Origin: Verrucomicrobiales bacterium | GTDB taxonomy: Bacteria > Verrucomicrobiota > Verrucomicrobiia > Limisphaerales > J093 | DNA: 64,000 bases | Direction of reading: 5' to 3' | Assembly: GCA_037439785.1 (NCBI GenBank) | Contig: JBBIVJ010000001.1 | Span: 33,114-97,113 of the forward strand | Part shown: positions 1 through 64,000 of the stretch, piece after piece | How positions within the stretch are numbered: the first letter of the stretch is position 1 | Layout of the letters: every line of letters begins with the position of its first letter | Program-made: the position numbers and the translations under genes | Notes under the pieces: model-generated | What the model saw: the letters and a program-made list of their open reading frames with translations, nothing else | What the model was told of the DNA's origin: nothing | The model's database searches: none

Positions 1-949
1 GGCGTCGTTCGATGCGCACCTCGCGTCGCGGGGCGGCACTGGTGCCGGTGACCACCACCACGATCTGTTCCTCCGGCTTGACGTGGCGGAGGTGGGTGCC
101 GTGTTGCAGGGCCTCGACGAGGTCTTGCCGGAGTTTCTCGACGCGCCGGGCGTCGTAGGGGGCGGGTTTGGCGCCGGGCAGGAGGAGGTCCCATTCCAGG
201 CGGGGCAGGGCGCCGGGCGGGGGTGGGGGGGTACCGGGTTGACCGCCGAAGAGTTCCCGCCGGGTACGCTCCCACACGCTGTCAGCCGGCTTGTCGGGCG
301 CGGTGTCGTCGCGGGGTTCCTCGGGGGCGGCCAGGGGGAAGGGCACGGCGAACAGCAGGACCGCCCCGTAGCCCTCCAGGTAGAGTGCCTCGGGTCGGCG
401 CTGGGCGGGGAAGGTGGAGACCACGATGCCCAGGGCCATTTCCTGGCCGCGACGGCGTTCCTCGCCGGCGGCCTTGCCGAGGATGCGGGAAAAGACGGCC
501 AGGTCTTCGCGCAGTTCCGCCGCTTGTGAGGGGGTGGGTTCACCCGCCGGGACAATCAGGGCCTGGGGCATGTTACCGGGTGGTTCGCCGCCCAGCCATT
601 GAATCACACTGCCCACGCCGCCGACCTCGGCCCCAAAAGGGTTGTTGTCCATCATCTGAATCATCGGCGGCGCCGGAGGCACGGGGGGTGCAGCGGCGAG
701 GTGAAGAGTGGCGAAGGCCTGCGGGCCGGCTACGCCGGCCTGGGCCAGCGCGGCGGCCACCCGGGCCCTGGCCTCCTGAAGTTGCCGACCGGCCTCGGCG
801 AGGGCGGAAGCGACTTCCGCCCGGGCTTCGGCCAGGGGCGGGGGCGGCTCGGGCCGGGGCGGGGCCGGTTGGGCGAGGGACGCGAGCTGGCCGGCCAGCA
901 GGGCCAGCCCCAGGGAACGGTTCAGCGGTGCAGGGAGTGCGGTTTTCAT
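1..949 (-). CDS. hypothetical secreted protein, partial (3' end lies outside the window)
   Basis: Absent from the ORF track because it is edge-truncated. Hand translation of the minus strand from the ATG at 947-949 gives MKTALPAPLNRSLGLALLAGQLASLAQP... (signal-peptide-like). The frame stays open to nt 1. It starts 12 nt after the anti-sigma stop on the same strand. Confidence 0.55.
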   Translation of the reverse strand, partial: MKTALPAPLNRSLGLALLAGQLASLAQPAPPRPEPPPPLAEARAEVASALAEAGRQLQEARARVAAALAQAGVAGPQAFATLHLAAAPPVPPAPPMIQMMDNNPFGAEVGGVGSVIQWLGGEPPGNMPQALIVPAGEPTPSQAAELREDLAVFSRILGKAAGEERRRGQEMALGIVVSTFPAQRRPEALYLEGYGAVLLFAVPFPLAAPEEPRDDTAPDKPADSVWERTRRELFGGQPGTPPPPPGALPRLEWDLLLPGAKPAPYDARRVEKLRQDLVEALQHGTHLRHVKPEEQIVVVVTGTSAAPRREVRIERR

Positions 950-961
950 GGGATGCGGGGG

Positions 962-1618
962 TTAACGGTGGTCCTCGCCGCCGCCAGTCGCGGTGGCCGG
1001 CGTGTAAACGGCGAGTTGGGAAAGCTGTTGGCGGGTCAGGCCGATGGCGTCGCGGGCCACGATGGCGACGGTTTCGAGGTCGCGGCGGAGGGTGGCGAAA
1101 TCGCTCAGGCGCTGGCGCTCGGCGCGCTGGTGGAGTGCCAGGGTGGCCTGCTGATCTTCGGAGCGGGCTGCGGCCCAGGCGGCGGCGAGGGCCTGCACGC
1201 CCTCGGCGTGGCGTTGCTCGACGGCCTGGAGGGCGGTGTCGAGGCGGGCCTGGAACTCGCGTCCGAGGGCGGGGCGAAGTTCTTCCGCGACGGCGGCGCG
1301 GAGGGCGCCGAGATCGGGCGGGGCGGGCGCCGCCAGGCGACCGCCTCCCCAGCCCAGGCCGAGCACCAGGAGGGCGGCGGCCGCCCAGCGGACGGCTTCG
1401 CGGGCAGTTGCCCGGGGGCGGGCGGAGCGCGGGGAGGGGAGCTGCCAGGCGTCCAGGGCGGCGCGGGTCTCCTGCCATTGGGCGAGCTGGCGCTGGCAGT
1501 CCGGGCAGTCCCGCAGGTGGGCCTCGAGGCGGGCGCGGCAGGCGGGCGCGGCTTCGTCGTAGAGGTATTCCGCCCAGAGTTCGGGCGAGGGGTGGATCGA
1601 GTCAGGTGAGGGATTCAT
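962..1618 (-). CDS. anti-sigma factor (zf-HC2-type, single-pass membrane)
   Basis: H-x3-C-x2-C motif in EAHLRDCPDCQRQL. One hydrophobic helix (WAAAALLVLGLGWGG). Its ATG overlaps the TGA of the upstream ECF sigma gene (ATGA at 1615-1618). Confidence 0.75.
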   Translation of the reverse strand: MNPSPDSIHPSPELWAEYLYDEAAPACRARLEAHLRDCPDCQRQLAQWQETRAALDAWQLPSPRSARPRATAREAVRWAAAALLVLGLGWGGGRLAAPAPPDLGALRAAVAEELRPALGREFQARLDTALQAVEQRHAEGVQALAAAWAAARSEDQQATLALHQRAERQRLSDFATLRRDLETVAIVARDAIGLTRQQLSQLAVYTPATATGGGEDHR

Positions 1619-2289
1619 GGCACGGTGGGTCGGGGGAGGCGGCCGCGTCGGCCGGCGGGAGGCGCTGCGGATCGGTCCAGGGCGCGGGCCAGGCGGCGGG
1701 CCAGCAGGTGAAGCGCTTCGGTCATGCGGGTTTTGACGGTGCCTTCGGGCAGATCGAGGACGTCGGCAATTTCGCGGAACTTCAGCCCTTGGTAATGGCG
1801 GAGGACCAGGATGGCGCGGTGCGCCTCGGGCAGTTCGCTCACGGCGCGGCGGACAACTTCGCTGGTTTCGCGGCGCAGGGCGGCCTCGTCCGGAGCGGGG
1901 GCGGTGTCGGGCGGGTCGGCGCAGGGGCCGGGGTAATCCGGGTCGGGGTCGGGCAGATCGGCGGGTTGTTCGCGGTGGAGGTAGGGTTGGCGGAGGGCGC
2001 TGGCGGTGTGGTTGAGGGCGACGCGCCAGAGCCAGGTCGAGAAGCGGGCGGCGTCGGGGCGGTAGCGGTGGCGGTGGGTGAAGATGCGGGCGAAGATTTC
2101 CTGGACGAGGTCTTCGGCGCGGTGGGCGTCACCGGTGAGGCGGGTGCAGAGGCGTTGGAGGGGGCTTTCCCAGCGGCGGACCAGTTCGCCGAAGGCGCCG
2201 GGGTCGCCGGACATCTGGACGCGCCACATGAGCTGTTCGTCCGAAGGGGCGAACAGGGCGGAGAGGGGGGGTAGCCGGCCGGCACGCAT
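1615..2289 (-). CDS. RNA polymerase ECF-type sigma factor
   Basis: An internal ATG (Met257 of the 480-aa track ORF) gives 224 aa. Sigma-70 region 2 is present (DLVQEIFARIF, FSTWLWRVALNH), as is region 4 (LVLRHYQGLKFREIADVLDLPEGTVKTRM). The upstream part of the track ORF is antisense to the neighbouring sigma gene. Confidence 0.85.
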   Translation of the reverse strand: MRAGRLPPLSALFAPSDEQLMWRVQMSGDPGAFGELVRRWESPLQRLCTRLTGDAHRAEDLVQEIFARIFTHRHRYRPDAARFSTWLWRVALNHTASALRQPYLHREQPADLPDPDPDYPGPCADPPDTAPAPDEAALRRETSEVVRRAVSELPEAHRAILVLRHYQGLKFREIADVLDLPEGTVKTRMTEALHLLARRLARALDRSAAPPAGRRGRLPRPTVP

Positions 2290-2330
2290 CGCGTTCCGGG
2301 GAGTGATACGCTCCGGGGTGGGGTTTGGTT

Positions 2331-2357
2331 TGAACTTTTTTTTGCAACTTTCCGTTC
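2331..2357 (+). promoter_or_regulatory. candidate ECF-type promoter (TGAAC - 17 nt - CGTT) in the divergent intergenic region
   Basis: TGAAC at 2331-2335, an 8-T run, then CGTT at 2353-2356, about 70 nt upstream of the ATG at 2428. It resembles the GGAAC-N16/17-CGT consensus of autoregulated ECF promoters. This is a pattern match only. Confidence 0.25.
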
Positions 2358-2427
2358 CCGCTCGGGGTTGCAGGGTCAACAATGGACGCCCATTGACGGA
2401 CGGTGATCTGAACCAGACCCCCGGCGG

Positions 2428-2979
2428 ATGAGCGACCCCGTCCAGTTCGAGGCGTTCCTGCGACAACACCAGGACGCGGTGTACACCACGGCGCTGCGAC
2501 TGGTGGGCCGTCCCGCCGAGGCCGAAGACATCGCCCAGGAGGTGTTCCTGAAGGCATACGAGCACTTTGCCGATCTGGCCGAAAGCCCCACCGCCGTGGG
2601 CTGGCTCAAGACCGTGGCCCGCAACCTTGCGCTCAACCACCTCACCCGCTACCGCAACCGCTGGCGGTTTTTCTCCGAGTTCGAGGGCGAGGACGAGGCC
2701 GGCGACCGCCCCTTTGCCGACACCCTGGCTGCGCCGGACACCCACCAGCAGACCCTCGACACGGCCGACCAGCGCAAAATCCTCGAAGCCGCCCTCCAGT
2801 CCCTGCCCGCGGCCTGGCGCGTGCCGCTGGTGCTCTACCACTTCGACCACCTCAGCTACGAAGAAATCGCCGCCCGGCTCAAGGTCTCGCTGGGCAAGGT
2901 CAAGACCGACATCCACCGGGGACGCGAAGCCCTGCGCCGCAAGTTGCTCCGCCAGCACCCCGACCTGAAAGCTCCATGA
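2428..2979 (+). CDS. RNA polymerase ECF-type sigma factor
   Basis: 183 aa. Region 2 (EAEDIAQEVFLKAY, VGWLKTVARNLALNHL) and region 4 (LVLYHFDHLSYEEIAARLKVSLGKVKTDIHRGREAL). ATG start. Confidence 0.9.
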   Translation: MSDPVQFEAFLRQHQDAVYTTALRLVGRPAEAEDIAQEVFLKAYEHFADLAESPTAVGWLKTVARNLALNHLTRYRNRWRFFSEFEGEDEAGDRPFADTLAAPDTHQQTLDTADQRKILEAALQSLPAAWRVPLVLYHFDHLSYEEIAARLKVSLGKVKTDIHRGREALRRKLLRQHPDLKAP

Positions 2980-3091
2980 CCGCCCCCACCCCGCCGACTG
3001 CCCCGCCCGCTCCGGCCCCGGTTGCCCCGGCCGCCGGTTTTGCTCGCAACTTTTCACCCCCCCGCCGTGTCGTTAACCTCGTGAACAACGC

Positions 3092-3592
3092 ATGACTCCG
3101 TCCCGGCACACCCCCGAGGAAGACTGGGAAGCCTGGCTGGACCACCGGCTGAAAGCCCTGCCGGATCGCCCCGCCCCTGCCAGCCTGGCGCCGCGGGTCC
3201 TGGCTGCGGTGGCGGCCCGGGCGCGTCGGCCCTGGTACCGCCAACCCTGGTTCGCCTGGCCGCGGCTGGCGCAGGTGCTTTCGCTGGTCCTGTTGTCGGC
3301 CACGCTTGGCTCGCTGACCTACGCCCTGCTCCACCTGGGCGAGCTGGCCGGGGGTGGGACGGGGGCGGCACCGTGGCGGGTCTGGTGGGCGCCGATCGAG
3401 GCCCTAGGGACGGCGCTGGCCTTGGTGTTCGAAGCGGTGGAACTGGCGGCGCGCCAGGTGGAGGGACGGGTCTGGGTGGCACTGGGGACGTTGGCCGCGC
3501 TCATGTACCTGACCTGCGTGGGCGTCGGTACAGTGTTGTACCGGTTGGTGGCGCGGCCGCGCCGGGAAGGGAGGTCGCATGAAAAGATTTGA
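3092..3592 (+). CDS. membrane protein, putative cognate anti-sigma factor
   Basis: 166 aa. It follows the ECF sigma gene and overlaps the next gene by 14 nt. A soluble N-terminal segment is followed by several hydrophobic helices. There is no zf-HC2 motif, so the functional call rests on position only. Confidence 0.5.
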   Translation: MTPSRHTPEEDWEAWLDHRLKALPDRPAPASLAPRVLAAVAARARRPWYRQPWFAWPRLAQVLSLVLLSATLGSLTYALLHLGELAGGGTGAAPWRVWWAPIEALGTALALVFEAVELAARQVEGRVWVALGTLAALMYLTCVGVGTVLYRLVARPRREGRSHEKI

Positions 3593-5426
3593 GACCGCCG
3601 GAACCGGCCGCCCGCGGCATTGGCTGGGGATACTGGCCGCGACGGCCACCGGCGTCGGTGCCCTCCTGGCGCAGGCCCCCGATGCCGGCACCGCGGACGC
3701 CGCCTCAGAGGGCCGGCGGGTCGAGGAGCTGGTCAACGTCTTCGACAACTCCTACCTGAAGCCGGGCTGGAAGGCGGGGGTGGCGGTGACCGTGTTTGGC
3801 AATGCGCGCATCGAGGGGGAGGTCGAGGACGTTTGCGTAACGGTCTTCGGCAATGCGGTGGTCGCGGGCCGGGTGGGCCAAGAGTGCGTGGCGGTCTTCG
3901 GCAACCTGGACCTCAACGGCGAGGTGGGCGGCGACCTGGTGGTCTTCATGGGTGATGCACGGTTGGGGCCGCAGGCGGTGGTGCATGGCGAAACCATCGT
4001 CATCGGCGGCAAGGTCCACGCGGCTCCCGGCGCCACCCTGCATGGCCAGAAGTTGCAACTGGCCGGCTTTCTGCCGGCGATCGGGGAGTGGTTTCGGAGC
4101 GGGCTGTTTCTGGGCCGGCCGATTGCACCGGGGGTGGGCTGGGTGTGGGGGGTGGTGGCAGTGCATTTTCTGCTCTACCTGCTGGCGGCAGCCCTGCTGC
4201 CGCGGCCGGTCGAGGCCGTTGAGGGGGTGCTCGACCGTCAGACCCTGGCCGCCTTCGGCGTGGGGTTGCTGGGGCTGATCCTGGGCGCGCCGCTGAGCCT
4301 TGTGCTGGTGGCCTCGGGGGTGGGACTGCTGGTGCTGCCCCTGCTGATGGTGGCGTTGATGGTAGCGCTCTGGCTGGGCAAGGCGGCGACCTTTCAATGG
4401 ATGGGCCGCAGCCTGTGCCGGCGGTTCAACCCGGCGGGAACCTGCCCCCCGCTGCCGGGCTTCGTGGTGGGCTTCGGCCTGGTGACGCTGCTGTACCTGG
4501 TGCCCGGGGTGGGGTTTGTGGTGTATGGCCTGTTGGTGCCGCTGGCCTTTGGCGCCGTGCTGCTGGCCATGTTCGAGACCCTCCGCGCCGGCCAAGCTCC
4601 CCCGGCACCACTGACCGCCGCTGCGGCTCCGTCACCCGGAACCGCCCCGCTGGCGGGGGCGCCGCCCGCATCCGTGCCTTCCGCGCCCCCCGCTCCGGAC
4701 ATTCCCCCGGACCTTCCGCCCAAGCCGCACGCCGCCGCCCCGGCTTTAGCCCTGCCGGTTCTTCGGCAGCCGGCCGCGTCGGCTGACCGTCCGCCGCGGG
4801 AGGCGTTGGCCGCCTCCACTCCTGCCTTGCCGGAGCCGGGGAAAGCTCCTGCCCCATCCGCCGGCGCCGAACCGGAAGTTCCCTCCGCCGCCTCTCTGCT
4901 CGAGGGGGCGTCACCGCCGCCCCCGCCCCCGCCCTCACCTCCTCAAGCGGCGGTGCCGCCTCCGCAGCCTCCGCCTCTTCCACCCAGATCGCCGGCGGCA
5001 TCCGGCTCGGGGTCGGCCGGTTTGAGCGCGGCGGAACTGGCCACGTTGCCGCGGGCGGGGTTCTGGCTGCGCGCGGGAGCGGCGGTGTTGGACCTGATTT
5101 TGCTGGCGTGGCTGCTGGCGCCGTTGCCGGGGGCCCTGCCGGGGCCGCTGTTGGTCGTGGGCCTGATCGCCTACCACACTGCCTTCTGGGCGTGGAAGGG
5201 CACCACGCTGGGCGGGATTGTCTGCGGGCTGAAGGTGGTGCGGCTGGATGGCCGGCCGCTGGACTGGCAGGTGGCGCTGGTGCGGGCGCTGGCGGCGGTC
5301 TTTTCGGCGCTGCCGCTGGGGCTGGGCTTTTTCTGGGCGGGGTGGTCGGCGGACCGGCAGAGCTGGCACGACAAGATTGCCGGCACCGTCATTGTGAAGG
5401 CGCGGCGGGGCGAGCCGTTGATTTGA
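3579..5426 (+). CDS. RDD-family membrane protein with an N-terminal beta-helix-like repeat module and a Pro-rich linker
   Basis: GGAAGGGAGG lies upstream of the ATG. Signal-like N-terminus. Repeated VFGNA/VFGNL/VFMGDA units resemble bactofilin-type polymer-forming repeats. A block of TM helices follows, then ~170 aa rich in P/A, then a C-terminal RDD-domain pattern (LRAGAAVLDLILL ... GLKVVRLDG ... WHDKIAGTVIV). Confidence 0.75.
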   Translation: MKRFETAGTGRPRHWLGILAATATGVGALLAQAPDAGTADAASEGRRVEELVNVFDNSYLKPGWKAGVAVTVFGNARIEGEVEDVCVTVFGNAVVAGRVGQECVAVFGNLDLNGEVGGDLVVFMGDARLGPQAVVHGETIVIGGKVHAAPGATLHGQKLQLAGFLPAIGEWFRSGLFLGRPIAPGVGWVWGVVAVHFLLYLLAAALLPRPVEAVEGVLDRQTLAAFGVGLLGLILGAPLSLVLVASGVGLLVLPLLMVALMVALWLGKAATFQWMGRSLCRRFNPAGTCPPLPGFVVGFGLVTLLYLVPGVGFVVYGLLVPLAFGAVLLAMFETLRAGQAPPAPLTAAAAPSPGTAPLAGAPPASVPSAPPAPDIPPDLPPKPHAAAPALALPVLRQPAASADRPPREALAASTPALPEPGKAPAPSAGAEPEVPSAASLLEGASPPPPPPPSPPQAAVPPPQPPPLPPRSPAASGSGSAGLSAAELATLPRAGFWLRAGAAVLDLILLAWLLAPLPGALPGPLLVVGLIAYHTAFWAWKGTTLGGIVCGLKVVRLDGRPLDWQVALVRALAAVFSALPLGLGFFWAGWSADRQSWHDKIAGTVIVKARRGEPLI

Positions 5427-5481
5427 GCATTTGAGCAGTCGCGCCGGGGCCCCCGCTCGGGCGCCCGGCGAGGTGGCGGGA

Positions 5482-6918
5482 TCACTCGAGCCAGGCGTGA
5501 TGGTCGTGGCGGAGCAGGCCCAGGTGGGCGCGGCCGCCGGGAGTGAGATCGGCCTCGAACTCGTCCACGGCCTGCCAGTAGGTGTGGCCTTCGGCGTCGG
5601 TGTGGGTGCGGCGGAGGAAGACGAAGGGGGCGTTGTCGGCCAGTTCCCAGCAGGCGGCGGGGGCGGCGACGGTCCAGTGGCCGGTGCGGCGGTCCAGGCG
5701 CACGTCCCAGGTGTTGAGGCGCTCGGCCAGGTCGGCCGGCAGGCCAAGTTGGGCGAGGTGGCGCAGCAGGGCGCTGTGGGCGGCGACGTCGGCGCGGATG
5801 TGTTCGGGGGCGGGCTGGCCGAGGCAGCGGGCCAGGTCGTTGAGGGAGCCGATGCGCAGGCTGCGGAGGATGGTGGCGCGGGCGATGGGGCCGGCCAGCC
5901 AGGCGAGGGCGGTGGGGAGCTGTTCATGGATGAAGGTGGTGCCGGAGCCGACGAGCATCTGGTTTTGCTCCTCCGGGGGCAGGTGTTCCCATTCAGGCAG
6001 GCGGGCGGCGAGGTAGGCCTTGAGCAGGTGCCAGAATTCGGCGAAGAGCAGGCGGCGCTCGCGGAGCTGGGTCTGGACCAGCGGCAGGGCGGTCTTGAGG
6101 TGGGGAAACGCCTTCCAGACGTCCGCGATCTGGGAGTCGCGGAAACGGTACATCGCGGGGGTGGCGAGCATTTCCTCGGCGGTGGCGGCGTCCAGGGCGA
6201 GGCGGGATTCGCCGGTGGCCATTTCGAACAGGGCAACGCCGGAGGAGAAGATGTCGGAGGCCGGGCCGGGCGGCACGCCGGCCTGGAGGTTGGAGACGTC
6301 AATGACGACCTCGGCATGGTCGGGAGTGGCGGCGTAGAGGAAGTCGTTGGGGGCCCGGCGGTGGCGCGGGGTGAAGAACGCCCCCAGGTCCACGAGCCGC
6401 ACGGCGCCGTCGTCGAGGCGGATGACGTTGTCGGGCTTGAAATCCATCAGCACCAGGCCATGCCGGTGGAACAGGTCCACGATGGCCAGGACTTCCTGGA
6501 GGGCGCGCCGCAGTTCATCCAGGGCGGCGGCGTCGTAGCCGCCGGCGGCCAGTTCTTCGCCCCAGTGCCGGAGGTTGTGGCCGTGGAGCCGTTCCATGGC
6601 GATGTAGGCGTACTGGCGTTCGGCGTGGAGCTGGCCGCCGTAAAAGGTGGGCACAAACAGGCGCAGGGTCTCGACGGCCTGGAGTTCCTCGAAGGTGGCC
6701 AGTTCGGAGCGGAAATTCATGTACGGGCCGTAGCCCACCTCGTCAGGCCGGCCGCAGCTCAGGTCGAAGATTTTCACCACCACCCCCCCGCGGTCGGTCA
6801 GGTACAACGCCGTCTCGGGGTTCTGGGCCAGCGCGTGCACCAGCCGCACCGGTCCCAGCCCGGTCACCGACACCACTTCGCCGGCGTGCCGGCCGGAGGA
6901 GAGTTCGGCGGGGTTCAT
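5482..6918 (-). CDS. atypical Ser/Thr protein kinase-like protein with an uncharacterised C-terminal domain
   Basis: An internal ATG (Met67) gives 478 aa. Kinase core motifs: VVVKIFD (Lys), catalytic loop LMDFKPDNVI, DLG in place of DFG, SDIFSSGVALFEMATG (subdomain IX-like). About 230 aa at the C-terminus have no motif I recognise. Confidence 0.7.
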   Translation of the reverse strand: MNPAELSSGRHAGEVVSVTGLGPVRLVHALAQNPETALYLTDRGGVVVKIFDLSCGRPDEVGYGPYMNFRSELATFEELQAVETLRLFVPTFYGGQLHAERQYAYIAMERLHGHNLRHWGEELAAGGYDAAALDELRRALQEVLAIVDLFHRHGLVLMDFKPDNVIRLDDGAVRLVDLGAFFTPRHRRAPNDFLYAATPDHAEVVIDVSNLQAGVPPGPASDIFSSGVALFEMATGESRLALDAATAEEMLATPAMYRFRDSQIADVWKAFPHLKTALPLVQTQLRERRLLFAEFWHLLKAYLAARLPEWEHLPPEEQNQMLVGSGTTFIHEQLPTALAWLAGPIARATILRSLRIGSLNDLARCLGQPAPEHIRADVAAHSALLRHLAQLGLPADLAERLNTWDVRLDRRTGHWTVAAPAACWELADNAPFVFLRRTHTDAEGHTYWQAVDEFEADLTPGGRAHLGLLRHDHHAWLE

Positions 6919-7193
6919 GGCCGGCGTCGGCGGGGGGCGCGCCCCGGGGCGGCCCGCCCGTGGTCCCGCACCGGCCCGGGCCGCGGGGTCGGGGCGCGTC
7001 GCGCTGGGGGGAAAAGCGGCGCCTGCTCGGGGGTGAACATGGGCCGAGGATAACGCAAAGGAGGGAGGCTGGGAAGCAGGCGGACGGGGCGGCGACGGCG
7101 GCGAGTGCGCTTGCAATATGCCCCGCCGGCGCCCATGCTCGCTCGGTTGACACGGGCCGCCCCGCAGGGGTGCGGGCCGCGGGTCTCAGACGC

Positions 7194-8924
7194 ATGAACA
7201 ATTCCTCGGAGTTCGAGCTCGATCAGGATTTGCAGTTGCTGCCTGCCTGGGCACGCCAGCCAACGTCCGCCAACCGGTACGCCCACTACACCGGAGAGGA
7301 AGGCGTTCCGCGCGAAGGCCGCCGGGGGGATCGTCCGCCCCACCGGGAGCGCCCCCGCGGAGAGCGCCGCCCCGAGGACCGTCCGGCCCCGCGGAGGGAG
7401 CGCAGCCCCGACGGCCCGCCCGGACGTCGTCCGCTTGGGCGTCCCGGTCCGCGCCGGCCCGAGGCGCCGCGCGAGCCGGAGGCGCCGTTGCCCGAGGTCC
7501 TGGTCCACCTCCTTCCGGAGAAGGAGAGCGTCGAGCGGCTGGCGCGGCAGATTCGGTTGACCGGCCGGGCCTATCCGCTGTTTCAAATCGCGACGCTGAT
7601 CCTCAAGCAGCCCGACCGCTTCCACGTCCAGTTCCACGTCAAGAAAGGCGCGGAGGGGCAGGTGCTCCAGCCGCTGTGGGTTTGTTCCCTGGACGAAACG
7701 GTCTGGCTCAGCGAGGAGGAGGTGGCCCAGCACGTGTTGCGGCACCACTTCGATGCGTTTTACCAGACCGAAAAGGTCCCCTGCGAACCGCCCAAGGGCA
7801 CCTACACCCTGGTGGCGCAGTGCGGCTTGAGCGGCGAATTGCTCGGCCCGCCGAACTACCACGACTACCAGGCCAAGCTGCACAAGCTCCACCAGGAGCG
7901 GTTTGCCCACATGCCGTTCGAGGCCTACAAGGCGCGGGTGCGGATCGTGCGCGATGAGGCGGTGGTCAAGCAGTGGCTGGAGCAACAGAGCTGGAAGGCC
8001 GAGTACCTCGGCCTGAACCTGCCCGAGCCGATCCGCTTCACCGACCGCGCCCAGGTTGAGCGGCACTTCCGCGAGACGCACCTGCCCAACCTGGTCAAAC
8101 AGGTCGAAGCCCACACGCTCACCACCCCCGAAAGCCAGCGGTACATGTCGCGCGGGTTGCGGGCGCTGATGCGGCACACCCTCGAGGAACAACGCCGGTT
8201 CCCGCTCAAGGTGGCCACCCAGCTCAGCCAGCAACTGGGCCATCACGGCCTGCACTTCTTCAAGGTCAACAAGACCGTGGTTCACGTCTGCGTGGCCCGT
8301 CCCCATCACCTGGACCTCCACGCCGCCACCGTCACCGAACGGGTGCGCCGGATCATCGAGTTCATCGAGGCCCATGCTGGCAGCTCGCGCCGTCAACTGC
8401 TGGATGCCCTGGCCCCCGCTCCACCCCCCGCCCCGGCCCCGGCCGCAGGCGAAGGAGTCCCCGCAGAGACCCCGCCCGCGCCCCAGACCGGCGCGGCCCC
8501 GGCCGAACCGGCCCCCACCCCCGAGCAGACGGCCATCATCAGCGACCTCCACTGGCTCATCCACCAGGGGCATGTGATTGAATTCAGCGACGGGCGCATG
8601 GAAACCGCCAAGCCACCCAAGCCCAAGCCCCCGCCCTCCCCACCGAAAGCCGCGCCCGCCGCCGCGGCTCCCGAATCAGCTTCCCCCAGCCCGCCGCCCC
8701 AAGAGACCGGGGCGCCCGAGCCGTCGCCATTTGCCGTGAGCGATGCCGGCGAGCAGGCCGCGGCTTCGGAATCGCCCACGGCGGATGTTTCCGCAAGCGA
8801 CGACAGCCGGGCAGCCGCTCCGGCTCCCGAACCTGCCATCCCGGCGTCGGAGGAAAGCACGGAAACGCCGCCCCCGGCGGTGCCTTCTCCCGACACCGAC
8901 GCCCGCCCTCCGGCCCAGCCTTGA
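7194..8924 (+). CDS. conserved hypothetical protein (Arg-rich N-terminal and Pro/Ala-rich C-terminal disordered regions)
   Basis: An internal ATG (Met79 of the track ORF) gives 576 aa. There is a structured central region of ~330 aa (RLARQIRLTGRAYPLFQIATLILKQPDRF ...). I recognise no catalytic motif. Confidence 0.6.
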   Translation: MNNSSEFELDQDLQLLPAWARQPTSANRYAHYTGEEGVPREGRRGDRPPHRERPRGERRPEDRPAPRRERSPDGPPGRRPLGRPGPRRPEAPREPEAPLPEVLVHLLPEKESVERLARQIRLTGRAYPLFQIATLILKQPDRFHVQFHVKKGAEGQVLQPLWVCSLDETVWLSEEEVAQHVLRHHFDAFYQTEKVPCEPPKGTYTLVAQCGLSGELLGPPNYHDYQAKLHKLHQERFAHMPFEAYKARVRIVRDEAVVKQWLEQQSWKAEYLGLNLPEPIRFTDRAQVERHFRETHLPNLVKQVEAHTLTTPESQRYMSRGLRALMRHTLEEQRRFPLKVATQLSQQLGHHGLHFFKVNKTVVHVCVARPHHLDLHAATVTERVRRIIEFIEAHAGSSRRQLLDALAPAPPPAPAPAAGEGVPAETPPAPQTGAAPAEPAPTPEQTAIISDLHWLIHQGHVIEFSDGRMETAKPPKPKPPPSPPKAAPAAAAPESASPSPPPQETGAPEPSPFAVSDAGEQAAASESPTADVSASDDSRAAAPAPEPAIPASEESTETPPPAVPSPDTDARPPAQP

Positions 8925-9119
8925 TCTGCCAGGCCCGGCGCTGACGGGGCTTCCCTCGCCGGTCAGCTCGCCACCTCGGTCTGCGCCTCCACTTGGGGGA
9001 AAAGCACGCGCCGCCTTCGGGTGGCAGCGGGGCGTGACCGGACTCAGCCCAATCACCGAAGTCGGGAGCACGCCCTCCCGCAGGCGTCGCGGGATGCGGG
9101 CTGTGGCCTGTTGACCACG

Positions 9120-9146
9120 AAAAAACCGCCCGGAGGCCGGGCGGTT
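9120..9146 (-). terminator. rho-independent terminator downstream of pnp
   Basis: Perfect 10-bp stem aaccgcccgg/ccgggcggtt with a 3-nt loop (9124-9146). On the minus strand it is followed by a T6 run (A-run 9120-9125 on plus). It lies 29 nt after the pnp stop. Confidence 0.7.
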
Positions 9147-9174
9147 GCAAGTACCGGGGAGGGCGTCGGCCGGC

Positions 9175-11538
9175 TCAATCACGGCGTCCGGCGCCGCGGC
9201 CTCCCCCGCCGCGACGGGGACCGCGCCCGCGACGGTCTCCGCCCCGATGAGGGCGTTGGGAAGCGGCGCGTTCACGGGCCGGAGCGGAGGCGGCGGTTTC
9301 TCCACCTTCCGCCTCGGCGCCCGGCTCGCCGTTAGCTTCGTCCGCTTCGGCCGACTCGTCCCGGGGCGGGTGTTCGGCAGCGGGCACGGTGGGAGGGGAA
9401 CCGGCGGTCTCCTTGCCGCGTTCGGCGCGGTCGCGCTCTTCCATGGCGGCCCGGCGGGAGAGGCGGACGCGACCTCTTTCATCCACGCCGAGGCATTTGA
9501 CCCAGATTTCGTCGCCGAGCTTGACGATGTCCTCGACGCGCTTGACGCGGAAGCCGGCCAGTTCGCTGACGTGGACCAGGCCGTCCTTGCCGGGCAGGAC
9601 TTCGACGAAGGCGCCAAATTCTTTGATCGTGACGACCTTGCCGCGGTAGATCTTGCCCACCTCGATTTCGGCACTGAGGGCTTCGACCTCCCGGCGGGCC
9701 GTTTCCATGCCTTCGGCGCTGCGGGAGTAGATTTGCACGGTGCCGTCGTCCTCGATGTTGATCTCGCAGCCGGACTCGTCGCAGATGCGTTTGATGTTTT
9801 TGCCGCCCGGGCCGATGAGGGCCCCGATTTTGTCCGGGTTGATCTTGAGGGTGAGGATGCGCGGGGCGTAAGGGCTGAGCTCGGCGCGGGGGGCCGACAG
9901 GGTCTGGCCCATGATTTCGAGAATCTTCAACCGCGCGACGCGGGCGCGTTCGAGGGCCTCGGCGATGATGGGATGGGGGAGGCCCTTGAGTTTGAGATCG
10001 AGCTGGAAACCGGTGATGCCCTTTACGGTGCCGGAGATCTTGCAGTCCATGTCCCCGAAATGGTCTTCCCAGCCGATGATGTCGGTCAGGAGCTGGTGCC
10101 GGAGGATGCCGCCGTGGGGGCCGGGTTCGGTGCACAGGCCGATGCTGATGCCGGCGACGGGGCGGCGGAGCGGCACGCCGGCATCCATGAGGGCGAGGCT
10201 GCCGGCGCAGACGGTGGCCATCGAGGTGGAGCCGTTGGATTCCATGATCTCGCTGGTGACCCGGACGGCGTAGGGGAAATCGCCGAGCGGGACCATGGGC
10301 TCAATGGAGCGCTCGGCCAGGGCGCCGTGGCCGATTTCGCGGCGGCCGGGACCGGAGATGCGGCCGGTCTCGCCAACCGAGAAGTTGGGGAAGTTGTAGT
10401 GGAGGATGAACTGCTTTTCGCTCTCGCCGCCGGTATAGGCATCCAGCTCCTGGGCGTCCTCGGTGGTGCCGAGGGTCACCAGACAGACCACCTGGGTTTC
10501 CCCGCGGGAGAAAAGGGCCGAGCCGTGGGCGCGCGGCAGGAAGCCGACCTGGCAGGAGATGGGGCGCAGTTGGTCCATGCCCCGGCCATCCAGCCGCTTG
10601 CCCTGGTTCATGATCAGGTCGCGCACGGCCTCCTGCTGGACATGGTGCATGGCGTCCTTGAGGACGTAGGGGGTGACCTTGTCCGCGCCGAACTGCTCGA
10701 CCAGTTTGGCGCCGACCTCCTCGCACACGGCGCGCCAGGCGGCCTCGCGGGCGAGTTTGCCGGGGGTGAGCAGGGCCTGGATGCCGCGGTCGCCGGCCAG
10801 GGTGCGCGCCACGGCGAGGATTTCGTCGGGGACGACGTTGAGCTGGATGGGGCGCTTGGGTTTGCCGACGCGGGCGGCCAGTTCCTTTTGGGCGGTGATC
10901 AGCGGCTGGCAGCAGGCATGGCCGAAGTTGAGGGCGGCCACGAAGTCGGCCTCGCTGATTTCATGGGCCGAGCCTTCGAACATCACCAGTTCGGTCTCGC
11001 TGCCCACGTACACCAGGTCCAGGTCGCTTTCCGCCAGTTGGGAGTGGGTGGGGTTGGCCACGAACTGGCCGTGGACGCGCCCCACCCGCACCGCCCCCAG
11101 CGGCCCGGCCCAGGGGATGTCGCTGACCATCAGGGCCGCCGAGGCGCCGAGGATGCTCAGGATGTCGGGGTCGTTTTCGCCGTCGGCGCTCAGCAACAGG
11201 CTCTGGACCTGGACCTCGTTGAACCAGCCCTTGGGGAAGAGGGGGCGGATGGGCCGGTCGGTCATGCGGCAGGTGAGGATTTCCTTTTCCGTGGGGCGGC
11301 CTTCGCGCTTGAAGTAGCCGCCGGGGAACCTGCCCACCGCCGCGGCCTTTTCACGGTAATCCACCGTGAGCGGGAAGAAGTCCTGGCCTTCCTTGGGGGT
11401 GACCGCCGCCACCGCGGCGACGAGCACGATGGTGTCGCCGAGCCGAACGGTGACAGAGCCATCCGCCTGTTTGGCCAGATGGCCGGCTTCGATTTGGATT
11501 TCGTGATTACCGACAGGGACTGTGATTTTTTCTGACAT
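9175..11538 (-). CDS. pnp: polyribonucleotide nucleotidyltransferase (PNPase)
   Basis: An internal ATG ([29 protein letters not shown]) gives 787 aa. Two RNase PH-like domains, a KH domain ([15 protein letters not shown]) and an S1 domain ([28 protein letters not shown]), plus a ~90-aa acidic/RGG tail. Confidence 0.95.
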
Positions 11539-11760
11539 GGTCAACAGGAGGAGAACCCGTCGGCCTGGAGGAACTTCAGTCAACCGCCCGGTGGGGAAGC
11601 TGAATGAAATTTCCCGCAGCCAACGGGTTCAGGGTTTGGGTGCGTGCGTGGGGGTGCCGTCGCGGAATGGCGCACGCGGGGGGCCCTTCCGGCCGTCCCA
11701 CTGACGGGAGGCTGGGGCGCGAGTTGAACGGACAGCGGGGACCGAAGGCCAACGGGCAGC

Positions 11761-12039
11761 TTACTTGCGGAGGTTGAGTTTCCGGGTCACGGCCTGGTAA
11801 CGCTCGAAGTCGGCGGCCCGGAGGTAATCCAGCAGGCGACGCCGGTGGCCGACCATCATCAGCAGGCCGCAGCGGGAGCTGTGGTCTTTTTTGTGGATTT
11901 GCAGGTGTTCGGTCAGGTGGTTGATCCGCTGGGTCAACAGCGCCACCTGCACGTCCGCGGACCCCGTATCCTTTTCGTGGATGCGGAAGGCCGCGATCGT
12001 TTTGCTCTTCGATTCCATACCGTTCGAATCAACGTCCAA
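11761..12039 (-). CDS. rpsO: 30S ribosomal protein S15
   Basis: [50 protein letters not shown] matches the S15 core. It sits upstream of pnp as in the classical rpsO-pnp arrangement. An alternative ATG at 12018 (MESKS) is possible. Confidence 0.95.
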
Positions 12040-12180
12040 CAGAAGCTTGAGGCTAGGTTTCCGGCGGGGGGGGTGTAAAGCACATTCCTGGCCTCAGCCC
12101 GCACCACACCTTCTCCTTCGGTTGTGGCACCCCTGCCCTCCCTTCCATCGTCCCGGCGGTGTCCTGCCGCGCATGCCGGA

Positions 12181-13638
12181 TCATGCCCCGGACGAGGCCG
12201 CCCGCTGCACCAGCTCGTGCAAGGTCAGCCGCTCCCCCGCCTCGTGCTCCGCGGCCAGGAGGCGGGTGTACTCGGACCGCACCACGTCTCCGGGGGGGAG
12301 GGTTTCTTCCACGACATCGGGGCCCTGGCCGGTGCGCAGGGCCCTCAACACGTCCGCGGCGGTGATGTCCGCGGTGGGACGGGCGGGCACAAACGCCGGT
12401 TCCGCCCCGCTGACCTCGAGCACCAGCCCGGCCTGGCGCAGGACCTCGAGCAGTTGATTGGCCAGGCGCTGGGGCATGCCGGTGTGTTCGGCCAGCCGGC
12501 TCAGGGGCGGGGGAGGCTGGCCGCGCTCGAAGGCCAGCCCCACGGCGGTCAGCAGCCGCAGCGCCGCCAATTCCCGGCCGTGCGGGGACACCAGTTCCGC
12601 GCGTCGTTCCTGAAGGTAGGCGCGGCGGTTCTGGTAGGTGTAGGCCACCTGGGCCCCGAACAGCAGCAAGCCCCAGGACACGTACAGGCCGATCATGAAG
12701 ACGGGGATGGCGCCCAGGCTGCCGTAGATGCTGGTGTTGCTCACCACGCGCGAGACGTACAACACGCTGAACTGCTGGTTGAGCTGCCAGAGGACGCCGG
12801 CGACCACGCCCCCCACCAGCGCCGCGCTCCACGTCACCCGCGTGTGGGGCATCAGCAGGTACAACAGGGCAAACGCACCGGACAGGATCAGGTAGGGCAG
12901 CAGCTTCAGGGTCAGCCCCACGGCCGCCTCGCCCACCACGCCCAGCCGCCCCATCAACTCCCGCACCACCCCGAGGTAGGGACCGCTGGTCAACGCCGCC
13001 GCCGCCACCAGCAACAGCGGCCCCAGGCTGATGGTAAACCAGTATTGCATCGCTCGCACGTGCCAGGGACGACCGCGGGTCACCCCCCAGATGTCGTTGA
13101 AGGCATCCTCGATGCGGGCGAGCATGAACAGCACCACCGTCAGGAGGGCCACGACACCGGTCGCCCCCAGCGCGCCGCCGCGGATGTTGGCCACGTAGGC
13201 CATGATCTGGGCGGTGATGCGCTGGCGGGTTTCCTCGACCAACCGGGCTTTGGCCCGGGCTTCCGGGCTCGAGGGGTCCGCCCCGGCCACGCCCCCCAGG
13301 AGCGGCGCCGGTTGCGCGGCCGGCGTCACGCTTTCCACCAACCGGGCCACGAACTGCTCGATCGGTTTTTCCCCCTGGTGCCTGAGGAAACTGCTGGTGA
13401 TGCCGATGACCACCGCCAGCATGGGCACCAGGGCCAGCAGGCTGAAGTAGGCCAGGGCCGAGGCGCGCACCGGGCCGCGATTGCGGACAAAACCCCGCAC
13501 CACCAGCACCCAGAAGTGCAGCAGCCGTTGCCAGCGGGTCAGGGCGTGCTCGCCGCGACGCGCCAGGGCGGTATCGTCCAGCGCCTCCTGCGTTTCCGCG
13601 TGCAGTTGCCGCAGCTTGCTGACCGCGTCGCCGGGCAT
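12181..13638 (-). CDS. YihY/BrkB-family membrane protein with a C-terminal winged-helix-like extension
   Basis: 485 aa. N-terminal pattern RASALAYFSLLALVPMLAVV and multiple TM helices are typical of the YihY family. The ~130-aa soluble C-terminal region is (LSRLAEHTGMPQRLANQLLEVLRQAGLV). Confidence 0.8.
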   Translation of the reverse strand: MPGDAVSKLRQLHAETQEALDDTALARRGEHALTRWQRLLHFWVLVVRGFVRNRGPVRASALAYFSLLALVPMLAVVIGITSSFLRHQGEKPIEQFVARLVESVTPAAQPAPLLGGVAGADPSSPEARAKARLVEETRQRITAQIMAYVANIRGGALGATGVVALLTVVLFMLARIEDAFNDIWGVTRGRPWHVRAMQYWFTISLGPLLLVAAAALTSGPYLGVVRELMGRLGVVGEAAVGLTLKLLPYLILSGAFALLYLLMPHTRVTWSAALVGGVVAGVLWQLNQQFSVLYVSRVVSNTSIYGSLGAIPVFMIGLYVSWGLLLFGAQVAYTYQNRRAYLQERRAELVSPHGRELAALRLLTAVGLAFERGQPPPPLSRLAEHTGMPQRLANQLLEVLRQAGLVLEVSGAEPAFVPARPTADITAADVLRALRTGQGPDVVEETLPPGDVVRSEYTRLLAAEHEAGERLTLHELVQRAASSGA

Positions 13639-13665
13639 GATCGGGGGTCGGACCGGCCGGGCGGC

Positions 13666-14736
13666 TCAAGGCCACTGGCCGTCGGGCATGGGACGGGAAC
13701 GGATGAGGGCCGGGTCGAGGACCACGTGCCGGATGCGTTGACGCTTCCAGGTGTAGGTGATGTGGACGCGGCCGTCGGCGGCCTGGATGACCGCCGGGTA
13801 GGAAAATTCCGCGCCGGCCTCGCGCTCCAGTTCGCAGACCGCCTCCCAGCTCGAGCCTTCATCGGGCGAGACGGCCACGTTGAGCACCTCCCGGCCGGTG
13901 CGGCTGTGGTTGTACACCAGCAGCACCCGCCCGTCCCGCAACCGCACGGCGTCCACGGCACTGTTCGGGTTCGGCAGCACGGTGCGGGTCAGGGGCATCC
14001 ACTTGAGGAAATTGCCGGCGGAGCGGGATGCGTAGATGCGCCCCTGTTTGCTGCGACAAAGCATCTGGAAGCCGCCGTCGTAGGCGAGCAGGGTGGGCTG
14101 GATGGCCGCCACCGCGAGGGCCGAATTGAGGGCCGGGCTGCGGGACCACAGCCCGAACGGGTCCTTCGTCCATTCGAGGTGGACCCGCCAGCCGCGGTCC
14201 TCACTGCTGCTGCCGCACAACAGCGTGCCGTCGGTCAGTTCGAGCGGCTTGTTGCGCACCGGCCCCACGTGGCCGGCGGGCAGGCGGCGCACCCGCGTCC
14301 AGGTTTTGCCGTTGTCCGGGGACAACCGGACCATGCCCCACCAGCTTTCGGGGCTGGGCCCCACCTTGTAAAACAGGAGCAGGTCACCGTTGCGGCGCTG
14401 AAACAGCACCGGATTCCAGCAGGGGTAGCGGCGATAGCCGTGGTCGGTCACCCCGTTGGCCACCTCCTCGGGCACGCTCCAGCCCGTGCCGTCGTGCCGG
14501 GAAAGCCAGATGCTCACGTCCACCGCCCGTTCCTGCGTGCCCCCAAACCACGCCGCCAGCAGCCCCTCCGGCGTCTCCACGATCGTCGAGGCATGGCTCG
14601 AAGGGAACGGCGGTTGGTCCACAATGAAGCGGCGTTCCAGGATGCAGGGGTCGGTGGGCGGAGTGGTTTCCGCGGCGGTCAACCCCGCCGCCGCCGGCAG
14701 CGCTGCCGCCGCCAACAAACTCGACATGAATTTCAT
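13666..14736 (-). CDS. BNR/sialidase-like glycoside hydrolase (exo-alpha-sialidase family), secreted
   Basis: An internal ATG (MKFMSSLLAAAALPAAAG, signal peptide). Motifs SHASTIVETPEG, SxDxGxxW-type BNR repeats (SRHDGTGWS, SPDNGKTWT, SPDEGSSWE). Confidence 0.75.
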   Translation of the reverse strand: MKFMSSLLAAAALPAAAGLTAAETTPPTDPCILERRFIVDQPPFPSSHASTIVETPEGLLAAWFGGTQERAVDVSIWLSRHDGTGWSVPEEVANGVTDHGYRRYPCWNPVLFQRRNGDLLLFYKVGPSPESWWGMVRLSPDNGKTWTRVRRLPAGHVGPVRNKPLELTDGTLLCGSSSEDRGWRVHLEWTKDPFGLWSRSPALNSALAVAAIQPTLLAYDGGFQMLCRSKQGRIYASRSAGNFLKWMPLTRTVLPNPNSAVDAVRLRDGRVLLVYNHSRTGREVLNVAVSPDEGSSWEAVCELEREAGAEFSYPAVIQAADGRVHITYTWKRQRIRHVVLDPALIRSRPMPDGQWP

Positions 14737-14837
14737 AGGTGCAGGGGCGGAGCCTCGGGACGCCGCCTCCATCCAAGGCCGGTTCTAAGCAGCGCTGCCG
14801 GTGAATTCAAGCAAACTCGCCCCGCCGCCGCGGGCCT

Positions 14838-15743
14838 TCACGGCTCGGTCCCCACGGCCAGGACGTAGAAAAAGTACCGCCCCTGGCCGCGCAGCGCCGT
14901 AGCGTCCAGGGGCGGCGTCACCGAACCGGGCAACGCCTGGACCTGCCACCGCACCAGGTCCGGGCCGAACAACACGTAGTACATCCGCTTCGCCTGCGCC
15001 GCATAGTCGAGCCGCAACTGCTCCGGCGTCAGTGTCAACCGGCTCGACCCCGACTCCCAGGCCGGCAGCGGCGGCGCGACTGCTCCGGGATCAAACGCCG
15101 CGGCCGCCGCCCCGCGTCGGTGAATGCGCACCCGCTCGAGGGTCACCACCTCCTGCGGACTGCCGCTGGCACTGCCGGCGCGCTGGTTGATCAAGGCCAC
15201 CACCTCGTAGCCCGCCGCCACCTCCCCAAACACCGCGTGCCGGTCATCCAGCCAGGGGGTGGGCTCGACGGTGATGAAAAACTGGCTGCCGTTGGAATGC
15301 GGCCCGGCGTTGGCCATGGACAGGATGCCCGGCCGGTCATGCCGCAGGGCGGGGTGGAACTCGTCGGCGAACTGATACCCCGGTCCGTCGTTGCCCAGCC
15401 CGTTGCGCGAGCCGGCCTGGTTCATGAAACCCGTGATCACCCGGTGGAACCGGACGCCGTCATAGAACGGCTGGCGCCGCAGCCCCGGCCGCTGGAAATC
15501 CAGCCACGGCCGGCTGCCCTCCGCCAGCCCCACAAAGTTGGCCACCGTGCGCGGCGCCCCCTCGAACTCGAGCCGGCACCAAAACTCCCCCAGCGTGGTG
15601 CTGAACTGCGCGTACAAGCCGTCTCCCGTCGGCTCCGCAGCGAGCCCCCGCGAACCCGCCCACCCCATTCCCAGCGTCGCGAGCGCCAACCAGGCGGCCC
15701 GCGACCAACGCTTGCTCCAGCGGCAACAGTGCATGGCTTTCAC
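14838..15743 (-). CDS. peptidyl-prolyl cis-trans isomerase, cyclophilin type, with a C-terminal extension
   Basis: FHRVITGFMNQAG ... GILSMANAGPHSNGSQFFIT ... LDDRHAVFGEV are the cyclophilin signature. The GTG start at 15743 overlaps the upstream stop. An alternative ATG is at 15734. Confidence 0.9.
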   Translation of the reverse strand: MKAMHCCRWSKRWSRAAWLALATLGMGWAGSRGLAAEPTGDGLYAQFSTTLGEFWCRLEFEGAPRTVANFVGLAEGSRPWLDFQRPGLRRQPFYDGVRFHRVITGFMNQAGSRNGLGNDGPGYQFADEFHPALRHDRPGILSMANAGPHSNGSQFFITVEPTPWLDDRHAVFGEVAAGYEVVALINQRAGSASGSPQEVVTLERVRIHRRGAAAAAFDPGAVAPPLPAWESGSSRLTLTPEQLRLDYAAQAKRMYYVLFGPDLVRWQVQALPGSVTPPLDATALRGQGRYFFYVLAVGTEP

Positions 15744-16546
15744 GCAGTACCCCCGCGCGGCGGGGCCGGCAACCAGCGCTTCAGCCGTGACCCCACCCGG
15801 CCATTGTGGGCCAGCAGCTCATACCCCCCGGCCGGCAGCGGCCGGACCTCAAAGCGTCCCCCCGCACCCTCCACCAACAGCCCCCCTGCGGCAATGTCCC
15901 ACCAGTTCAGCCCGATCTCGGCATAAGCGTCAAAGCGGCCCGACGCCACATAGGCCAGGGCCAGGGCCGCCGAGCCCATGCTGCGCAACTTCCGCACCCG
16001 GTGCACCAGCGCCGTCAACGCCCCGACCATGTGGGCCATCGCCTCGAGCCGCTTGCCCGCCCCCAGCGCCACAATCGCCTCCTCCAGCCGCGACCGCGCG
16101 CTGACCCGGACCACCCGCCCGTTGAGGCGGGTCGGCCTGCCGCGCACGGCCGTCCACAACTCCTCGCAAAACGGGTCCCACACCACCCCCACCATCGGCT
16201 GCCACGGCAGACGCGCCGCCGGCACTTCCAGCGCGATCGAGACGCACGCGTGCGGAATGCCGTAGGCAAAATTCACCGTGCCATCAATCGGGTCCACCAC
16301 CCACCGCGGGCCGTCTGCCTCCCCGCGTGAGCCCTCCTCCCCCAGCACGCCCCAGCCGGGAAAGGCTGCGCGCAGTCGCCGCTCGATCAGCCGCTGACAG
16401 CGCACATCCAGCTCCAGTTTCAGGTCGTGCTGCGAGGCCGCCTGCACGCGCTTGGGCGAACGCAGGTGCCGGCGCATCAACGCCCCCGCTGCCCGAGCCG
16501 CTTCCACCGCCGTGGTCAGCGCCCGCCGAAGGTCCCTGGTGTCCAT
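15740..16546 (-). CDS. inositol monophosphatase-family protein
   Basis: An internal ATG (Met30) gives 268 aa. Motifs GEEG, WVVDPIDGTVNFAYG, WDIAAGGLLVEGAGG. Confidence 0.85.
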   Translation of the reverse strand: MDTRDLRRALTTAVEAARAAGALMRRHLRSPKRVQAASQHDLKLELDVRCQRLIERRLRAAFPGWGVLGEEGSRGEADGPRWVVDPIDGTVNFAYGIPHACVSIALEVPAARLPWQPMVGVVWDPFCEELWTAVRGRPTRLNGRVVRVSARSRLEEAIVALGAGKRLEAMAHMVGALTALVHRVRKLRSMGSAALALAYVASGRFDAYAEIGLNWWDIAAGGLLVEGAGGRFEVRPLPAGGYELLAHNGRVGSRLKRWLPAPPRGGTA

Positions 16547-16633
16547 GTCCGAGCCGGCTAGGCTGCGTCTCCCCCCGCACCACGTCCAGCCTTTAGCACC
16601 CTTTCCCCCCGGCCGAGGTTGCCGCCCCGGCAA

Positions 16634-17154
16634 CAGCCCTCGGCCAGACCCCGTCGAAGTCGAAAGTCAGGGTCGGTTGCCCGTTGCTGGAGGCGTGGGA
16701 GCGCGACCGTCTCGGTCGCTCCCGCCGCCGTCCCGCCGACGGGCCAAGGGTGGAACGGGCAACGGCCTGTTCAGCGGGGACCCGGGGAACGCGGTCCCTC
16801 CCCGTTGTGAGAGGGTCGGCATCCCCGTCGAGCCGGCCCCAAAAACTGCAGGCCAGAGGCCTGCACCACAACGCCAGCTGGCGAGACTCCTGCACCACAA
16901 GCGTGGGTCGAAGGTCGGTGGCCAAAAGCGGAGGGGGGGAACGCGGCCGCGCCGGCCGCCCCCGCAGCCGCCGCAGTGACGTGGCAGACCACCACTCCGC
17001 CGGCTCATGCCGGAGGCTACTTTCGACATCCGATATTCGGCATCCGGTCAGGTGGGATGCACGGCTGTCCCCCTCCGGGCCGACGGCGGGTCCGGCCGGA
17101 TGAATCAGGGTTGCAGGGGCCGGAGCCGCCCCCTAGGCTGCGCGCGGCCGACGC
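16634..17154. repeat. long non-coding spacer carrying GC-rich repeat modules
   Basis: No credible CDS in 520 bp. It contains acgcggtccctcccc ... agggtcggcatcccc, shared with 26033-26100. It also has a local duplication cctgcaccacaa(c/g) at about 16860-16900. Confidence 0.4.
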
Positions 17155-18024
17155 ATGAAGGTTTTCATTGATGGCAAGTACTACCCGGAGCGGGACGCCA
17201 AGATTTCGGTGTTCGATCACGGCCTGCTGTACGGGGATGGGGTGTTCGAGGGCATCCGCGTGTATCACGGGCGGGTGTTCAAGCTCAGGGAGCACTTGGA
17301 CCGGTTGTTTTGCTCGGCCAAGGCCTTGTTGCTGGACATCCCGCTGTCTCATGCCCAGATGACCCGGGCGGTGGTGGAGACCTGCCGCGTCAACCGCCTG
17401 CGCAACGGCTATGTCCGGCTGGTGGTCACGCGGGGCGTGGGCACGCTGGGGTTGAACCCCAACCGCTGCAAACGGCCGTCGGTGATCATCATTGCGGGGA
17501 GCATCCAGCTTTACCCGCCGGAGTTGTACGCGCGCGGCATGGAGATCGTGACGGTGCCCACCACGCGCAACCACCACAACGCGGTCAACCCCGCCATCAA
17601 GTCGCTCAATTACCTCAACAACATCCTGGCCAAGATCGAGGCCAACATCGCCGGCGTCGAAGAGGCGGTCATGCTCAACGCCGAGGGGTTCGTGGCGGAA
17701 TGCACCGGCGACAATCTGTTCATCGTCAAGGGCGGCCAGCTCCTGACCCCGCCCCTGTCCGCGGGCGCCCTCTACGGCATCACCCGCGCCACGGTCATGG
17801 ACCTGGCCCGCGAGGCCGGGCTGCCGGTGGTGGAAACGAACCTGACCCGTTACGACTTGTTCAATGCGGATGAGTGCTTCCTGACCGGCAGCGCGGCCGA
17901 GATCATGCCGGTGGTCAAGGTGGACGGCCGGACCATCGGGTCGGGCCAGCCGGGGCCGGTCACCCGGCAGTTGACCGAGCGCTATCACGCCCTGACCCGC
18001 GTTTCGGGCGAGCCGATTGTTTGA
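17155..18024 (+). CDS. ilvE: branched-chain amino acid aminotransferase (class IV PLP enzyme)
   Basis: 289 aa. FDHGLLYGDGVFEGIRVY, the YVRLVVTRG pattern, and AIKSLNYLNNILAKIEA containing the class IV PLP lysine context. Confidence 0.9.
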   Translation: MKVFIDGKYYPERDAKISVFDHGLLYGDGVFEGIRVYHGRVFKLREHLDRLFCSAKALLLDIPLSHAQMTRAVVETCRVNRLRNGYVRLVVTRGVGTLGLNPNRCKRPSVIIIAGSIQLYPPELYARGMEIVTVPTTRNHHNAVNPAIKSLNYLNNILAKIEANIAGVEEAVMLNAEGFVAECTGDNLFIVKGGQLLTPPLSAGALYGITRATVMDLAREAGLPVVETNLTRYDLFNADECFLTGSAAEIMPVVKVDGRTIGSGQPGPVTRQLTERYHALTRVSGEPIV

Positions 18025-18134
18025 GCACGCCGGCCGGGCGGCAGACCTCACCCGCCAGCGCAGGGCCCGCGGTCCGGGTTGCGGGTGCCTTGCTTGACTT
18101 GCGCCCGGCCCGGGAGGACATAATCCAGACGCCT

Positions 18135-18647
18135 ATGCTGTGCATGGTTTGCCAGAAAAAGGAAGCGCGGGTCCACCTCACCGACGTCAAGAACGGCAAG
18201 ATCAAAAAGGTGGACCTGTGCGAGGATTGTGCCCGGGCCAAGGGCGTGGACGACCCCACCGGCTTTGCGCTGGCGGACCTCCTGCTGGGCCTGGGCGCCT
18301 CCGAGGAACTGACCTCGGGCACGGCCGAGGGCCGCGAGGCGGCCTGCCCGGTCTGTGGCCTGACCCAGTCGGACTTCAAGAAGGCCGGGCGGCTGGGCTG
18401 CCCCACCTGTTACGAGACCTTCGCCGAAGGGCTGGCGGGGATGCTCAAGACCATGCACAAGGGCACGCGCCACGCGGGCAAGGTGCCCCGCGCCCTCAAG
18501 CTGGGCCGGGAGGTCCAGGAGCGGTTGCAGGCCCTGCAACGCCAGCTCGAGGCGGCCATTGCCGTGGAAAACTACGAGGAGGCCGCCCGCCTGCGTGACG
18601 CCATCAGGCACCTCAAGGACAACCCCGGCGCCATCGTGACCGGTTGA
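18135..18647 (+). CDS. mcsA: McsA-like protein (zinc-finger plus UVR domain; activator of protein arginine kinase)
   Basis: An internal ATG gives 170 aa. Paired CxxC motifs (CMVCQ...CEDCA; CPVCG...CPTCY) and a C-terminal UVR motif (AVENYEEAARLRDAIRHLK). It overlaps the mcsB start region. Confidence 0.8.
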   Translation: MLCMVCQKKEARVHLTDVKNGKIKKVDLCEDCARAKGVDDPTGFALADLLLGLGASEELTSGTAEGREAACPVCGLTQSDFKKAGRLGCPTCYETFAEGLAGMLKTMHKGTRHAGKVPRALKLGREVQERLQALQRQLEAAIAVENYEEAARLRDAIRHLKDNPGAIVTG

Positions 18648-18649
18648 CC

Positions 18650-19765
18650 ATGAAACTGCTCGAGTTTCTCAGCCCCCCCACCCAGGCCGCCCGCCGGAGC
18701 GGCCCCGGGGACCGCATCGTCATGTCCAGCCGCGTGCGGCTGGCCCGCAACCTGGCCGGTCACCCCTTCCCCGGCTGGGCCAAGAAGAACGATCGTCTCC
18801 AGGTCTGCGAACGCATCCGGGAAGCCGTGGTGCGTCAGCCGCGGATGCGGGACGGGTTCGTGGTCGCCCTTGAGACCCTTTCCGCGCTGGACAAGCAAAT
18901 CCTGGTCGAGCGGCACCTGATCAGCCGCGAGCACGCCGCCAAGGGCCCGGGCAGCGCCCTGGCCCTGAGCCGGGACGAACAGCTCTGCGTCATGATCAAC
19001 GAGGAGGACCACCTCCGGATGCAGGCCCTGCTGCCCGGCTGCCAGTTGAAGGAGGCGTGGACGGCCATTGACGCGCTGGACACCGGCCTGGAGCAGGACC
19101 TGGATTACGCCTTTTCCCACACCCTGGGCTACCTCACCGCCTGCCCCACCAACGTGGGCACCGGCATCCGCGTCAGCGCCATGCTCCACCTGCCCGCCCT
19201 GGTGCTGGACGAGCAGATCACCCAGATCATCCAGGCGGTGAACAAGCTGGGGCTGGCCGTGCGCGGCCTTTACGGCGAAGGCACCGAGGCCCTGGGCAAC
19301 GTCTTCCAGGTCTCCAACCAGATGACCTTGGGCGAGTCCGAGTCCGAAATTGTGGAACGCCTGGCCAAGGTCGTCGCCCAGATCATCGAACACGAGGAAA
19401 ACGCCCGCGCCCGCCTGCTCGAAAAGCGCCCCAAGATGGTCTTCAACCACATCGGCCGCGCCTACGGCATCCTGGCCAACGCCCACAGCGTCTCCTCGAA
19501 GGAGGCCGTCAATCTCCTATCCCTGCTGCGGCTGGGGCTGGACCTGGGGCTGTTGCCCGACCTCCACCGCCCCCAGGTGGACGAATTGTTCATGCTCTCC
19601 CAGCCGGCTCACCTCCAGCTCCGCCACTCCGAGAAGCTCACCGCCGAGGAACGGGATGTCCTGCGCGCGGACATGTTGCGCGAAGCCCTGCGCGAGGTCC
19701 GCCGGCCGTTGGTGCCCCCCCCGCCGCCGCCCCCGCCGGCGGTGGACAAGCTGCCCCAACCGTAG
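18650..19765 (+). CDS. mcsB: protein arginine kinase McsB (ATP:guanido phosphotransferase family)
   Basis: RVRLARNLAGHPFP, INEEDHLRMQ and the CPTNVGTGIRVSAMLHLP guanido-kinase signature. ATG at 18650 (the track begins at TTG 18644). Confidence 0.9.
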   Translation: MKLLEFLSPPTQAARRSGPGDRIVMSSRVRLARNLAGHPFPGWAKKNDRLQVCERIREAVVRQPRMRDGFVVALETLSALDKQILVERHLISREHAAKGPGSALALSRDEQLCVMINEEDHLRMQALLPGCQLKEAWTAIDALDTGLEQDLDYAFSHTLGYLTACPTNVGTGIRVSAMLHLPALVLDEQITQIIQAVNKLGLAVRGLYGEGTEALGNVFQVSNQMTLGESESEIVERLAKVVAQIIEHEENARARLLEKRPKMVFNHIGRAYGILANAHSVSSKEAVNLLSLLRLGLDLGLLPDLHRPQVDELFMLSQPAHLQLRHSEKLTAEERDVLRADMLREALREVRRPLVPPPPPPPPAVDKLPQP

Positions 19766-19787
19766 CATGTTCCACCCGAGGTGACGT

Positions 19788-22274
<2,487 letters not shown>

Positions 22275-22352
22275 ACCGGCGGCCGGCGTTCCCGCCCGGA
22301 GCGAGCGGGCCGGGCGGTGGGTCGTTCCGCCTTCCTCCTCCCCCGGCGCCGG

Positions 22353-22991
22353 CTAACCCGCCGCGGGCGGGGGGTGGCGGGTCACGCTCCGCACCGGCAA
22401 CAGGCTTCCCGGTTCGGCAATCCAATCCACCGTGCTGGCCCGCGGCCGCCACAGCACCCGCTGGTCGGCCAGCACCCGCAGCACCACCCCTTCCACCGCC
22501 CCCCGCACCGTCTTGACCCGCGTGCCGGGCCGCAGCGGTTCGGCATCCCAGAGCCCCTCCACAATCTCGATCAACGCCGCCCGTTCCAGCGCACCGCCGA
22601 TGTAATCGCTGACCGCCGCCAGGATCGCCCGGCTCCGCGCCATGCCCAGCCCTGCCACCCACGGCTGCACCAACGCACGCCCCAGCGCCGCAAACGTGGC
22701 GGCATTTTCGAACAAAAACGGCCCCCGCTCCTGGCAGCTCCGCAGAAACACCAGCGCCGCCTCCAGCGTCTGCTCGCCCGCCCGTGTCAACGCCCACGCC
22801 AGCGCCACCTCCGCCTGCGTCTCCGGGTTTGGCCCGTGCTGGGCGCACTCCCGCGCGCAGGCCCGCCGGTTTTCCCGGACCACGCCGTCCCAGTCCCAGA
22901 CCCGGAGATGCGCCCCAAGGCAGGCCAGCAACGACGCCGGCCGGGGGCCCGACCCGGCGGAGGCAGGCGGCGACGGCGACCCCGGGTTCAT
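22353..22991 (-). CDS. hypothetical protein
   Basis: An internal ATG (MNPGS...) forms an ATGA overlap with the upstream hydrolase stop (22988-22991). No motif recognised. Confidence 0.5.
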   Translation of the reverse strand: MNPGSPSPPASAGSGPRPASLLACLGAHLRVWDWDGVVRENRRACARECAQHGPNPETQAEVALAWALTRAGEQTLEAALVFLRSCQERGPFLFENAATFAALGRALVQPWVAGLGMARSRAILAAVSDYIGGALERAALIEIVEGLWDAEPLRPGTRVKTVRGAVEGVVLRVLADQRVLWRPRASTVDWIAEPGSLLPVRSVTRHPPPAAG

Positions 22992-23890
22992 GGCCCCTCC
23001 CGCAGGAAGCCCCGACCCCGGAGCCAGCGCTGGCAATCTGCCGCCCGGGGGTGCGGCCGTTCAAACGGCGGGGGTGCTCCCAGTCCCAGCCCGTGCCGGC
23101 CGCGCTCGTAAATGTGCAGCTCGAACGGCACGCCCGCCGCCCGCAGGGCCGCCGCGGAGTACAGCGCGTTTTCCACCGGCACCGCCTCGTCCTCCCAGGT
23201 GTGCCACACAAAGCACGGCGGGGTGCGGGGGGTGAGCTGTCTCTCGTTGGACAGGGCCTCGATCAGCTCCGGGGCCGGATCGGGCCCCAGCAGGTTGCGC
23301 CTCGAACCCGCTTGGGTGAAGGCCCCCATCGTGATCACCAGATAGCACAGGATGCCCAGGTCCGGTCGTGAGCTGACGCGCTCGACCGGGTCCGCCGCAT
23401 CCGCGCGGCCGTCCTCGAAATGCGTCAGCAGCGTGGCCGCCAGATGGCCACCGGCCGAGCTGCCCATGATGCCGATCCGTTGGGGATCGCAGCCCCATTC
23501 TGCCGCCCGCGCCCGCACCAGGCGCACGGCGCGGGCCGCATCCTCGAGCATGGCGGGGTGTCGGTAACCGTGCGTGCCCGGGCGGTACTTCAGGACAAAG
23601 GCCGCGATGCCCTGCGGGTTGAGCCACAGCGCATAATCCCGGCCCTCATGGGCCGCCAGGCCCGCATAGCCGCCGCCGGGGCACACCCCCATCGCCGCGC
23701 CACTCCGCGCCGCCGCCTCGGGCAACCAGGGTGTCAACGTCGAACGGTCCGCCTCCCCCTGACCGCGCGCGCCGGGTGCCCCCTGCGGCCAGAGCAGGAT
23801 TGGCGACAAAGGTTCGGCACGACTCACCCCCGCAGCGACCAGCAAACCCCACACCCCGCGGGTCAGGTGCAACAACCAGGGCTTCGGCAT
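22988..23890 (-). CDS. alpha/beta hydrolase (esterase/lipase-like), secreted
   Basis: Signal peptide. Nucleophile elbow GSSAGGHLA. C-terminal HxYxxGxHG pattern (ELHIYERGRHGLG). Confidence 0.8.
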   Translation of the reverse strand: MPKPWLLHLTRGVWGLLVAAGVSRAEPLSPILLWPQGAPGARGQGEADRSTLTPWLPEAAARSGAAMGVCPGGGYAGLAAHEGRDYALWLNPQGIAAFVLKYRPGTHGYRHPAMLEDAARAVRLVRARAAEWGCDPQRIGIMGSSAGGHLAATLLTHFEDGRADAADPVERVSSRPDLGILCYLVITMGAFTQAGSRRNLLGPDPAPELIEALSNERQLTPRTPPCFVWHTWEDEAVPVENALYSAAALRAAGVPFELHIYERGRHGLGLGAPPPFERPHPRAADCQRWLRGRGFLREGP

Positions 23891-24044
23891 GGCCCCGGAC
23901 TTTCCGCCTACCCGCTCCGTCGGGCAAGTGCCGGCCCGTTCCTTTCAGGAGCAGGGAGGCGACGGCGCCACGGTTTCCGGGCCGGGCTCGGGCGGCAGCC
24001 CGGGGGTCTCTTCGGTTGCGCTCATGGCCGCGGGCAGGCGGGCT

Positions 24045-25673
24045 TCAGCGGTACAGCACCGGGTCGGTGCGCCAGTCGCGGTCCCGGTCGTGGCCGTACT
24101 CGGCCACGCGGGGGCGACGCTCGCGCAGGCGCACCGATTCGAGCCCGAGGAAGTGGCCTTGCGAGGCCGGGTGTTTGCCCACGCAGTCCAGGCGCAGGGT
24201 GTAGTCGCCGGGCTCGGGCCAGAAGTCCAGGAGGTGGAACTCGGTGTTGACGATGTTCGGGCTGTAGAAATCCAGCGGCGCGCCGAGCTTCACGCCGTTG
24301 AGGCTGGGCTGGTAGCGGCCGAAGTCGTAGCTCTGCGTGGCGTTGAGCAACAGACGCAGCGGCTCTTTTTTCTCGACCCGGAACCGGACCTCGATCCAGG
24401 CCCCTTCGGCCTGTGGGGGGCGGTAGAGCAGTTGCGGGCCGTCGTAGAGGTCCAGCGCTTGCGGCGCGGCCGGGCCGACCCCGTGGTGGGCGGGGTCGGC
24501 GAAGTCCCGCGCCCATGCGGTCACGCGCTCCAGGCTGGGCAGGCGGCGCGCGGCGACGGGCGGGACGGGCGGTTGGGGGGAGGGTTCGCCGGTCTGGTAC
24601 CAAAAGGCCACGCTGGCGTAATCGTCTTCCCGCTCGTTCCAGCTCATGCTTTTGCGGTCGGGGTTTTCGTCGGGCGAAATCCAGCCCCAATGCTCAAAGG
24701 TCACCTTGATGCCGGTGTTGAAGACGATCGGATCGGCCAGGTGCCAGCGGTAGGCGCTGGTGTGTCCGCCCACGATGCCCCACTGGTCGAAGTACGGCAC
24801 GCCGAAGTACGGCGTGCCGGTCCGCTTCAGCCCCCAGGCGGACAGGAAGTAGTCCTCGGTGCCGGTGCCCCAGATCGAAGGCTCCGCCTCGCCGTCCACG
24901 TAAATCTTCTCGTCGCCCTCGCCGAACCACGCCGGGCTACGGGTGCGCACCGCCAGCACCGTGCCCACGTAATGACCCTTGCCGCGCGTCTGCAGCACCA
25001 CGTAGTCCTGGCCGGCCCGCACCGGGTACTCCTGCCGGTAGCGAGCGTGGAAGTAGGGTGTGTCCGGAGGCACGGGCTTCTCGATCCAGTCAATGTTGTA
25101 GTACAGCAGGCTCAGCGGCCGGGCGCTCTGGTTGACGATCTCGATGCGGGCCGACTCCCGGAACGGCATCGGCCAAAAACAATTGTAGGAATCGGCGTCC
25201 TCGACCACCACCGGCAGGCTGACCACCTCGCTGCGCCGGCCGAAGCAGTTAGCAAAGAAGTCGCCCACCGGCGCCTCAACCGCCGGCTCGGGGCGCCCGT
25301 CCCAAAACATCCGCAGCAACAGCTCCTGGTGGTTGGCCGAACCCTGCGGCGCCCAGGCCTGCGGCTCGGACCCGAGGAAGGTCAGCCAGAGATGGGTAAT
25401 GACGCCCGGCCCGCGCGCGTCCATCAGCACGTGGGTTTCGCCGGGCGGGACGCGGAAGTTGTCCCAGTTGCTGGCCTCGTCGTGGTCACCGCGTGGCGGG
25501 GCCTGGGGGCGAAGCACGCGCTCGGTGCCGCCGCGGCGGACCTCCCCCTGGCGCATGGTCGAGGTCACGCGTCGGGACCGGCCTTCCCGGGGGCGGACCA
25601 GGTCATCCAGCAAACCGGCCCGGGCAGCCCCACCCGCCAGCGCCAGCATCAACAAACAGGGGAACCATTTCAT
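24045..25673 (-). CDS. DUF2961-family protein (glycoside hydrolase family 172-like), secreted
   Basis: An internal ATG (Met80, MKWFPCLLMLALAGGAARA). Conserved stretches THLW, YNCFWPMPF, YFHARYR, GTGTEDYF. Confidence 0.8.
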   Translation of the reverse strand: MKWFPCLLMLALAGGAARAGLLDDLVRPREGRSRRVTSTMRQGEVRRGGTERVLRPQAPPRGDHDEASNWDNFRVPPGETHVLMDARGPGVITHLWLTFLGSEPQAWAPQGSANHQELLLRMFWDGRPEPAVEAPVGDFFANCFGRRSEVVSLPVVVEDADSYNCFWPMPFRESARIEIVNQSARPLSLLYYNIDWIEKPVPPDTPYFHARYRQEYPVRAGQDYVVLQTRGKGHYVGTVLAVRTRSPAWFGEGDEKIYVDGEAEPSIWGTGTEDYFLSAWGLKRTGTPYFGVPYFDQWGIVGGHTSAYRWHLADPIVFNTGIKVTFEHWGWISPDENPDRKSMSWNEREDDYASVAFWYQTGEPSPQPPVPPVAARRLPSLERVTAWARDFADPAHHGVGPAAPQALDLYDGPQLLYRPPQAEGAWIEVRFRVEKKEPLRLLLNATQSYDFGRYQPSLNGVKLGAPLDFYSPNIVNTEFHLLDFWPEPGDYTLRLDCVGKHPASQGHFLGLESVRLRERRPRVAEYGHDRDRDWRTDPVLYR

Positions 25674-25720
25674 GGCCCGCACCTTGCCCCTGCTCGCGCA
25701 CAACCGGCAATGGCAAACCT

Positions 25721-25899
25721 GCCGGCCCCGCCTCAAAGCGCCAGGGGACGGGCGCCTGTCTGCGTGCGCCACACCGGCAGGCACTCCACAAACTGGCGCA
25801 CCTGCGGGCCGTCCCTCCCGCGCCGCAGCGTCTTGGAGTGCGGCAGTCTTCTGCCGCTTTCGGCACGGAAGCCCATCGCCAAGACGCCAAGACCCCACG
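25721..25899. repeat. GC-rich interspersed repeat, copy A
   Basis: Aligns by hand with the reverse complement of 29531-29710. The 67-nt core (25721-25787) shows 3 mismatches and the remainder is looser. Contains the hairpin gcggcag-tctt-ctgccgc (25840-25857). Confidence 0.7.
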
Positions 25900-26132
25900 A
25901 CCCCAAGCACGTGGGCCAGCCGGGGACCGCCTTTCCAAGCGCCAGCGTCTCGTAAGAGGCACGGCCGCCGCAGACGCAGCCGGCGAACGTGGCGCAGGCT
26001 GATGGCTGGCCCGGTTCCCCCAGGGACCGTGTGGACGCGGTCCCTCCCCGACGCGGTCCTTCCCCCTGGGGTGGTGGCAGGGTCGGCGTCCTCACCGACC
26101 CTGTCTGCCCGCGCGCCGGCCCAAGCGCCGCG

Positions 26133-26408
26133 TTATTTCACCTCGCGCACGGCATTCTCGGTGCCGAACGGACTGGGCACCCGCAGCGTGCACTCGGGGT
26201 CGTCCCGCCATTCGCCGTCCACCAGGAAGCGGTAGTGGTAGGTACCGGGCGGGAGCGAGACCTGTACCTTCCACAGGCCGCCGCCAATCGGCTTCATGGC
26301 AATGGGCCGTTCCTGCCAGTGGGTAAAATCGCCCACCAGCGCCACGTGGTTGGCGCCGGGAGCGCGCAGGGTGAACTCCTGGGGGACAAGTTTCTCGGTC
26401 TTGCTCAT
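26133..26408 (-). CDS. glycogen-binding domain protein (AMPK-beta/CBM48-like E-set)
   Basis: An internal ATG (Met204) gives 91 aa: FTLRAPGANHVALVGDFTHWQ ... PGTYHYRFLVDGEWRDDP. Confidence 0.75.
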   Translation of the reverse strand: MSKTEKLVPQEFTLRAPGANHVALVGDFTHWQERPIAMKPIGGGLWKVQVSLPPGTYHYRFLVDGEWRDDPECTLRVPSPFGTENAVREVK

Positions 26409-26527
26409 GGTGGCCTCCGTGGGTGGCGATGGTTTTACGCTGACCTGGTCTGAGCAAAGGTAATCACCCCGGCCCGCCTTGCCAAACGGCAAAATTCCGC
26501 CTGCCGCCCGGCGGCTCCGGCGAAACG

Positions 26528-27091
26528 TCACGGCTTTCCGGACGCGGCCGGGTTGGTGGCGTCCGCCAGCCAGCGGTCCAGCCGCGCGCGCAGCTCCCCG
26601 GCCGCCGGCGCGCCGGCCATCGCGGCCTCGACGCGGCCGTGGCGCACGAACAGCAGCGTGGGCACGGCGCTGACCCGATACTGCTCGGCCAGCCGGCGGG
26701 CGCGGTCCACGTCCACCTTCACCACCTTCAGCCGGCCGGCGTACTCGGTCGCCACCCCGGCCAGCACGGGGGCCAGGCGTTTGCAAGGGCCGCACCAAGT
26801 GGCGTAAAAATCCACCACCACGGGCAGGTCGGCGCGGAGCACCGCGGCCTCGAAATCCGCTTCCCCGATCGGCTGCACCGGGCCATCCGTGCGGCGCAGT
26901 TCGCGGCCGCCGGCCAGGTCCCGCGCGGTGCTGAAGTAAAAGAGCCCGCCCAGCAGGCCGCCAAACAGGGCGCCGCGCCACCAGGTCGCCGTCAACGGAC
27001 AGGCGCCCGAACTGCACTGGCCCAGCCAGCCCAGGGCCGCGCCCAGGCCGGCCCCCACCCCCACGCTCAACAACAAGGTCAACATGGCCAC
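26528..27091 (-). CDS. membrane-anchored thioredoxin
   Basis: WCGPC active site within a thioredoxin fold (VVVDFYATWCGPCKRLAP ... VPTLLF). N-terminal hydrophobic segment with an extra C-x4-C (GQCSSGACP). GTG at 27091 or ATG at 27085. Confidence 0.85.
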   Translation of the reverse strand: MAMLTLLLSVGVGAGLGAALGWLGQCSSGACPLTATWWRGALFGGLLGGLFYFSTARDLAGGRELRRTDGPVQPIGEADFEAAVLRADLPVVVDFYATWCGPCKRLAPVLAGVATEYAGRLKVVKVDVDRARRLAEQYRVSAVPTLLFVRHGRVEAAMAGAPAAGELRARLDRWLADATNPAASGKP

Positions 27092-27266
27092 AATACGATT
27101 CTTATCCGGCGCGGGCGCGGGCCGCAGGGCCCGTCTTGGAACACCCTTGGCAGGGTTTCTCCCCGTGCCCCGCCGCCTCGCGCGCTTTCCGAAGATGAGC
27201 CGCCAGGGCGGCAGGAGTTACAGTTTAGCCCGGCTCCGCTCCGGTTTTTGCGACTCCGCCCGGCGC

Positions 27267-28001
27267 TCAGCGGGGCACCTCGGTGATGGCCCGCAGCCGC
27301 CGCTCGAATTCAAGGCGGTACGCCTCCCGGCCGGCAGCCTCCACCGCGTGTGGCACGGCGAGCGGTTCACCAAAACGGACCCGGCAGGTCGCAAACGGCA
27401 GCGGGACCAGGAACCCGTCCCAGCTCCTCAGCCGCCGGCATCGGCTCAGGTCGTAGCTGACCGGGATCAGCGGCCGGCCGCACAACGCCGCCAGGTCCAC
27501 GGCGCCCGGCTGCACCTGGTAGCGCGGGCCGCGCGGGCCATCCGGGGTGATGGCCAGGTCGTAGCCGCGTTCGGCCCAGGAGGTCATTTCCAGCAGGGCC
27601 TGGGCGCCGCGCCGGCTGCTGGAGCCGCGCACCGGCTGTACGTCAAACAGCGTCAACACCCGCGCCAGCAGCCCGCCGTCGCGGCTGGCGCTGACCATCG
27701 CCGCCAGGCGGCGGGGCGGGTGGTGCTTTTGGATGAAGCGGGGATACAAGCGCAGGCTCAAGGCCAGGCGGTTGTGCCACACGGCAAAGATGGCCGGCCC
27801 GCGCTGCATGGCGTCCCACGCCGCCGGCGCTGTTTCCAGCTCGTACAGGAGCGTGGTGTCCAGGGTGTGGATGGCGAGCCAGACCGCGCGCGCGGCCAGG
27901 CGGGCCAGGGGCGTGGCCTGATGCGGCACCACCACCCCGGAGCGGCGACGCGGACGCGGCGGGGCGTCGCCGGAGGCGGGTGAGGCGGCGGGCATCGGCA
28001 T
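27267..28001 (-). CDS. DUF374/lysophospholipid acyltransferase-family protein
   Basis: FAVWHNRL, SASRDGGLLARVL, AITPDGPRGPRY pattern. Its ATG shares one nucleotide with the ruvA stop. Confidence 0.75.
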   Translation of the reverse strand: MPMPAASPASGDAPPRPRRRSGVVVPHQATPLARLAARAVWLAIHTLDTTLLYELETAPAAWDAMQRGPAIFAVWHNRLALSLRLYPRFIQKHHPPRRLAAMVSASRDGGLLARVLTLFDVQPVRGSSSRRGAQALLEMTSWAERGYDLAITPDGPRGPRYQVQPGAVDLAALCGRPLIPVSYDLSRCRRLRSWDGFLVPLPFATCRVRFGEPLAVPHAVEAAGREAYRLEFERRLRAITEVPR

Positions 28002-28600
28002 CAGCGCTTGAGGGCGGCGCGGACCAGTTCCTCGACGGTGGCCCGGGGGCCGAGCAGGGCCTGGGCGGCGCGGACGGCCTCGTGGGCCTCGGGCGGTTTG
28101 AAGTCCAGGGCGATGAGCGCCAGCACGGCGTCGTTCACGCGCTGGTCGGCTTCGGACACGCCGCGCTGTTCGCTGCGCGCCTCCCAGGCGCCGGCGGGGC
28201 CGAACTTGTCGCGCAATTCCACCACCAGCCGCTCGGCGGTCTTGCGGCCGACGCCGGAGATGCGGGCAAGGGCCTTCACATCCCCGGCGGCCACCGCCCC
28301 GCGAAACGCGGCGGGCGACATGCCGCTGAGGATGTTCAACGCCAGCTTGGGGCCGATGCCGCTGACGTGCTGGATCAGCAGCCGGAACAGGTCACGCTCG
28401 GCGGCGGTGGCGAAGCCGTAAAGCAGGTGGGCATCCTCGCGCACGGCCAGATGGGTGAGCAGGCGCACCGGCTGGCCCGGCGCGGGCAGCTTGTCAAAGG
28501 AGGACAACGGGATGAACACCTCGTAGCCGACGCCGTGGACCTCAATCACCACGTGGGTGGGGAGGGCTTCGACCAGCCGGCCTTCCAGAAACGCGATCAT
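28001..28600 (-). CDS. ruvA: Holliday junction DNA helicase subunit RuvA
   Basis: An internal ATG (MIAFLEGRLVE...) gives 199 aa. Helix-hairpin-helix motifs (VSGIGPKLALNIL, ISGVGRKTAERLV). Confidence 0.9.
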   Translation of the reverse strand: MIAFLEGRLVEALPTHVVIEVHGVGYEVFIPLSSFDKLPAPGQPVRLLTHLAVREDAHLLYGFATAAERDLFRLLIQHVSGIGPKLALNILSGMSPAAFRGAVAAGDVKALARISGVGRKTAERLVVELRDKFGPAGAWEARSEQRGVSEADQRVNDAVLALIALDFKPPEAHEAVRAAQALLGPRATVEELVRAALKR

Positions 28601-28601
28601 G

Positions 28602-29204
28602 TCAGAGGCGGGGGAGGGGATTGAGGGCGTGGCGGCGCTGCTCCTGGGCAAAAGTCAGCGCCAGCGCCAGGGCATCGGCCGCGTCCGGCGGCGGGGCTTC
28701 CGCCAGGCCGAGGAGGCGTTGGACCATGCGGGCGACGGCGGGCTTGCCGGCGGCCCCGTAGCCGACGATGGCCTGTTTGACGCGGCGCGGCGCCAGTTCA
28801 TACACCTCGAGGCCCGCCTCGGCCACCGCCACCAGGCTGGCGCCGCGGGCTTCACCCAGGATCAGGGCGGTCTGGTAGTTCTGGGCGTGAAAGAGGCTTT
28901 CCAGGACGCAGACGGTGGGGTGGCTGCGCCGGAGGATGGCCCGCACCTCCTCGGCGATATGGCACAGACAACGCGTCCGCGCCCACGAGGCCGGACAGCG
29001 CACCACCGCGTGCTCGATGGCGGTGCAGCCGTTCCGGCCGGCCCGGAGCACGCCCAGGCCCGTGCCGCGCAGGGAGGGGTCAATGCCCAGGATGACCTCG
29101 TGCCGGGGGGCGGCGAGGGCGGGGGCGGCCGTCGCCGCCTGCGGACGCCGCGGTTGTTCCAGCCGTTGGCGGAGCTGTTCAAACTGCCGGGGCGAGAGGC
29201 CCAT
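28602..29204 (-). CDS. ruvC: crossover junction endodeoxyribonuclease RuvC
   Basis: ILGIDPSLRGTGLGVL and VKQAIVGYGAAGKPAVARMVQRLL are RuvC patterns. There is a ~35-aa N-terminal extension. The stop lies 1 nt before the ruvA ATG. Confidence 0.9.
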   Translation of the reverse strand: MGLSPRQFEQLRQRLEQPRRPQAATAAPALAAPRHEVILGIDPSLRGTGLGVLRAGRNGCTAIEHAVVRCPASWARTRCLCHIAEEVRAILRRSHPTVCVLESLFHAQNYQTALILGEARGASLVAVAEAGLEVYELAPRRVKQAIVGYGAAGKPAVARMVQRLLGLAEAPPPDAADALALALTFAQEQRRHALNPLPRL

Positions 29205-29530
29205 GCCGGGACTGTTGCAGGCAGGCCGGTCAGTGTCGAGCCGCCATCCGAACGGCCACCGGCTCCGGCCCGCAACCTGGTAGGGCCGGGCACGGGAAGG
29301 GGGGAGAGGTTAGAAGGTAAAGGGCTGAGAGGCGAAAGGAGAAGCTGGGAGCGTCCCCACGCCGGATGCGGAACGCGGGAACGGATCGAGCCTCGAGGAG
29401 TGCGCCTCGAACATTGCGAAATGAACCGCGGAGCGGCTCTTGGTTTTCTCCGGGTCGAGAGCGGCGGAGGACTGCCCCGCTCCGGGACACTGGAGCGCGG
29501 AAGGACAGCGCCAAGCTGTTGGCCTCACTT

Positions 29531-29710
29531 CCTGGTGTCTTGGTGTCTTGGCGGTGAATCTCCCCGGTCGAAAGCGGCCGAGGGCTGCCGCACTCCCGGA
29601 CACTCCGCGCGGCAGGGCCGCCCCGCCCGGTGCGCCAGCCTGGGGAGTGCCTGCCGGTGCGGGGCACGCAGACAGGCGCCCGTCCCCTGGCGCTTTGAGG
29701 CGGCGCCGGC
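29531..29710. repeat. GC-rich interspersed repeat, copy B (inverted relative to copy A)
   Basis: The reverse complement aligns with 25721-25899. The 67-nt core is 29644-29710. It is embedded in a 737-bp gene-free spacer with further hairpins. Confidence 0.7.
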
Positions 29711-29941
29711 CGCTTCGGATTTCGGGTTTCGGGTTTGCCCAGCCGGCCGATCCTGACCACGAGCACCTTTCGCCGATTGGCAATCGGCGATACGCCAGGC
29801 TGGAAGCCTGCGCTACACCGCCAGCCGGCGAGCCGGCGGAGCGGCGATTTGCCGCGTCAGCGCGGCGGCGACGGGCTTCAGGTATCCGGCATCTGTGACA
29901 GCGGGCGGCGCGCCGTGTGCTTTCGGTTCGGCGGGTCCTGT

Positions 29942-31237
29942 TCACCCCTCCAGCCGCCAGGGCGGGCGCATGGGGCGGACCTGGCGGAGCTGGTTGGCGG
30001 TGTCGTCGCCGAGGAACTCCTCCCGCTCGGGGTCCCAGCGGAGTTTGCGCCCCAGTTTGAGGGCGATGTTGGCCAGGTGACAGACGGTGGAGACGCGATG
30101 GCCGATGTCCACCGGGAAGTACGGGTCCTTCCGGCTTTTGACGCACTGGAGGAAGTCGTGGTGTTCGCCCCGGGGGTTGGTGTAGAGGCGGGTTTCCTCC
30201 GGGCCGAGCCGGGCGTTTTTAATGGCGTCGGAGCTGGCCTGGAGTTCGCTGCGCCAGCCGGTGTTGCCCACCCAGCCCTCGGTACCGATGAACTTGATGC
30301 TGGGGTTGCCCGGCCGGCAGGTCATGACCACGCCGTTGGCGTAGCGGAAGGTCACGTCGTAATCCTTGACCGTGTTGTAGAGGCCGCCGCTCCAGAAGGT
30401 GCCGGTGCCCTCGATCTCGACCGGCCCGCTGCGCTCGACGTCCAGCGCCCACTGGGCGGTGTCGAACAGGTGTGTACCCCAGTCGGGGATGATGCCGCCC
30501 GAGTAATCCTCGATCCAGCGGAAGTTGAAGTGCACGCGGTCCCGGCTGTAGGGCGCCCAAGGGGCGGGGCCGAGCCAGAGGTCCCAGTCCAGGTCAGGCG
30601 GCACCGGCTGGGGGGTGGGGTCACCGGGGACGGTGGGTTGTCTGGGCAGGATGACCTCGACGCGCCGGACGCGGCCGATGCGGCCGTTGCGGACCAGTTC
30701 GGCCATGCGGTGGTACACGGGGATGGAACGGTCCTCGGTGCTGGTCTGGAACACGCGCCCGCGTTGCCGGACCTCGCGGATCAGGATTTTGCCCTCGTCA
30801 ATGGTGAGGGTGGGTTTTTCGCACTGCACGTCCTTGCCGGCGCGCAGGGCCAGCACGCTCATCAGGGTGTGCCAGTGGTCGGGGGTGGAGATCATCACCG
30901 CGTCCAGGTCCGGCCGGGCGAGCACCTCGCGGAAGTCCCTGCTCATGGCGCAGTCGGTGGCCTGGTACTGCTCGTCCACGATCTGCTTGGCGCGGCGCAT
31001 CCGGGCGCCGTCCACGTCGCACACCACGCGCACGCGGCAGAGGTCGCGCAGTTCGAGGTAGCGGCGGAGGTTCCAGCCGGTGCCGTGGTCACCGGTGCCG
31101 ATGAAGCCGACGTTGATGAGGTTGCCGGGGGCGGCGGCGCCCAGGAGCCGGGCGGGGAGAATCTGGGGCAGGCCGAGCGCAGCGGCGGCCAGTACGCCGG
31201 AGCGCAGGAAGGCGCGGCGGGCCAGGGGAGTGTTCAT
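29942..31237 (-). CDS. Gfo/Idh/MocA-family oxidoreductase with a twin-arginine signal
   Basis: MNTPLARRAFLRSGVLAAAALG (TAT motif), Rossmann motif VGFIGTGDHG, and a typical Gfo/Idh/MocA C-terminal domain. Confidence 0.85.
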   Translation of the reverse strand: MNTPLARRAFLRSGVLAAAALGLPQILPARLLGAAAPGNLINVGFIGTGDHGTGWNLRRYLELRDLCRVRVVCDVDGARMRRAKQIVDEQYQATDCAMSRDFREVLARPDLDAVMISTPDHWHTLMSVLALRAGKDVQCEKPTLTIDEGKILIREVRQRGRVFQTSTEDRSIPVYHRMAELVRNGRIGRVRRVEVILPRQPTVPGDPTPQPVPPDLDWDLWLGPAPWAPYSRDRVHFNFRWIEDYSGGIIPDWGTHLFDTAQWALDVERSGPVEIEGTGTFWSGGLYNTVKDYDVTFRYANGVVMTCRPGNPSIKFIGTEGWVGNTGWRSELQASSDAIKNARLGPEETRLYTNPRGEHHDFLQCVKSRKDPYFPVDIGHRVSTVCHLANIALKLGRKLRWDPEREEFLGDDTANQLRQVRPMRPPWRLEG

Positions 31238-31276
31238 GGGCCGAGGCTAACGCCGGGGTGGCCGGAGTTCAGCCTC

Positions 31277-31319
31277 AAAAAAAACCTGCTGCCGCCCCCG
31301 TCCTTTGAGGGGAGGGCAG
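31277..31319 (-). terminator. rho-independent terminator downstream of tig
   Basis: Imperfect GC-rich hairpin (31289-31319: 5 bp, a 2-nt mismatch, then 4 bp). On the minus strand it is followed by a T8 run (A8 at 31277-31284). It lies 37 nt after the tig stop. Confidence 0.55.
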
Positions 31320-31355
31320 GGGTCTGGCCGGCGGGTGTTCGCCGGGAGGCGGGGC

Positions 31356-32669
31356 TCAGACTGCAGCGGCGGGCACTTCCTCGATGGCCGCCCTGCTTTC
31401 GAGGAGGTCGAGCACCTTGGCGTTGAGCAACTGCTGATGGAGCTCGCCCAGTTCGCCGGATTCCTGCATTTCCTTGACCAGCTTTTCCGGCTTCACGCCG
31501 CGCTGGGTGGCCAGGTGCACAATCTGGCGGGTCAGTTCTTCGCGGGAGACGGTGATTTTTTCCGCCTCGGCAATGCGGCGGAGGAGGAAGGTGATTTTGA
31601 GGCGGTCGCGGGCGGTGAGCTGGGCGGCCTGGTAAATCTCGTCCTTCTGCCGGTCAATGGCCTCCTTGGGCACGCCGCGGTCGGCGTTGGCCTTGACGAT
31701 GTCGTACACGGCGCCGCGGGTCTCGGCTTCGAGCAGGGACTCGGGCAGGTCCAGGCGCACGCGGCCCAGGAGGGTGGCGATGAGCTGATTGCGGGTGTCG
31801 CGCTTGAGTTTGGCGCGCAGCTCGTTTTCGAGGTCCCGGCGGACACCCTGGCGGAGCTGCTCGAGGCTTTCGGCACCGTAGGCACGGGCCAGATTTTCGT
31901 CCACCGGCGGCAGGCGCTTTTCCTTCACCTGCACGATCTCCACCTCGTACACCCCCGGCCGGCCGGCCAGCTCGCGGGAGACAAAGTCCGGCGGGAAGGT
32001 GACGGTGACGGTGCGCCGCTCCCCGCGGACTGCGCCAATCAACTGGTCGGTGAAGCCGGGAATGAAGTGCTGGGTCTCGACGTGCAGCCAGAAGTCCTTT
32101 TGCGTGGTCAAGCCGCGGGCGGTGGGCGCGAAGTCGGTCAGCGGGCGGCCCTCGCTGGTGGCGGTGTAGTTCACCACCACGTAGTCGCCGGACTGCACCG
32201 GGCGGTCCACGTCCACAAACTCCGCGCGCTGCTCGCGCAGGACGTCCAGGGCCCGGGCCACGTCATCCTCGGTGACCTCCCGTTTCTCGCGGCGCACCGG
32301 CAGGCCGGCGTAATCGGGCAGCTCGAACTGCGGTTCGACCTCGACCTGGGCGGCGAAGACCAGGGGTTCACCGGGCGCGAACTGGACCTCCTCGATTTCC
32401 GGGGAGGTGACCGGGGTGAGGTGATGCTCCTCCAGCGCCTTGCGGTAGCTGTCGTTGATGAGTTTGTGCTTGGTCTCCTCGGCGATGCGCTCCGCGAACT
32501 GGCGTTCGACCAGGTGACGGGGGGCTTTGCCGGGGCGGAAGCCGGGCAGCCGCACCTGACGGACAAAATCCGCCGTCACCTCCGCCCGGACGCGGTCCAC
32601 TTCCGCCGCGCTCACTTCCACCCGCAGCAGTTTTTTGCACGGGCCCAGTTCTTGTATTGTCGTGCTCAC
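31356..32669 (-). CDS. tig: trigger factor
   Basis: 437 aa, GTG start. The N-terminal ribosome-binding signature GFRPGKAP is present, with an FKBP-like middle domain and a C-terminal arm region. Confidence 0.95.
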   Translation of the reverse strand: MSTTIQELGPCKKLLRVEVSAAEVDRVRAEVTADFVRQVRLPGFRPGKAPRHLVERQFAERIAEETKHKLINDSYRKALEEHHLTPVTSPEIEEVQFAPGEPLVFAAQVEVEPQFELPDYAGLPVRREKREVTEDDVARALDVLREQRAEFVDVDRPVQSGDYVVVNYTATSEGRPLTDFAPTARGLTTQKDFWLHVETQHFIPGFTDQLIGAVRGERRTVTVTFPPDFVSRELAGRPGVYEVEIVQVKEKRLPPVDENLARAYGAESLEQLRQGVRRDLENELRAKLKRDTRNQLIATLLGRVRLDLPESLLEAETRGAVYDIVKANADRGVPKEAIDRQKDEIYQAAQLTARDRLKITFLLRRIAEAEKITVSREELTRQIVHLATQRGVKPEKLVKEMQESGELGELHQQLLNAKVLDLLESRAAIEEVPAAAV

Positions 32670-32850
32670 GAGCTTGCCACTGACCGGGTGCGGCCGCGGG
32701 CTGAGACGAACCCCGCCCGCCCGGACGAACCCCAGAAGCCCGGCAGGCTAGGAATCCCCCCCACGACCGTCAAGCGCCGCAGCCGTCCCGCCGGCCGCTG
32801 GCGGCCATTTTGCCGTTGCGCGGGGCGGCGTTCGCGGCTGAGCTGGAGCC

Positions 32851-33684
32851 GTGTCCGCCCGCGATGGAAACTGTCTGCCCGTGCTGGCCGCACTGGCGCT
32901 GAGCACCGTCCCGCTGGCCCAAGCCGGCTCGCCCGCCGCCGAGGCCCCCGCGGTGACCATCCGCCCCGAGCCGCGAACCGACCGCAACTCCCAGGCCGCA
33001 CACGCCCAGCTCCTGGCCAAGGCGAAGCAGGGGCGGATTGACCTGTATTTTGTGGGGGACTCGATCACCCGGCGCTGGGGGTGCAGCGACCCCCAGTACC
33101 GGGACCTGTACGCCCACTGGCGGGCGCAGTTCTTCGGTTGGAACGCGGCCAACTTCGGGTGGGGCGGGGACACCGTGCAGAACGTGCTTTGGCGGATGGA
33201 AAACGGGGAGCTGGCCGGCGTCCACCCCAGGGTCATCGTGCTGCTGGCCGGCACCAACAATCTGAAGCCCGGGGAGGTTGGCGAAGCGGCGGAACGCCGG
33301 GTCCGGGAAGTGGTGGCCGGCATTCGTGCCCTGCTGGAGTCGCTGCAGCGTCAGGCACCGGCGGCCACCATCGTGCTCATGGGACTGTTGCCGCGCAACG
33401 ATCCCCCCGCAGGCGACACGCTGAATCCCACCATTGTCCGGATCAACGAAGCTCTCGCCCGCCTGGCCGATGGCCGGCGGGTGCGTTACCTGAACATCAA
33501 CTCCCGCCTCACCGACCCCGAGGGCCGGCTGCTGCCGGGCATGACGGTGGACGGTCTGCACCTGTCGGTGAAGGGCTACCAGGTGTGGGCGGAGGCGCTG
33601 AAACCGATCCTGACCGAGGTGCTCGGTCCGCCCGCGGACACTGACCTGGCCCCGCCACCTACCGGCGATCCCGGCCTGCGCTGA
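32851..33684 (+). CDS. SGNH/GDSL hydrolase, secreted
   Basis: Block I FVGDSITRRWG, block III LLAGTNNL, block V DGLHLS. Signal-like N-terminus, GTG start. Confidence 0.8.
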   Translation: MSARDGNCLPVLAALALSTVPLAQAGSPAAEAPAVTIRPEPRTDRNSQAAHAQLLAKAKQGRIDLYFVGDSITRRWGCSDPQYRDLYAHWRAQFFGWNAANFGWGGDTVQNVLWRMENGELAGVHPRVIVLLAGTNNLKPGEVGEAAERRVREVVAGIRALLESLQRQAPAATIVLMGLLPRNDPPAGDTLNPTIVRINEALARLADGRRVRYLNINSRLTDPEGRLLPGMTVDGLHLSVKGYQVWAEALKPILTEVLGPPADTDLAPPPTGDPGLR

Positions 33685-33798
33685 GCGCCGGCAGGGGAAC
33701 CGGCGGAGGCCCCTGCTCCGCCGGCCCGAGGCCGGGGGTCGCGTGCACCGGCGGCGGGCGACGGTGCGGGCTTGCTTTGGGGGCGGAAGGGGGCTGCA

Positions 33799-34662
33799 AT
33801 GGGCCGGTCATTTACCCTCAACACGCATCCGGCCATGGGCAAAGTCTATTTCGGCATCAACCTCGAGTTTGTGCGGCACGCCGACAAACCTTTCGAGTGG
33901 GGCGTACAGAAGGCGGCGGAACTGGGCTACACCCACGTCGAGCCGATGGTGCACTGGGGGCGGGAGCTGCTCAGCGAGGCCGGCTATTTTCACAGCGTCT
34001 CGATGCTCGACGACCCGTTGCGGGTGAAGCGGGCGTGCGAGCGGGCCGGGGTCCGGCTTTCCGGGCTCTCGGCCCACACGCCGCTGACCAAGCCGGAGAT
34101 CGGCGTGGAATACCTTAAACAGGCCATCCGCTTCGCCGCCGAGTGCGGCGCCCCCGGGGTCAACACCGACGAGGGCCCCAAGCAGCCGTGGACCACCGAG
34201 GCCGAAGACATGACCTTGATCCGGTACACGCTCAACGAAGCGGCCCGGGTGGCGGAGCCGCGCGGCATCTGGATCGGCCTGGAATGCCACCAGCAATACA
34301 GCCGGAGTCCCGAAGGGCTGGACCGCCTGTACCGGCTGGTGAAAAGCCCGGCCCTTGGCATCAACTTCGACACCGGCAACGCGTTCCTCTGCGGCCATGA
34401 CCCGCTGCGGTGGTTGCGGCGGGTGGCCAGGCGGCTGGTGCACCTGCACGCCAAGGACATCTCGGTCGAGCACGCCCGGGCCGAACGCGGCAAGGTCACC
34501 GGCACGCCGGTGGGCTGCGCCTGCGGGGATGGGGTGGTGGACTGGGGCCGGGTCACTGCCCTGCTCCGGCGCGAGTGCCCGCGCGACATCGTCCTGTCCG
34601 TCGAGTGCGGCACCATCGAGCAGGCGGAGCGTTCCATCCGGCATCTGCGGAGCCTGGTGTGA
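33799..34662 (+). CDS. sugar phosphate isomerase/epimerase (xylose isomerase-like TIM barrel)
   Basis: ATG at 33799 preceded by GGAAGGGGG (the track starts at TTG 33772). Typical AP-endonuclease-2/xylose-isomerase-like pattern (GYTHVE, LECHQ, NFDTGN, HLHAKD). Confidence 0.8.
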   Translation: MGRSFTLNTHPAMGKVYFGINLEFVRHADKPFEWGVQKAAELGYTHVEPMVHWGRELLSEAGYFHSVSMLDDPLRVKRACERAGVRLSGLSAHTPLTKPEIGVEYLKQAIRFAAECGAPGVNTDEGPKQPWTTEAEDMTLIRYTLNEAARVAEPRGIWIGLECHQQYSRSPEGLDRLYRLVKSPALGINFDTGNAFLCGHDPLRWLRRVARRLVHLHAKDISVEHARAERGKVTGTPVGCACGDGVVDWGRVTALLRRECPRDIVLSVECGTIEQAERSIRHLRSLV

Positions 34663-34807
34663 GCGTCGGCACCCGCCGCCTCCGGCCCCCGAGCGCCCGC
34701 CGAACATATCGCCACCCGCCCGGGTGGCCGGTGGAGGGGGGCAAAGCCGCCCGGGGCAGCGAAGGCTGTTTGTTGCGGTGGGAAACGCCGGGAAAAGGCC
34801 CCGCCAC

Positions 34808-35200
34808 TCAGGGGGTCAGATGCCAGGCCACGAAACCTTGCAACACGGCGAGCAGGACAAGGGCGGTCCACGTCAGGGCTTCGCGCAGCCGCAGGTCGGG
34901 CTGTTGGACCGGCGCCAGCCAGAACTGAAGACGCACGTCCCCAAGCTGGAGGAGGTCGCCCTGGCGCAGGGTCACAGGCTGCGGCACTTCGGCGTCGTTG
35001 ACACGGAGCGAGGCCGGGGGGTGAACGCGGAGCTGGAACCGGCGCTCCGGGGACCGTTCCAGGACTGCGTGTTGGTCCCAGACACCCGGTGCCTCGAGGC
35101 GCAGGTCGCACGAGGCCGTCCGCCCAATCTGGAAGGGGAAACGGGGGACGCGGGTTTCCTGGCCGGCCAAGGGACCCGTGAGGTGGTGCAGGAGCACCAT
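34808..35200 (-). CDS. FHA-domain protein with a C-terminal membrane anchor
   Basis: An internal ATG (Met34) gives 130 aa. FQIGRTASCDLRL ... DQHAVLER ... LRVNDAEV ... LRQGDLLQLGDVRLQF is an FHA-like pattern, followed by one hydrophobic helix. It lies 14 nt after the Wza-like gene. Confidence 0.65.
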   Translation of the reverse strand: MVLLHHLTGPLAGQETRVPRFPFQIGRTASCDLRLEAPGVWDQHAVLERSPERRFQLRVHPPASLRVNDAEVPQPVTLRQGDLLQLGDVRLQFWLAPVQQPDLRLREALTWTALVLLAVLQGFVAWHLTP

Positions 35201-35214
35201 GCCGCCACCCCGGC

Positions 35215-35838
35215 TCACCAGAACTTCCGCTTCACCAGGATGCTGTCGCCGGGATAGATGGGGAGGTCGTAACGCGGGTCCTCCTCGGCGCGCTTGCAAT
35301 TGACGGTGATCTTTTTGCCGCCGGGCCGGATGAGGGTGACGTTGCGGCGATTGGCGAATTCGGTGAAACCGCCGGCCACGCTGACGGCACTGCGGACGGT
35401 CATTTCGCCGGTGAAGGCATACCGGCCGGGCATCCGGACCTGCCCGTCCACGTAGATGAACCGCTCCTCGGTTTCCACCACGACGGTGGCGCGGTTGTAG
35501 TACTTGGGGACGTAGGCCCTGCGGATTTCTTCCTGGAGCTCGTTCTTGAGCTTGCCGGCGGCCACCACCTCCACGTCCAGGGGCAACTGGATGGTCCCGT
35601 TCTCCCGCACCTGCTGCTGGTGGGTGTAGGGGCGCGGGATGTCGGTGATGTACACCGTGATCTTTTCGCCCACCCGGATGCGGTCAATCGAGGCATCGGC
35701 CGGCGGAGGCGCCCCGGTTCCCTGGGGCGGGGAATCGGCCGGCGGCGGCGTGCTGCAACCGGGTCCACCAAAGACCAGTCCCCACACCACCACGCAGCCC
35801 AGCACACCGAGGCGAACCCAGGAACGGAGGCACTTCAT
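35215..35838 (-). CDS. polysaccharide export lipoprotein (Wza/Poly_export plus SLBB-like)
   Basis: An internal ATG (MKCLRSW...). Lipobox-like GGPGC. IRVGEKITVYI ... ENGTIQLPL ... VDGQVRMPGRYAF ... IYPGDSILV. Confidence 0.8.
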   Translation of the reverse strand: MKCLRSWVRLGVLGCVVVWGLVFGGPGCSTPPPADSPPQGTGAPPPADASIDRIRVGEKITVYITDIPRPYTHQQQVRENGTIQLPLDVEVVAAGKLKNELQEEIRRAYVPKYYNRATVVVETEERFIYVDGQVRMPGRYAFTGEMTVRSAVSVAGGFTEFANRRNVTLIRPGGKKITVNCKRAEEDPRYDLPIYPGDSILVKRKFW

Positions 35839-35878
35839 GGTCGGCGAGTATAGCGAGGAAAGTGGGCGGGGCAACAGG

Positions 35879-38089
35879 CTATTTCTTGGCCACGAGCGTG
35901 GCGGAATCGGCCGGGGCAGGTTCCTTCTTTTTCCCGTCGGGGGATGTCGCCTTGTTTTCTGGATCGGATTCCTTGTTCTTCGAGTAGTAATCGTAGTAGT
36001 AACCGCTGTAATAGTAGTAGTAGGAATCCTGGGAGATGTTGATGTTGTTCAAGACCACGCCGAGCAGGGTTCCCCCCACCTTTTCCACGGTCTGCTTGGC
36101 CCGCAGGGTCATGGTCTGGGGATACTTGCGGTACTGGACTACCAGGATCGCCAGGTCGACCTCGCTGGCCAGGATCGAGGCGTCGCTGACGCCCATGATC
36201 GGCGGCGAGTCAAAAAAGACGAAGTCGTAGCGTGACTTGACCTCCCGGATGAAATCCTTCATGCGCTGGGAGCTGAGAATGCCCAGGGAGCTGCTGGGCA
36301 GCTTGCCACTGGGCAGGAAGTCCAGGAGCGGGTTCTTGGTGGTTTGGATGACCTCTTCGAGGCTGGCCTGCTTGAGCAGGTAGTTGGTCAGGCCGACGCT
36401 GTTGGAGACCTTGAGGAACTTGTGCAGGGTGGGCCGGCGCAGGTCCGAGTCCACCACTAGCACGCGCTGGCCTTGTTGGGCAAAGACCGTGGCCAGGTTG
36501 CAGATGGTGGTCGTTTTGCCCTCCCCCGCCCCGCCACTGACAACGGTCAGGGAGTTGGCTTCCGGCCGCTTGCGCGAGAACAGGACGTTGGTGCGCAGGA
36601 CGCGGTACGCCTCGGCATGGGGACTGTCGGGGCCCTGCTCGAGGAGGTGGCCCACGTTTTGCGGAATGACGCCCAAGACCGGCGCCTGCAGCGCGCGCTC
36701 GACGTCGTCAATGGTCTTCACGCTGGTGTCCAGGTACTCGATGAAGAAGGCGAGCCCCACGCCCATGACCAGGCCGAAAACCGCCCCCAGGGCGAGGTTC
36801 AGCATGAGATTGGGCCGGACGGGCCGGAGCGCCGGCTCGGCACGGTCCACCACGGTGACAATGGACTCGGACGGGATCTTGGCATCGAATTTTTCCTGCA
36901 AGGTGCGCAGGTAAAGGGCATCGTACACCCGCTCCTCCTTCTCGAGGTCGCTTTTGAGGGCGTAATAATCCCTTTGCTCCTCGGCTTCCTGGGCCACTTT
37001 CCGTTTGCCCTCCTCCACCCGCTGCTGTAAGGCTTCGTAGCGTTTTTCAAGGGATTTCACCTGAGCCTCCAGCCCCATCATGATTCCCTGAATGCGCTGG
37101 TTGACCTGCTGCTCAATGGCATCGCGCACCGCCTGGGTGGTCTTAACCTCCGGATGCTGGGGGGAATAATCCGCGAGCAGCTTGGCCAGCATCTGGTCGG
37201 TGGTGGCCAGGTCCCGGAGCAGGTTGGGCAGCACATCCTCTCCCGGCACGGCGGTGAGGATGGCCTTCCGGAGTTCATCGGCGGGCAACTGCTTGAGGGA
37301 ATCGTACTTTTCCTTCAGGCCGGTGTATTCGCCCAGGCTGTAGGCCAGTTGCGTGGCGAGGGAGGTGGCCATTTCGCGCTCGAGGGAGGTCGAGTAGCTG
37401 ACCCGCTCGCCCGCCCCTTCGGGGATGCTGAGCCTGGTGCGCAGTTCGTCCACCCGCCGGCGCAGGGCGGCGACACGGTTGCTCTGGCTGGCGAGTTCGG
37501 CCTCGAGCACCTCGATGCCCTTGTAGGTTTCCTCCATCCGGTTGGTCAATCGCCAGCTCTTGTAGGTCAGGGCGATCTGGTTGGCGATGTGGGCGGCCTC
37601 GACCTCGTTTCGGTTGAAGACCCGGATTTCGATAAGGCTGCTGTTGCGGGTCTGGCGCACGGCCAGGTTCCGGCGCAGCATCTGGAAGGTCAGTTGCCGG
37701 GCCTTGTCCAGGGTAATGGGCTCACCTTCGGGGTTGTAAAACTTGGCCCATTTTTCGTGCAGCATCAGGTTGGTGATGACCGGGTACAGGATGGCGCTGG
37801 ACTGGATTTTCTCGAATTCGGTGGTGATGAAGTACGGGTCGTAGGGCTGCTGGACCTGGGTGCGCCCCAGTGGATCAATGGCCTTGGTCTCCTTGCCGAC
37901 CTCGATCCGGGCCACGCTGGCGTAGGTGGGGGTGAGCATCATGGTGACCCCGACGGTGGTCAGCACGATCAGCAGGAAGACCATCAGGATCACGGTCTTG
38001 CGTATACGGATGATCCGCCAGTAATCCAGGAAATGGAGGGGCGAATCTTGGGAGGTGGCGGCCGGCGCGGCGGTTTTAACGGCTTCCAT
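35879..38089 (-). CDS. polysaccharide co-polymerase / tyrosine autokinase (Wzc/GumC-like BY-kinase)
   Basis: 736 aa. N-terminal Wzz-type TM plus coiled-coil periplasmic domain. Walker A GGAGEGKTT, A' VLVVDSDLRRP, Walker B FVFFDSPP. C-terminal tyrosine cluster YYYYYSGYYYDYY. Confidence 0.9.
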   Translation of the reverse strand: MEAVKTAAPAATSQDSPLHFLDYWRIIRIRKTVILMVFLLIVLTTVGVTMMLTPTYASVARIEVGKETKAIDPLGRTQVQQPYDPYFITTEFEKIQSSAILYPVITNLMLHEKWAKFYNPEGEPITLDKARQLTFQMLRRNLAVRQTRNSSLIEIRVFNRNEVEAAHIANQIALTYKSWRLTNRMEETYKGIEVLEAELASQSNRVAALRRRVDELRTRLSIPEGAGERVSYSTSLEREMATSLATQLAYSLGEYTGLKEKYDSLKQLPADELRKAILTAVPGEDVLPNLLRDLATTDQMLAKLLADYSPQHPEVKTTQAVRDAIEQQVNQRIQGIMMGLEAQVKSLEKRYEALQQRVEEGKRKVAQEAEEQRDYYALKSDLEKEERVYDALYLRTLQEKFDAKIPSESIVTVVDRAEPALRPVRPNLMLNLALGAVFGLVMGVGLAFFIEYLDTSVKTIDDVERALQAPVLGVIPQNVGHLLEQGPDSPHAEAYRVLRTNVLFSRKRPEANSLTVVSGGAGEGKTTTICNLATVFAQQGQRVLVVDSDLRRPTLHKFLKVSNSVGLTNYLLKQASLEEVIQTTKNPLLDFLPSGKLPSSSLGILSSQRMKDFIREVKSRYDFVFFDSPPIMGVSDASILASEVDLAILVVQYRKYPQTMTLRAKQTVEKVGGTLLGVVLNNINISQDSYYYYYSGYYYDYYSKNKESDPENKATSPDGKKKEPAPADSATLVAKK

Positions 38090-38094
38090 GCTTC

Positions 38095-38129
38095 AAAAAT
38101 AAAAGGAGGCTAGTAAATACCTAGCCTCC
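38095..38129 (-). terminator. intercistronic hairpin plus U-tract (terminator/attenuator) between the OMP gene and the wzc-like gene
   Basis: Perfect 9-bp stem ggaggctag/ctagcctcc (38105-38113 and 38121-38129) with a 7-nt loop. On the minus strand it is followed by TTTTATTTTT (38095-38104), only 5 nt before the ATG at 38089. Confidence 0.6.
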
Positions 38130-38158
38130 GGCGATTCTGCAAGGGGCAAATCGGGAAA

Positions 38159-39409
38159 TCAGTACGTGGCCCGCAAGCCGATGAAGGCGCGGTGACGGGT
38201 GTAGCCGCGGATGGCGATGTCCGAATCGAGCTTGTCGTACAGGTAACCCGCATCCACTGCCAGGTACTCGTTGAGCTGGTAGATCAGCGAGGCGTCGGCC
38301 GCGTAGTAGTTATCCCACTCGTCGTTGTAGCCGAGCCCCTGGCCGACGTATTGCAGCATCTGCCACTGCCCGCGAATCTGGGCGGTCAGCTTCTCCGTCA
38401 GCCGGTGGCTCAGGCCCACGTAGAACGTGGTGGAATCGGTCGCCAGGGTGACGCCCGTGTAGCTCTGGTCAATCGCGATGTCGGTGGAGACGAACCCGGA
38501 TTTCACCCCCGCCTGCAGGCGGGAGCCCTCGGCGTAGCGATAACCCAGCGCCGCGTCCGCATAGGGCCGGATGTGGTCGTCATCCGCGTTGGTGAAGTCC
38601 GCGAGCTGGGCCCCCACCCGCACCTGGGCGTCCAACTGCGGATTGAACTCGTGGTTCAGGCCCACGAACGCGAAGTGGCTGTGGTAATCCCGGAAATCGG
38701 ACCGCGGTCCCGAGGCACCGGCCAGGAATTCATCCGCCGTGTAGGTGGTGTAGCCGAACGAGTAACCGAGCAGGGCCGTGGTGACCGGCTGGAGCATGCG
38801 CCGGAAGTCCACCGTCGCCTTGTGCTCGATGCGGTCCAGCAGGGCCGAGCGGCTGCCCGGACCGTCCTCCTCGTAGTCGTAGAACGTGTTCTCGTAGCCC
38901 ACCCGGAAGCCCCAATACTCGGTGAAGTTGCCCAGCAGGCCGATGCCGGCGTAGTTGCGGAGGTTGTTGCCCTCGGTCCGCACGAAGGTGGCCGCCTGGC
39001 CCTCGCCCACCATGGGTTCATCGGTGTAGGCGAAGGTGTCGTACAGTTCCAGCCGATACCGCTCGTTGAAGGTGTGCGCCAGGTTCAACGTGGCCGCGTG
39101 GTACATGTCCAACTCGTCATCCTTGCGGGCCTCGTACCAGCGGAGATCAAAATCGTAGCGCAGGTTCAAGGTGGTTTGGTCCCGGAACAAGTTGGCTCCG
39201 ATGGATGGCGCCACAGACACCCCGAAGCTTTCTTCCTTTTTGAAGAGGCTGCCCGAGTCCGGCACCGTGTTGTAGTTGTCGTCGTAAAAACCCCGAAGTT
39301 TGGCGGAAACACTCCAGGGCTTGCTCAGCGAAGGTTCCCCAACCGGCTGGGCGTCCAAGTTGACAATCCCGACGGCGGCAAGTCCGGCACAGGTGATGAG
39401 GCTTTTCAT
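38159..39409 (-). CDS. outer-membrane beta-barrel protein of the exopolysaccharide export operon
   Basis: Signal peptide (MKSLITCAGLAAVGIVNLDA). Alternating-residue beta-strand pattern rich in Y/D/N. Ends ...FIGLRATY with a C-terminal aromatic. First gene of the co-directional export block. Confidence 0.75.
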   Translation of the reverse strand: MKSLITCAGLAAVGIVNLDAQPVGEPSLSKPWSVSAKLRGFYDDNYNTVPDSGSLFKKEESFGVSVAPSIGANLFRDQTTLNLRYDFDLRWYEARKDDELDMYHAATLNLAHTFNERYRLELYDTFAYTDEPMVGEGQAATFVRTEGNNLRNYAGIGLLGNFTEYWGFRVGYENTFYDYEEDGPGSRSALLDRIEHKATVDFRRMLQPVTTALLGYSFGYTTYTADEFLAGASGPRSDFRDYHSHFAFVGLNHEFNPQLDAQVRVGAQLADFTNADDDHIRPYADAALGYRYAEGSRLQAGVKSGFVSTDIAIDQSYTGVTLATDSTTFYVGLSHRLTEKLTAQIRGQWQMLQYVGQGLGYNDEWDNYYAADASLIYQLNEYLAVDAGYLYDKLDSDIAIRGYTRHRAFIGLRATY

Positions 39410-39646
39410 AAAATCGTTGGCGATTCGGTGTTTGTCCGGGGTGCAATGCGTGTCAATCCGTGCGGCTTTCTACGCACGGCGCAAGGGGTTGTCAAACAGA
39501 AATCTCGAAGTTTTTTTTTGAAGCCCTCCCCGACGGCGCTCCGCAACGGCCCACAAGCGGTTTGGAGCCCGGTTTTCCGAACGATTTGTGCCCTCCAACC
39601 CCCTGCACGCTTGCACAGGGCGACCCGATCCGATACCTCGTCCTCC

Positions 39647-40462
39647 ATGACAGCCCTTCGTCTGCCTTCGGCCCGGCCTGGACACTGGAGTCTCCGGGTA
39701 GCCCTGCTTCCCCTTGTCTGCTGCACGGCCGCATGGACGGCCGAGCTGGTTTACGCCCGCGATGGCTCGGGCGTTTACGGGTATCGGGACACCCCCAAGC
39801 TGCCGTGGTGCGACTGGCGGGTTCATGATCCCGACCGCCCCGCCCCCCCGCGCGTGGACCCGGGGCCGCCCGGACCGCCGGCAGCCATTCCCGGGGATGC
39901 CATCGTCCTGTTCAACGGCCGGGACCTTTCCGCCTGGCAGCCCCACCAGTGGACGGTCGAACAGGGTGAAATCGTCGCCGGCGAGGGCAACCTGGTTTCC
40001 AGGGCCGAGTTTGGGGACTGCCAGATGCATCTGGAATGGATGGCCCCCGCAGGTTTTGAAGGCCCCTGGTACAATCGCGGTAACAACGGCGTCCTGCTCA
40101 TGGGCCGCTTCGAAATCCAAATCTTCGACTCCTTCAACGAAAAGATTTACCCCGACGGCCAGGCGGCCGCCATCTACGGGCAAACCCCGCCCCGCGTCAA
40201 CGTCACCCGCCCGCCGGGACAATGGCAGAGCTACGACCTGGTCTTTTTCGCCCCGCGCTTCGAGGGCTCCCGGCTGGTTCGCCCCGCCCGCCTGACCCTC
40301 TTCCACAACGGCGTGCTGGTGCACTGGGACGAGGTCATCCACGGCGACACCGGCCATCGCATCCTCCCCGAGTACAAATCCACCGCCACCACCGGCCCTT
40401 TGGTCCTGGGCGGCCACGGCTGTCCGGTGCGTTTTCGCAACATCTGGGTCCGCCGTCTGTGA
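39647..40462 (+). CDS. DUF1080-domain protein (3-keto-disaccharide hydrolase-like), secreted
   Basis: An internal ATG gives 271 aa. LFNGRDLSAW ... W.VEQGEIV ... DCQMHLEW ... GNNGVLLMGRFEIQIFDS ... LGGHGCPVRFRNIWV. The upstream part of the 756-aa track ORF is antisense to the OMP gene. Confidence 0.85.
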   Translation: MTALRLPSARPGHWSLRVALLPLVCCTAAWTAELVYARDGSGVYGYRDTPKLPWCDWRVHDPDRPAPPRVDPGPPGPPAAIPGDAIVLFNGRDLSAWQPHQWTVEQGEIVAGEGNLVSRAEFGDCQMHLEWMAPAGFEGPWYNRGNNGVLLMGRFEIQIFDSFNEKIYPDGQAAAIYGQTPPRVNVTRPPGQWQSYDLVFFAPRFEGSRLVRPARLTLFHNGVLVHWDEVIHGDTGHRILPEYKSTATTGPLVLGGHGCPVRFRNIWVRRL

Positions 40463-41297
40463 CTGCCGCCGGCGACCTGTCCGCTGCCGATCCCGTCCGC
40501 CACGTCGCCGCCCCGTTGCCCTCGCTGCCCGCAATTTCCGGTTTCCCGGCGCTGGCGGCGGTTCATAAGGACGGCGATCTGCTGGTGGTCAACAAACCCG
40601 CCGGCCTGGTCTGCCATCCAACCAAGGGCGGGCCGGCCTCCAGTCTCATTGGGCGGCTGCGCCTGTATTTGGGCGGGGCGGCGCGGCCCCAACTCATCCA
40701 CCGCCTGGACCGGGAAACCAGCGGCCTGGTGGTGGTGGCCCTTACCGCCCCCACGGCCCGCGATCTGCGCCAGATTTGGGAAACCCGCCGCGTCCGCAAA
40801 ACCTACCTCGCCATTGTCCACGGCGTCCCCCCTGCCGCCGCCGGCGAGGTGGACGCCCCCTGGGCCGCGACCCCGCCAGTGCTGCGGTCATCAAAGACAC
40901 CGTCCGGCCCGATGGCGCCCCGGCCCGCACGCGCTGGCAGGTGCGGCGGGTCTGGCGTCGCCCCGAGGGCGTGTTCAGCCTCCTGGAGGTCGAACCCCTG
41001 ACCGGTCGCAAGCACCAAATCCGCATCCACCTCGCCCACCTCGGCCATCCCCTTGTGGGCGACAAACTCTACGGCGGCGATGAACGCCTGTACCTGGACT
41101 TCGTGGCGGACCGGTTGAATGCCGCGCAGCAGGCGCGCCTTCTCCTGCCCTTTCACGCCCTGCACGCCGCCGGTCTGGCGTTCACCTGGCACGGTCGCGC
41201 GTGGCATTTCACGGCGCCGCCGGAACCGTGGTTCGAGGCCTTCCTGACCGGCGAGGCGCAAGTGTCCGAAGCCGCCGCGCGCGCCGCCGCCGCTTGA
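40459..41297 (+). pseudogene. RluA-family pseudouridine synthase interrupted by a -1 frameshift in a C5 run
   Basis: Frame 1 (GTG 40459, overlapping the upstream TGA) carries LLVVNKPAGL and the catalytic HRLDRETSGLVVVA. At 40856-40860 (ccccc) the reading must shift to the frame of track ORF 40776-41297 to continue DAP-LGRDPASAAVIKD ... GRKHQIRIHLAHLGHPLVGDKLYG. Confidence 0.75.
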
Positions 41298-41367
41298 TCT
41301 CACTGGTCCCGGGCTTTTGCCTTGACCCTCCCCCGGGTGCGTTTGATGCTCGCAACGCGTTCGCACC

Positions 41368-42450
41368 ATGAGCATCAACCGTTTGACCACCGTCGTGGCC
41401 GGGGTCTTGCTGAGCGTCTCCGCCGCCTCCCTCCACGCCGCCGAGCCCCCCGCGGCCGCGCCGCCCAAGACTTACCCGACCCTGGGCCAGGTCGAGCGGC
41501 TGGCGCCGGAACTGGACACCCTGATCGCCCCCGATGCCCAAATTGAAAAACTGGCCGGCGGCTTCGAGTGGGCCGAGGGTCCGGTCTGGGACAAAAAGAC
41601 TGACACGCTGCTGTTCTCCGACGTGCCGCGCAACGTGGTCTTCCAATGGCGCGAGGGGGTGGGCACGCGTGACTACCTTTACCCCAGCGGCTACACCGGC
41701 CCCCGCGCCCGCGAGGGCGTGGACCGTGAACAGGGCTCGAACGGTTTGACCTTTGATGCGCGGGGCCGGCTGGTGCTTTGCCAGCACGGGGACCGCCGCG
41801 TGGCCCGCCTCGAGGGGGGCCGCTTCCACACCCTGGCCGAATTTTACCTCCACCGCCGTTTCAACAGCCCCAACGACCTGGTGTACGCCGCCAACGGCAA
41901 CCTCTACTTCACCGATCCCCCCTACGGCCTGCCGCGGGACCCCGCCAACCCGGACCGCCGGCTCGGGCAGGAGCTGCTCTTCAGCGGCGTGTACCTGCTC
42001 CGGCCCTCCGGCGCCGTCGAGGCGCTGGTCAAGGACCTGACCTTCCCCAACGGCGTGGCGCTCTCCCCCGGGGGCAAAATCCTCTACGTCGCCGTCTCCG
42101 ATCCCCAAAACCCGGTCATCATGTCCTACCCGGTGCGGGAGGACGGCACCCTGGACCCCGGCATTGTCTTCTTCGATGCCCGCCCGCTGGCCCGGGCCGG
42201 TCGCAAGGGCCTGCCCGACGGCCTCAAGGTGGATTACCAGGGCAACGTCTTCGCCACCGGCCCCGGCGGGGTGCTCGTGCTCTCCCCGCTGGGCAAGCTG
42301 CTCGGCATCATCAACACCGGCGAGGCCACCGCCAACTGCGCCTTCGGTGACCCGGACGGTTCCCGCCTCTACTTGACCGCCGACAGGTATCTCTGCCGCA
42401 TCCAGACCCTCACCCGCGGCCAGGGGCAGTGGCGGGTGAAAAAACCCTGA
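41368..42450 (+). CDS. SMP-30/gluconolactonase/LRE-family protein, secreted
   Basis: Signal peptide. EGPVWD, LLFSDVP, SNGLTFD, FNSPNDLV, NLYFTDPPYG, PNGVALSP, PDGLKVD motifs. Confidence 0.85.
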   Translation: MSINRLTTVVAGVLLSVSAASLHAAEPPAAAPPKTYPTLGQVERLAPELDTLIAPDAQIEKLAGGFEWAEGPVWDKKTDTLLFSDVPRNVVFQWREGVGTRDYLYPSGYTGPRAREGVDREQGSNGLTFDARGRLVLCQHGDRRVARLEGGRFHTLAEFYLHRRFNSPNDLVYAANGNLYFTDPPYGLPRDPANPDRRLGQELLFSGVYLLRPSGAVEALVKDLTFPNGVALSPGGKILYVAVSDPQNPVIMSYPVREDGTLDPGIVFFDARPLARAGRKGLPDGLKVDYQGNVFATGPGGVLVLSPLGKLLGIINTGEATANCAFGDPDGSRLYLTADRYLCRIQTLTRGQGQWRVKKP

Positions 42451-42459
42451 GCCCCCGCG

Positions 42460-43017
42460 GTGGCCGCCGACCTTTTCGCCCGCCTCCAGCCGCTGTGGCA
42501 ACCCTTCGGCCTGCCGGCCCTGGGCCCGCAAGCCCGCCCCGGCACCTTGCCCCCGTCCACGCTCCAGAACCAACTGGTCGACCTCGCCCCGGCCGCTTCT
42601 CTGGACCCGCGCCGACGCCAGCTCCTGCTCGGCAGCTTTTGCTGGTGGCATGACCACCTGGAGGCCGCCCACACCTTCGCCCAGGCGATACCCGACGCCG
42701 ACGGCAGTTACCTCCACGCCCTGATGCACCGACGGGAACCGGACTTCGCCAATGCTGCCTACTGGTTTCGACGGGTGGGCGCCCATCCTCTCACCGCCGC
42801 CCTGACTGCGCGGGTCGGTCCGTGGCTACACGAACGCGGCGAAACCGCCCTGGCCGGGCGCCTGTTGCCGGGCGGGAGCTGGGATAAATTCGCCTTCCTT
42901 GATCTCTGCGCGGAATGCCTGAACCGGCCGGCGGGGGACGACCAGGTCCGGCTGGCCTGCGAACTTCAGGCGCTGGAGTTCCAGCTCTGGCTGCACCACC
43001 TCACCGGCGCCGGCTGA
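42460..43017 (+). CDS. hypothetical protein
   Basis: 185 aa. GTG start 10 nt after the previous stop. No motif recognised. Composition looks coding (helical, W/H-rich). Confidence 0.5.
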   Translation: MAADLFARLQPLWQPFGLPALGPQARPGTLPPSTLQNQLVDLAPAASLDPRRRQLLLGSFCWWHDHLEAAHTFAQAIPDADGSYLHALMHRREPDFANAAYWFRRVGAHPLTAALTARVGPWLHERGETALAGRLLPGGSWDKFAFLDLCAECLNRPAGDDQVRLACELQALEFQLWLHHLTGAG

Positions 43018-43097
43018 GCACCTGCCGGCCGCACCGACCTTGTCAACCCCGCTGCCCGGCCGGTACAACACGCCGGGCGCTCCGGGCGTCCGCTCGC

Positions 43098-44051
43098 ATG
43101 AAAAACCTGGTCACCGGCGGCGCCGGCTTCATCGGTTCCCACCTGGTCGAGGCCCTGGTCCACGCGGGGGAGCGCGTGGTGGTGCTGGACGACCTGAGCA
43201 GCGGCTCGCGCGCGAACCTGGCCGGCCTGCCCGCCGGCGCGCCGGTCGAATTCCTCGAGGGCAGCATCACCGACCCGGCCACCGTGCGCCGGGCCGTGGC
43301 CGGATGCCAACGGGTCTTCCACCTGGCGGCTTGGGTGTCCGTCCCGCAATCGGTCGCCGAGCCGTTGCAAACCCACCGGTGCAACGTCCACGGCACCCTC
43401 GGGGTGCTCACCGCCGCCCGTGCGGCCGGGGTGGACCGCGTGGTGCTGGCCTCCTCCTCGGCGGTTTACGGGGACGGCCCGGAACCGCGCAAACACGAAG
43501 CCCTGCCCCCGCGACCGCTCTCCCCCTACGCCCTGCAAAAATACACCGCCGAGCAGTACGGCCGGCTCTTTCACGCCCTCCACGGCCTGGAGACGGTGGC
43601 CCTGCGGTTTTTCAACGTCTTCGGCCCCCGTCAGCCCGCCGACTCCCCCTACGCCGGTGTGATTGCGCGGTTCTGCGCGGCGTTCCAGGCCGGACGCCCC
43701 CCCACCGTGTACGGCGACGGCCGGCAGATGCGCGATTTCGTGTACGTCACCGATGTGGTGCGGGCCCTGCAGGCCGCGGCGACCGCGCCCGGCGACCGCG
43801 TGGCCGGCCGGGTCTTCAACGTGGGCAGCGGCCACAGCCGCACCTTGCTGGAGCTGCTCGCGGCCTTGCAGCAACTCACCGGCCGCCACCTGGAACCCCG
43901 CTTCGCCCCCGCCCGGCCCGGCGACATCCGCCACTCCTGCCCGGACCTGACCGCCATCCAGGAGACGCTGGGTTGGCGCGCTGAGGTGCCGTGGGAGGAA
44001 GGGCTGGGCCGCACCCTGGCCCACAACCGCGGGACCGCGACCGTGACCTGA
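43098..44051 (+). CDS. NAD-dependent nucleotide-sugar epimerase/dehydratase (SDR family)
   Basis: An internal ATG gives 317 aa. GGAGFIGSHL Rossmann motif, catalytic SSSAVYG ... YALQK (YxxxK), RFFNVFGPRQ. Confidence 0.9.
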   Translation: MKNLVTGGAGFIGSHLVEALVHAGERVVVLDDLSSGSRANLAGLPAGAPVEFLEGSITDPATVRRAVAGCQRVFHLAAWVSVPQSVAEPLQTHRCNVHGTLGVLTAARAAGVDRVVLASSSAVYGDGPEPRKHEALPPRPLSPYALQKYTAEQYGRLFHALHGLETVALRFFNVFGPRQPADSPYAGVIARFCAAFQAGRPPTVYGDGRQMRDFVYVTDVVRALQAAATAPGDRVAGRVFNVGSGHSRTLLELLAALQQLTGRHLEPRFAPARPGDIRHSCPDLTAIQETLGWRAEVPWEEGLGRTLAHNRGTATVT

Positions 44052-44057
44052 GGCCGC

Positions 44058-44960
44058 TCAACGCAGCCGGTCCCACACCAGCAACCCCATCACCGCCGGC
44101 AGGTACAGCACCGAGGCCAGAAACAGCCCGCGCGCGCTGGCCCGCGCCAGGCTGCGCGCAAACCACACCGCCAGCCCCAGCATGGCCGCCCCCAACACCA
44201 ACGCTCCCGCCAGGTACGCCACCCCGGCCACCCCCAGCACAAACAGGCTCAGGCTCACCACCCACAGGCCCAGCGCATGGCTGATGCTTTGCAGCCCGGT
44301 CCGCTCCCCGTCCGGGTCCACCACCGGCAACATCTTCAGCCCGGCCCGCGCATAGTCCTCCCGGTACAGCCAGGCGATGGCCAGAAAATGCGGGACCTGC
44401 CAGAAAAACTGGAGCGCGAACAGGGCCCACCCGCCGGCGGAGACCTCCCCCGCCGCCGCCGCCCAGCCGATCAACGGCGGCATGGCCCCGGGCACCGCCC
44501 CCACGATGGTGTTGAGGGTCGAAACCCGTTTCAGCGGCGTGTACACGCCCAGATAAAGGGCCAGCGTCACCGCGCCCAGCGCCGCGGCCAGCAGAGAACC
44601 GCCCACGCACAGCCAGGCCAGCCCCCCCACCGCCAGCACGGCCCCGCCCAGCAGCGCCCCGCTCGGCGACACCCGCCCGGACGGCAGGGGACGCGAGCGG
44701 GTACGTTCCATCAGGGCGTCGGTGTCACGCTCCAGGTACTGGTTGAGCGCGGCAGCGCCTCCCGCCAGCAGGGCGGTGCCGCCCAGCGTGTGCAGCGCCC
44801 GCCACGCGTCCACCGGCCCCGGTGAACCCAGGTAGTACCCCGCGGCGGTGGTGAGCACCACCAGGGCATTGAGCCGTGCCTTGACCAGCTCGGTCAGCAC
44901 GGTCACCGCGGACTTGTCCGCGACCGGTTCACTCAACGAAGTTGCCATCAACGTCTGCAT
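44058..44960 (-). CDS. ctaB: protoheme IX farnesyltransferase (heme O synthase)
   Basis: An internal ATG gives 300 aa. UbiA-type motif NQYLERDTDALMERTRSRPLPSG and multiple TM helices. It starts 26 nt after ctaA. Confidence 0.9.
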   Translation of the reverse strand: MQTLMATSLSEPVADKSAVTVLTELVKARLNALVVLTTAAGYYLGSPGPVDAWRALHTLGGTALLAGGAAALNQYLERDTDALMERTRSRPLPSGRVSPSGALLGGAVLAVGGLAWLCVGGSLLAAALGAVTLALYLGVYTPLKRVSTLNTIVGAVPGAMPPLIGWAAAAGEVSAGGWALFALQFFWQVPHFLAIAWLYREDYARAGLKMLPVVDPDGERTGLQSISHALGLWVVSLSLFVLGVAGVAYLAGALVLGAAMLGLAVWFARSLARASARGLFLASVLYLPAVMGLLVWDRLR

Positions 44961-44986
44961 GATTTCGCCCGCCCCACGCTGCCCGC

Positions 44987-46192
44987 TCAAGCCGCCGACG
45001 TCCAGACCGGCGCCGGCCGGGCCGGCGTCGGTGACGCGGCTGTCTGCACCGGGGCGGCCTCCCGCGGCCGGCGCGAGGACCAGACGCCCAGCCCACCTCC
45101 GACTGCCAACAACAACGACCCCACCAGCACATGCAGGGTGGCAATGTCCGCGGCCTTGTTGGACCAGACCGTCCACGCCCCCAGCCCGAACTGCACCAGG
45201 ACCAGCCCCAGCCACAGTGCCGCCCCCCGCCGCACCGGATGTTCCCGCGGCAGGTGCCGGCGCGCCCGGCCCACCACCACAACCACCACCCCCAGCACCG
45301 CCACCGCGCCCAGCCGGTGGCTCATGTGCAACACCACATCCGCGGCCTCGATCGGTCGGGCGGCGTGGACTTCGATCCGCTGACGGTTGTAGCCGGCAAG
45401 GGACTCGGCGTCCAGCCGCGGCCAGAGCCGGCCGTGGGCGAGGGGAAAATCCGGCACCGCCAACCCGGCGTGGCGATGCCGCATCGAAGCGCCCAGGACC
45501 AGTTGCGCCACCACCAGGCCGAAGCCGATCCACACGAGCCGTTGGAGCCCTCGCGGCACCGCCGCCGGGAGTGCCCGCCGCCAGCCGGCACCGGTCCCCA
45601 ACGCCACCAGCACGAGCAGCAACAGGAAGCCCTGGGCCAGCACCGCGTGGACGACACCCAGTTCATCGGCCAGCCACACCACGCGCAAGCCGCCCAGCAG
45701 TCCCTGGACCTGCACCAGGGCCAGGGCCAGCCAGCCCAGCGCCGGCAGGGGACGCGGCGCGGGGGCGTTGCGCGCCCACACCGCCGCGGCCAGCAACACC
45801 ACCCCGCCAATGCCCGCCAGGAAGTGCCCGGCCCCCTTCAGTTCCGGCTTGAAGCCCACCAACGCCAGCCCCGCCAGCAGTTCCACCCCGCCCAGGATCG
45901 CCAGCGGACGCCGGGCCGGGGCGCCCCCCAGCCAGCGGGTCAAAAACACCACCAACGTGCCCACCACCGTCGCCCACAGCCGGTGGGTGTGTTCGTAAAA
46001 GATGCCCCCCTGCCAGAAATGGAAGGGCAGGGCAAACATGTTGTAGCCGTAGCTGGTGGGCCAGTCCGGCACTGCCAGCCCGGCCCCACGGCTGGTCACC
46101 AGACCGCCGATGGAAATCAGGCCCAGGGTGGCCGCCACGCAGATCCAGGCGTAGCGATGGAGGGCGCGCGACGCGGGAGCAGCATCCGACAT
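44987..46192 (-). CDS. ctaA: heme A synthase (COX15/CtaA family)
   Basis: 401 aa polytopic membrane protein. GAGLAVPDWPTSYG and conserved His-containing helices (EHTHRLWA, HMSHRLGA, HVLVG). Confidence 0.85.
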   Translation of the reverse strand: MSDAAPASRALHRYAWICVAATLGLISIGGLVTSRGAGLAVPDWPTSYGYNMFALPFHFWQGGIFYEHTHRLWATVVGTLVVFLTRWLGGAPARRPLAILGGVELLAGLALVGFKPELKGAGHFLAGIGGVVLLAAAVWARNAPAPRPLPALGWLALALVQVQGLLGGLRVVWLADELGVVHAVLAQGFLLLLVLVALGTGAGWRRALPAAVPRGLQRLVWIGFGLVVAQLVLGASMRHRHAGLAVPDFPLAHGRLWPRLDAESLAGYNRQRIEVHAARPIEAADVVLHMSHRLGAVAVLGVVVVVVGRARRHLPREHPVRRGAALWLGLVLVQFGLGAWTVWSNKAADIATLHVLVGSLLLAVGGGLGVWSSRRPREAAPVQTAASPTPARPAPVWTSAA

Positions 46193-46224
46193 GGGCCCAG
46201 TCTAGGCGCTCGGTCCGGGGAATC

Positions 46225-46257
46225 AAAAAACCGCTGCCCCCGGTCGGGCGGCAGCGG
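46225..46257 (-). terminator. rho-independent terminator downstream of the blue-copper protein gene
   Basis: 8-bp stem ccgctgcc/ggcagcgg (46231-46238 and 46250-46257). On the minus strand it is followed by T6 (A6 at 46225-46230). It lies 29 nt after the TAA at 46286 and before the ctaA start. Confidence 0.65.
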
Positions 46258-46285
46258 CGGGGAAGATTCCCGGCTCGGGCCGGGA

Positions 46286-46984
46286 TTACTTGGCTTCGAG
46301 GGTGAAGTTGACCTCTTTCTTGTCCGAGTCGGTCACGGTGATCTGTTGTGTGGCCTCGCCGGCCTTGAGGTGGTAGGCCACCAGGGTGTAGGTGCCGGCG
46401 GGCAGATCGCTCGGGAGCTTGAACTTCCCGTCCTTGTCGGTGACCGCAAACCACTGGTGGTCCATCACGCCCACGTAGGCAAACATCCAGGGGTGGACGT
46501 CGCACTTGATGCGCACCAGCACCTCGCGGTTGGCGAAGCTCTTTTCGGTCACCATCCCCTGCACCGGCTGGCCGATGTTGAATCCCTTGTTGCCGGCCAC
46601 CTTCGGTGTGGCGTGCACGTTGTGCATCAACGGGTCGGAGTTCTTGATCTTGAAGGGCTGGTTGGTCCGCACCCCCATCACGTACGGTACGAAGATGCAG
46701 TTGATCTGGTCCAGTAACGGTGTGTCGGAGGGCGGCTTCGAACCGGGCGGAGTTTCCTTGATGTACACAAACACGTTGGCCAGGCCGCCGTCCGGGGACA
46801 CCACGTAATGGCGCGTGAAGGCGTCCTGGGTGTGGAGTTTGCCACACAGGGCGTCGAACAGGATTTTCCTTTCCGGCGGCGGGGTGCCCTTGAGGGTCAC
46901 CCGGCCACTGATGTCCGCCGCGTGGAGGGGGAGCACCACGCCGACAGCCAGCAACGATGAGGTCAGCAGGGGAGGCAGGTTCAT
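46286..46984 (-). CDS. type-1 (blue) copper protein: cupredoxin domain plus a C-terminal beta-sandwich
   Basis: An internal ATG (MNLPPLLTSSLLAVGVVLPLHA, signal peptide). Candidate copper ligands: His in DPLMHNVHA and C-x2-H-x2-M in KCDVHPWM. The C-terminal DKDGKFKLPSDLPAGTYTLVAYH is carboxypeptidase-regulatory-like. Confidence 0.75.
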   Translation of the reverse strand: MNLPPLLTSSLLAVGVVLPLHAADISGRVTLKGTPPPERKILFDALCGKLHTQDAFTRHYVVSPDGGLANVFVYIKETPPGSKPPSDTPLLDQINCIFVPYVMGVRTNQPFKIKNSDPLMHNVHATPKVAGNKGFNIGQPVQGMVTEKSFANREVLVRIKCDVHPWMFAYVGVMDHQWFAVTDKDGKFKLPSDLPAGTYTLVAYHLKAGEATQQITVTDSDKKEVNFTLEAK

Positions 46985-47288
46985 GTTAACGACTTCGACC
47001 ACAGGTTTCGGTTCTCAAATCACGGCCAGTCTAGCAGCCCTCCCCCGCCCCGGCAAGCCCGGCCGCCCGAGCGGCTGGGCGGAGGCTTGACCTGCATCAA
47101 AGACAGCGCGGCGGGGACTTGCCCGAAGCATTTCGCCCGCTCCGTTGGCCGGCAGAGCGCATGACCGGGCCTTCGAGCGGGACGCCCCCAAGCCGATGGT
47201 CGGGGTCCTCACCCTGCTCCACTGCGTCCCCCTCGCCTCCGGGGCTCGCAGCCGCGCCGCGGGCCGGGGGCTGCGCCCCGCCGCGGGC

Positions 47289-49457
47289 TCAGAAGCGGTA
47301 GCGCAGGGTCGAGTACACCCAGTGCGTGTCGTAATCCCGCCGCCCGCCGGCGAGGGTGTCGTGGCTGGTGAAGAAGCCGTAGCGGAGGGCCAGTTGGACG
47401 CGCGCGGAGAGGCGGCGGATCAGGCCGAGGGTAAGGCCGTGTTCCTCCGCGCCGGCCCCGTACGGCTGGCCGGCCAGGGAGTTGTCCGCGTAGTTGTCCG
47501 CCCGGTAGTAAACGTATTGCGCCTCCAGGTCGGTCCGGTCATCGCAGGCCAGGCCCAGGGTGAGCTGGGCGGTCCAGTAATCGTTTTCGGCATCCTGTAC
47601 GGCGGGCAGGAACGACGAGGCAGGCGTCTCGGTGCGGTCGGTCACGTAACTGAGCGAACCCAAGACGTAGAGCCGCGCCCAGGGCACCCAACTGAGGCTG
47701 CCGCTGCCGATGTGGCTGGTGAGTTCGGCCGATTCGAGGGAGGCGCGGCCGTCGGCGCGGGTCTCGATGCGGGACAGTTGCAGGTCGTAGCGGCCGACCA
47801 GGGTGAGATTGGCGCGGGGCCGCCAGGTGAGGCGGAAGTTGAGGTCGTCGGTGGTGAAGTCCTGGGCGCGGAGGTAGGCGGGCAGGCGGTTGATCGAGTC
47901 GGGGGTGTTGGGGGTCGAGTCGCGGTCGTGGTCGTAATCGTTGTTGCGAATCTTGTGGTAGTACTCGGCGCCGAAGCTCAGGCGTCGGCGGGGATACCAG
48001 TTGGCGCCCACGGTGTATTTCTGGGCGTGGCGCTGGTCGTCGGTGGAGCGAAACAGCACGGCGGTGGCGGTGGTGCGGTTGTCCAGCCGTTCGTCGAGGT
48101 CGCCGTTGCCCTGGAGCCACCAGCCGCGGGCGTAGAAGACCCAGTTGGTCAGGCCGGTGTAGCGGACCTCGAGCGCCTCCGACACGTCCAGCAGTCGGCG
48201 TTCGCTGGCGGCGGCGTAGGCCGAGGGGCTGAAGGGGGCGGCGGGCGCATCGAAGAACGCCTCGCTGTCGGTCTGGCGGCTCTCGATCCGGACCGCGGGC
48301 ACCAGCACCAGGCGGTCGGTCAGTTGCGCCAGCAGATTCAGGTTGCCCACGTGCTGGCGCAGGAGCGCACCGCCCGCCAGCCGGTCGAAGGTGCCGATGG
48401 CGGGGTAGCGTTGGGCGAGGTCGGGATCAAAGACCGAACCAAACACCCGGTAGCCGGCAAGCTCGGAAGTCAGGTCGGTGTAACCATAGGCGGCAGTGAA
48501 TTTGAAGCGGTCCCCCAGCGGGGTCTCGGTGGTGGCATGGGCGCCGAACAGGTCCGCGGTGGTTCGGTCGCGCTGGGTCACGCGCCGGTCCAGGGCCGGG
48601 CCCTCGCCGGGAAAGCGCCGCATCCAGCGGGCCTCGTCGTTGTCCTGGCGCTCATAGCGGAAGCCGACGCCCACGCGCGTGCCCGCCAGGGTGTGGGCCA
48701 GGTCGGCCATTACCAGATCGCGCACGCGGTCCAGGTCCAGCAGCGTCGGCACGATATTGCGGGTCCCCAGGCCGCCGGTCTGGCCGGTCAGCCCCCAACT
48801 GGTCGAGTCCTTCTGCCCCTCCCGCTCGCGGTGGGAGTACCGCAGGGTGAAGTGGGGCACCTTGGGCAGCCGCAGCCCGGCCTCGAGGGTGAACTCCCGC
48901 TCGTCGAAGGCCAGCGCGCCCGAGTACAGGTCATACCAGCCCTGCGTGGGGGGAAACCAGCCCCCCGCCGGGTCGGACCACTGGCGGAACTCCCGGTACC
49001 CGAACCGCACAAAGCCCTTCTCAGGCAGGTTCAGGTCAAACCGCAGCGCGTAGTCGTGGTTGTCAAAAATCCCGCGGCCGTCCAGTTGGAGCAGGCCGTC
49101 GCCGCCCACCGGCCGCTCGTAGTGGAAACTCTCGACGCCCCCAAACGCGCCGTCCGGCTGCCCGGTCCGCTGCTGGTAGGCGGCGCGGCGGCCGTTGAAA
49201 AAGGTCCCCCCCACGCCGAACTCGATCCAGTTCCGCGGCTCGCCCGCCCCGGCGGGGGCGGCTTCCGCGGCCGGTTCTTCCGTGGCCGGTTCGCCGGCCG
49301 GCGCTTCGGCGGGCTCGGTCCTGGTCGGCTCCGGGGGCGAGGCCGGCGGCGCAGCCGGGGGCGCTTCGGCTGCGCACACGCCCATTGTGAGCGGCAGCGC
49401 CCACAGGGCGGGCACCAGGCGGCGGGGCAGCGGAGCGGGGGGAGTGGGGGGGTTCAT
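47289..49457 (-). CDS. large outer-membrane beta-barrel protein, MtrB/PioB-like by size and context
   Basis: An internal ATG (Met58) gives 722 aa. Signal peptide, then a P/A/E-rich linker, then a strand-like alternating pattern to the end. The terminal residues are YSTLRYRF. GGAGG lies in the 14-nt gap after the cytochrome stop. The family assignment is not verified by search. Confidence 0.65.
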   Translation of the reverse strand: MNPPTPPAPLPRRLVPALWALPLTMGVCAAEAPPAAPPASPPEPTRTEPAEAPAGEPATEEPAAEAAPAGAGEPRNWIEFGVGGTFFNGRRAAYQQRTGQPDGAFGGVESFHYERPVGGDGLLQLDGRGIFDNHDYALRFDLNLPEKGFVRFGYREFRQWSDPAGGWFPPTQGWYDLYSGALAFDEREFTLEAGLRLPKVPHFTLRYSHREREGQKDSTSWGLTGQTGGLGTRNIVPTLLDLDRVRDLVMADLAHTLAGTRVGVGFRYERQDNDEARWMRRFPGEGPALDRRVTQRDRTTADLFGAHATTETPLGDRFKFTAAYGYTDLTSELAGYRVFGSVFDPDLAQRYPAIGTFDRLAGGALLRQHVGNLNLLAQLTDRLVLVPAVRIESRQTDSEAFFDAPAAPFSPSAYAAASERRLLDVSEALEVRYTGLTNWVFYARGWWLQGNGDLDERLDNRTTATAVLFRSTDDQRHAQKYTVGANWYPRRRLSFGAEYYHKIRNNDYDHDRDSTPNTPDSINRLPAYLRAQDFTTDDLNFRLTWRPRANLTLVGRYDLQLSRIETRADGRASLESAELTSHIGSGSLSWVPWARLYVLGSLSYVTDRTETPASSFLPAVQDAENDYWTAQLTLGLACDDRTDLEAQYVYYRADNYADNSLAGQPYGAGAEEHGLTLGLIRRLSARVQLALRYGFFTSHDTLAGGRRDYDTHWVYSTLRYRF

Positions 49458-49471
49458 GGCGACCTCCGGAT

Positions 49472-50323
49472 TCAGTACCGCAGCGAGGAACTGACCTGGG
49501 AGCCGTGCACGGCTTCGTGGCAGCCGGCGCTCCAGCAGGTACCCTGGGACAACAACAACGCGTGATCGAACCCGCCGATGAGCACTTCGCCGCCGGGGCG
49601 GCGTTCGGCGATGTGGCACTTCAGGCACAACGAGGCATTGCGCTGGGTGAGCAGTTTGGCGTTCACCGAGCCGTGCGGCTGGTGGCAGGTGGTGCAGCCT
49701 TCGCGCATGGCTTCGTGCTCGAAGACATGCGGGCCCCGCTGGGTGTCATGGCATTCGGTGCACCCCTCCGAAGCCGATACCAGCGAGGTGCCGACACCCT
49801 TCACCGCCGGGCCGCGATGGGGATCGTGGCACTCCTGACAGGTCATCCGTCCCTCCGGTACCGGATGATGGTGGGGCAGGTTGAACGCGGCCCGCGTGGC
49901 CAGATGGCACTGGTAACAGGTCTGGGGGTCCTGGCGCGGATTCAGAATGGTACCCGGTTCGCCGCCCGACTCGCTGTGGAGGCTGCCCGGCCCGTGGCAG
50001 GACTCGCAGCCCACATCAAGGGCGTTCGGCCCCCGCGCCTGGAGGTTCGCATGCACCGCGGTCCGGAACTCCCGCACCAGCTCCTCGTGGCAGTCCGCAC
50101 AGGCGGCGGTGCCGACAAAACTGGCGCCGGGGATGGTCGGCGGCGCCACCACCGTCCGGCTCAACGTGCCGCAGGCGATCAGGCCGACCAGCGGGCCGGC
50201 CCAAAGCCCCCAGCGCAGGCACGTCAACCAGCGGCGGCGGGAGGTGGAAGCGGAGAGACCGTGCGGGGTGGGTTCGGCGCGTTCAGTCATAAGAAACGCT
50301 GGTCTGCGCCCCCCAGAGACCAT
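49472..50323 (-). CDS. octaheme c-type cytochrome, MtrA/DmsE-like, predicted lipoprotein
   Basis: Seven CXXCH motifs (CADCH, CESCH, CYQCH, CQECH, CTECH, CTTCH, CLKCH) plus CWSAGCH (CX4CH). CTTCHQPHGSVNAKLL and a terminal CHEAVHGS. RRR plus a hydrophobic stretch plus an LIAC lipobox. Start is ATG 50323 or ATG 50290 (the track starts at TTG 50332). Confidence 0.85.
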   Translation of the reverse strand: MVSGGRRPAFLMTERAEPTPHGLSASTSRRRWLTCLRWGLWAGPLVGLIACGTLSRTVVAPPTIPGASFVGTAACADCHEELVREFRTAVHANLQARGPNALDVGCESCHGPGSLHSESGGEPGTILNPRQDPQTCYQCHLATRAAFNLPHHHPVPEGRMTCQECHDPHRGPAVKGVGTSLVSASEGCTECHDTQRGPHVFEHEAMREGCTTCHQPHGSVNAKLLTQRNASLCLKCHIAERRPGGEVLIGGFDHALLLSQGTCWSAGCHEAVHGSQVSSSLRY

Positions 50324-50573
50324 GCAAGACAAAAGGACTCAAGCGAAAAATGCTGGATTCGGCGTTTTACGGGGAATGGGGAGCGCGCAGTCCCGAAGCC
50401 GGCGTCGAGGCGGGATGATTCGGCCGGTCACCCGGCAGGGGCGGGCCGGGCAGGTGGGCGCCGTGCCGCCCCACGCTCAGCTCGGGGCAGCCCGCGAAAA
50501 CGGTTGCCCTGGATATGCCTTTGCTTCACCTTTCCGTCCGGTTCGATTGGGATCACTCAACATCTGGCCAGCC

Positions 50574-51521
50574 ATGAATCCACCCCTGAACCGCCGTCAC
50601 TTCCTTCAAACCGCGGCCGTCACGGCGGCCGCCCTCCCGGTGGGTTTGCCGGCGGAGCCCGTCCCCGGCCTGCCCACCCATCCCCTGCCCCCGCCGCAGG
50701 GGCAGCTCCCCACCGGCCGCATCGGCCCGCGCACCTTCAGCCGGCTGATGCTGGGCGGGAACCTGATCGGCGGCTACGCCCACGCCCGCGACCTCCAGTA
50801 CGTCTCGCACCTGATGCTGCGTTACAACACCGACGCCAAGATCGCCGAGACCCTCGAGCTGGCCGAGACCCACGGCATCAACGCGGTCAACAGTTGGGTG
50901 CGCGACGGTGCGCACCACTTCCAGCGCCACTGGAAACGCGGCGGCAAGATGCAATGGATCGCCCAGGCCCGCCTGGACGAGCGGGGTGGCTTCGACCAGT
51001 TCAAGCAGGCCGCCGACCTCGGCGCGGTGGCCATCCATGCGACCGGCGATACCGCCGACGCACTGGTGCAACGGGGCGAGCTGGACACCCTGGCCCGCAG
51101 CCTCGAGGTCATCCGCGCCCGCGGCTGTCTGGCCGGGATTGCGGCGCACGGCCTGGGCACCATCGTGGCCTGTGAAAAGGCCGGCATCCAACCCGACATC
51201 TACCTCAAAACTTTCCACACCCACGATTACTTCACCGCCCCGCGGCCGGACGAGACCGGCGACCTGGGCCGTTACGACAACTCCTGGTGCAAGGACCCCG
51301 AGGAGGTGGCCGAAGTCATGTTCCGGGTGCGCCAGCCCTGGATTGCCTTCAAGGTCCTCGCGGCGGGGGCCATCGCCCCGGCGCGCGGCTTCCGACACGC
51401 GTTTGAAAATGGCGCCGACTTCATCCTGGTGGGCATGTTTGACTGGCAGATCGAGGAGGACGTGCGCCTGACCCGCGAAATCCTCGCCCACCTCCAGCGC
51501 ACCCGGCCCTGGAGGAGCTGA
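50574..51521 (+). CDS. twin-arginine-signal periplasmic protein of unknown function
   Basis: An internal ATG gives 315 aa. MNPPLNRRHFLQTAAVTAAAL is a TAT-type signal. Alternating beta/alpha character suggests a barrel fold. No catalytic motif recognised. Confidence 0.6.
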   Translation: MNPPLNRRHFLQTAAVTAAALPVGLPAEPVPGLPTHPLPPPQGQLPTGRIGPRTFSRLMLGGNLIGGYAHARDLQYVSHLMLRYNTDAKIAETLELAETHGINAVNSWVRDGAHHFQRHWKRGGKMQWIAQARLDERGGFDQFKQAADLGAVAIHATGDTADALVQRGELDTLARSLEVIRARGCLAGIAAHGLGTIVACEKAGIQPDIYLKTFHTHDYFTAPRPDETGDLGRYDNSWCKDPEEVAEVMFRVRQPWIAFKVLAAGAIAPARGFRHAFENGADFILVGMFDWQIEEDVRLTREILAHLQRTRPWRS

Positions 51522-51610
51522 CACCGCCGCCCCGGCCGTGTCCGGCTCCCGCTGCGGGAAGTACATTCCCCGGGCAGGAAGCCGGGCGAAGTGGAGGGAA
51601 GGCCCGGCCC

Positions 51611-54600
51611 TCAGGGCACCACCACCAGGCGGTAGAACCGCGCCGGCCGGCCGGTCGCGGGATCGGTCCAGCGCAACGTCGGCCCGGTGCTGACGCGGGT
51701 AGCCAACGGTTCCCACGTGCGCAGGTCCTCGGAGACTTCGAGCCGGTAGATCAGACCGGGCACGCTCGTCAATTCGAGCACGACGCCGTCGTCCGGGTTG
51801 AGGGTGACCGACTCCAGCCGCGGCATGTGGGGGTGCAGCACCAGCGTGGCGCGGGCCAGGGCGGCGACTTCATAGCCGTGGTCCCAGGCGACCTGACCCG
51901 CCACGACCTCCAGTTCGAGCGGGGCCGTCCCGCTGGCGGGCAGGGCCAGGAAGGTCAATTCCAGCACCGGGGCATCGAGTGCGGTCCAGGCGGCCGGGCC
52001 GGCAGCGGCGAAGTGCACCGCGCCGGAAGTGGCGTCGGTGCTGAGCAACGTGGTGGCACTGGCGGGAACTGCAGGGCCGGGCGGGGGCGGGTCTGGCGTC
52101 GCAGGTTGGAGGGCGTGGGCGGGGTACTGCAGTTGGAAGCTCAGCCCGGAAAGGCCCTCAGGGGGGTGGACCAGACGCACGCGGACCGTCACGCGTTCTC
52201 CCGGCCAGAGCGCAAGGCGGTCGGCCTCGACGATCAGTGTCGTAACCGGCGCCGCCGCCGGGCGGGGAGCGGCGAGGGTGGGTCGGCCCCGCACCACCCT
52301 CGATGCCCGGCCCGGATCGAGCGGGGCCGGCGCCGGGTCGAGGCCCACGACCACGCGCAGGACCTTGATCACATCGCCCGCATCGAGGCTCTGGCTGGCG
52401 TTGAGGTCGTTGCCGGTGACATCCCATGGGCGGACAGGGTCCAGGAGCGCGATCAGGCGCTGGATCAAGGCGGCGTCGCCGACGTCCAGCGCGTCGTTGC
52501 CGTTGTTGTCGCCGGGCAGGTGGCGGCGGCGGATTTCGACGCTGCCGGGGTCGGCGCCGTTGCCAAAGTCAAGCAGCGCGCCTGAGCGGTCAGCCACGTC
52601 GGCGAGGACGGGGACCAGCTCGGTGGTCAGGGATTGGGGGACGCTGCGGGCGCGCAAGGAGAGGGTGGCCAGCGGAATCGTGCCGGCGGGCAGTTCACTT
52701 CCCGGCAGCGAGAGCGTGGCGCGGACGACGCCGGCTTCCTGCACGTTCACTTCCGTCAGCGCCGCACTCAACGCCGGGGCCTCGGACCAGGTCCAGACCG
52801 GATCGCGGAAACGCTCGGGATCGTACTGGAGCCACAAGGTCAGGCCGCCCACGCCCCCGGAGCTGCGGAAGACCAGGTCGCTGGCCAGCCGACGCCCTTC
52901 CCGCACCGCGGCCGGCTGGCCCGGGGTGAGCAGGCGGGCGGGTTCATACGTCACCCGCACCTCGGCCTCGGCCGTGTTGCCGGCCGGGTCGCGCGCGATG
53001 ACCCGCAGCCGGTTTTCGCCGCGCACCCACCGCAAGCCGGGGCGCTGGAAATGGCCCTCCACCAACGTCAGTTCCCCCATCTCCCGGCCGTTCCAGTACC
53101 AGGTGACGGAGGCCACGGCAACATTGTCCACGACCGTGCCCGCCAGCACAAACCGGTCATCGTCGGTCAGACCCGCGGCGGGCGAAGTCAGCGTCAGCAC
53201 GGGCGGTTCGGTTTCCAGTCCGATCTGGAAACTCTCCAGCCCGACCAGGTCCGCCGGAAAAGAAGGGGGTGCGCCGGCCCCGCCGGTGACCAGCGACAGC
53301 ACGCCGGAAACGCCGGTCTTGCTCCCCGCCCGCAGGGCCGAGACGTAATCCGGCCCACGGGCCGATTCCCACACCCGCATCTGCACATGAGCCAGGGCGC
53401 CGGGCGCCACCCCGGGGATAGCCACCACTCCCCCCACAATGTAACCGGCCGCCGCGCCGGTGCGGAAGGGAACCGCCGCGCCCACCGGCTCGAGGGGGTC
53501 GGGGGTGAGGCCGGCAAACAACTGGGCCAGATAGGCCGGTCCCGCCAGGGGGGTGGTCCCGTCTGCCTCGAATATCGGGGCATCCACGCCGGCCAGGGCG
53601 ACGCGGTTGTTGAAGTGGACCGTGCCGCCCGGCTCGAGCGGGAGCACGCGCACCACGACGGGTTGGGAGACCGCGCTGCCGGCGGCGTTGCGCACCTCGA
53701 CCCAGTAGGTCCCGGCGTTATCCAGTTGCAACGCGGGCCATTCCAGCCGGGCAGTGGTGGCCGCCGGGAGGGGCTGACCGTTGCGGTACCACTGGAAGGT
53801 CAACGGCCCGGCGCCAATGGCGGTGACGGCCAATGCCGCGGTTTCTCCCACCCGTTGTTCGACCCCGCTCGGATGGGCGAGAATTTCGGGAAGCGGCGGG
53901 GGGGCGGTCACGGTGAGCGGCACCGGGGGGCTGCTGGCCTCCCCATAAGGACTGAGCACGCGCACGTGGTAATCGCCGGCGTGTTCCGGCGTCACCGCGG
54001 CCAGGGTGAAGCGGGGCGCGTTGGGGGCGTCAGGCAGGCGGACGTTGTTGTGATACCACTCGAAGGTCAACGGCGGGGTGCCCGCGACTTCCACGGTAAA
54101 GGTGGCCGGCGCCCCCTCGGGGACGCTGACCGGTTGCGGGGGACTCAGAATCTGCGGCGGCACGTTCACCACCAACAGGGCCGGATCGCTGGTCACCGCC
54201 CCCAGGGCGTTGCTCACCCGCACGCGGTAGATGCCGGCCTGTTCGGGCTGAACCTCCGGCAGCCGGAGCACCGGCCCGGTGGCCCCGGGCAGCTCGGTGT
54301 TATTGAACCACCATTGGTAGGCCAGCGGTGACGTGCCCACGGCCTCGACATTCAGCTCGACCGGCTGCCCGGCCAGGACGGCCTGACCAAGCGGCTGCCG
54401 CACAATGCGCGGGGCCGCGGGCAGGATGGTGTAGGTCCCCTCGACCACCGGCGACACCGGGTTGCCCGCGTAGAAAGCCCGGGCCTTCAGTGTGGCCGAT
54501 TCGGTCAGCGCGGTAAGCCCCTCGCTGAGGAGCGGGGCGCCGGCGCCGGGCTCGGAGCCATCCACGGTGTAGCGGATGGCGGCGCCGACCACCGGTGATT

Positions 54601-56575
54601 CGGCGCGGATACTCACCTCCAGCACGAACTCGCCGCCGGGCGGGTCCAGCACCAGCAACGGGGCAGGCTCGGCCGGGAGCGAGTCGGGGTCTGTCGGGTC
54701 GGTGTCGGCCAGCCATTCCTGCAGGGTGTTGGCCCCGTCTTCATCCGCATCTGCGAGGGCGGCGGCATCGTCCCGCTCGAACCAGGCAGGGCCAAAATGC
54801 GCCTCCCTCCAGGAGCCGGGTATGCTGTCGTTCCAGCGGTCCTCCAGGAACAGCGCCTTCACCTCCTCCGACACTGCCTGCCCGCCCCTGACCAGCAGCG
54901 CCCGCACCAGGGTGGACCGCGTCAGCGTGATGGGTCCCGAATAGAGCAGGGAGTCGGCCGTGGGTTCGGTACCATCCACCGTGTACCGCACTTCGCTGTC
55001 CGGACGCAGGTTGGTGAGGGTGACCTGCAGGGTGCCCGTGAAGAAGTTGCGGTCGGGGCTGATCTGCAGCGGTGGTCCGGCTTCGCGCACGGTGAGCACC
55101 TGGTTTGCGGCCACGCGCGGGTAGGTGGTGATCGCCCCGGAAGGCCACCGGACCTGCAGTTCCGCCCCCTCGTTTGCGGGGCCGAGGCCGAAATGGGCGA
55201 TATCGCTGGAGCCGCCCCAGCCGTCGTAGGCCACCACCTCGCGCATTTGCCAGCGCGGCACCCCCTCGACCACCGTCAGCACCCGGACCCGTGCCCCGAG
55301 ATGGGTACGGCCGGGAGCCGGCTGCAATCGGACGCGCAGCCAGTGGTTGGAGTTGCCCAGGTTGCGATAGAGCCCGCTCCCGGTCAGAGAATAACTTTGT
55401 TGAGTGACGAAGAAGTCCAGAAACCCGTTCTGGTCGTAGTCGTCCATGACCAAGGCCAATGTCAACCCTGGTTCGGTAAGTCCGGTATTTTCAATACGCC
55501 GCTCAAAGGTGCCGTCGCCCCGGTTGCGATAGATAAGCACCAGCGGGTCCTGGCCTTCGAAGGAGCGCGAGAAATTGGCCACAAACAGGTCCAGATTCCC
55601 GTCATTGTCGTAATCCGCCCAAGAGCAGCCGCTGGAATCCGCTTCGTCCTCGACCTGGGGGCCGCTGGTCACCCGCGTGAAGGAGCCGTCGCCATTGTTG
55701 CGGTACAGGAAATTGGGACCGAAGCGATTGGCCACGTACAAATCCAGGTTCCCATCGCCGTTGTAGTCCCCCCAGGTGCCGCTCATGGAGTAGCCGCCGT
55801 CGTTGACCACCTCGCCGGAGGTGATGCGGACCAAGGTCCCCCGGTCATTACGGAACAGGGCATTGTTGCGATGGTCAGCGACGGCAACAAAGAGGTCCGG
55901 ATCCCCGTCGTTGTCGTAATCCCCCCAGGCACAGCCCTGGCTTCCTGTGATTTGCCCCACTTCGCTGTCGCTTACCGGCACCAAGAACCCATCCCTGCTG
56001 TTTCGCCACAATGTGCCGGGACCCCCGGGATTCGCCAGGAACAGGTCCAGGTAGCCGTCTCCGTCAAAATCCCCCCACGCGGCGCCGACAGCGGCTCCCC
56101 AAATGCCCCATGGCCTTTCTTCGATCCACCCTTCTCCAAAATCTACCAACATCGTGACCATGCGGAGAGTTCCGTCGCCCAGGTTCCGGAAAAGCCGCCC
56201 GGGACCACCGTTATTTCTCGCCAGGAAAAGGTCCACGTCCCCGTCGTTGTCATAGTCCCCCCAACTGCAGCCGCTCCAGCCCGCCGGGTCTTCGGGCAAC
56301 CACGGCCACCAAACGAACGTTCCGTCGCGCTGGTTGATAAAAAAGGCAGACCAGCGTGACTCTCTTCCGCTCGCAATGGAGCCGACGACAAAGAGGTCCA
56401 CCCACCCATCCCCATTGATGTCCGCCCAAGCGGCCGCGGGAAAACTGCCTTCCGACGGCAGCCCCACAGGACCGCCTCCAAAAGAGGGGGGATCCTGACA
56501 GGTCCCGTTGGTACTCCCCCCCACCGCCAGCCCCAAGATGAGGAACAACTCGATCGCCTTCGGCTTCATGGACAC
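51611..56575 (-). CDS. giant secreted surface protein: FG-GAP/VCBS repeats, ASPIC/UnbV-like domain, Fn3/CHB_HEX_C-like domains, three Ig I-set domains, cohesin-dockerin-cohesin
   Basis: 1654 aa (ATG at 56569 is likely the true start). Signal peptide. About 7 repeats of WGDYDNDGD.DLF..N. HWLRVRL ... VRWPSG. Three tandem Ig units with the (F/Y)(Q/E)W(Y/W) motif (53642-54418). Dockerin-like paired loops GDNNGNDALDVGDAALIQRL / DVTGNDLNASQSLDAGDVIKVL (52340-52516) are flanked by cohesin-like domains. Confidence 0.85.
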   Translation of the reverse strand: MSMKPKAIELFLILGLAVGGSTNGTCQDPPSFGGGPVGLPSEGSFPAAAWADINGDGWVDLFVVGSIASGRESRWSAFFINQRDGTFVWWPWLPEDPAGWSGCSWGDYDNDGDVDLFLARNNGGPGRLFRNLGDGTLRMVTMLVDFGEGWIEERPWGIWGAAVGAAWGDFDGDGYLDLFLANPGGPGTLWRNSRDGFLVPVSDSEVGQITGSQGCAWGDYDNDGDPDLFVAVADHRNNALFRNDRGTLVRITSGEVVNDGGYSMSGTWGDYNGDGNLDLYVANRFGPNFLYRNNGDGSFTRVTSGPQVEDEADSSGCSWADYDNDGNLDLFVANFSRSFEGQDPLVLIYRNRGDGTFERRIENTGLTEPGLTLALVMDDYDQNGFLDFFVTQQSYSLTGSGLYRNLGNSNHWLRVRLQPAPGRTHLGARVRVLTVVEGVPRWQMREVVAYDGWGGSSDIAHFGLGPANEGAELQVRWPSGAITTYPRVAANQVLTVREAGPPLQISPDRNFFTGTLQVTLTNLRPDSEVRYTVDGTEPTADSLLYSGPITLTRSTLVRALLVRGGQAVSEEVKALFLEDRWNDSIPGSWREAHFGPAWFERDDAAALADADEDGANTLQEWLADTDPTDPDSLPAEPAPLLVLDPPGGEFVLEVSIRAESPVVGAAIRYTVDGSEPGAGAPLLSEGLTALTESATLKARAFYAGNPVSPVVEGTYTILPAAPRIVRQPLGQAVLAGQPVELNVEAVGTSPLAYQWWFNNTELPGATGPVLRLPEVQPEQAGIYRVRVSNALGAVTSDPALLVVNVPPQILSPPQPVSVPEGAPATFTVEVAGTPPLTFEWYHNNVRLPDAPNAPRFTLAAVTPEHAGDYHVRVLSPYGEASSPPVPLTVTAPPPLPEILAHPSGVEQRVGETAALAVTAIGAGPLTFQWYRNGQPLPAATTARLEWPALQLDNAGTYWVEVRNAAGSAVSQPVVVRVLPLEPGGTVHFNNRVALAGVDAPIFEADGTTPLAGPAYLAQLFAGLTPDPLEPVGAAVPFRTGAAAGYIVGGVVAIPGVAPGALAHVQMRVWESARGPDYVSALRAGSKTGVSGVLSLVTGGAGAPPSFPADLVGLESFQIGLETEPPVLTLTSPAAGLTDDDRFVLAGTVVDNVAVASVTWYWNGREMGELTLVEGHFQRPGLRWVRGENRLRVIARDPAGNTAEAEVRVTYEPARLLTPGQPAAVREGRRLASDLVFRSSGGVGGLTLWLQYDPERFRDPVWTWSEAPALSAALTEVNVQEAGVVRATLSLPGSELPAGTIPLATLSLRARSVPQSLTTELVPVLADVADRSGALLDFGNGADPGSVEIRRRHLPGDNNGNDALDVGDAALIQRLIALLDPVRPWDVTGNDLNASQSLDAGDVIKVLRVVVGLDPAPAPLDPGRASRVVRGRPTLAAPRPAAAPVTTLIVEADRLALWPGERVTVRVRLVHPPEGLSGLSFQLQYPAHALQPATPDPPPPGPAVPASATTLLSTDATSGAVHFAAAGPAAWTALDAPVLELTFLALPASGTAPLELEVVAGQVAWDHGYEVAALARATLVLHPHMPRLESVTLNPDDGVVLELTSVPGLIYRLEVSEDLRTWEPLATRVSTGPTLRWTDPATGRPARFYRLVVVP

Positions 56576-56770
56576 CTTCCCTGGGTTGTTTTTACATTGG
56601 TTTCCAAATACTTGGCCGCCATCCCCGCGTCAAGTGCCCAGCCGTCCCTCCTCGCACGAGATCCGGGTCGGGTTGCCGTCCAGGCCCCGCAGCCGGCTTG
56701 CCGGAAAGTTCACCATCCAGCGAGGCTTTGACACCGCCCCACGATTCGGGCACCTTGCCGACCAGACGCT

Positions 56771-57094
56771 ATGGAAGAGCATTACCACAACATGACACCT
56801 GAAGCCTCCGGACTTCCCCGCGAAAAACTGGTGGAAGACCTGCGCGTGTTGATCCACGACGCCGAACAACTCCTGAAGTCGGGCGCCGAAGAGGCCGGCG
56901 AAAAGGCCGCCGAGCTGCGCGCCCGCCTACAGGAATCCCTCGCCAAGGCCAAGGAGACCTGTCGCCGCCTCGAAGACCGCGCCGCCGCGGGCGCCAGGGC
57001 GGCCGACCGCGTCATCCGCGACCACCCCTACGAAAGCATGGGCGTGGCCTTCGGCGTGGGCGTGCTGCTGGGCGTGCTGATCAACCGCCGCTGA
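56771..57094 (+). CDS. DUF883/ElaB-YqjD-family membrane-anchored protein
   Basis: 107 aa. Helical N-terminal part, the IRDHPYESMGVAFGVGVLLGVLI motif, and a C-terminal tail anchor typical of ElaB/YqjD/YgaM. Confidence 0.8.
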   Translation: MEEHYHNMTPEASGLPREKLVEDLRVLIHDAEQLLKSGAEEAGEKAAELRARLQESLAKAKETCRRLEDRAAAGARAADRVIRDHPYESMGVAFGVGVLLGVLINRR

Positions 57095-57098
57095 CCGC

Positions 57099-57497
57099 AT
57101 GGCCGACTCCGCATCCGGTTCCGCGCCGGGAGGGGGCCTGTTCGACGTCATCCGCCGGCTCGCCGACGCCATGGTGGCCGCGGCCGAGCATCGGCTGGAG
57201 CTGTTCACCGTCGAACTCCAGGTCGAGAAGGTCCGGGCCCTGGACGTGCTGGTGCGCGCCGCCGCCTTGGTGGTGCTGGGAGTGCTGACCCTGGTGGCCG
57301 GCACCGCCACGGTCGTGGTCGCCCTTTGGCACACCTCTCCGGTGCTGGTCCTGGCGGGGGTCACCGTGCTCTACGGCCTGGGCACCGCGGCGCTGCTGGC
57401 CAGCATCCGACGCCGCCTGCACGCCGGGCCGAAGCCCTTTGCCGGCACGCTCGAGGAACTCCGCAAGGACCGCGCATGTTTTGGGAACAAGACCTGA
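57099..57497 (+). CDS. YqjE-like (phage-holin-3_6 / DUF1469-type) inner-membrane protein
   Basis: 132 aa. ELFTVELQVEKVR followed by two TM helices. It starts 5 nt after the ElaB-like gene, as in the yqjD-yqjE-yqjK arrangement. Confidence 0.7.
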   Translation: MADSASGSAPGGGLFDVIRRLADAMVAAAEHRLELFTVELQVEKVRALDVLVRAAALVVLGVLTLVAGTATVVVALWHTSPVLVLAGVTVLYGLGTAALLASIRRRLHAGPKPFAGTLEELRKDRACFGNKT

Positions 57498-57778
57498 ACC
57501 GCCTGGCCGAACGCAGTCGCCGCCTGGCGGTGGACTGCGCGGGGGACCGCGAGCGCGTGACGGCGGCGGCGGCGGAAGTGGCCCGCCACCTGAGGTGGTT
57601 GGGGACGGTGCCCTCCCTTTACGCGCGCTACCGGCCGCTGGTGCTGGTGGGATTGCCGCTGGCCGGCCTCTTTCTGGGCAAACGCCTGCCGCGGCTGGCG
57701 CGCTGGTCGGCCCTGGCGGCTCCCTTGTGGCGCGTGGCCCGCGGCTTCCTACGGCTACGCCGGCTGGTGCCGCGCTGA
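57476..57778 (+). CDS. YqjK-like small protein
   Basis: An internal ATG gives 100 aa and overlaps the yqjE-like 3' end by 22 nt. Helical N-terminal part plus one hydrophobic segment. The call is mainly by position. Confidence 0.5.
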   Translation: MFWEQDLNRLAERSRRLAVDCAGDRERVTAAAAEVARHLRWLGTVPSLYARYRPLVLVGLPLAGLFLGKRLPRLARWSALAAPLWRVARGFLRLRRLVPR

Positions 57779-57796
57779 AACGCTCCCGGCCGCCGG

Positions 57797-59197
57797 ATGC
57801 AAGATCGGCAGCCGCCTCCTTCCCCGACGCCGGTCCACCTGGATCGTGGCCGGTCCGCGTCCCGTGTCAGCCGCCCCCTCCACCTCACCCTGCATCTGGT
57901 GACGGCCGCCCTGTTGGGCGTCGCGGCCGGGATGCTGGGCAACCGCCCCGAACTGGCCGTCCACTGGTGGCGGTGGCAAAAGCCGCTGTTGGCGCTCGCC
58001 GCCACGCTGGCCCTGCTCGGAGCCTGGCCTCCCCAAGCCGCGCTCAGCCGGTTAAGCCGCCGCGCCTGCGTGGTGGGGATCACTGTCATCCTGGCGGTGG
58101 GGGCACTCGAACTGTTCTTCCGCGCCCTCGGCCACGACTTCCGCCGACAAACCGCCCGGCTGCGTCAACTGCCGCCGTTTTATCTCCGGCCGGACGTACC
58201 CTGCGGCACGGTCTTTTTCCGCCGGCCGGGGCCGATGTCCTGGACCGGTCAACCGGTGCGCGCGGCCCTGCGGGCGCAAGGGTTGGACGCCGCGGCCTAC
58301 GCCGATGAACCGGTGATCGAGGTGCGCTACGACGCCCAGGGGTTTCGCAACCCGCCCAACCTGCGGGCCTGGGAAATGGCCGTGGCGGGCGACTCGTTCA
58401 CCGAGCTGGGCCATCTGCCGGAGGAGGACCTCTTCACCACCCTGCTGGGCCGGCGGCTGGGGTGGCAGGTCCGCAACCTGGGCGTTTCCAACACCGGCCC
58501 GCTGAGCCACCTGACCTACCTCGCCCAGTTCGGGCACTCCCCCGCCACGCGCCATTGGGTGGTGGTGTTTTATGAAGGCAACGACCTGGCGGACCTGTGG
58601 ATCGAACGCGCCGCCGAGCGCCGCATTCAGACCACCGGCCAGCGACCGCACCGCAAACCGGTGCCGCAAACCTCCCTGCTCCGTGCCTGGGGCGAAGCGT
58701 GGCGGGCGCGCTTCGCGGCACCGCCGCCCCCGCCGCCGCGGATTCCCGTGGAGGCGTACTTCCTCGGCGCCACCGGCCGGGTGGCGGTCACCCTGAGCCC
58801 GCCGCCGCCGGTCTGGGCCGAGGTGGACCCGGAAACACGCGCCGCGCTGGAAGACTTCCTCACCCGCTTCGCCGCGCTGGCCCGCGAACGAAAGGCGCAG
58901 CCCTGGCTGGTCTTCATGCCCGTCAAACAGCGGGTCTGGCACGGGCGGCTGGAATTCACCGCCGAGGCCGATCCAGCCACAGTGCATTGGAAGCCCACCG
59001 ATCTGCCCGTGGCTCTCGCCGATTTGTGTGCCCGGCACGACATCGGATTTGTGGACCTGACCCCGGCGCTGGTGGCAGACACCCGGCAACACGGCAAACC
59101 GCTTTTCAATACCCTCTTCGACACCCACCTCAACGCGCGCGGCTCGCGCGTCGTGGCCGCGGAGCTGGCCCGGGTCCTCGCCCGCTTCCCTTTCTGA
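57797..59197 (+). CDS. membrane-anchored SGNH hydrolase (AlgX/AlgJ-like acyl-esterase/acetyltransferase fold)
   Basis: Three N-terminal TM helices. SGNH block I AVAGDSFTELG, block III VVFYEGNDLADL, block V FDTHLNARG. Confidence 0.7.
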   Translation: MQDRQPPPSPTPVHLDRGRSASRVSRPLHLTLHLVTAALLGVAAGMLGNRPELAVHWWRWQKPLLALAATLALLGAWPPQAALSRLSRRACVVGITVILAVGALELFFRALGHDFRRQTARLRQLPPFYLRPDVPCGTVFFRRPGPMSWTGQPVRAALRAQGLDAAAYADEPVIEVRYDAQGFRNPPNLRAWEMAVAGDSFTELGHLPEEDLFTTLLGRRLGWQVRNLGVSNTGPLSHLTYLAQFGHSPATRHWVVVFYEGNDLADLWIERAAERRIQTTGQRPHRKPVPQTSLLRAWGEAWRARFAAPPPPPPRIPVEAYFLGATGRVAVTLSPPPPVWAEVDPETRAALEDFLTRFAALARERKAQPWLVFMPVKQRVWHGRLEFTAEADPATVHWKPTDLPVALADLCARHDIGFVDLTPALVADTRQHGKPLFNTLFDTHLNARGSRVVAAELARVLARFPF

Positions 59198-59209
59198 CCC
59201 ACGGCGGAG

Positions 59210-60205
59210 TCACGAAGGATTCAGCGGCGACTCGGGTGGCTCGGATGGCGGAGGCGGCCGCAGCCGGTCCGCGTCTGACAACGCTTTCGGCGCGGGGGAC
59301 GATGCCGGTGAGTCCGGCCCCGGCGGGGCAGCGAAAGGAATGGCCGGGGGCGCCGCCGGCGGAGGCCTGGCAAAGGGCGAAGGCGAGGGCGGCGTTGCGT
59401 TCGTCGCGGGCGCAAAAACCGTCCGCGGCGGCCGTCGCGGCAGAAAGCCCACCGCGCCGAGCATCAACAGCAGCCCCACCCCCAGCCCCAGGGCCAGGGC
59501 GATGAGCCAGTCCAGGAGGCGGAAGCCTTGTTGGGCATAAAGGAGCAGGCCGCCGGCCGCGATCCAGCCGGCCGGCAGGCACGCCGCCACGCCCAGGCGC
59601 CAGCAGCCCCGCAGGGTGATGTTGCGGCGCAGCACCGCGGCTTCCAGCCGCAGCAGCGGCGCGGCCACCAGCCCGGCCAGCAGCCAGAGGCCCCAGGCGC
59701 CGAGCCCCGCGCCGACGCCCACCAACACCGGCAGGTGGGGCCGCCAGGCCAGCCAGAGCGGCTCGATCTCCGGCCGGTTCAACGCAATCACCCACCCCCG
59801 CGGATACCCGACCACCCAGTATCCCAGCAGCGACTGGGCGCTGAAGTCGCCGCTGAGGAACTCGATTTCCACATCCGCCGACTGCCCCGGCACGGGGGCG
59901 GCGTGGGGGTTGACGCGCAGGGCCAGATGCCGTGTGCGTGCCAGCTCGGTCACCGCCGGCGTGGGCCAGACCAGGCGACCGTCGTGAATCTCGCCGGAGG
60001 CCGGCAATTGACGCACCGCCGCATCCAGCGCCGGCTGCCAGGCCGTGGCAAAAAAACGCCCTGCGGCGCTGCCCCCCACGGCCACAGTGATCAGACACCA
60101 GGCGAAAAACCATCCCGCCGGTCGGCTGGCCAGCGCAGCCAGCCCCCGCCAGGTGAATGGTTGCCGGGCCGCCGGCGGGGGGAGACCCGCGGAGGAACCT
60201 TGCAT
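59210..60205 (-). CDS. hypothetical polytopic membrane protein with a Pro-rich C-terminus
   Basis: 331 aa, ATG start. About 5 hydrophobic helices. It starts 12 nt downstream of the preceding small gene. Confidence 0.55.
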   Translation of the reverse strand: MQGSSAGLPPPAARQPFTWRGLAALASRPAGWFFAWCLITVAVGGSAAGRFFATAWQPALDAAVRQLPASGEIHDGRLVWPTPAVTELARTRHLALRVNPHAAPVPGQSADVEIEFLSGDFSAQSLLGYWVVGYPRGWVIALNRPEIEPLWLAWRPHLPVLVGVGAGLGAWGLWLLAGLVAAPLLRLEAAVLRRNITLRGCWRLGVAACLPAGWIAAGGLLLYAQQGFRLLDWLIALALGLGVGLLLMLGAVGFLPRRPPRTVFAPATNATPPSPSPFARPPPAAPPAIPFAAPPGPDSPASSPAPKALSDADRLRPPPPSEPPESPLNPS

Positions 60206-60216
60206 GGGGCGGCCGA

Positions 60217-60663
60217 TCAGGCCGGCGGTACCGCCGGCGGGGGCGGGGGCGGCGCGGCCGGGCCGGGAGGCGGTTGAACCAAGAGCGGCACCGGGTAACG
60301 GATTTTCATCACGTCATCCACCAGCACCTCGACGTAGTACGTGCCGGCCTGGGTGAACTCGACGCCGGTGAAGAGGGTCACGTTGATGGCGTGCTGGGTG
60401 GCGTCCTGCAGCGCAAAGCGGACGTTGCTCTGGCGCAGCACGGTGGTGCTGTCCGGCGCGGTGAAGCGGACCGTCTCGGTGAACTGGCCCACCCCGGCGG
60501 TCCAGCGGTTGAAGACGCAGAGCTTGAACGCCTTGATGGGCAGTTGCGGCACGCGCACGTAGCCGAGGATGCCCACCAGGATGAAGCTGCCCGTGACCTC
60601 CTGGCGGACGTCTTCGCACAAGAGCGACGCCTGCAGGTCGGGCAAGATGCGGGTCGGATTCAT
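60217..60663 (-). CDS. hypothetical small beta-rich protein
   Basis: An internal ATG (MNPTRILPDLQASLLCEDVRQE...) gives 148 aa. All-beta-looking alternating pattern with a Pro-rich tail. No function recognised. Confidence 0.55.
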   Translation of the reverse strand: MNPTRILPDLQASLLCEDVRQEVTGSFILVGILGYVRVPQLPIKAFKLCVFNRWTAGVGQFTETVRFTAPDSTTVLRQSNVRFALQDATQHAINVTLFTGVEFTQAGTYYVEVLVDDVMKIRYPVPLLVQPPPGPAAPPPPPPAVPPA

Positions 60664-60914
60664 GATCGGTTCCAAATCAAGCGGCGAGTCTGGCGCGGAC
60701 GGGCGGGAAAGCAACGCGCAGTTTTCCGGGCGGCATGTGGGCGGACCTCCGACCGTGGACCACTCCAGCGGTGAAAGGAACGGGGAGGGCTGGCTCGCCG
60801 TCCTGCTCCTGCACGGTAGCGTGACCAACGCTCAGCAGCGGGAGAGGAACACGGGCAAGCCGGCGCCGCGCGCAAGTGTGGGGGTGGACCGGGCTGCCGG
60901 AATGCCGGACCGTC

Positions 60915-61553
60915 TCAGGCACCGGCCGCGGTCGCGGGCGTGGCCAGGATGGCCTCCAGGCAGCCGGCCACATCCGGCAGCGCCTCCGGATTGAGCCACG
61001 CCCGCCGTACCCAGAAGAACCCCGGCACGCTCTGCGCCCGGATCTCCGGCTCCCCCGCCGCAAATTCCACCAGCAACTCCCCCTCCCGCCGGTAAAACCG
61101 GTGCGCCAGCGTTTCCGGGTCCAGCACCCAGTACTCCTGCACCCCGTGCTCCTCGTACGCCGCAAACTTCGGCCCCACGTCCCGCTCCTCCGACCACGGC
61201 GAGAGCGCCTCCACCACCAGCGTCGGCGCAAACGGCGCGTGCGTGGGCAGCAACCGCGCCACCTGCTCGGGCGTGAAGTAGGCCAGGTCCGGCAAAAACA
61301 CGTTGCGCGAACTCAGCCGCACCGCCACCACCTCCCGAAACAACTCTCCCAGCTTGCGGCGTTCAAGGTAGCCGGCCAGCAAACGGTCCAAAAAGTTGAC
61401 CAGCCGTGCGTGACGCAGGTTCACCGGTGAGTGCATAAACTTCTCCCCGTCTATGAGGTCGGCGTGGACGCCCGGCTGGAGCCACTCCAGGAACTCCTCC
61501 GCCGTCCAGAGCTGGCGCTCGCAGTCTTTGCTGATCGAGACCACGGTCGGCAT
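60915..61553 (-). CDS. Uma2-family (DUF820) putative endonuclease
   Basis: 212 aa. The pattern W(T/S)xEEFxxW ... ELIDGE-like (ADLIDGEKFM) ... PDLAYF ... P.LVVE.LSP ... D...K...Y...GV.EYW.LDP matches the family. Confidence 0.85.
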   Translation of the reverse strand: MPTVVSISKDCERQLWTAEEFLEWLQPGVHADLIDGEKFMHSPVNLRHARLVNFLDRLLAGYLERRKLGELFREVVAVRLSSRNVFLPDLAYFTPEQVARLLPTHAPFAPTLVVEALSPWSEERDVGPKFAAYEEHGVQEYWVLDPETLAHRFYRREGELLVEFAAGEPEIRAQSVPGFFWVRRAWLNPEALPDVAGCLEAILATPATAAGA

Positions 61554-61604
61554 GCTGTCAGCCTACACCCTCCACCTCCCCGGTCAACGGTGCGCCCCTC
61601 CCCC

Positions 61605-62156
61605 TCACACCACCTCCCGGTACACATCCGGGTGGGGGCGCGAGATCACCACGGCGTTGACCAGGACGCCGGCCTCGGCAATGACCCGCCGGCCGGCGGC
61701 CACGGCGCTTTGCACGGCCCCCACGTCACCGGTCATGGTGCAGAAGGCTTTTCCGCCCAGCGCCATCGCCAGGCGCACCTCGAGCAGTTGCACCGGGGCG
61801 GCCTTGGCCGCGGTGTCGGCGGCCTGGATCAGGGTGGCCACGTTGAAGGACTCGAGGATGCCCAGCGCGCCGTCGGGCTCGGGGGTCTGGGTGCGGCCCA
61901 GGGCGGTGAAGACGTCCGGATGGACGTTGGGAATCACGAACGAGTCAATCAGGCAGCCGTGAGCCACCTCCGCCCCGGCCTGGACGGCGCTCTGCACGGC
62001 CGCGGCGTCGCCGCCGATCAGGACCATGTACTTGCCCGAGCAGATCGAGCGTGACAACAGCAGGCGCACGTTGCCGGCCTTGAGCATGGTGTCCGCCACC
62101 TCGAAGCCGGCGGCCACGCTCGACAGTTCAATCAGGCCAATGGATTTTTCGCTCAT
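61605..62156 (-). CDS. pduT: tandem-BMC-domain microcompartment shell protein, PduT-like
   Basis: An internal ATG (Met242 of the track ORF) gives 183 aa with two BMC domains (IGLIELSSVAAGFEVADTMLKAG... and LGILESFNVATLIQAADTAAKAA...). Cys39 in SICSGKY is at the position of the PduT 4Fe-4S ligand. ATGA overlap with the pduS-like stop. Confidence 0.9.
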   Translation of the reverse strand: MSEKSIGLIELSSVAAGFEVADTMLKAGNVRLLLSRSICSGKYMVLIGGDAAAVQSAVQAGAEVAHGCLIDSFVIPNVHPDVFTALGRTQTPEPDGALGILESFNVATLIQAADTAAKAAPVQLLEVRLAMALGGKAFCTMTGDVGAVQSAVAAGRRVIAEAGVLVNAVVISRPHPDVYREVV

Positions 62157-63469
62157 GGGATTCGCTCCAGGACAATGCGGTCGGTGACGTCCACGACCCG
62201 CGCGTCCACCGGGGCGTGAATCGGCGCGCCCAGCGCGCCGTCCGGGACCCGGCCCAGGGCCTGGCCGGCGCGCACGAGATCGCCGGGCTGGACGAGCGGG
62301 AGGCAGGCCGCGCCGGCATGTTGCTTGAGGGGCAGGACCACCCGCCGGGGTTCGAGGGTCACGGGTTCCCAGGGTGCGGGGTGGTCGTACGGCTGGAGGT
62401 GGAGTCGGCGCATCAGGCTTTTGATGGGCACGCGACGGCCGTCGCGCATGGGGTGCGGGCGGACCGTGGCCGGGCCGGTCCACTTGAGGCCGGCCCGGCG
62501 CATTTCCGCCCTGGAGCGGTCGCAGGCTTCTTTGGGGAAGAGCTCTTCCGGGCAGGCGTAAAGCGTGCACAAGCCGCACGCGCAGCAGAGCGCCGCCCAC
62601 TGATTCCAGTGCTCCGCGCCGGTGGCGGTGAAGGCCAGGCTGCGCATGACCTGGTGCGGCTCGACCGCGTAGCCCAGCAGGTAGCGCGGGCAGTATTCGG
62701 TGCAGTACCGACACTGGTCGCAGGCAGATTTGCCGATGGCGTTCTGAGCGGCGGCGGGTTTGAGTTTGCGCGCAATCACGGGGTGGTCGCGCGGCAGCAC
62801 CACCACGCCGGTGGTGGTTTTGGTGACGGGGGTGTCCAGGTCCTCGGTGGTCTCGCCCATCATGAGGCCGCCCACGCACAGCACGGGTTGCTCGGTGGCC
62901 CCCCCGCCCGCGGCCGCGATCGCGTCACGAAAAGTCGTGCCCACCGGGACCGTGAGGGTGGTGGGCTGCTTGACCGCCCCGGCCAGGGTGAGGGTCTTGT
63001 GGGTGACCGGGCGGCCCTCGGCGGCGGCGGCCACGTTGACCAGGGTTTCCACGTTGCAGACCACCACGCCCACGTGCAGCGGCAGGCCGGCCGGCGGGAT
63101 CAACCGCCCGGTGGTGGTGTACACCAGGTCATACTCGTCGCCCGCCGGGTAGTAATCGCCCAGCCAGTGCACCCGAATGGGCGTGCCCTGACACGCGGCC
63201 TCGACCGCCTCGACCGCGTGGCGGTTCTTGGCCTTGATGCCGATGATGCCCGCCCGCGCGCCTACGGCCTCCATCGCCAGCCTCAGGCCGTGGACCAGCT
63301 CCCGTGCCTGGCGCTCCATTACCGCGGCGTCCTTGTGCAGGAGCGGTTCGCATTCGGCGCCGTTGGCGATGACGATCTCCGCCCGGGCCGCGAGCTTGAC
63401 GTGCGTGGGGAACCCGCCCCCGCCGGCGCCAACCACGCCGGCCTGGAGGATCTGTTCCGCCAGGCTCAT
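62153..63469 (-). CDS. pduS: PduS-like flavin/iron-sulfur oxidoreductase (RnfC/NuoF-like N-domain, SLBB, two 4Fe-4S motifs)
   Basis: 438 aa. GAGGGGFPTHVK nucleotide/flavin loop. CDQCRYCTEYCP and CCACGLCTLYACP ferredoxin-type clusters. C-terminal beta-rich domain. Confidence 0.85.
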   Translation of the reverse strand: MSLAEQILQAGVVGAGGGGFPTHVKLAARAEIVIANGAECEPLLHKDAAVMERQARELVHGLRLAMEAVGARAGIIGIKAKNRHAVEAVEAACQGTPIRVHWLGDYYPAGDEYDLVYTTTGRLIPPAGLPLHVGVVVCNVETLVNVAAAAEGRPVTHKTLTLAGAVKQPTTLTVPVGTTFRDAIAAAGGGATEQPVLCVGGLMMGETTEDLDTPVTKTTTGVVVLPRDHPVIARKLKPAAAQNAIGKSACDQCRYCTEYCPRYLLGYAVEPHQVMRSLAFTATGAEHWNQWAALCCACGLCTLYACPEELFPKEACDRSRAEMRRAGLKWTGPATVRPHPMRDGRRVPIKSLMRRLHLQPYDHPAPWEPVTLEPRRVVLPLKQHAGAACLPLVQPGDLVRAGQALGRVPDGALGAPIHAPVDARVVDVTDRIVLERIP

Positions 63470-63609
63470 GGCCGACTGAGGCTAGCGGCCGGGGGCGGTT
63501 TGGCGAGCCGATTCCGGCGCTGGCCGGCCGGCAGTCGCCCGCTTGCCCGGTCGGGGTGATTGCGGCGTCCCCGCTGCCGTCCTGCGTAGGGCGGCGTGCG
63601 GTCGCGCGG

Positions 63610-64000
63610 TTACTCGGCCTCGAAGGCAAACACGGTCACGCTGCACGGGGCCACGCTCAAGGTGGAGCCCGCCGTGACGGGGCCTTCCTCGATGACCACC
63701 TTCGGCGGCTGGTCGGGATCGTTGTAGGCCCGGGGATCGGTGCCGGCGATCTGCCAGCGCCGGCCGGGGCCCTTGAGTTTGGCGCCGCTGAGCGTCAGCG
63801 GGATGGTCTGGGGCTGGAGGCTGGCATTGACCACACCCAGCGTGAGTGTCTTGCGGTCCCTGCTCCAGGCGGCCTGGGCGTCAATGAGGCCCTCGGTGCG
63901 GGTGGCCGCCGGCAGTTCGCCGAAGTGGTGACGGTAGAGCTTGAGGACCAGGCCGGTGGTCTCGAACGCGGCGTTGCGCCGGCTGGTTTTGATGGCGCCG
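63610..64000 (-). CDS. glycoside hydrolase C-terminal fragment (alpha-L-arabinofuranosidase-like), 5' part outside the window
   Basis: The track shows only 63610-63834 (GTG). Hand translation shows the frame stays open to nt 64000 (...LKLYRHHFGELPAATRTEGLIDAQAAWSRDRKTLTLGVVNASLQPQTIPLTLSG...SVTVFAFEAE). This resembles the C-terminal beta-sandwich of GH51-type enzymes. Confidence 0.55.
   Translation of the reverse strand, partial: GAIKTSRRNAAFETTGLVLKLYRHHFGELPAATRTEGLIDAQAAWSRDRKTLTLGVVNASLQPQTIPLTLSGAKLKGPGRRWQIAGTDPRAYNDPDQPPKVVIEEGPVTAGSTLSVAPCSVTVFAFEAE

Follow-up and report, generated by a model that had tools for sequence, protein, structure and literature searches.

The 64,000-nt window that we analyzed (the whole stretch of DNA, from a Verrucomicrobiales bacterium) contains a gene for a secreted cupredoxin-like protein, here called cup, standing between a multiheme cytochrome/barrel gene pair and the heme synthesis genes ctaA and ctaB, with all five genes on the minus strand (Table 1). 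Which of these neighbors does the protein serve: the cytochrome and barrel, as a link in an electron-uptake chain, or the heme A/aa3 oxidase system? We favor the latter, and put at roughly 70% the probability that Cup is a periplasmic type-1 copper carrier giving electrons to the CuA center of an aa3-type oxidase.

Table 1. Features of the cup locus, in window coordinates; residue numbers are those of the 232-aa product
Feature	Position	Strand	Description and basis
Multiheme cytochrome gene	49472-50332	-	7 × CXXCH and 1 × CX4CH; MtrA/DmsE-like
Barrel gene	47289-49628	-	779-aa ORF
Promoter-like block	47028-47056	-	TTGCCG (47056-47051), 17-nt spacer, TAGACT (47033-47028); conserved columns
cup gene	46286-46984	-	Secreted 232-aa cupredoxin-in-beta-sandwich protein; ORF 46286-47002, ATG at 46984, stop codon 46286-46288; ORF and translation, homologues, AF2 model, structural matches
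Predicted signal peptide of Cup	46919-46984	-	Residues 1-22, MNLPPLLTSSLLAVGVVLPLHA/AD; read from sequence
Sandwich, N-terminal part	46730-46918	-	Residues 23-85; transthyretin-like/CarboxypepD_reg; structural matches
Cupredoxin domain	46463-46729	-	Residues ~86-174; VIA matches and profile alignment to amicyanin
Predicted copper ligand codons	H121 46622-46624; C161 46502-46504; H164 46493-46495; M167 46484-46486	-	
Sandwich, C-terminal part	46289-46462	-	Residues 175-232; PF13620 match
Hairpin and U6	46225-46258	-	GC-rich stem CCGCUGCC...GGCAGCGG, 12 bp with one bulge (46258-46231), then UUUUUU (46230-46225); putative intrinsic terminator or attenuator between cup and ctaA
ctaA, heme A synthase	44987-46192	-	Pfam COX15-CtaA, E 5.8e-32
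ctaB, heme O synthase (protoheme IX farnesyltransferase)	44058-44960	-	TIGR01473, 270.6 bits vs. cut-off 210.3; UbiA, E 1.8e-58

The reading frame and a signal peptide with cleavage predicted after LHA agree with the initial annotation of a secreted 232-aa protein; the peptide has no lipobox cysteine, and residues 1-18 have low pLDDT in the AF2 model. The model (pLDDT 90.2) presents the eight-stranded Greek-key cupredoxin fold: Foldseek matched it at probability 1.00 to amicyanin, plastocyanin and pseudoazurin (E about 1e-5 to 1e-4; 2.8e-5 for amicyanin, rmsd 1.8–1.9 for plastocyanin), and with VIA, residues 86-174 matched plastocyanin, amicyanin and purple cupredoxin (Z 11–12, rmsd 1.7–2.4 over 82–87 residues). 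Profile alignment brought the HNVH and C..HP.M segments of Cup into register with the amicyanin ligands H..C-x2-H-x2-M. The motif MHNVHA holds H121 and H124, and KCDVHPWM holds C161, H164 and M167; in 34 of 34 aligned homologues H121, C161, H164 and M167 are invariant (H124 only nearly so), upholding the annotated type-1 ligand set, which is of the amicyanin type. From the alignment to solved cupredoxins, these ligands are expected to converge on one copper site, and Cup is predicted to bind copper. One orthologue at the same gene position has lost the His ligands. There was no window-protein match to Pfam Copper-bind (PF00127) or Cupredoxin_1 (PF13473) at E <= 1, and PF00127 was matched weakly by 6 of 34 family members (best E 0.011, below cut-off). 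Since these sequence models are not reached, we class Cup as a cupredoxin by its fold and site, not as a member of PF00127 or PF13473.

The cupredoxin had been annotated as fused to a small beta-sandwich. The sandwich is present, but the cupredoxin is nested inside it and not simply fused: sandwich matches span residues 23-232 with about 80 aligned, while cupredoxin matches fill 86-174, and the one domain is thus inserted in the other. Sandwich matches to the model by VIA include 1qmu_A (Z 11.7) and 5aq0_B (Z 10.9), and Pfam CarboxypepD_reg (PF13620) matches the C-terminal 53 residues above its cut-off (35.5 vs. 32.3 bits), as it matches 34 of 34 family members. Unlike PF13620 domains and the carboxypeptidase D domain (PDB 1QMU), this transthyretin-like sandwich is split by the inserted cupredoxin. 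C47, in its N-terminal part, and C96 are invariant among the aligned homologues and probably form a disulfide. With amicyanin (Paracoccus, PDB 1AAC) and plastocyanin/pseudoazurin, Cup shares the Greek-key fold (VIA Z 11.2–11.9), and with amicyanin also the ligand pattern (His in HNVH, C-x2-H-P-x-M), secretion and a single copper site, predicted in Cup, at marginal sequence similarity (profile E 0.08–0.4). It differs from amicyanin and plastocyanin in the insertion, the extra invariant Cys pair and the gene context, which is heme A/aa3 oxidase for cup and methylamine dehydrogenase or photosynthesis for the others.

A homologue search returned more than 3500 homologues, and the family comprises 866 clusters at 50% identity (E <= 1e-30), from Verrucomicrobiota, Acidobacteriota, Omnitrophota, Rhodothermales and other groups. 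It is a very large, experimentally uncharacterized family, on which a literature search found no paper. Public records mostly name its members 'hypothetical' or 'carboxypeptidase regulatory-like', many only after CarboxypepD_reg. With Pfam blind to the cupredoxin and such uninformative labels, respiratory reconstructions of these phyla probably miss Cup.

The initial annotation read the locus as an iron-oxidizer-like module, in which Cup would be the periplasmic link of an electron-uptake chain leading from an MtrAB-like cytochrome/barrel pair through the cupredoxin to aa3. The three genes are indeed adjacent on one strand in this genome, the cytochrome resembles MtrA/DmsE, homologues of barrel and cup co-occur in 68 of 101 genomes (an even sample of the same order), and a conduit could in principle hand electrons to a general periplasmic carrier. 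Yet the pair adjoins cup in none of the 67 other same-order genomes holding both, and it is missing at all 80 related cup loci, these being the best-scoring 80 of 511 confirmed loci and, as relatives, not independent. Presence and absence are but loosely linked across the 101 genomes (both 68, cup only 15, barrel only 11, neither 7), and on contig C26 a further, paralogous pair of cytochrome and barrel genes has no cup beside it. The closest relatives, L001 and L004, share the downstream synteny and keep cup-ctaAB-epimerase, with other genes upstream. The gap between barrel and cup measures 304 nt and contains a promoter-like block ~45 nt upstream of the cup ATG, which an alignment of the window with L001, L003 and L004 shows to be conserved although the upstream genes differ and the pair is absent; a consensus promoter scan made no call at this block, whose conservation suggests that it may act as a promoter. 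That cup stands beside the pair here seems fortuitous and peculiar to this genome. An electron-uptake role is quite unlikely, and we drop the iron-oxidizer analogy for this locus.

Oxidase genes, by contrast with the pair, accompany cup widely. Among the same best-scoring 80 of 511 loci, 71 had at least 1500 nt downstream; ctaA/ctaB directly follow cup on the same strand in 50 of these, another 8 have cox genes between cup and cta, and 5 more have cox or Rieske/cytochrome b genes after cup, so that cup is linked to cta, cox or Rieske-cytochrome b in 63 of the 71. With the pair missing at all 80 loci, cup next to ctaAB in its absence is the very pattern that the initial annotation had named as refuting its electron-uptake reading. 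The neighbor families include COX1, COX3, COX4_pro, COX2 and DUF420/CtaM, and directly before cup, 6–10 loci have Rieske and cytochrome b genes and one for a 1003-aa multi-cytochrome c. Within the order, 79 genomes have both cup and ctaA; by hand comparison of gene places, cup sits immediately upstream of ctaA in 72 of them, and the series mostly runs on into coxA-C-D-B. Profile matches bear out the annotated ctaA and ctaB downstream of cup in the same direction (Table 1), and coxA-C-D-B of this genome are on another contig; an ancestral cup/cox operon has probably split here, leaving cup-ctaA-ctaB in place. The genome's aa3 subunit II (259 aa) contains the CuA motif (CSQLCGNGHSSM) but lacks a cytochrome c domain; its oxidase therefore needs a separate electron donor.

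As that donor, Cup would be a soluble periplasmic blue copper protein, its amicyanin-like domain nested in the transthyretin-like sandwich. Its family supplies the first gene of a heme A/aa3 operon, cup-ctaA-ctaB-coxA-coxC-coxD-x-coxB, in the groups named above. Cup would take one electron from the quinol-oxidizing complex, or from that complex's cytochrome c, and pass electrons to the CuA center of subunit II, a transfer that we infer; elsewhere a soluble cytochrome c fills this role, or, in caa3 oxidases, a fused one.

Some longer homologues join the Cup domain to an oxidase subunit, which bears indirectly on the free-standing protein. In 21 of 50 longer homologue clusters, and in one more (P0248), Cup is fused to the N-terminus of COX2_TM and COX2; the copper ligands are invariant in 23 of 23, and the CuA motif is retained. 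Because subunit II has its N-terminus in the periplasm, the topology of the fusions fits. In caa3 oxidases, cytochrome c is fused at the C-terminus of subunit II; both arrangements tether an immediate electron donor to the CuA subunit, a copper domain at the N-terminus in the one and heme c at the C-terminus in the other, whereas the Cup of the window is free-standing. Cytochrome c domains occur in three more of the long forms. An apparent Cup-CtaA fusion, P0315, the single such case, was rejected as a frameshifted read-through.

The operon shared with the assembly genes ctaA, ctaB and DUF420/CtaM would also suit a chaperone of the PCuAC, Sco or CtaK kind, delivering copper to CuA or CuB while the oxidase is assembled. 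Some copper chaperones do have the cupredoxin fold: CupA (4f2e) is in the fold list of Cup (Z 9.1), and PCuAC is described as cupredoxin-like in the accessible text of PMC9145763, where the chaperone motifs appear as H(M)X10MX21HXM (PCuAC) and CXXXC+H (Sco). A regular-expression search of the Cup protein found neither the PCuAC motif nor the Sco CXXXC, its ligands match the electron-transfer type-1 site of amicyanin exactly in identity and spacing, and fusion to subunit II with the site intact mirrors the fused cytochrome c of caa3 and not any chaperone, making this role very unlikely. A regulatory use, as a periplasmic copper or redox sensor domain, is suggested by other long forms: 8 of the 50 longer clusters, together with P0164, P0165 and P0221, have ECF sigma-70 r2/r4 joined to the Cup domain through a membrane segment with the copper ligands kept, and a Ser/Thr kinase domain and a BlaR1-type domain occur in one cluster each. 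The window's protein has a signal peptide only and no output domain, and lies in the context of an oxidase/heme A operon rather than a regulator pair; for it, sensing is most improbable.

One pattern does count against an electron carrier: where cta and cox genes are separate, as in this genome, cup stays with the biogenesis genes, which a biogenesis role would also fit. Cup might then be a dedicated redox partner (donor or acceptor) of CtaA, which in this genome lacks the Cys pair in the first periplasmic loop (alignment of 31 orthologues), or a late assembly factor alongside CtaA, CtaB and CtaM. Of the cup-ctaA-ctaB loci, 40 extend at least 2.5 kb beyond these genes; COX1 does not come next in 19 of the 40, and 15 of the 19 continue into DUF420/CtaM. 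The position immediately upstream of ctaA recurs both within the order and across phyla, at the rates given above. Cup and CtaA are jointly present or absent in 92 of the 101 genomes (both 79, cup only 4, CtaA only 5, neither 13). We know of no redox partner of bacterial CtaA, and Cup, besides or instead of feeding the oxidase, is a concrete if improbable candidate for this missing periplasmic partner of the Cys-less enzyme; it would carry the electrons involved when heme O is oxidized to heme A, and this would explain its closer association with ctaA than with the structural cox genes. In the accessible text of PMC8239418, 'type 1.5' CtaA is listed for phyla that overlap those of Cup.

Several observations argue against biogenesis. 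The recurrent fusion partner of Cup is subunit II, not CtaA; cup has been cleanly lost from two congeneric genomes that keep the same CtaA type and ctaA-ctaB-COX1; in Rhodothermales-type loci, which contain no cta gene, cup precedes COX1; and the conserved hairpin that separates cup from ctaA suggests that the two are expressed at different levels. A type-1 copper center generally has a much higher redox potential than a b-type heme, which speaks against partnership with CtaA. We therefore consider a biogenesis role unlikely. Two further points count against the carrier reading: the orthologue without His ligands, and the absence of cup from some genomes with CtaA. Of the 84 CtaA-positive genomes of the order, 5 are without cup, and a clean ribH-ctaA junction in 2 of these 5 indicates that the oxidase can work without Cup.

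The hairpin had been taken as a terminator that makes ctaAB a separate transcription unit. As a terminator-like structure it holds up: the RNA fold of the 111-nt cup-ctaA intergenic region gave -52.1 kcal/mol (z = -2.48), and the hairpin was one of 6 sites in a terminator scan of 42000-52000, a number equal to chance expectation (6.0 ± 2.3). A hairpin with a T-run was found in 25 of 52 cup-ctaA loci, and the stem motif, which occurs once in the 4.17-Mb genome, lies 15–48 nt past the cup stop codon in 24 loci. The argument for separate units is weak, given this recurrence and the mere 32 nt from the end of the U-tract to the ctaA start codon; because it recurs in relatives, the hairpin looks like an internal attenuator and is no proof of a separate ctaAB unit. 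Such a conserved internal terminator or attenuator could yield more carrier than the two biosynthetic enzymes, with ctaA and ctaB made by read-through.

The carrier reading of Cup has parallels in known systems. AcoP is a single-domain protein that belongs, together with Cyc2, Cyc1 and rusticyanin, to the iron-oxidation chain of an acidophile. Its gene, also called 'cup', belongs to the rus operon of Acidithiobacillus ferrooxidans; in the accessible text of bioRxiv 10.1101/2020.03.01.968255 and PMC8239418, this cupredoxin gene shares its operon with coxB, coxA, coxC, coxD and ctaA/ctaB-type genes, much as genes of the Cup family do, and AcoP is described as membrane-bound, unlike Cup, which is predicted to be soluble. 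AcoP (7z3f) is among the Foldseek matches of Cup (E 1e-3). Cup differs further in having another architecture, no conserved link to an outer-membrane cytochrome, and a distribution in neutrophilic, heterotroph-rich phyla. Blue copper carriers also serve respiratory chains of archaea and Chloroflexus: sulfocyanin, halocyanin and auracyanin have genes that lie among or close to those for terminal oxidases or complex III-like enzymes, and they probably stand in for cytochrome c. Unlike Cup, these carriers have a membrane anchor and a single domain, and they come from other lineages.

If Cup is such a carrier, a large bacterial group would run its aa3-type oxidase on a copper protein instead of, or beside, cytochrome c, and some lineages would tether that protein to subunit II, in a copper counterpart of the caa3 oxidases. 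The Cup-bearing Verrucomicrobiota, Acidobacteriota and Omnitrophota are dominant in soils and waters.

Some cup paralogues adjoin a multicopper oxidase or c-type cytochromes.

The multiheme cytochrome, large barrel, cup, ctaA and ctaB genes all lie on the minus strand and are transcribed in that order (table below). As the initial annotation held, cup encodes a secreted 232-aa protein with copper motifs (the signal peptide, MHNVHA and KCDVHPWM are all present), a hairpin and T6 tract follow it on the 3' side, and the next two genes in the same direction are ctaA and ctaB, both identified by family matches. The window cytochrome matches the DmsE/GSU2203 decaheme families at scores below their cut-offs, and no Rfam family was found in 44000-50500 at E ≤ 1.

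Features of the cup locus, in window positions
Feature	Position	Strand	Details
NAD-dependent epimerase gene	42915-44051	+	convergent
ctaB, heme o synthase	44058-44960	-	TIGR01473, 270.6 bits against a cut-off of 210.3
ctaA	44987-46192	-	COX15-CtaA match, E 5.8e-32
cup-ctaA gap			93 nt
Hairpin with U-tract	46225-46258	-	12-bp GC-rich stem (46258-46231), CCGCUGCGG...CCGCAGCGG, then U6 (46230-46225)
cup	46286-46984	-	232 aa
Block ahead of cup	47056-47028		TTGCCG-17 nt-TAGACT
Inverted repeat	47087-47100	-	TTGA-N6-TCAA, TTGATGCAGGTCAA
Barrel-cup gap			304 nt
Large barrel	47289-49628	-	779-aa ORF
Multiheme cytochrome	49472-50332	-	seven CXXCH motifs and one CX4CH motif

Our preferred reading, to which we give a probability of about 0.7, is that Cup is a periplasmic electron carrier to the aa3-type oxidase, because it has a predicted type-1 site, belongs to the operon, lies between complex III-like and oxidase genes in some phyla, shares a genome with a subunit II without a donor domain of its own, and is recurrently fused to subunit II. 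Pfam detects in Cup solely the C-terminal CarboxypepD_reg sandwich, and a search of solved structures with the single sequence returned nothing (best E 0.5). The family profile reached amicyanin weakly (E 0.08-0.4), aligning HNVH and C..HP.M precisely with the amicyanin ligands, and a confident AlphaFold2 model (pLDDT 90.2, pTM 0.85) matched amicyanin, plastocyanin, pseudoazurin, CuA domains and AcoP in Foldseek. In VIA-align, model residues 86-174 aligned to plastocyanin and amicyanin (Z 11-12), while the range 23..232 aligned to the carboxypeptidase D transthyretin-like domain (Z 11.7 and 10.9) over ~80 residues; therefore the cupredoxin is nested inside the sandwich, which in the model is built of strands from residues 23-85 and 175-232. 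Both domains of what had been described as a cupredoxin fused to a small beta-sandwich are thus present, nested and not merely fused.

An alignment of 34 spread family members shows no variation at H121, C161, H164, M167, C47 or C96; H124 does vary. Pfam Copper-bind gives a weak match in 6 of 34 members. Among 3818 candidates of similar length, 3533 were homologues at E ≤ 0.001, and representatives of clusters at 50% identity numbered 10702 (E ≤ 1e-3), 5538 (E ≤ 1e-10) and 866 (E ≤ 1e-30). Source names are mostly 'hypothetical' or 'carboxypeptidase regulatory-like'; the ESM Atlas clusters nearest to Cup are labeled 'Blue (Type 1) copper domain protein', so the copper domain is already recognized by some databases. 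That Cup acts as a copper chaperone is very improbable, as a motif search of the protein found neither the PCuAC nor the Sco motif known from such proteins.

We scanned one genome per species, confirmed 511 of the 605 pattern matches and kept the best 80 loci (Verrucomicrobiota, Acidobacteriota, Rhodothermales, Omnitrophota, Kryptoniota and others); context counts rest on tblastn with the window proteins, not on gene calls. Seventy-one loci extended 1500 nt or more downstream. Among these, ctaA or ctaB started no more than 800 nt downstream of cup on the same strand in 50, cta lay further downstream with cox genes between in eight more, cox or Rieske/cytochrome b genes followed cup in another five, and none of these followed in the remaining eight. 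By Pfam the neighbor clusters were COX1, COX3, COX4_pro, COX2 and DUF420 (CtaM), and in a subset of loci HEAT, Rieske, cytochrome b and a 1003-aa multi-cytochrome c came directly before cup. Where at least 2.5 kb more was available beyond cup-ctaA-ctaB, COX1 was next in 21 of 40 loci; DUF420 was next in 15 of the 19 that did not continue into COX1. The eight unlinked loci are mixed, their neighbors including a TAT multicopper oxidase, c-type cytochromes, a DsbA-like and MauE pair, and unrelated genes. At L068:5664-7630 (an Omnitrophota MAG) it is the DsbA-like thioredoxin and MauE homologue, disulfide-forming proteins also present in amicyanin/methylamine clusters, that precede the family member; at L014:633-3872 a TAT-exported multicopper oxidase follows it.

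The initial annotation had likened the cytochrome/barrel pair, together with Cup and the heme A genes, to the electron-uptake chains of iron oxidizers, in which electrons pass from an outer-membrane cytochrome via a cupredoxin to an aa3 oxidase. Electron transfer from an MtrA-like cytochrome to a general carrier would be conceivable, but the suggestive adjacency is unique to the window genome, and cup adjoining ctaAB without the pair is common: tblastn with the window proteins found neither cytochrome nor barrel at any of the 80 loci kept as the best of 511. We also compared positions by hand in 101 evenly sampled genomes of the same order, the window genome included, where counts are descriptive and not tests since the sampled relatives are not independent: barrel homologues occurred in 79, cup in 83 and CtaA in 84. 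Cup and CtaA were both present in 79 genomes (cup only, 4; CtaA only, 5; neither, 13), and cup immediately preceded ctaA, on the same strand, in 72 of the 79 (exceptions G013, G026, G044, G067, G071, G087 and G097). Cup and barrel were both present in 68 (cup only, 15; barrel only, 11; neither, 7), and in the window genome alone were they adjacent; in G043 and G051 they share a contig, between 170 kb and 1 Mb apart. In the closest relatives, L001 (cup 91% identical) and L004, cup-ctaA-ctaB is again followed by the convergent epimerase gene, and it is the upstream genes that differ. We therefore judge the electron-uptake chain quite unlikely and the iron-oxidizer analogy not supported. The barrel hits of the order-wide search fall into two subfamilies, at E below 1e-120 and around 1e-30 to 1e-50.

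Cup is single-copy in the window genome. The orthologous coxA-coxC-coxD-(117 aa)-coxB genes follow a ribonucleotide reductase gene on contig C6, and neither cup nor cta accompanies them, so the usual operon is split here and the cytochrome/barrel pair now stands upstream of the cup-ctaAB half. The C6 subunit II, of 259 aa, carries the CuA motif CSQLCGNGHSSM and lacks a cytochrome c domain; contig C9 has a Rieske/cytochrome b pair. A second, paralogous cytochrome/barrel pair was found at C26:23548-26756 (MtrA-like cytochrome 53% identical, barrel 29%). Between coxD and coxB on C6 (L086:6278-6631, minus strand) is P0271, a ~110-aa membrane protein without a Pfam match that has a CATCFG motif after a signal-like start; a cluster of similar size and position (representative L033:13240-13569) recurs in 12 related loci.

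Fusions to subunit II are the strongest pointer to the partner of Cup as a carrier. In our survey of 50 longer clusters of Cup homologues, 21 had Cup fused to the N-terminus of COX2_TM + COX2, and P0248 is one further such fusion; some are on contigs of 60-89 kb, and two are named cytochrome c oxidase subunit II by NCBI and JGI. When the window protein was aligned with 22 fusions, none of the 23 sequences deviated at the four copper ligands or at the Cys pair, and the fusions retained the CuA motif; the sequence of P0306 looks like a clean fusion. These proteins are a copper counterpart to caa3 oxidases, in which it is a cytochrome c that is fused to subunit II. P0315, a candidate Cup-CtaA fusion, was rejected on inspection of its sequence as a frameshifted read-through. 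Cytochrome c domains occurred in 3 of the 50 clusters and ECF sigma factor fusions in eight. A sensor role would fit these sigma-fused paralogues, which could be one-polypeptide sigma/anti-sigma copper or redox sensors, but the window Cup is free-standing and embedded in an operon, and for it we hold such a role to be extremely improbable. ECF sigma-70 (regions 2, 4), a membrane segment and the Cup domain follow one another in P0152, P0164, P0165, P0221, P0274-P0277, P0298, P0311 and P0318; of these, P0152, P0164, P0165 and P0221 were aligned, and all four retain their copper ligands.

The main rival has Cup acting in oxidase biogenesis with CtaA, which would suit both the very tight cup-ctaA adjacency and the loci where cup stays with ctaA-ctaB-CtaM while the structural cox genes are elsewhere. 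We consider it unlikely, because the fusions are to subunit II and not to CtaA, because the conserved hairpin implies unequal expression of cup and ctaA, and because two genomes of one genus, G009 and G092 (L089, L092), have no cup yet the same Cys-less CtaA loop; that cup-less genomes use a Cys-pair CtaA of another type was rejected on the same observation. These two read ribBA-ribH-ctaA-ctaB-COX1, with cup cleanly missing, where other Verrucomicrobiota have ribBA-ribH-cup-ctaA, and in them the aa3 system evidently functions without Cup. In G042 the usual place of cup upstream of ctaA is taken by P0272 (L090:1104-1787, plus strand), a secreted protein of 227 aa in which the sandwich is preserved and the middle domain degenerate, the first His motif and the C-x2-H-x2-M loop being lost (...ETCLVYM...); this orthologue, copper-less by its sequence, hints at a role of the scaffold beyond electron transfer. 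At L087 (G053:C4:22000-29000, genome 70% complete) cup and the adjacent ctaA contain in-frame TGA codons and frame breaks; TGA recoding was rejected in favor of frameshifts, gene decay or assembly error.

As to precedents for a carrier of this kind, blue copper carriers exist in archaeal and Chloroflexus chains, and cupredoxin genes within oxidase operons are already known. A 'cup'/AcoP gene is described as preceding coxB in the Acidithiobacillus rus operon (bioRxiv 10.1101/2020.03.01.968255; PMC8239418). The nested architecture, the size and phyletic spread of the family, the fixed place ahead of ctaA and the subunit II fusions appear to be new: in the main text of openly available full-text articles, no description was found of the family, of its domain nesting or of its fusions to subunit II.

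The hairpin had been taken as an argument that ctaAB is a separate transcription unit. A stable hairpin (≤ -10 kcal/mol) with at least four T lies between cup and ctaA in 25 of the 52 loci with that order, including all six closest relatives, and in the window the ctaA start codon comes just 32 nt after the U-tract. Given this spacing and the strongly conserved adjacency, our preferred interpretation is that the hairpin terminates or attenuates transcription internally or stabilizes the 3' end of the cup message, ctaAB probably being expressed by read-through. The stem CCGC[U/C]G[C/U]GG...CC[G/A]C[A/G]GCGG occurs 15-48 nt past the cup stop codon in 24 loci, although rows of the stem alignment were chosen by motif and its invariance there is by construction. 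In 904 kb of loci the strict form was found 19 times after cup and twice elsewhere, and once in the 4.17-Mb window genome. Loops vary from 3 to 12 nt, a variation more in keeping with an RNA hairpin than with an operator for a dimeric protein, and there are some compensatory changes (e.g., CUGUGG/CCACAG, CCGCGG/CCGCGG). Both the fold of the window hairpin and a large part of its stem sequence are kept where Cup proteins are just 42-77% identical (examples at L002:904-929, L027:6368-6395, L044:2530-2557 and L072:7723-7748); the U-tract is missing in L008, L011 and L015. The hairpin may be more than a plain terminator, e.g., a processing or stabilizing element.

Upstream of cup, the TTGCCG/TAGACT block is kept in a four-sequence alignment of the window, L001, L003 and L004 despite their differing upstream genes, which suggests that cup has its own putative promoter, independent of the barrel gene; a sigma-70 consensus scan of 42000-52000 called no promoter, this block included. 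The inverted repeat precedes the predicted transcription start of cup by ~70 nt; its L001 version is TTGACGCAGGTCAA, and it is not conserved in L003 or L004. We take it to resemble FNR/FixK-type boxes and, if it is one, it would suggest oxygen-responsive control of cup.

Follow-up and report, generated by a model that had tools for sequence, protein, structure and literature searches.

Two overlapping genes in a verrucomicrobial contig, one encoding a reductase and the other a PduT-like shell protein of the kind found in bacterial microcompartments (BMCs), raise the question of what role such a pair has where no other microcompartment gene is found beside it. The whole stretch of DNA analysed, hereafter the window, is 64 kb long and comes from a Verrucomicrobiales bacterium. 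A preliminary annotation of its letters (the sequence-only reading) had offered two answers, namely a satellite locus serving a microcompartment encoded elsewhere, or a shell protein and reductase working outside a compartment. We consider it highly probable that the pair is a satellite copy of the MNdh/BMC-T^SE cofactor-recycling module of a PVM-type (fucose/rhamnose) microcompartment, with the main PVM locus presumably located elsewhere in the source genome. Both the module and its usual isolated position have already been described, and the finding is real but ordinary.

Identity of the reductase

The reductase was identified from its domain content, domain order and conserved ligands (Table 1). 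It had been described in the sequence-only reading as a 438-aa PduS-like protein with a flavin/NADH loop, an SLBB region and two cluster motifs. This description was borne out by Pfam and by a motif check, in which all three quoted motifs (GAGGGGFPT, CDQCRYCTEYCP and CCACGLCTLYACP) were found in the protein. The matches to PF01512, PF10531 and PF13375 each exceeded the gathering score. In an alignment of verrucomicrobial relatives, the GAGGGGFP loop and the eight cluster cysteines were invariant (79/79).

All four domains of the published definition of the metabolosome NADH dehydrogenase (MNdh) were present, with the dicluster region assigned to PF13534 here and to pfam13634 in the defining paper (Sutter et al. 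2024, PMC11626177). In that paper, MNdh is split from RnfC and NuoF by circular permutation, PF13375 being C-terminal and not N-terminal. The permuted order was also observed in the window protein: against solved RnfC structures, aa 373–431 aligned to RnfC aa 31–88, and aa 4–309 aligned to RnfC aa 128–421. By its four domains, their permuted order, the conserved ligands and its pairing with a BMC-T^SE gene, the reductase is MNdh.

Likeness to RnfC of the Rnf ferredoxin:NAD+ oxidoreductase is nevertheless extensive, as the FMN/NADH domain, the SLBB domain and the two 4Fe-4S clusters of RnfC all align to MNdh (9eri_C and 7zc6_C, E = 3e-54), with the cluster cysteines falling on the RnfC cluster motifs in both structures. 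It could accordingly be argued that the protein belongs to a membrane Rnf complex as its RnfC subunit and has been mistaken for a microcompartment protein, since its score against the NCBIfam model TIGR01945 (rnfC) was 247.3 bits, just over the cut-off of 245.95, and many homologues have been so named by JGI. However, RnfC_N was found at the C-terminus rather than the N-terminus, scores were far under the NCBIfam cut-offs for the RsxC and RnfC equivalogs, and no rnfA/B/D/E/G was present among the window genes scanned. A shell gene accompanies MNdh where an RnfC gene would have membrane partner genes: the two adjoined in 79 of the 80 related loci described below, the remaining contig ending before the second gene. 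An RnfC identity is rejected because the domain order is permuted, and we give it almost no probability. A grouping with RnfC of a complete Rnf complex was among the outcomes that the sequence-only reading had named as counting against it, and on domain order the result was negative.

The BMC-T^SE shell protein and its pore motif

The second gene had been read as a 183-aa tandem-BMC shell protein overlapping the reductase by ATGA, and both elements were confirmed: two PF00936 domains were recovered, in agreement with the single-layer tandem proteins of about 180 aa that make up the BMC-T^SE group, and the TGA stop of MNdh overlaps the ATG of BMC-T^SE at 62153–62156. The closest solved relatives of the shell protein were 3nwg (E = 6e-52) and the PduT structures 3pac and 3n79 (E = 1e-43 to 1e-41), aligned over the full length. 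Against TIGR02526, the NCBIfam PduT equivalog, it scored 128.9 bits and did not reach the cut-off of 250.3. For this reason it is taken to be a PduT relative and not the PduT that PDU or EUT loci encode.

Cys39 (SICSGKY) was aligned without gaps opposite the Cys of KPVCPGKY in 3nwg and of KTICPGKF in PduT 3pac, and its predicted place at the PduT cluster position therefore stood, as judged by alignment to PduT Cys38. The motif R[ST]ICSGK[YF]M was found in 82/82 verrucomicrobial shell-protein homologues. In an alignment of 81 of these shell proteins, ICSGK was invariant, and so were the edge motifs involved in shell tiling (D-x-x-x-K in both domains and PH near the C-terminus).

The pore motif of BMC-T^SE has been published as CP(G/S)K and given as universal (Sutter et al. 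2024, PMC11626177). The window protein keeps the Cys, Gly and Lys of this motif with Ser in place of Pro (CSGK), as does every verrucomicrobial copy. When the 150 closest representatives of clusters at 50 % identity were compared, CPGK was counted 71 times, CSGK 23 times, CPGR 9 times and CAGK 5 times, and several representatives were without the Cys. The form intended in the paper may be C(P/S)GK, because its authors counted PVM copies as BMC-T^SE. The presence of CSGK and not CPGK at the pore in this clade goes slightly beyond the literature. A more far-reaching proposal is that the invariant Ser gives a different cluster chemistry, for example a potential or an oxygen tolerance suited to an aerobic compartment, and/or that the pair has been kept without any main locus as a shell-free NADH:acceptor complex in this high-GC verrucomicrobial lineage. 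We regard this proposal as quite unlikely.

Table 1. Features of the MNdh/BMC-T^SE gene pair and its upstream region, in window coordinates
Feature	Coordinates	Strand	Basis
MNdh (PduS-like metabolosome NADH dehydrogenase), 438 aa	62153..63469	-	Pfam order Complex1_51K, SLBB, Fer4_17, RnfC_N
FMN/NADH-binding domain, aa 8-147, GAGGGGFPT loop aa 14-22	63029..63448	-	PF01512 Complex1_51K, E 2.9e-44
SLBB beta-grasp domain, aa 161-205	62855..62989	-	PF10531, E 2.4e-9, above gathering score
Two 4Fe-4S cluster motifs, aa 249-310: C250/253/256/260 and C295(296)/298/301/306	62540..62725	-	PF13534 (Fer4_17), E 1.4e-15
RnfC_N barrel-sandwich domain at C-terminus, aa 373-433	62171..62353	-	PF13375, E 8.8e-15
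BMC-T^SE (PduT-like tandem-domain shell protein), 183 aa	61605..62156	-	Two PF00936 domains, E 8e-46
Cys39 codon, presumed pore 4Fe-4S ligand, motif R-S-I-C-S-G-K-Y-M	62040..62042	-	Gap-free alignment to PduT Cys38
Possible promoter-like element (weak inference): boxes TCGCCA and TAGCCT separated by 16 nt, the second ending 10 nt upstream of the MNdh start codon	63479..63506	-	Recurring layout in relatives

Neighbourhood of the pair in the window

The earlier statement that no BMC-H, BMC-P or aldehyde dehydrogenase gene lies beside the pair was upheld and extended to the whole window, which covers 61.6 kb downstream and 0.5 kb upstream of the pair. Six-frame searches with E. coli EutM and EutN (phmmer and iterated jackhmmer) found no other shell gene in the 64 kb, and a six-frame search with E. 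coli EutE found no aldehyde dehydrogenase gene. This is the arrangement expected of a satellite locus, with contiguous shell genes of one Pfam type and neither BMC-H nor BMC-P close by. As a positive control, the same EutM, EutN and EutE searches recovered BMC-H, BMC-P and aldehyde dehydrogenase genes in related loci.

The genes flanking the pair had been named as a glycoside hydrolase upstream and a Uma2 nuclease downstream. The downstream neighbour is a Uma2 protein (60915–61553, reverse strand; Pfam, E = 1.5e-26). The upstream neighbour is a 129-aa C-terminal fragment without a Pfam match; its likeness to the C-terminal end of GH51 arabinofuranosidases is faint (E about 0.7), so that a glycoside hydrolase is plausible there but unproven. 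About 40 further window genes were assigned by Pfam to housekeeping and envelope functions only, and no B12 enzyme, cob gene or rnf gene was present among the Pfam-scanned genes. An Rfam scan of the window, including the cobalamin riboswitch, was empty, as was a tRNA scan.

Gene context across the Verrucomicrobiota

Homologues of MNdh number in the thousands in metagenomes, at 65–90 % identity across the Verrucomicrobiota, with 162 confirmed relatives in species genomes. The module is thus very common in this phylum, compared with 20 PVM cases in the published survey (Sutter et al. 2024, PMC11626177), which again extends the literature slightly. To describe gene context, 80 verrucomicrobial loci with MNdh at 65–90 % identity were taken from a scan of species-representative genomes. 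The pair was isolated, with no other shell gene, in 46 of the 80, where isolation was defined as an upstream flank of at least 3 kb without another shell gene; 19 loci were too short for a call. In the other 15, the pair lay within 10 kb of BMC-H, BMC-P and aldehyde dehydrogenase (AldDH) genes.

When the MNdh sequences were placed on a neighbour-joining tree, the loci with a pair beside other shell genes fell into at least four separate lineages. All members of the window's own clade (loci L003–L013 and L024, among others) were isolated in their flanks. No shell genes were found in the 10 kb upstream flank of the nearest relatives (L003–L006 and L008–L013), whose upstream genes were not syntenic with the window.

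One adjacent locus, L019, was annotated in full, and it is a classic PVM locus with three BMC-H and three BMC-P genes. Its gene order is two BMC-H, acetate kinase, BMC-H, BMC-P, AldDH, two BMC-P, class II aldolase and an Ldh/Mdh-type dehydrogenase, with a DeoR regulator gene directly upstream of MNdh. This locus links the clade to the PVM type.

A conserved third gene beside the pair, such as one for an electron acceptor, was sought across the isolated loci and none was found; synteny was restricted to the level of individual clades. In about 12 Opitutaceae, O. terrae among them, the pair was accompanied by groESL and Lactamase_B/ligA, and in two of the window's nearest relatives (L004 and L006) by Uma2 and DUF6941. 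A further small addition to what has been published is that at least four separate lineages have the pair beside a main locus, while no third gene travels along with it.

The sequence-only reading had implied that the stand-alone position is an oddity, and this view was not upheld. In a survey of more than 7,000 BMC loci, MNdh was present in 2,172, with the Fe–S shell protein adjacent in 97 %, and 18 of the 20 occurrences of the module in the PVM type were in satellite loci (Sutter et al. 2024, PMC11626177). Given these figures and the 46 isolated against 15 adjacent loci found here, a stand-alone position is the described norm for the PVM type. The window pair agrees closely with those PVM satellites. 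The same four domains with a C-terminal RnfC_N are found together with an adjacent tandem-BMC protein carrying a pore Cys, in the same phylum (Verrucomicrobia) and in the same isolated position; the difference lies in the pore motif, CP(G/S)K in the paper and CSGK in all 82 verrucomicrobial copies.

Comparison with the PDU system

The PduS and PduT proteins of Salmonella and Citrobacter are homologous to the window pair and share its pore Cys and gene adjacency. The PDU pair lies inside a large operon, about 20 genes long, that also encodes a B12-dependent diol dehydratase. In contrast, the window pair consists of two genes alone, and the compartment type to which it is assigned is B12-independent. 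The pore motif is CPGK in PDU and CSGK in the window.

Salmonella PduS was originally assigned as a cobalamin reductase, and the window protein shares all of its domains. On that basis the flavoprotein might regenerate adenosylcobalamin for a B12-dependent enzyme, with the shell protein supplying electrons. However, the annotated PVM locus linked to this clade (L019) uses a class II aldolase and has no B12-dependent enzyme, and the window lacks a cobalamin riboswitch in addition to B12 and cob genes among those scanned. The role has also been disputed outside PDU and EUT (Sutter et al. 2024, PMC11626177). As PVM loci contain no B12 enzyme, the cobalamin reductase reading is rejected as very improbable.

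Opitutus terrae as a complete-genome case

The finished genome of Opitutus terrae PB90-1 carries an isolated pair between groEL and a metallo-beta-lactamase gene, with an MNdh 74 % identical to that of the window and the same 4-nt overlap between the two genes. This species has been listed with two loci of PVM type, one of them a satellite, containing three BMC-H, one BMC-T and three BMC-P (Axen et al. 2014, Table S2), so this copy had already been counted among the satellites. The PVM AldDH of this species, taken from the supplement of the same paper, was 71 % identical to the AldDH of L019 and was not within 10 kb of the pair. When the L019 AldDH was used as query, neither the O. terrae main locus nor any contig of the window's clade was among the best 120 matches, which extended down to 75 % identity. 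O. terrae thus provides at least one finished genome in which the pair stands alone and a PVM main locus lies at a distance from it.

These observations bear on whether the pair could be an orphan, its lineage having lost or never had a main locus, and work outside any compartment as a free NADH:acceptor complex, either soluble or associated with the membrane. Such a role would fit the lack of any other shell gene in the 64 kb and the isolation of all members of the window's clade in their flanks. However, the residues of the shell-tiling edges are strictly conserved, which is sensible only for a protein that is incorporated into a shell. In addition, the same orthologous pair lies beside BMC genes in 15 species, including the PVM locus of L019, and O. 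terrae has both an isolated pair and a PVM main locus in one complete genome. In the published survey, too, MNdh was confined to BMC types that include AldDh (Sutter et al. 2024, PMC11626177). An orphan complex is very unlikely on this evidence, which instead supports the proposal, already made in the sequence-only reading, of a satellite locus of a PVC/PVM-type compartment.

Proposed function of the pair

As a component of a PVM-type compartment, the shell protein would be expected to assemble as a pseudo-hexameric trimer and to form part of the shell tiling, and in its central pore the three Cys39 residues are predicted from the alignment to hold a 4Fe-4S cluster. MNdh would dock on the lumenal face and oxidise NADH from the aldehyde dehydrogenase enclosed in the compartment. 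Electrons would then pass from FMN through the two 4Fe-4S clusters of MNdh to the pore cluster and on to a cytosolic acceptor, and NAD+ would be restored within the compartment with no need to draw lactaldehyde off to propanediol.

This scheme is drawn by analogy with homologues. Reduction of the shell cluster by NADH through MNdh has been reported from EPR, voltammetry and footprinting with the C. botulinum pair, which is of a different BMC type (PMC11626177), and NAD+ regeneration with electron export is the function proposed for the module (Sutter et al. 2024, PMC11626177). From this homologue literature, electron transfer, lumenal docking and NAD+ recycling are the likely function of the window pair. 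The earlier annotation as a PduS-like reductase and a PduT-like Fe–S shell protein was upheld, and their action as trans-shell electron carriers is probable by the same analogy. The locus would then be one more example of a protein organelle that recycles NAD+ by exporting electrons through its shell. With the two genes probably in a unit of their own, at a distance from the presumed main locus for shell and enzymes, a cell would be free to add this route separately.

Upstream promoter-like element

Scans of the pair for a strict sigma-70 consensus promoter and for a terminator gave no match, and a search for a shared upstream operator by simple k-mer enrichment returned promoter-like boxes only. 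The layout of the candidate element in Table 1 recurs in relatives: a -35-like box, a spacer of 16–17 nt and TAnnnT at about -15 to -10 were also present 5' of MNdh in L003–L010, L012, L013 and L024. These shared upstream boxes suggest that the pair has its own promoter and a very short leader. [quoted passage not shown]

Genomic context of the pair

The pair formed by the PduS-like NADH dehydrogenase (MNdh) gene and the BMC-T shell gene was found at the same chromosomal site in Opitutus terrae (O. terrae; locus L001) and approximately 11 further Opitutaceae loci, with groES-groEL on one side and a Lactamase_B/ligA block on the other. The satellite position is therefore stably inherited within the Opitutaceae.

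Downstream of the pair, the synteny of the Uma2 endonuclease and DUF6941 genes was shared with two relatives from the same clade as the window (L004 and L006) and was not present at the other loci. The gap in the window between the shell gene stop and the Uma2 start is only 51 nt, and a terminator scan of this interval found none.

A verrucomicrobial-type MNdh, 68 % identical, was also present at locus L075, in a metagenome-assembled genome binned as Desulfobacteraceae, with a same-strand AldDH directly upstream. This copy was either acquired horizontally or lies on a contig that was assigned to the wrong bin.

Start region of MNdh

Upstream of MNdh in the window (63479-63506, minus strand) and in its nearest relatives (L003-L013), a TAnnnT box ends approximately 10 nt before the start codon, and a Shine-Dalgarno sequence is absent ahead of the start codon in the same set. 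The proximity of the box to the start codon combined with the lack of a Shine-Dalgarno sequence suggests that the MNdh transcript in these genomes is leaderless or carries a very short leader. The Opitutaceae copies differ in this region, with TTGGCA and CATAAC separated by 17–18 nt.

Pore cysteine among BMC-T relatives

Around one-fifth of the 150 closest tandem-BMC cluster representatives (P0256-P0405) lacked the pore Cys, having SPGK, TPGK, SSGK or other motifs in its place. This is consistent with these representatives being non-Fe-S BMC-T paralogues.

Other genes in the window

Genes annotated in the window
Feature	Position	Strand	Description
UVR-motif protein, ATP:guanido phosphotransferase, ClpC-type double AAA+ ATPase	17874-22274	+	Consecutive genes
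DUF6132-thioredoxin protein	26528-27217	-	One fused protein, DUF6132 N-terminal
1654-aa secreted-type protein	51611-56575	-	Six FG-GAP repeats, ASPIC/UnbV domain, CHB_HEX_C domains, several Ig domains
DUF883 (ElaB/YqjD-like) gene, then holin-X-like PF07332 membrane protein gene	56771-57497	+	
Uma2 endonuclease and DUF6941 genes	60217-61553	-	Downstream of the pair

The three consecutive plus-strand genes beginning with the UVR-motif protein constitute a McsA/McsB/ClpC-like protein-arginine-kinase quality-control cluster, a type of cluster whose better-known home is the Firmicutes.
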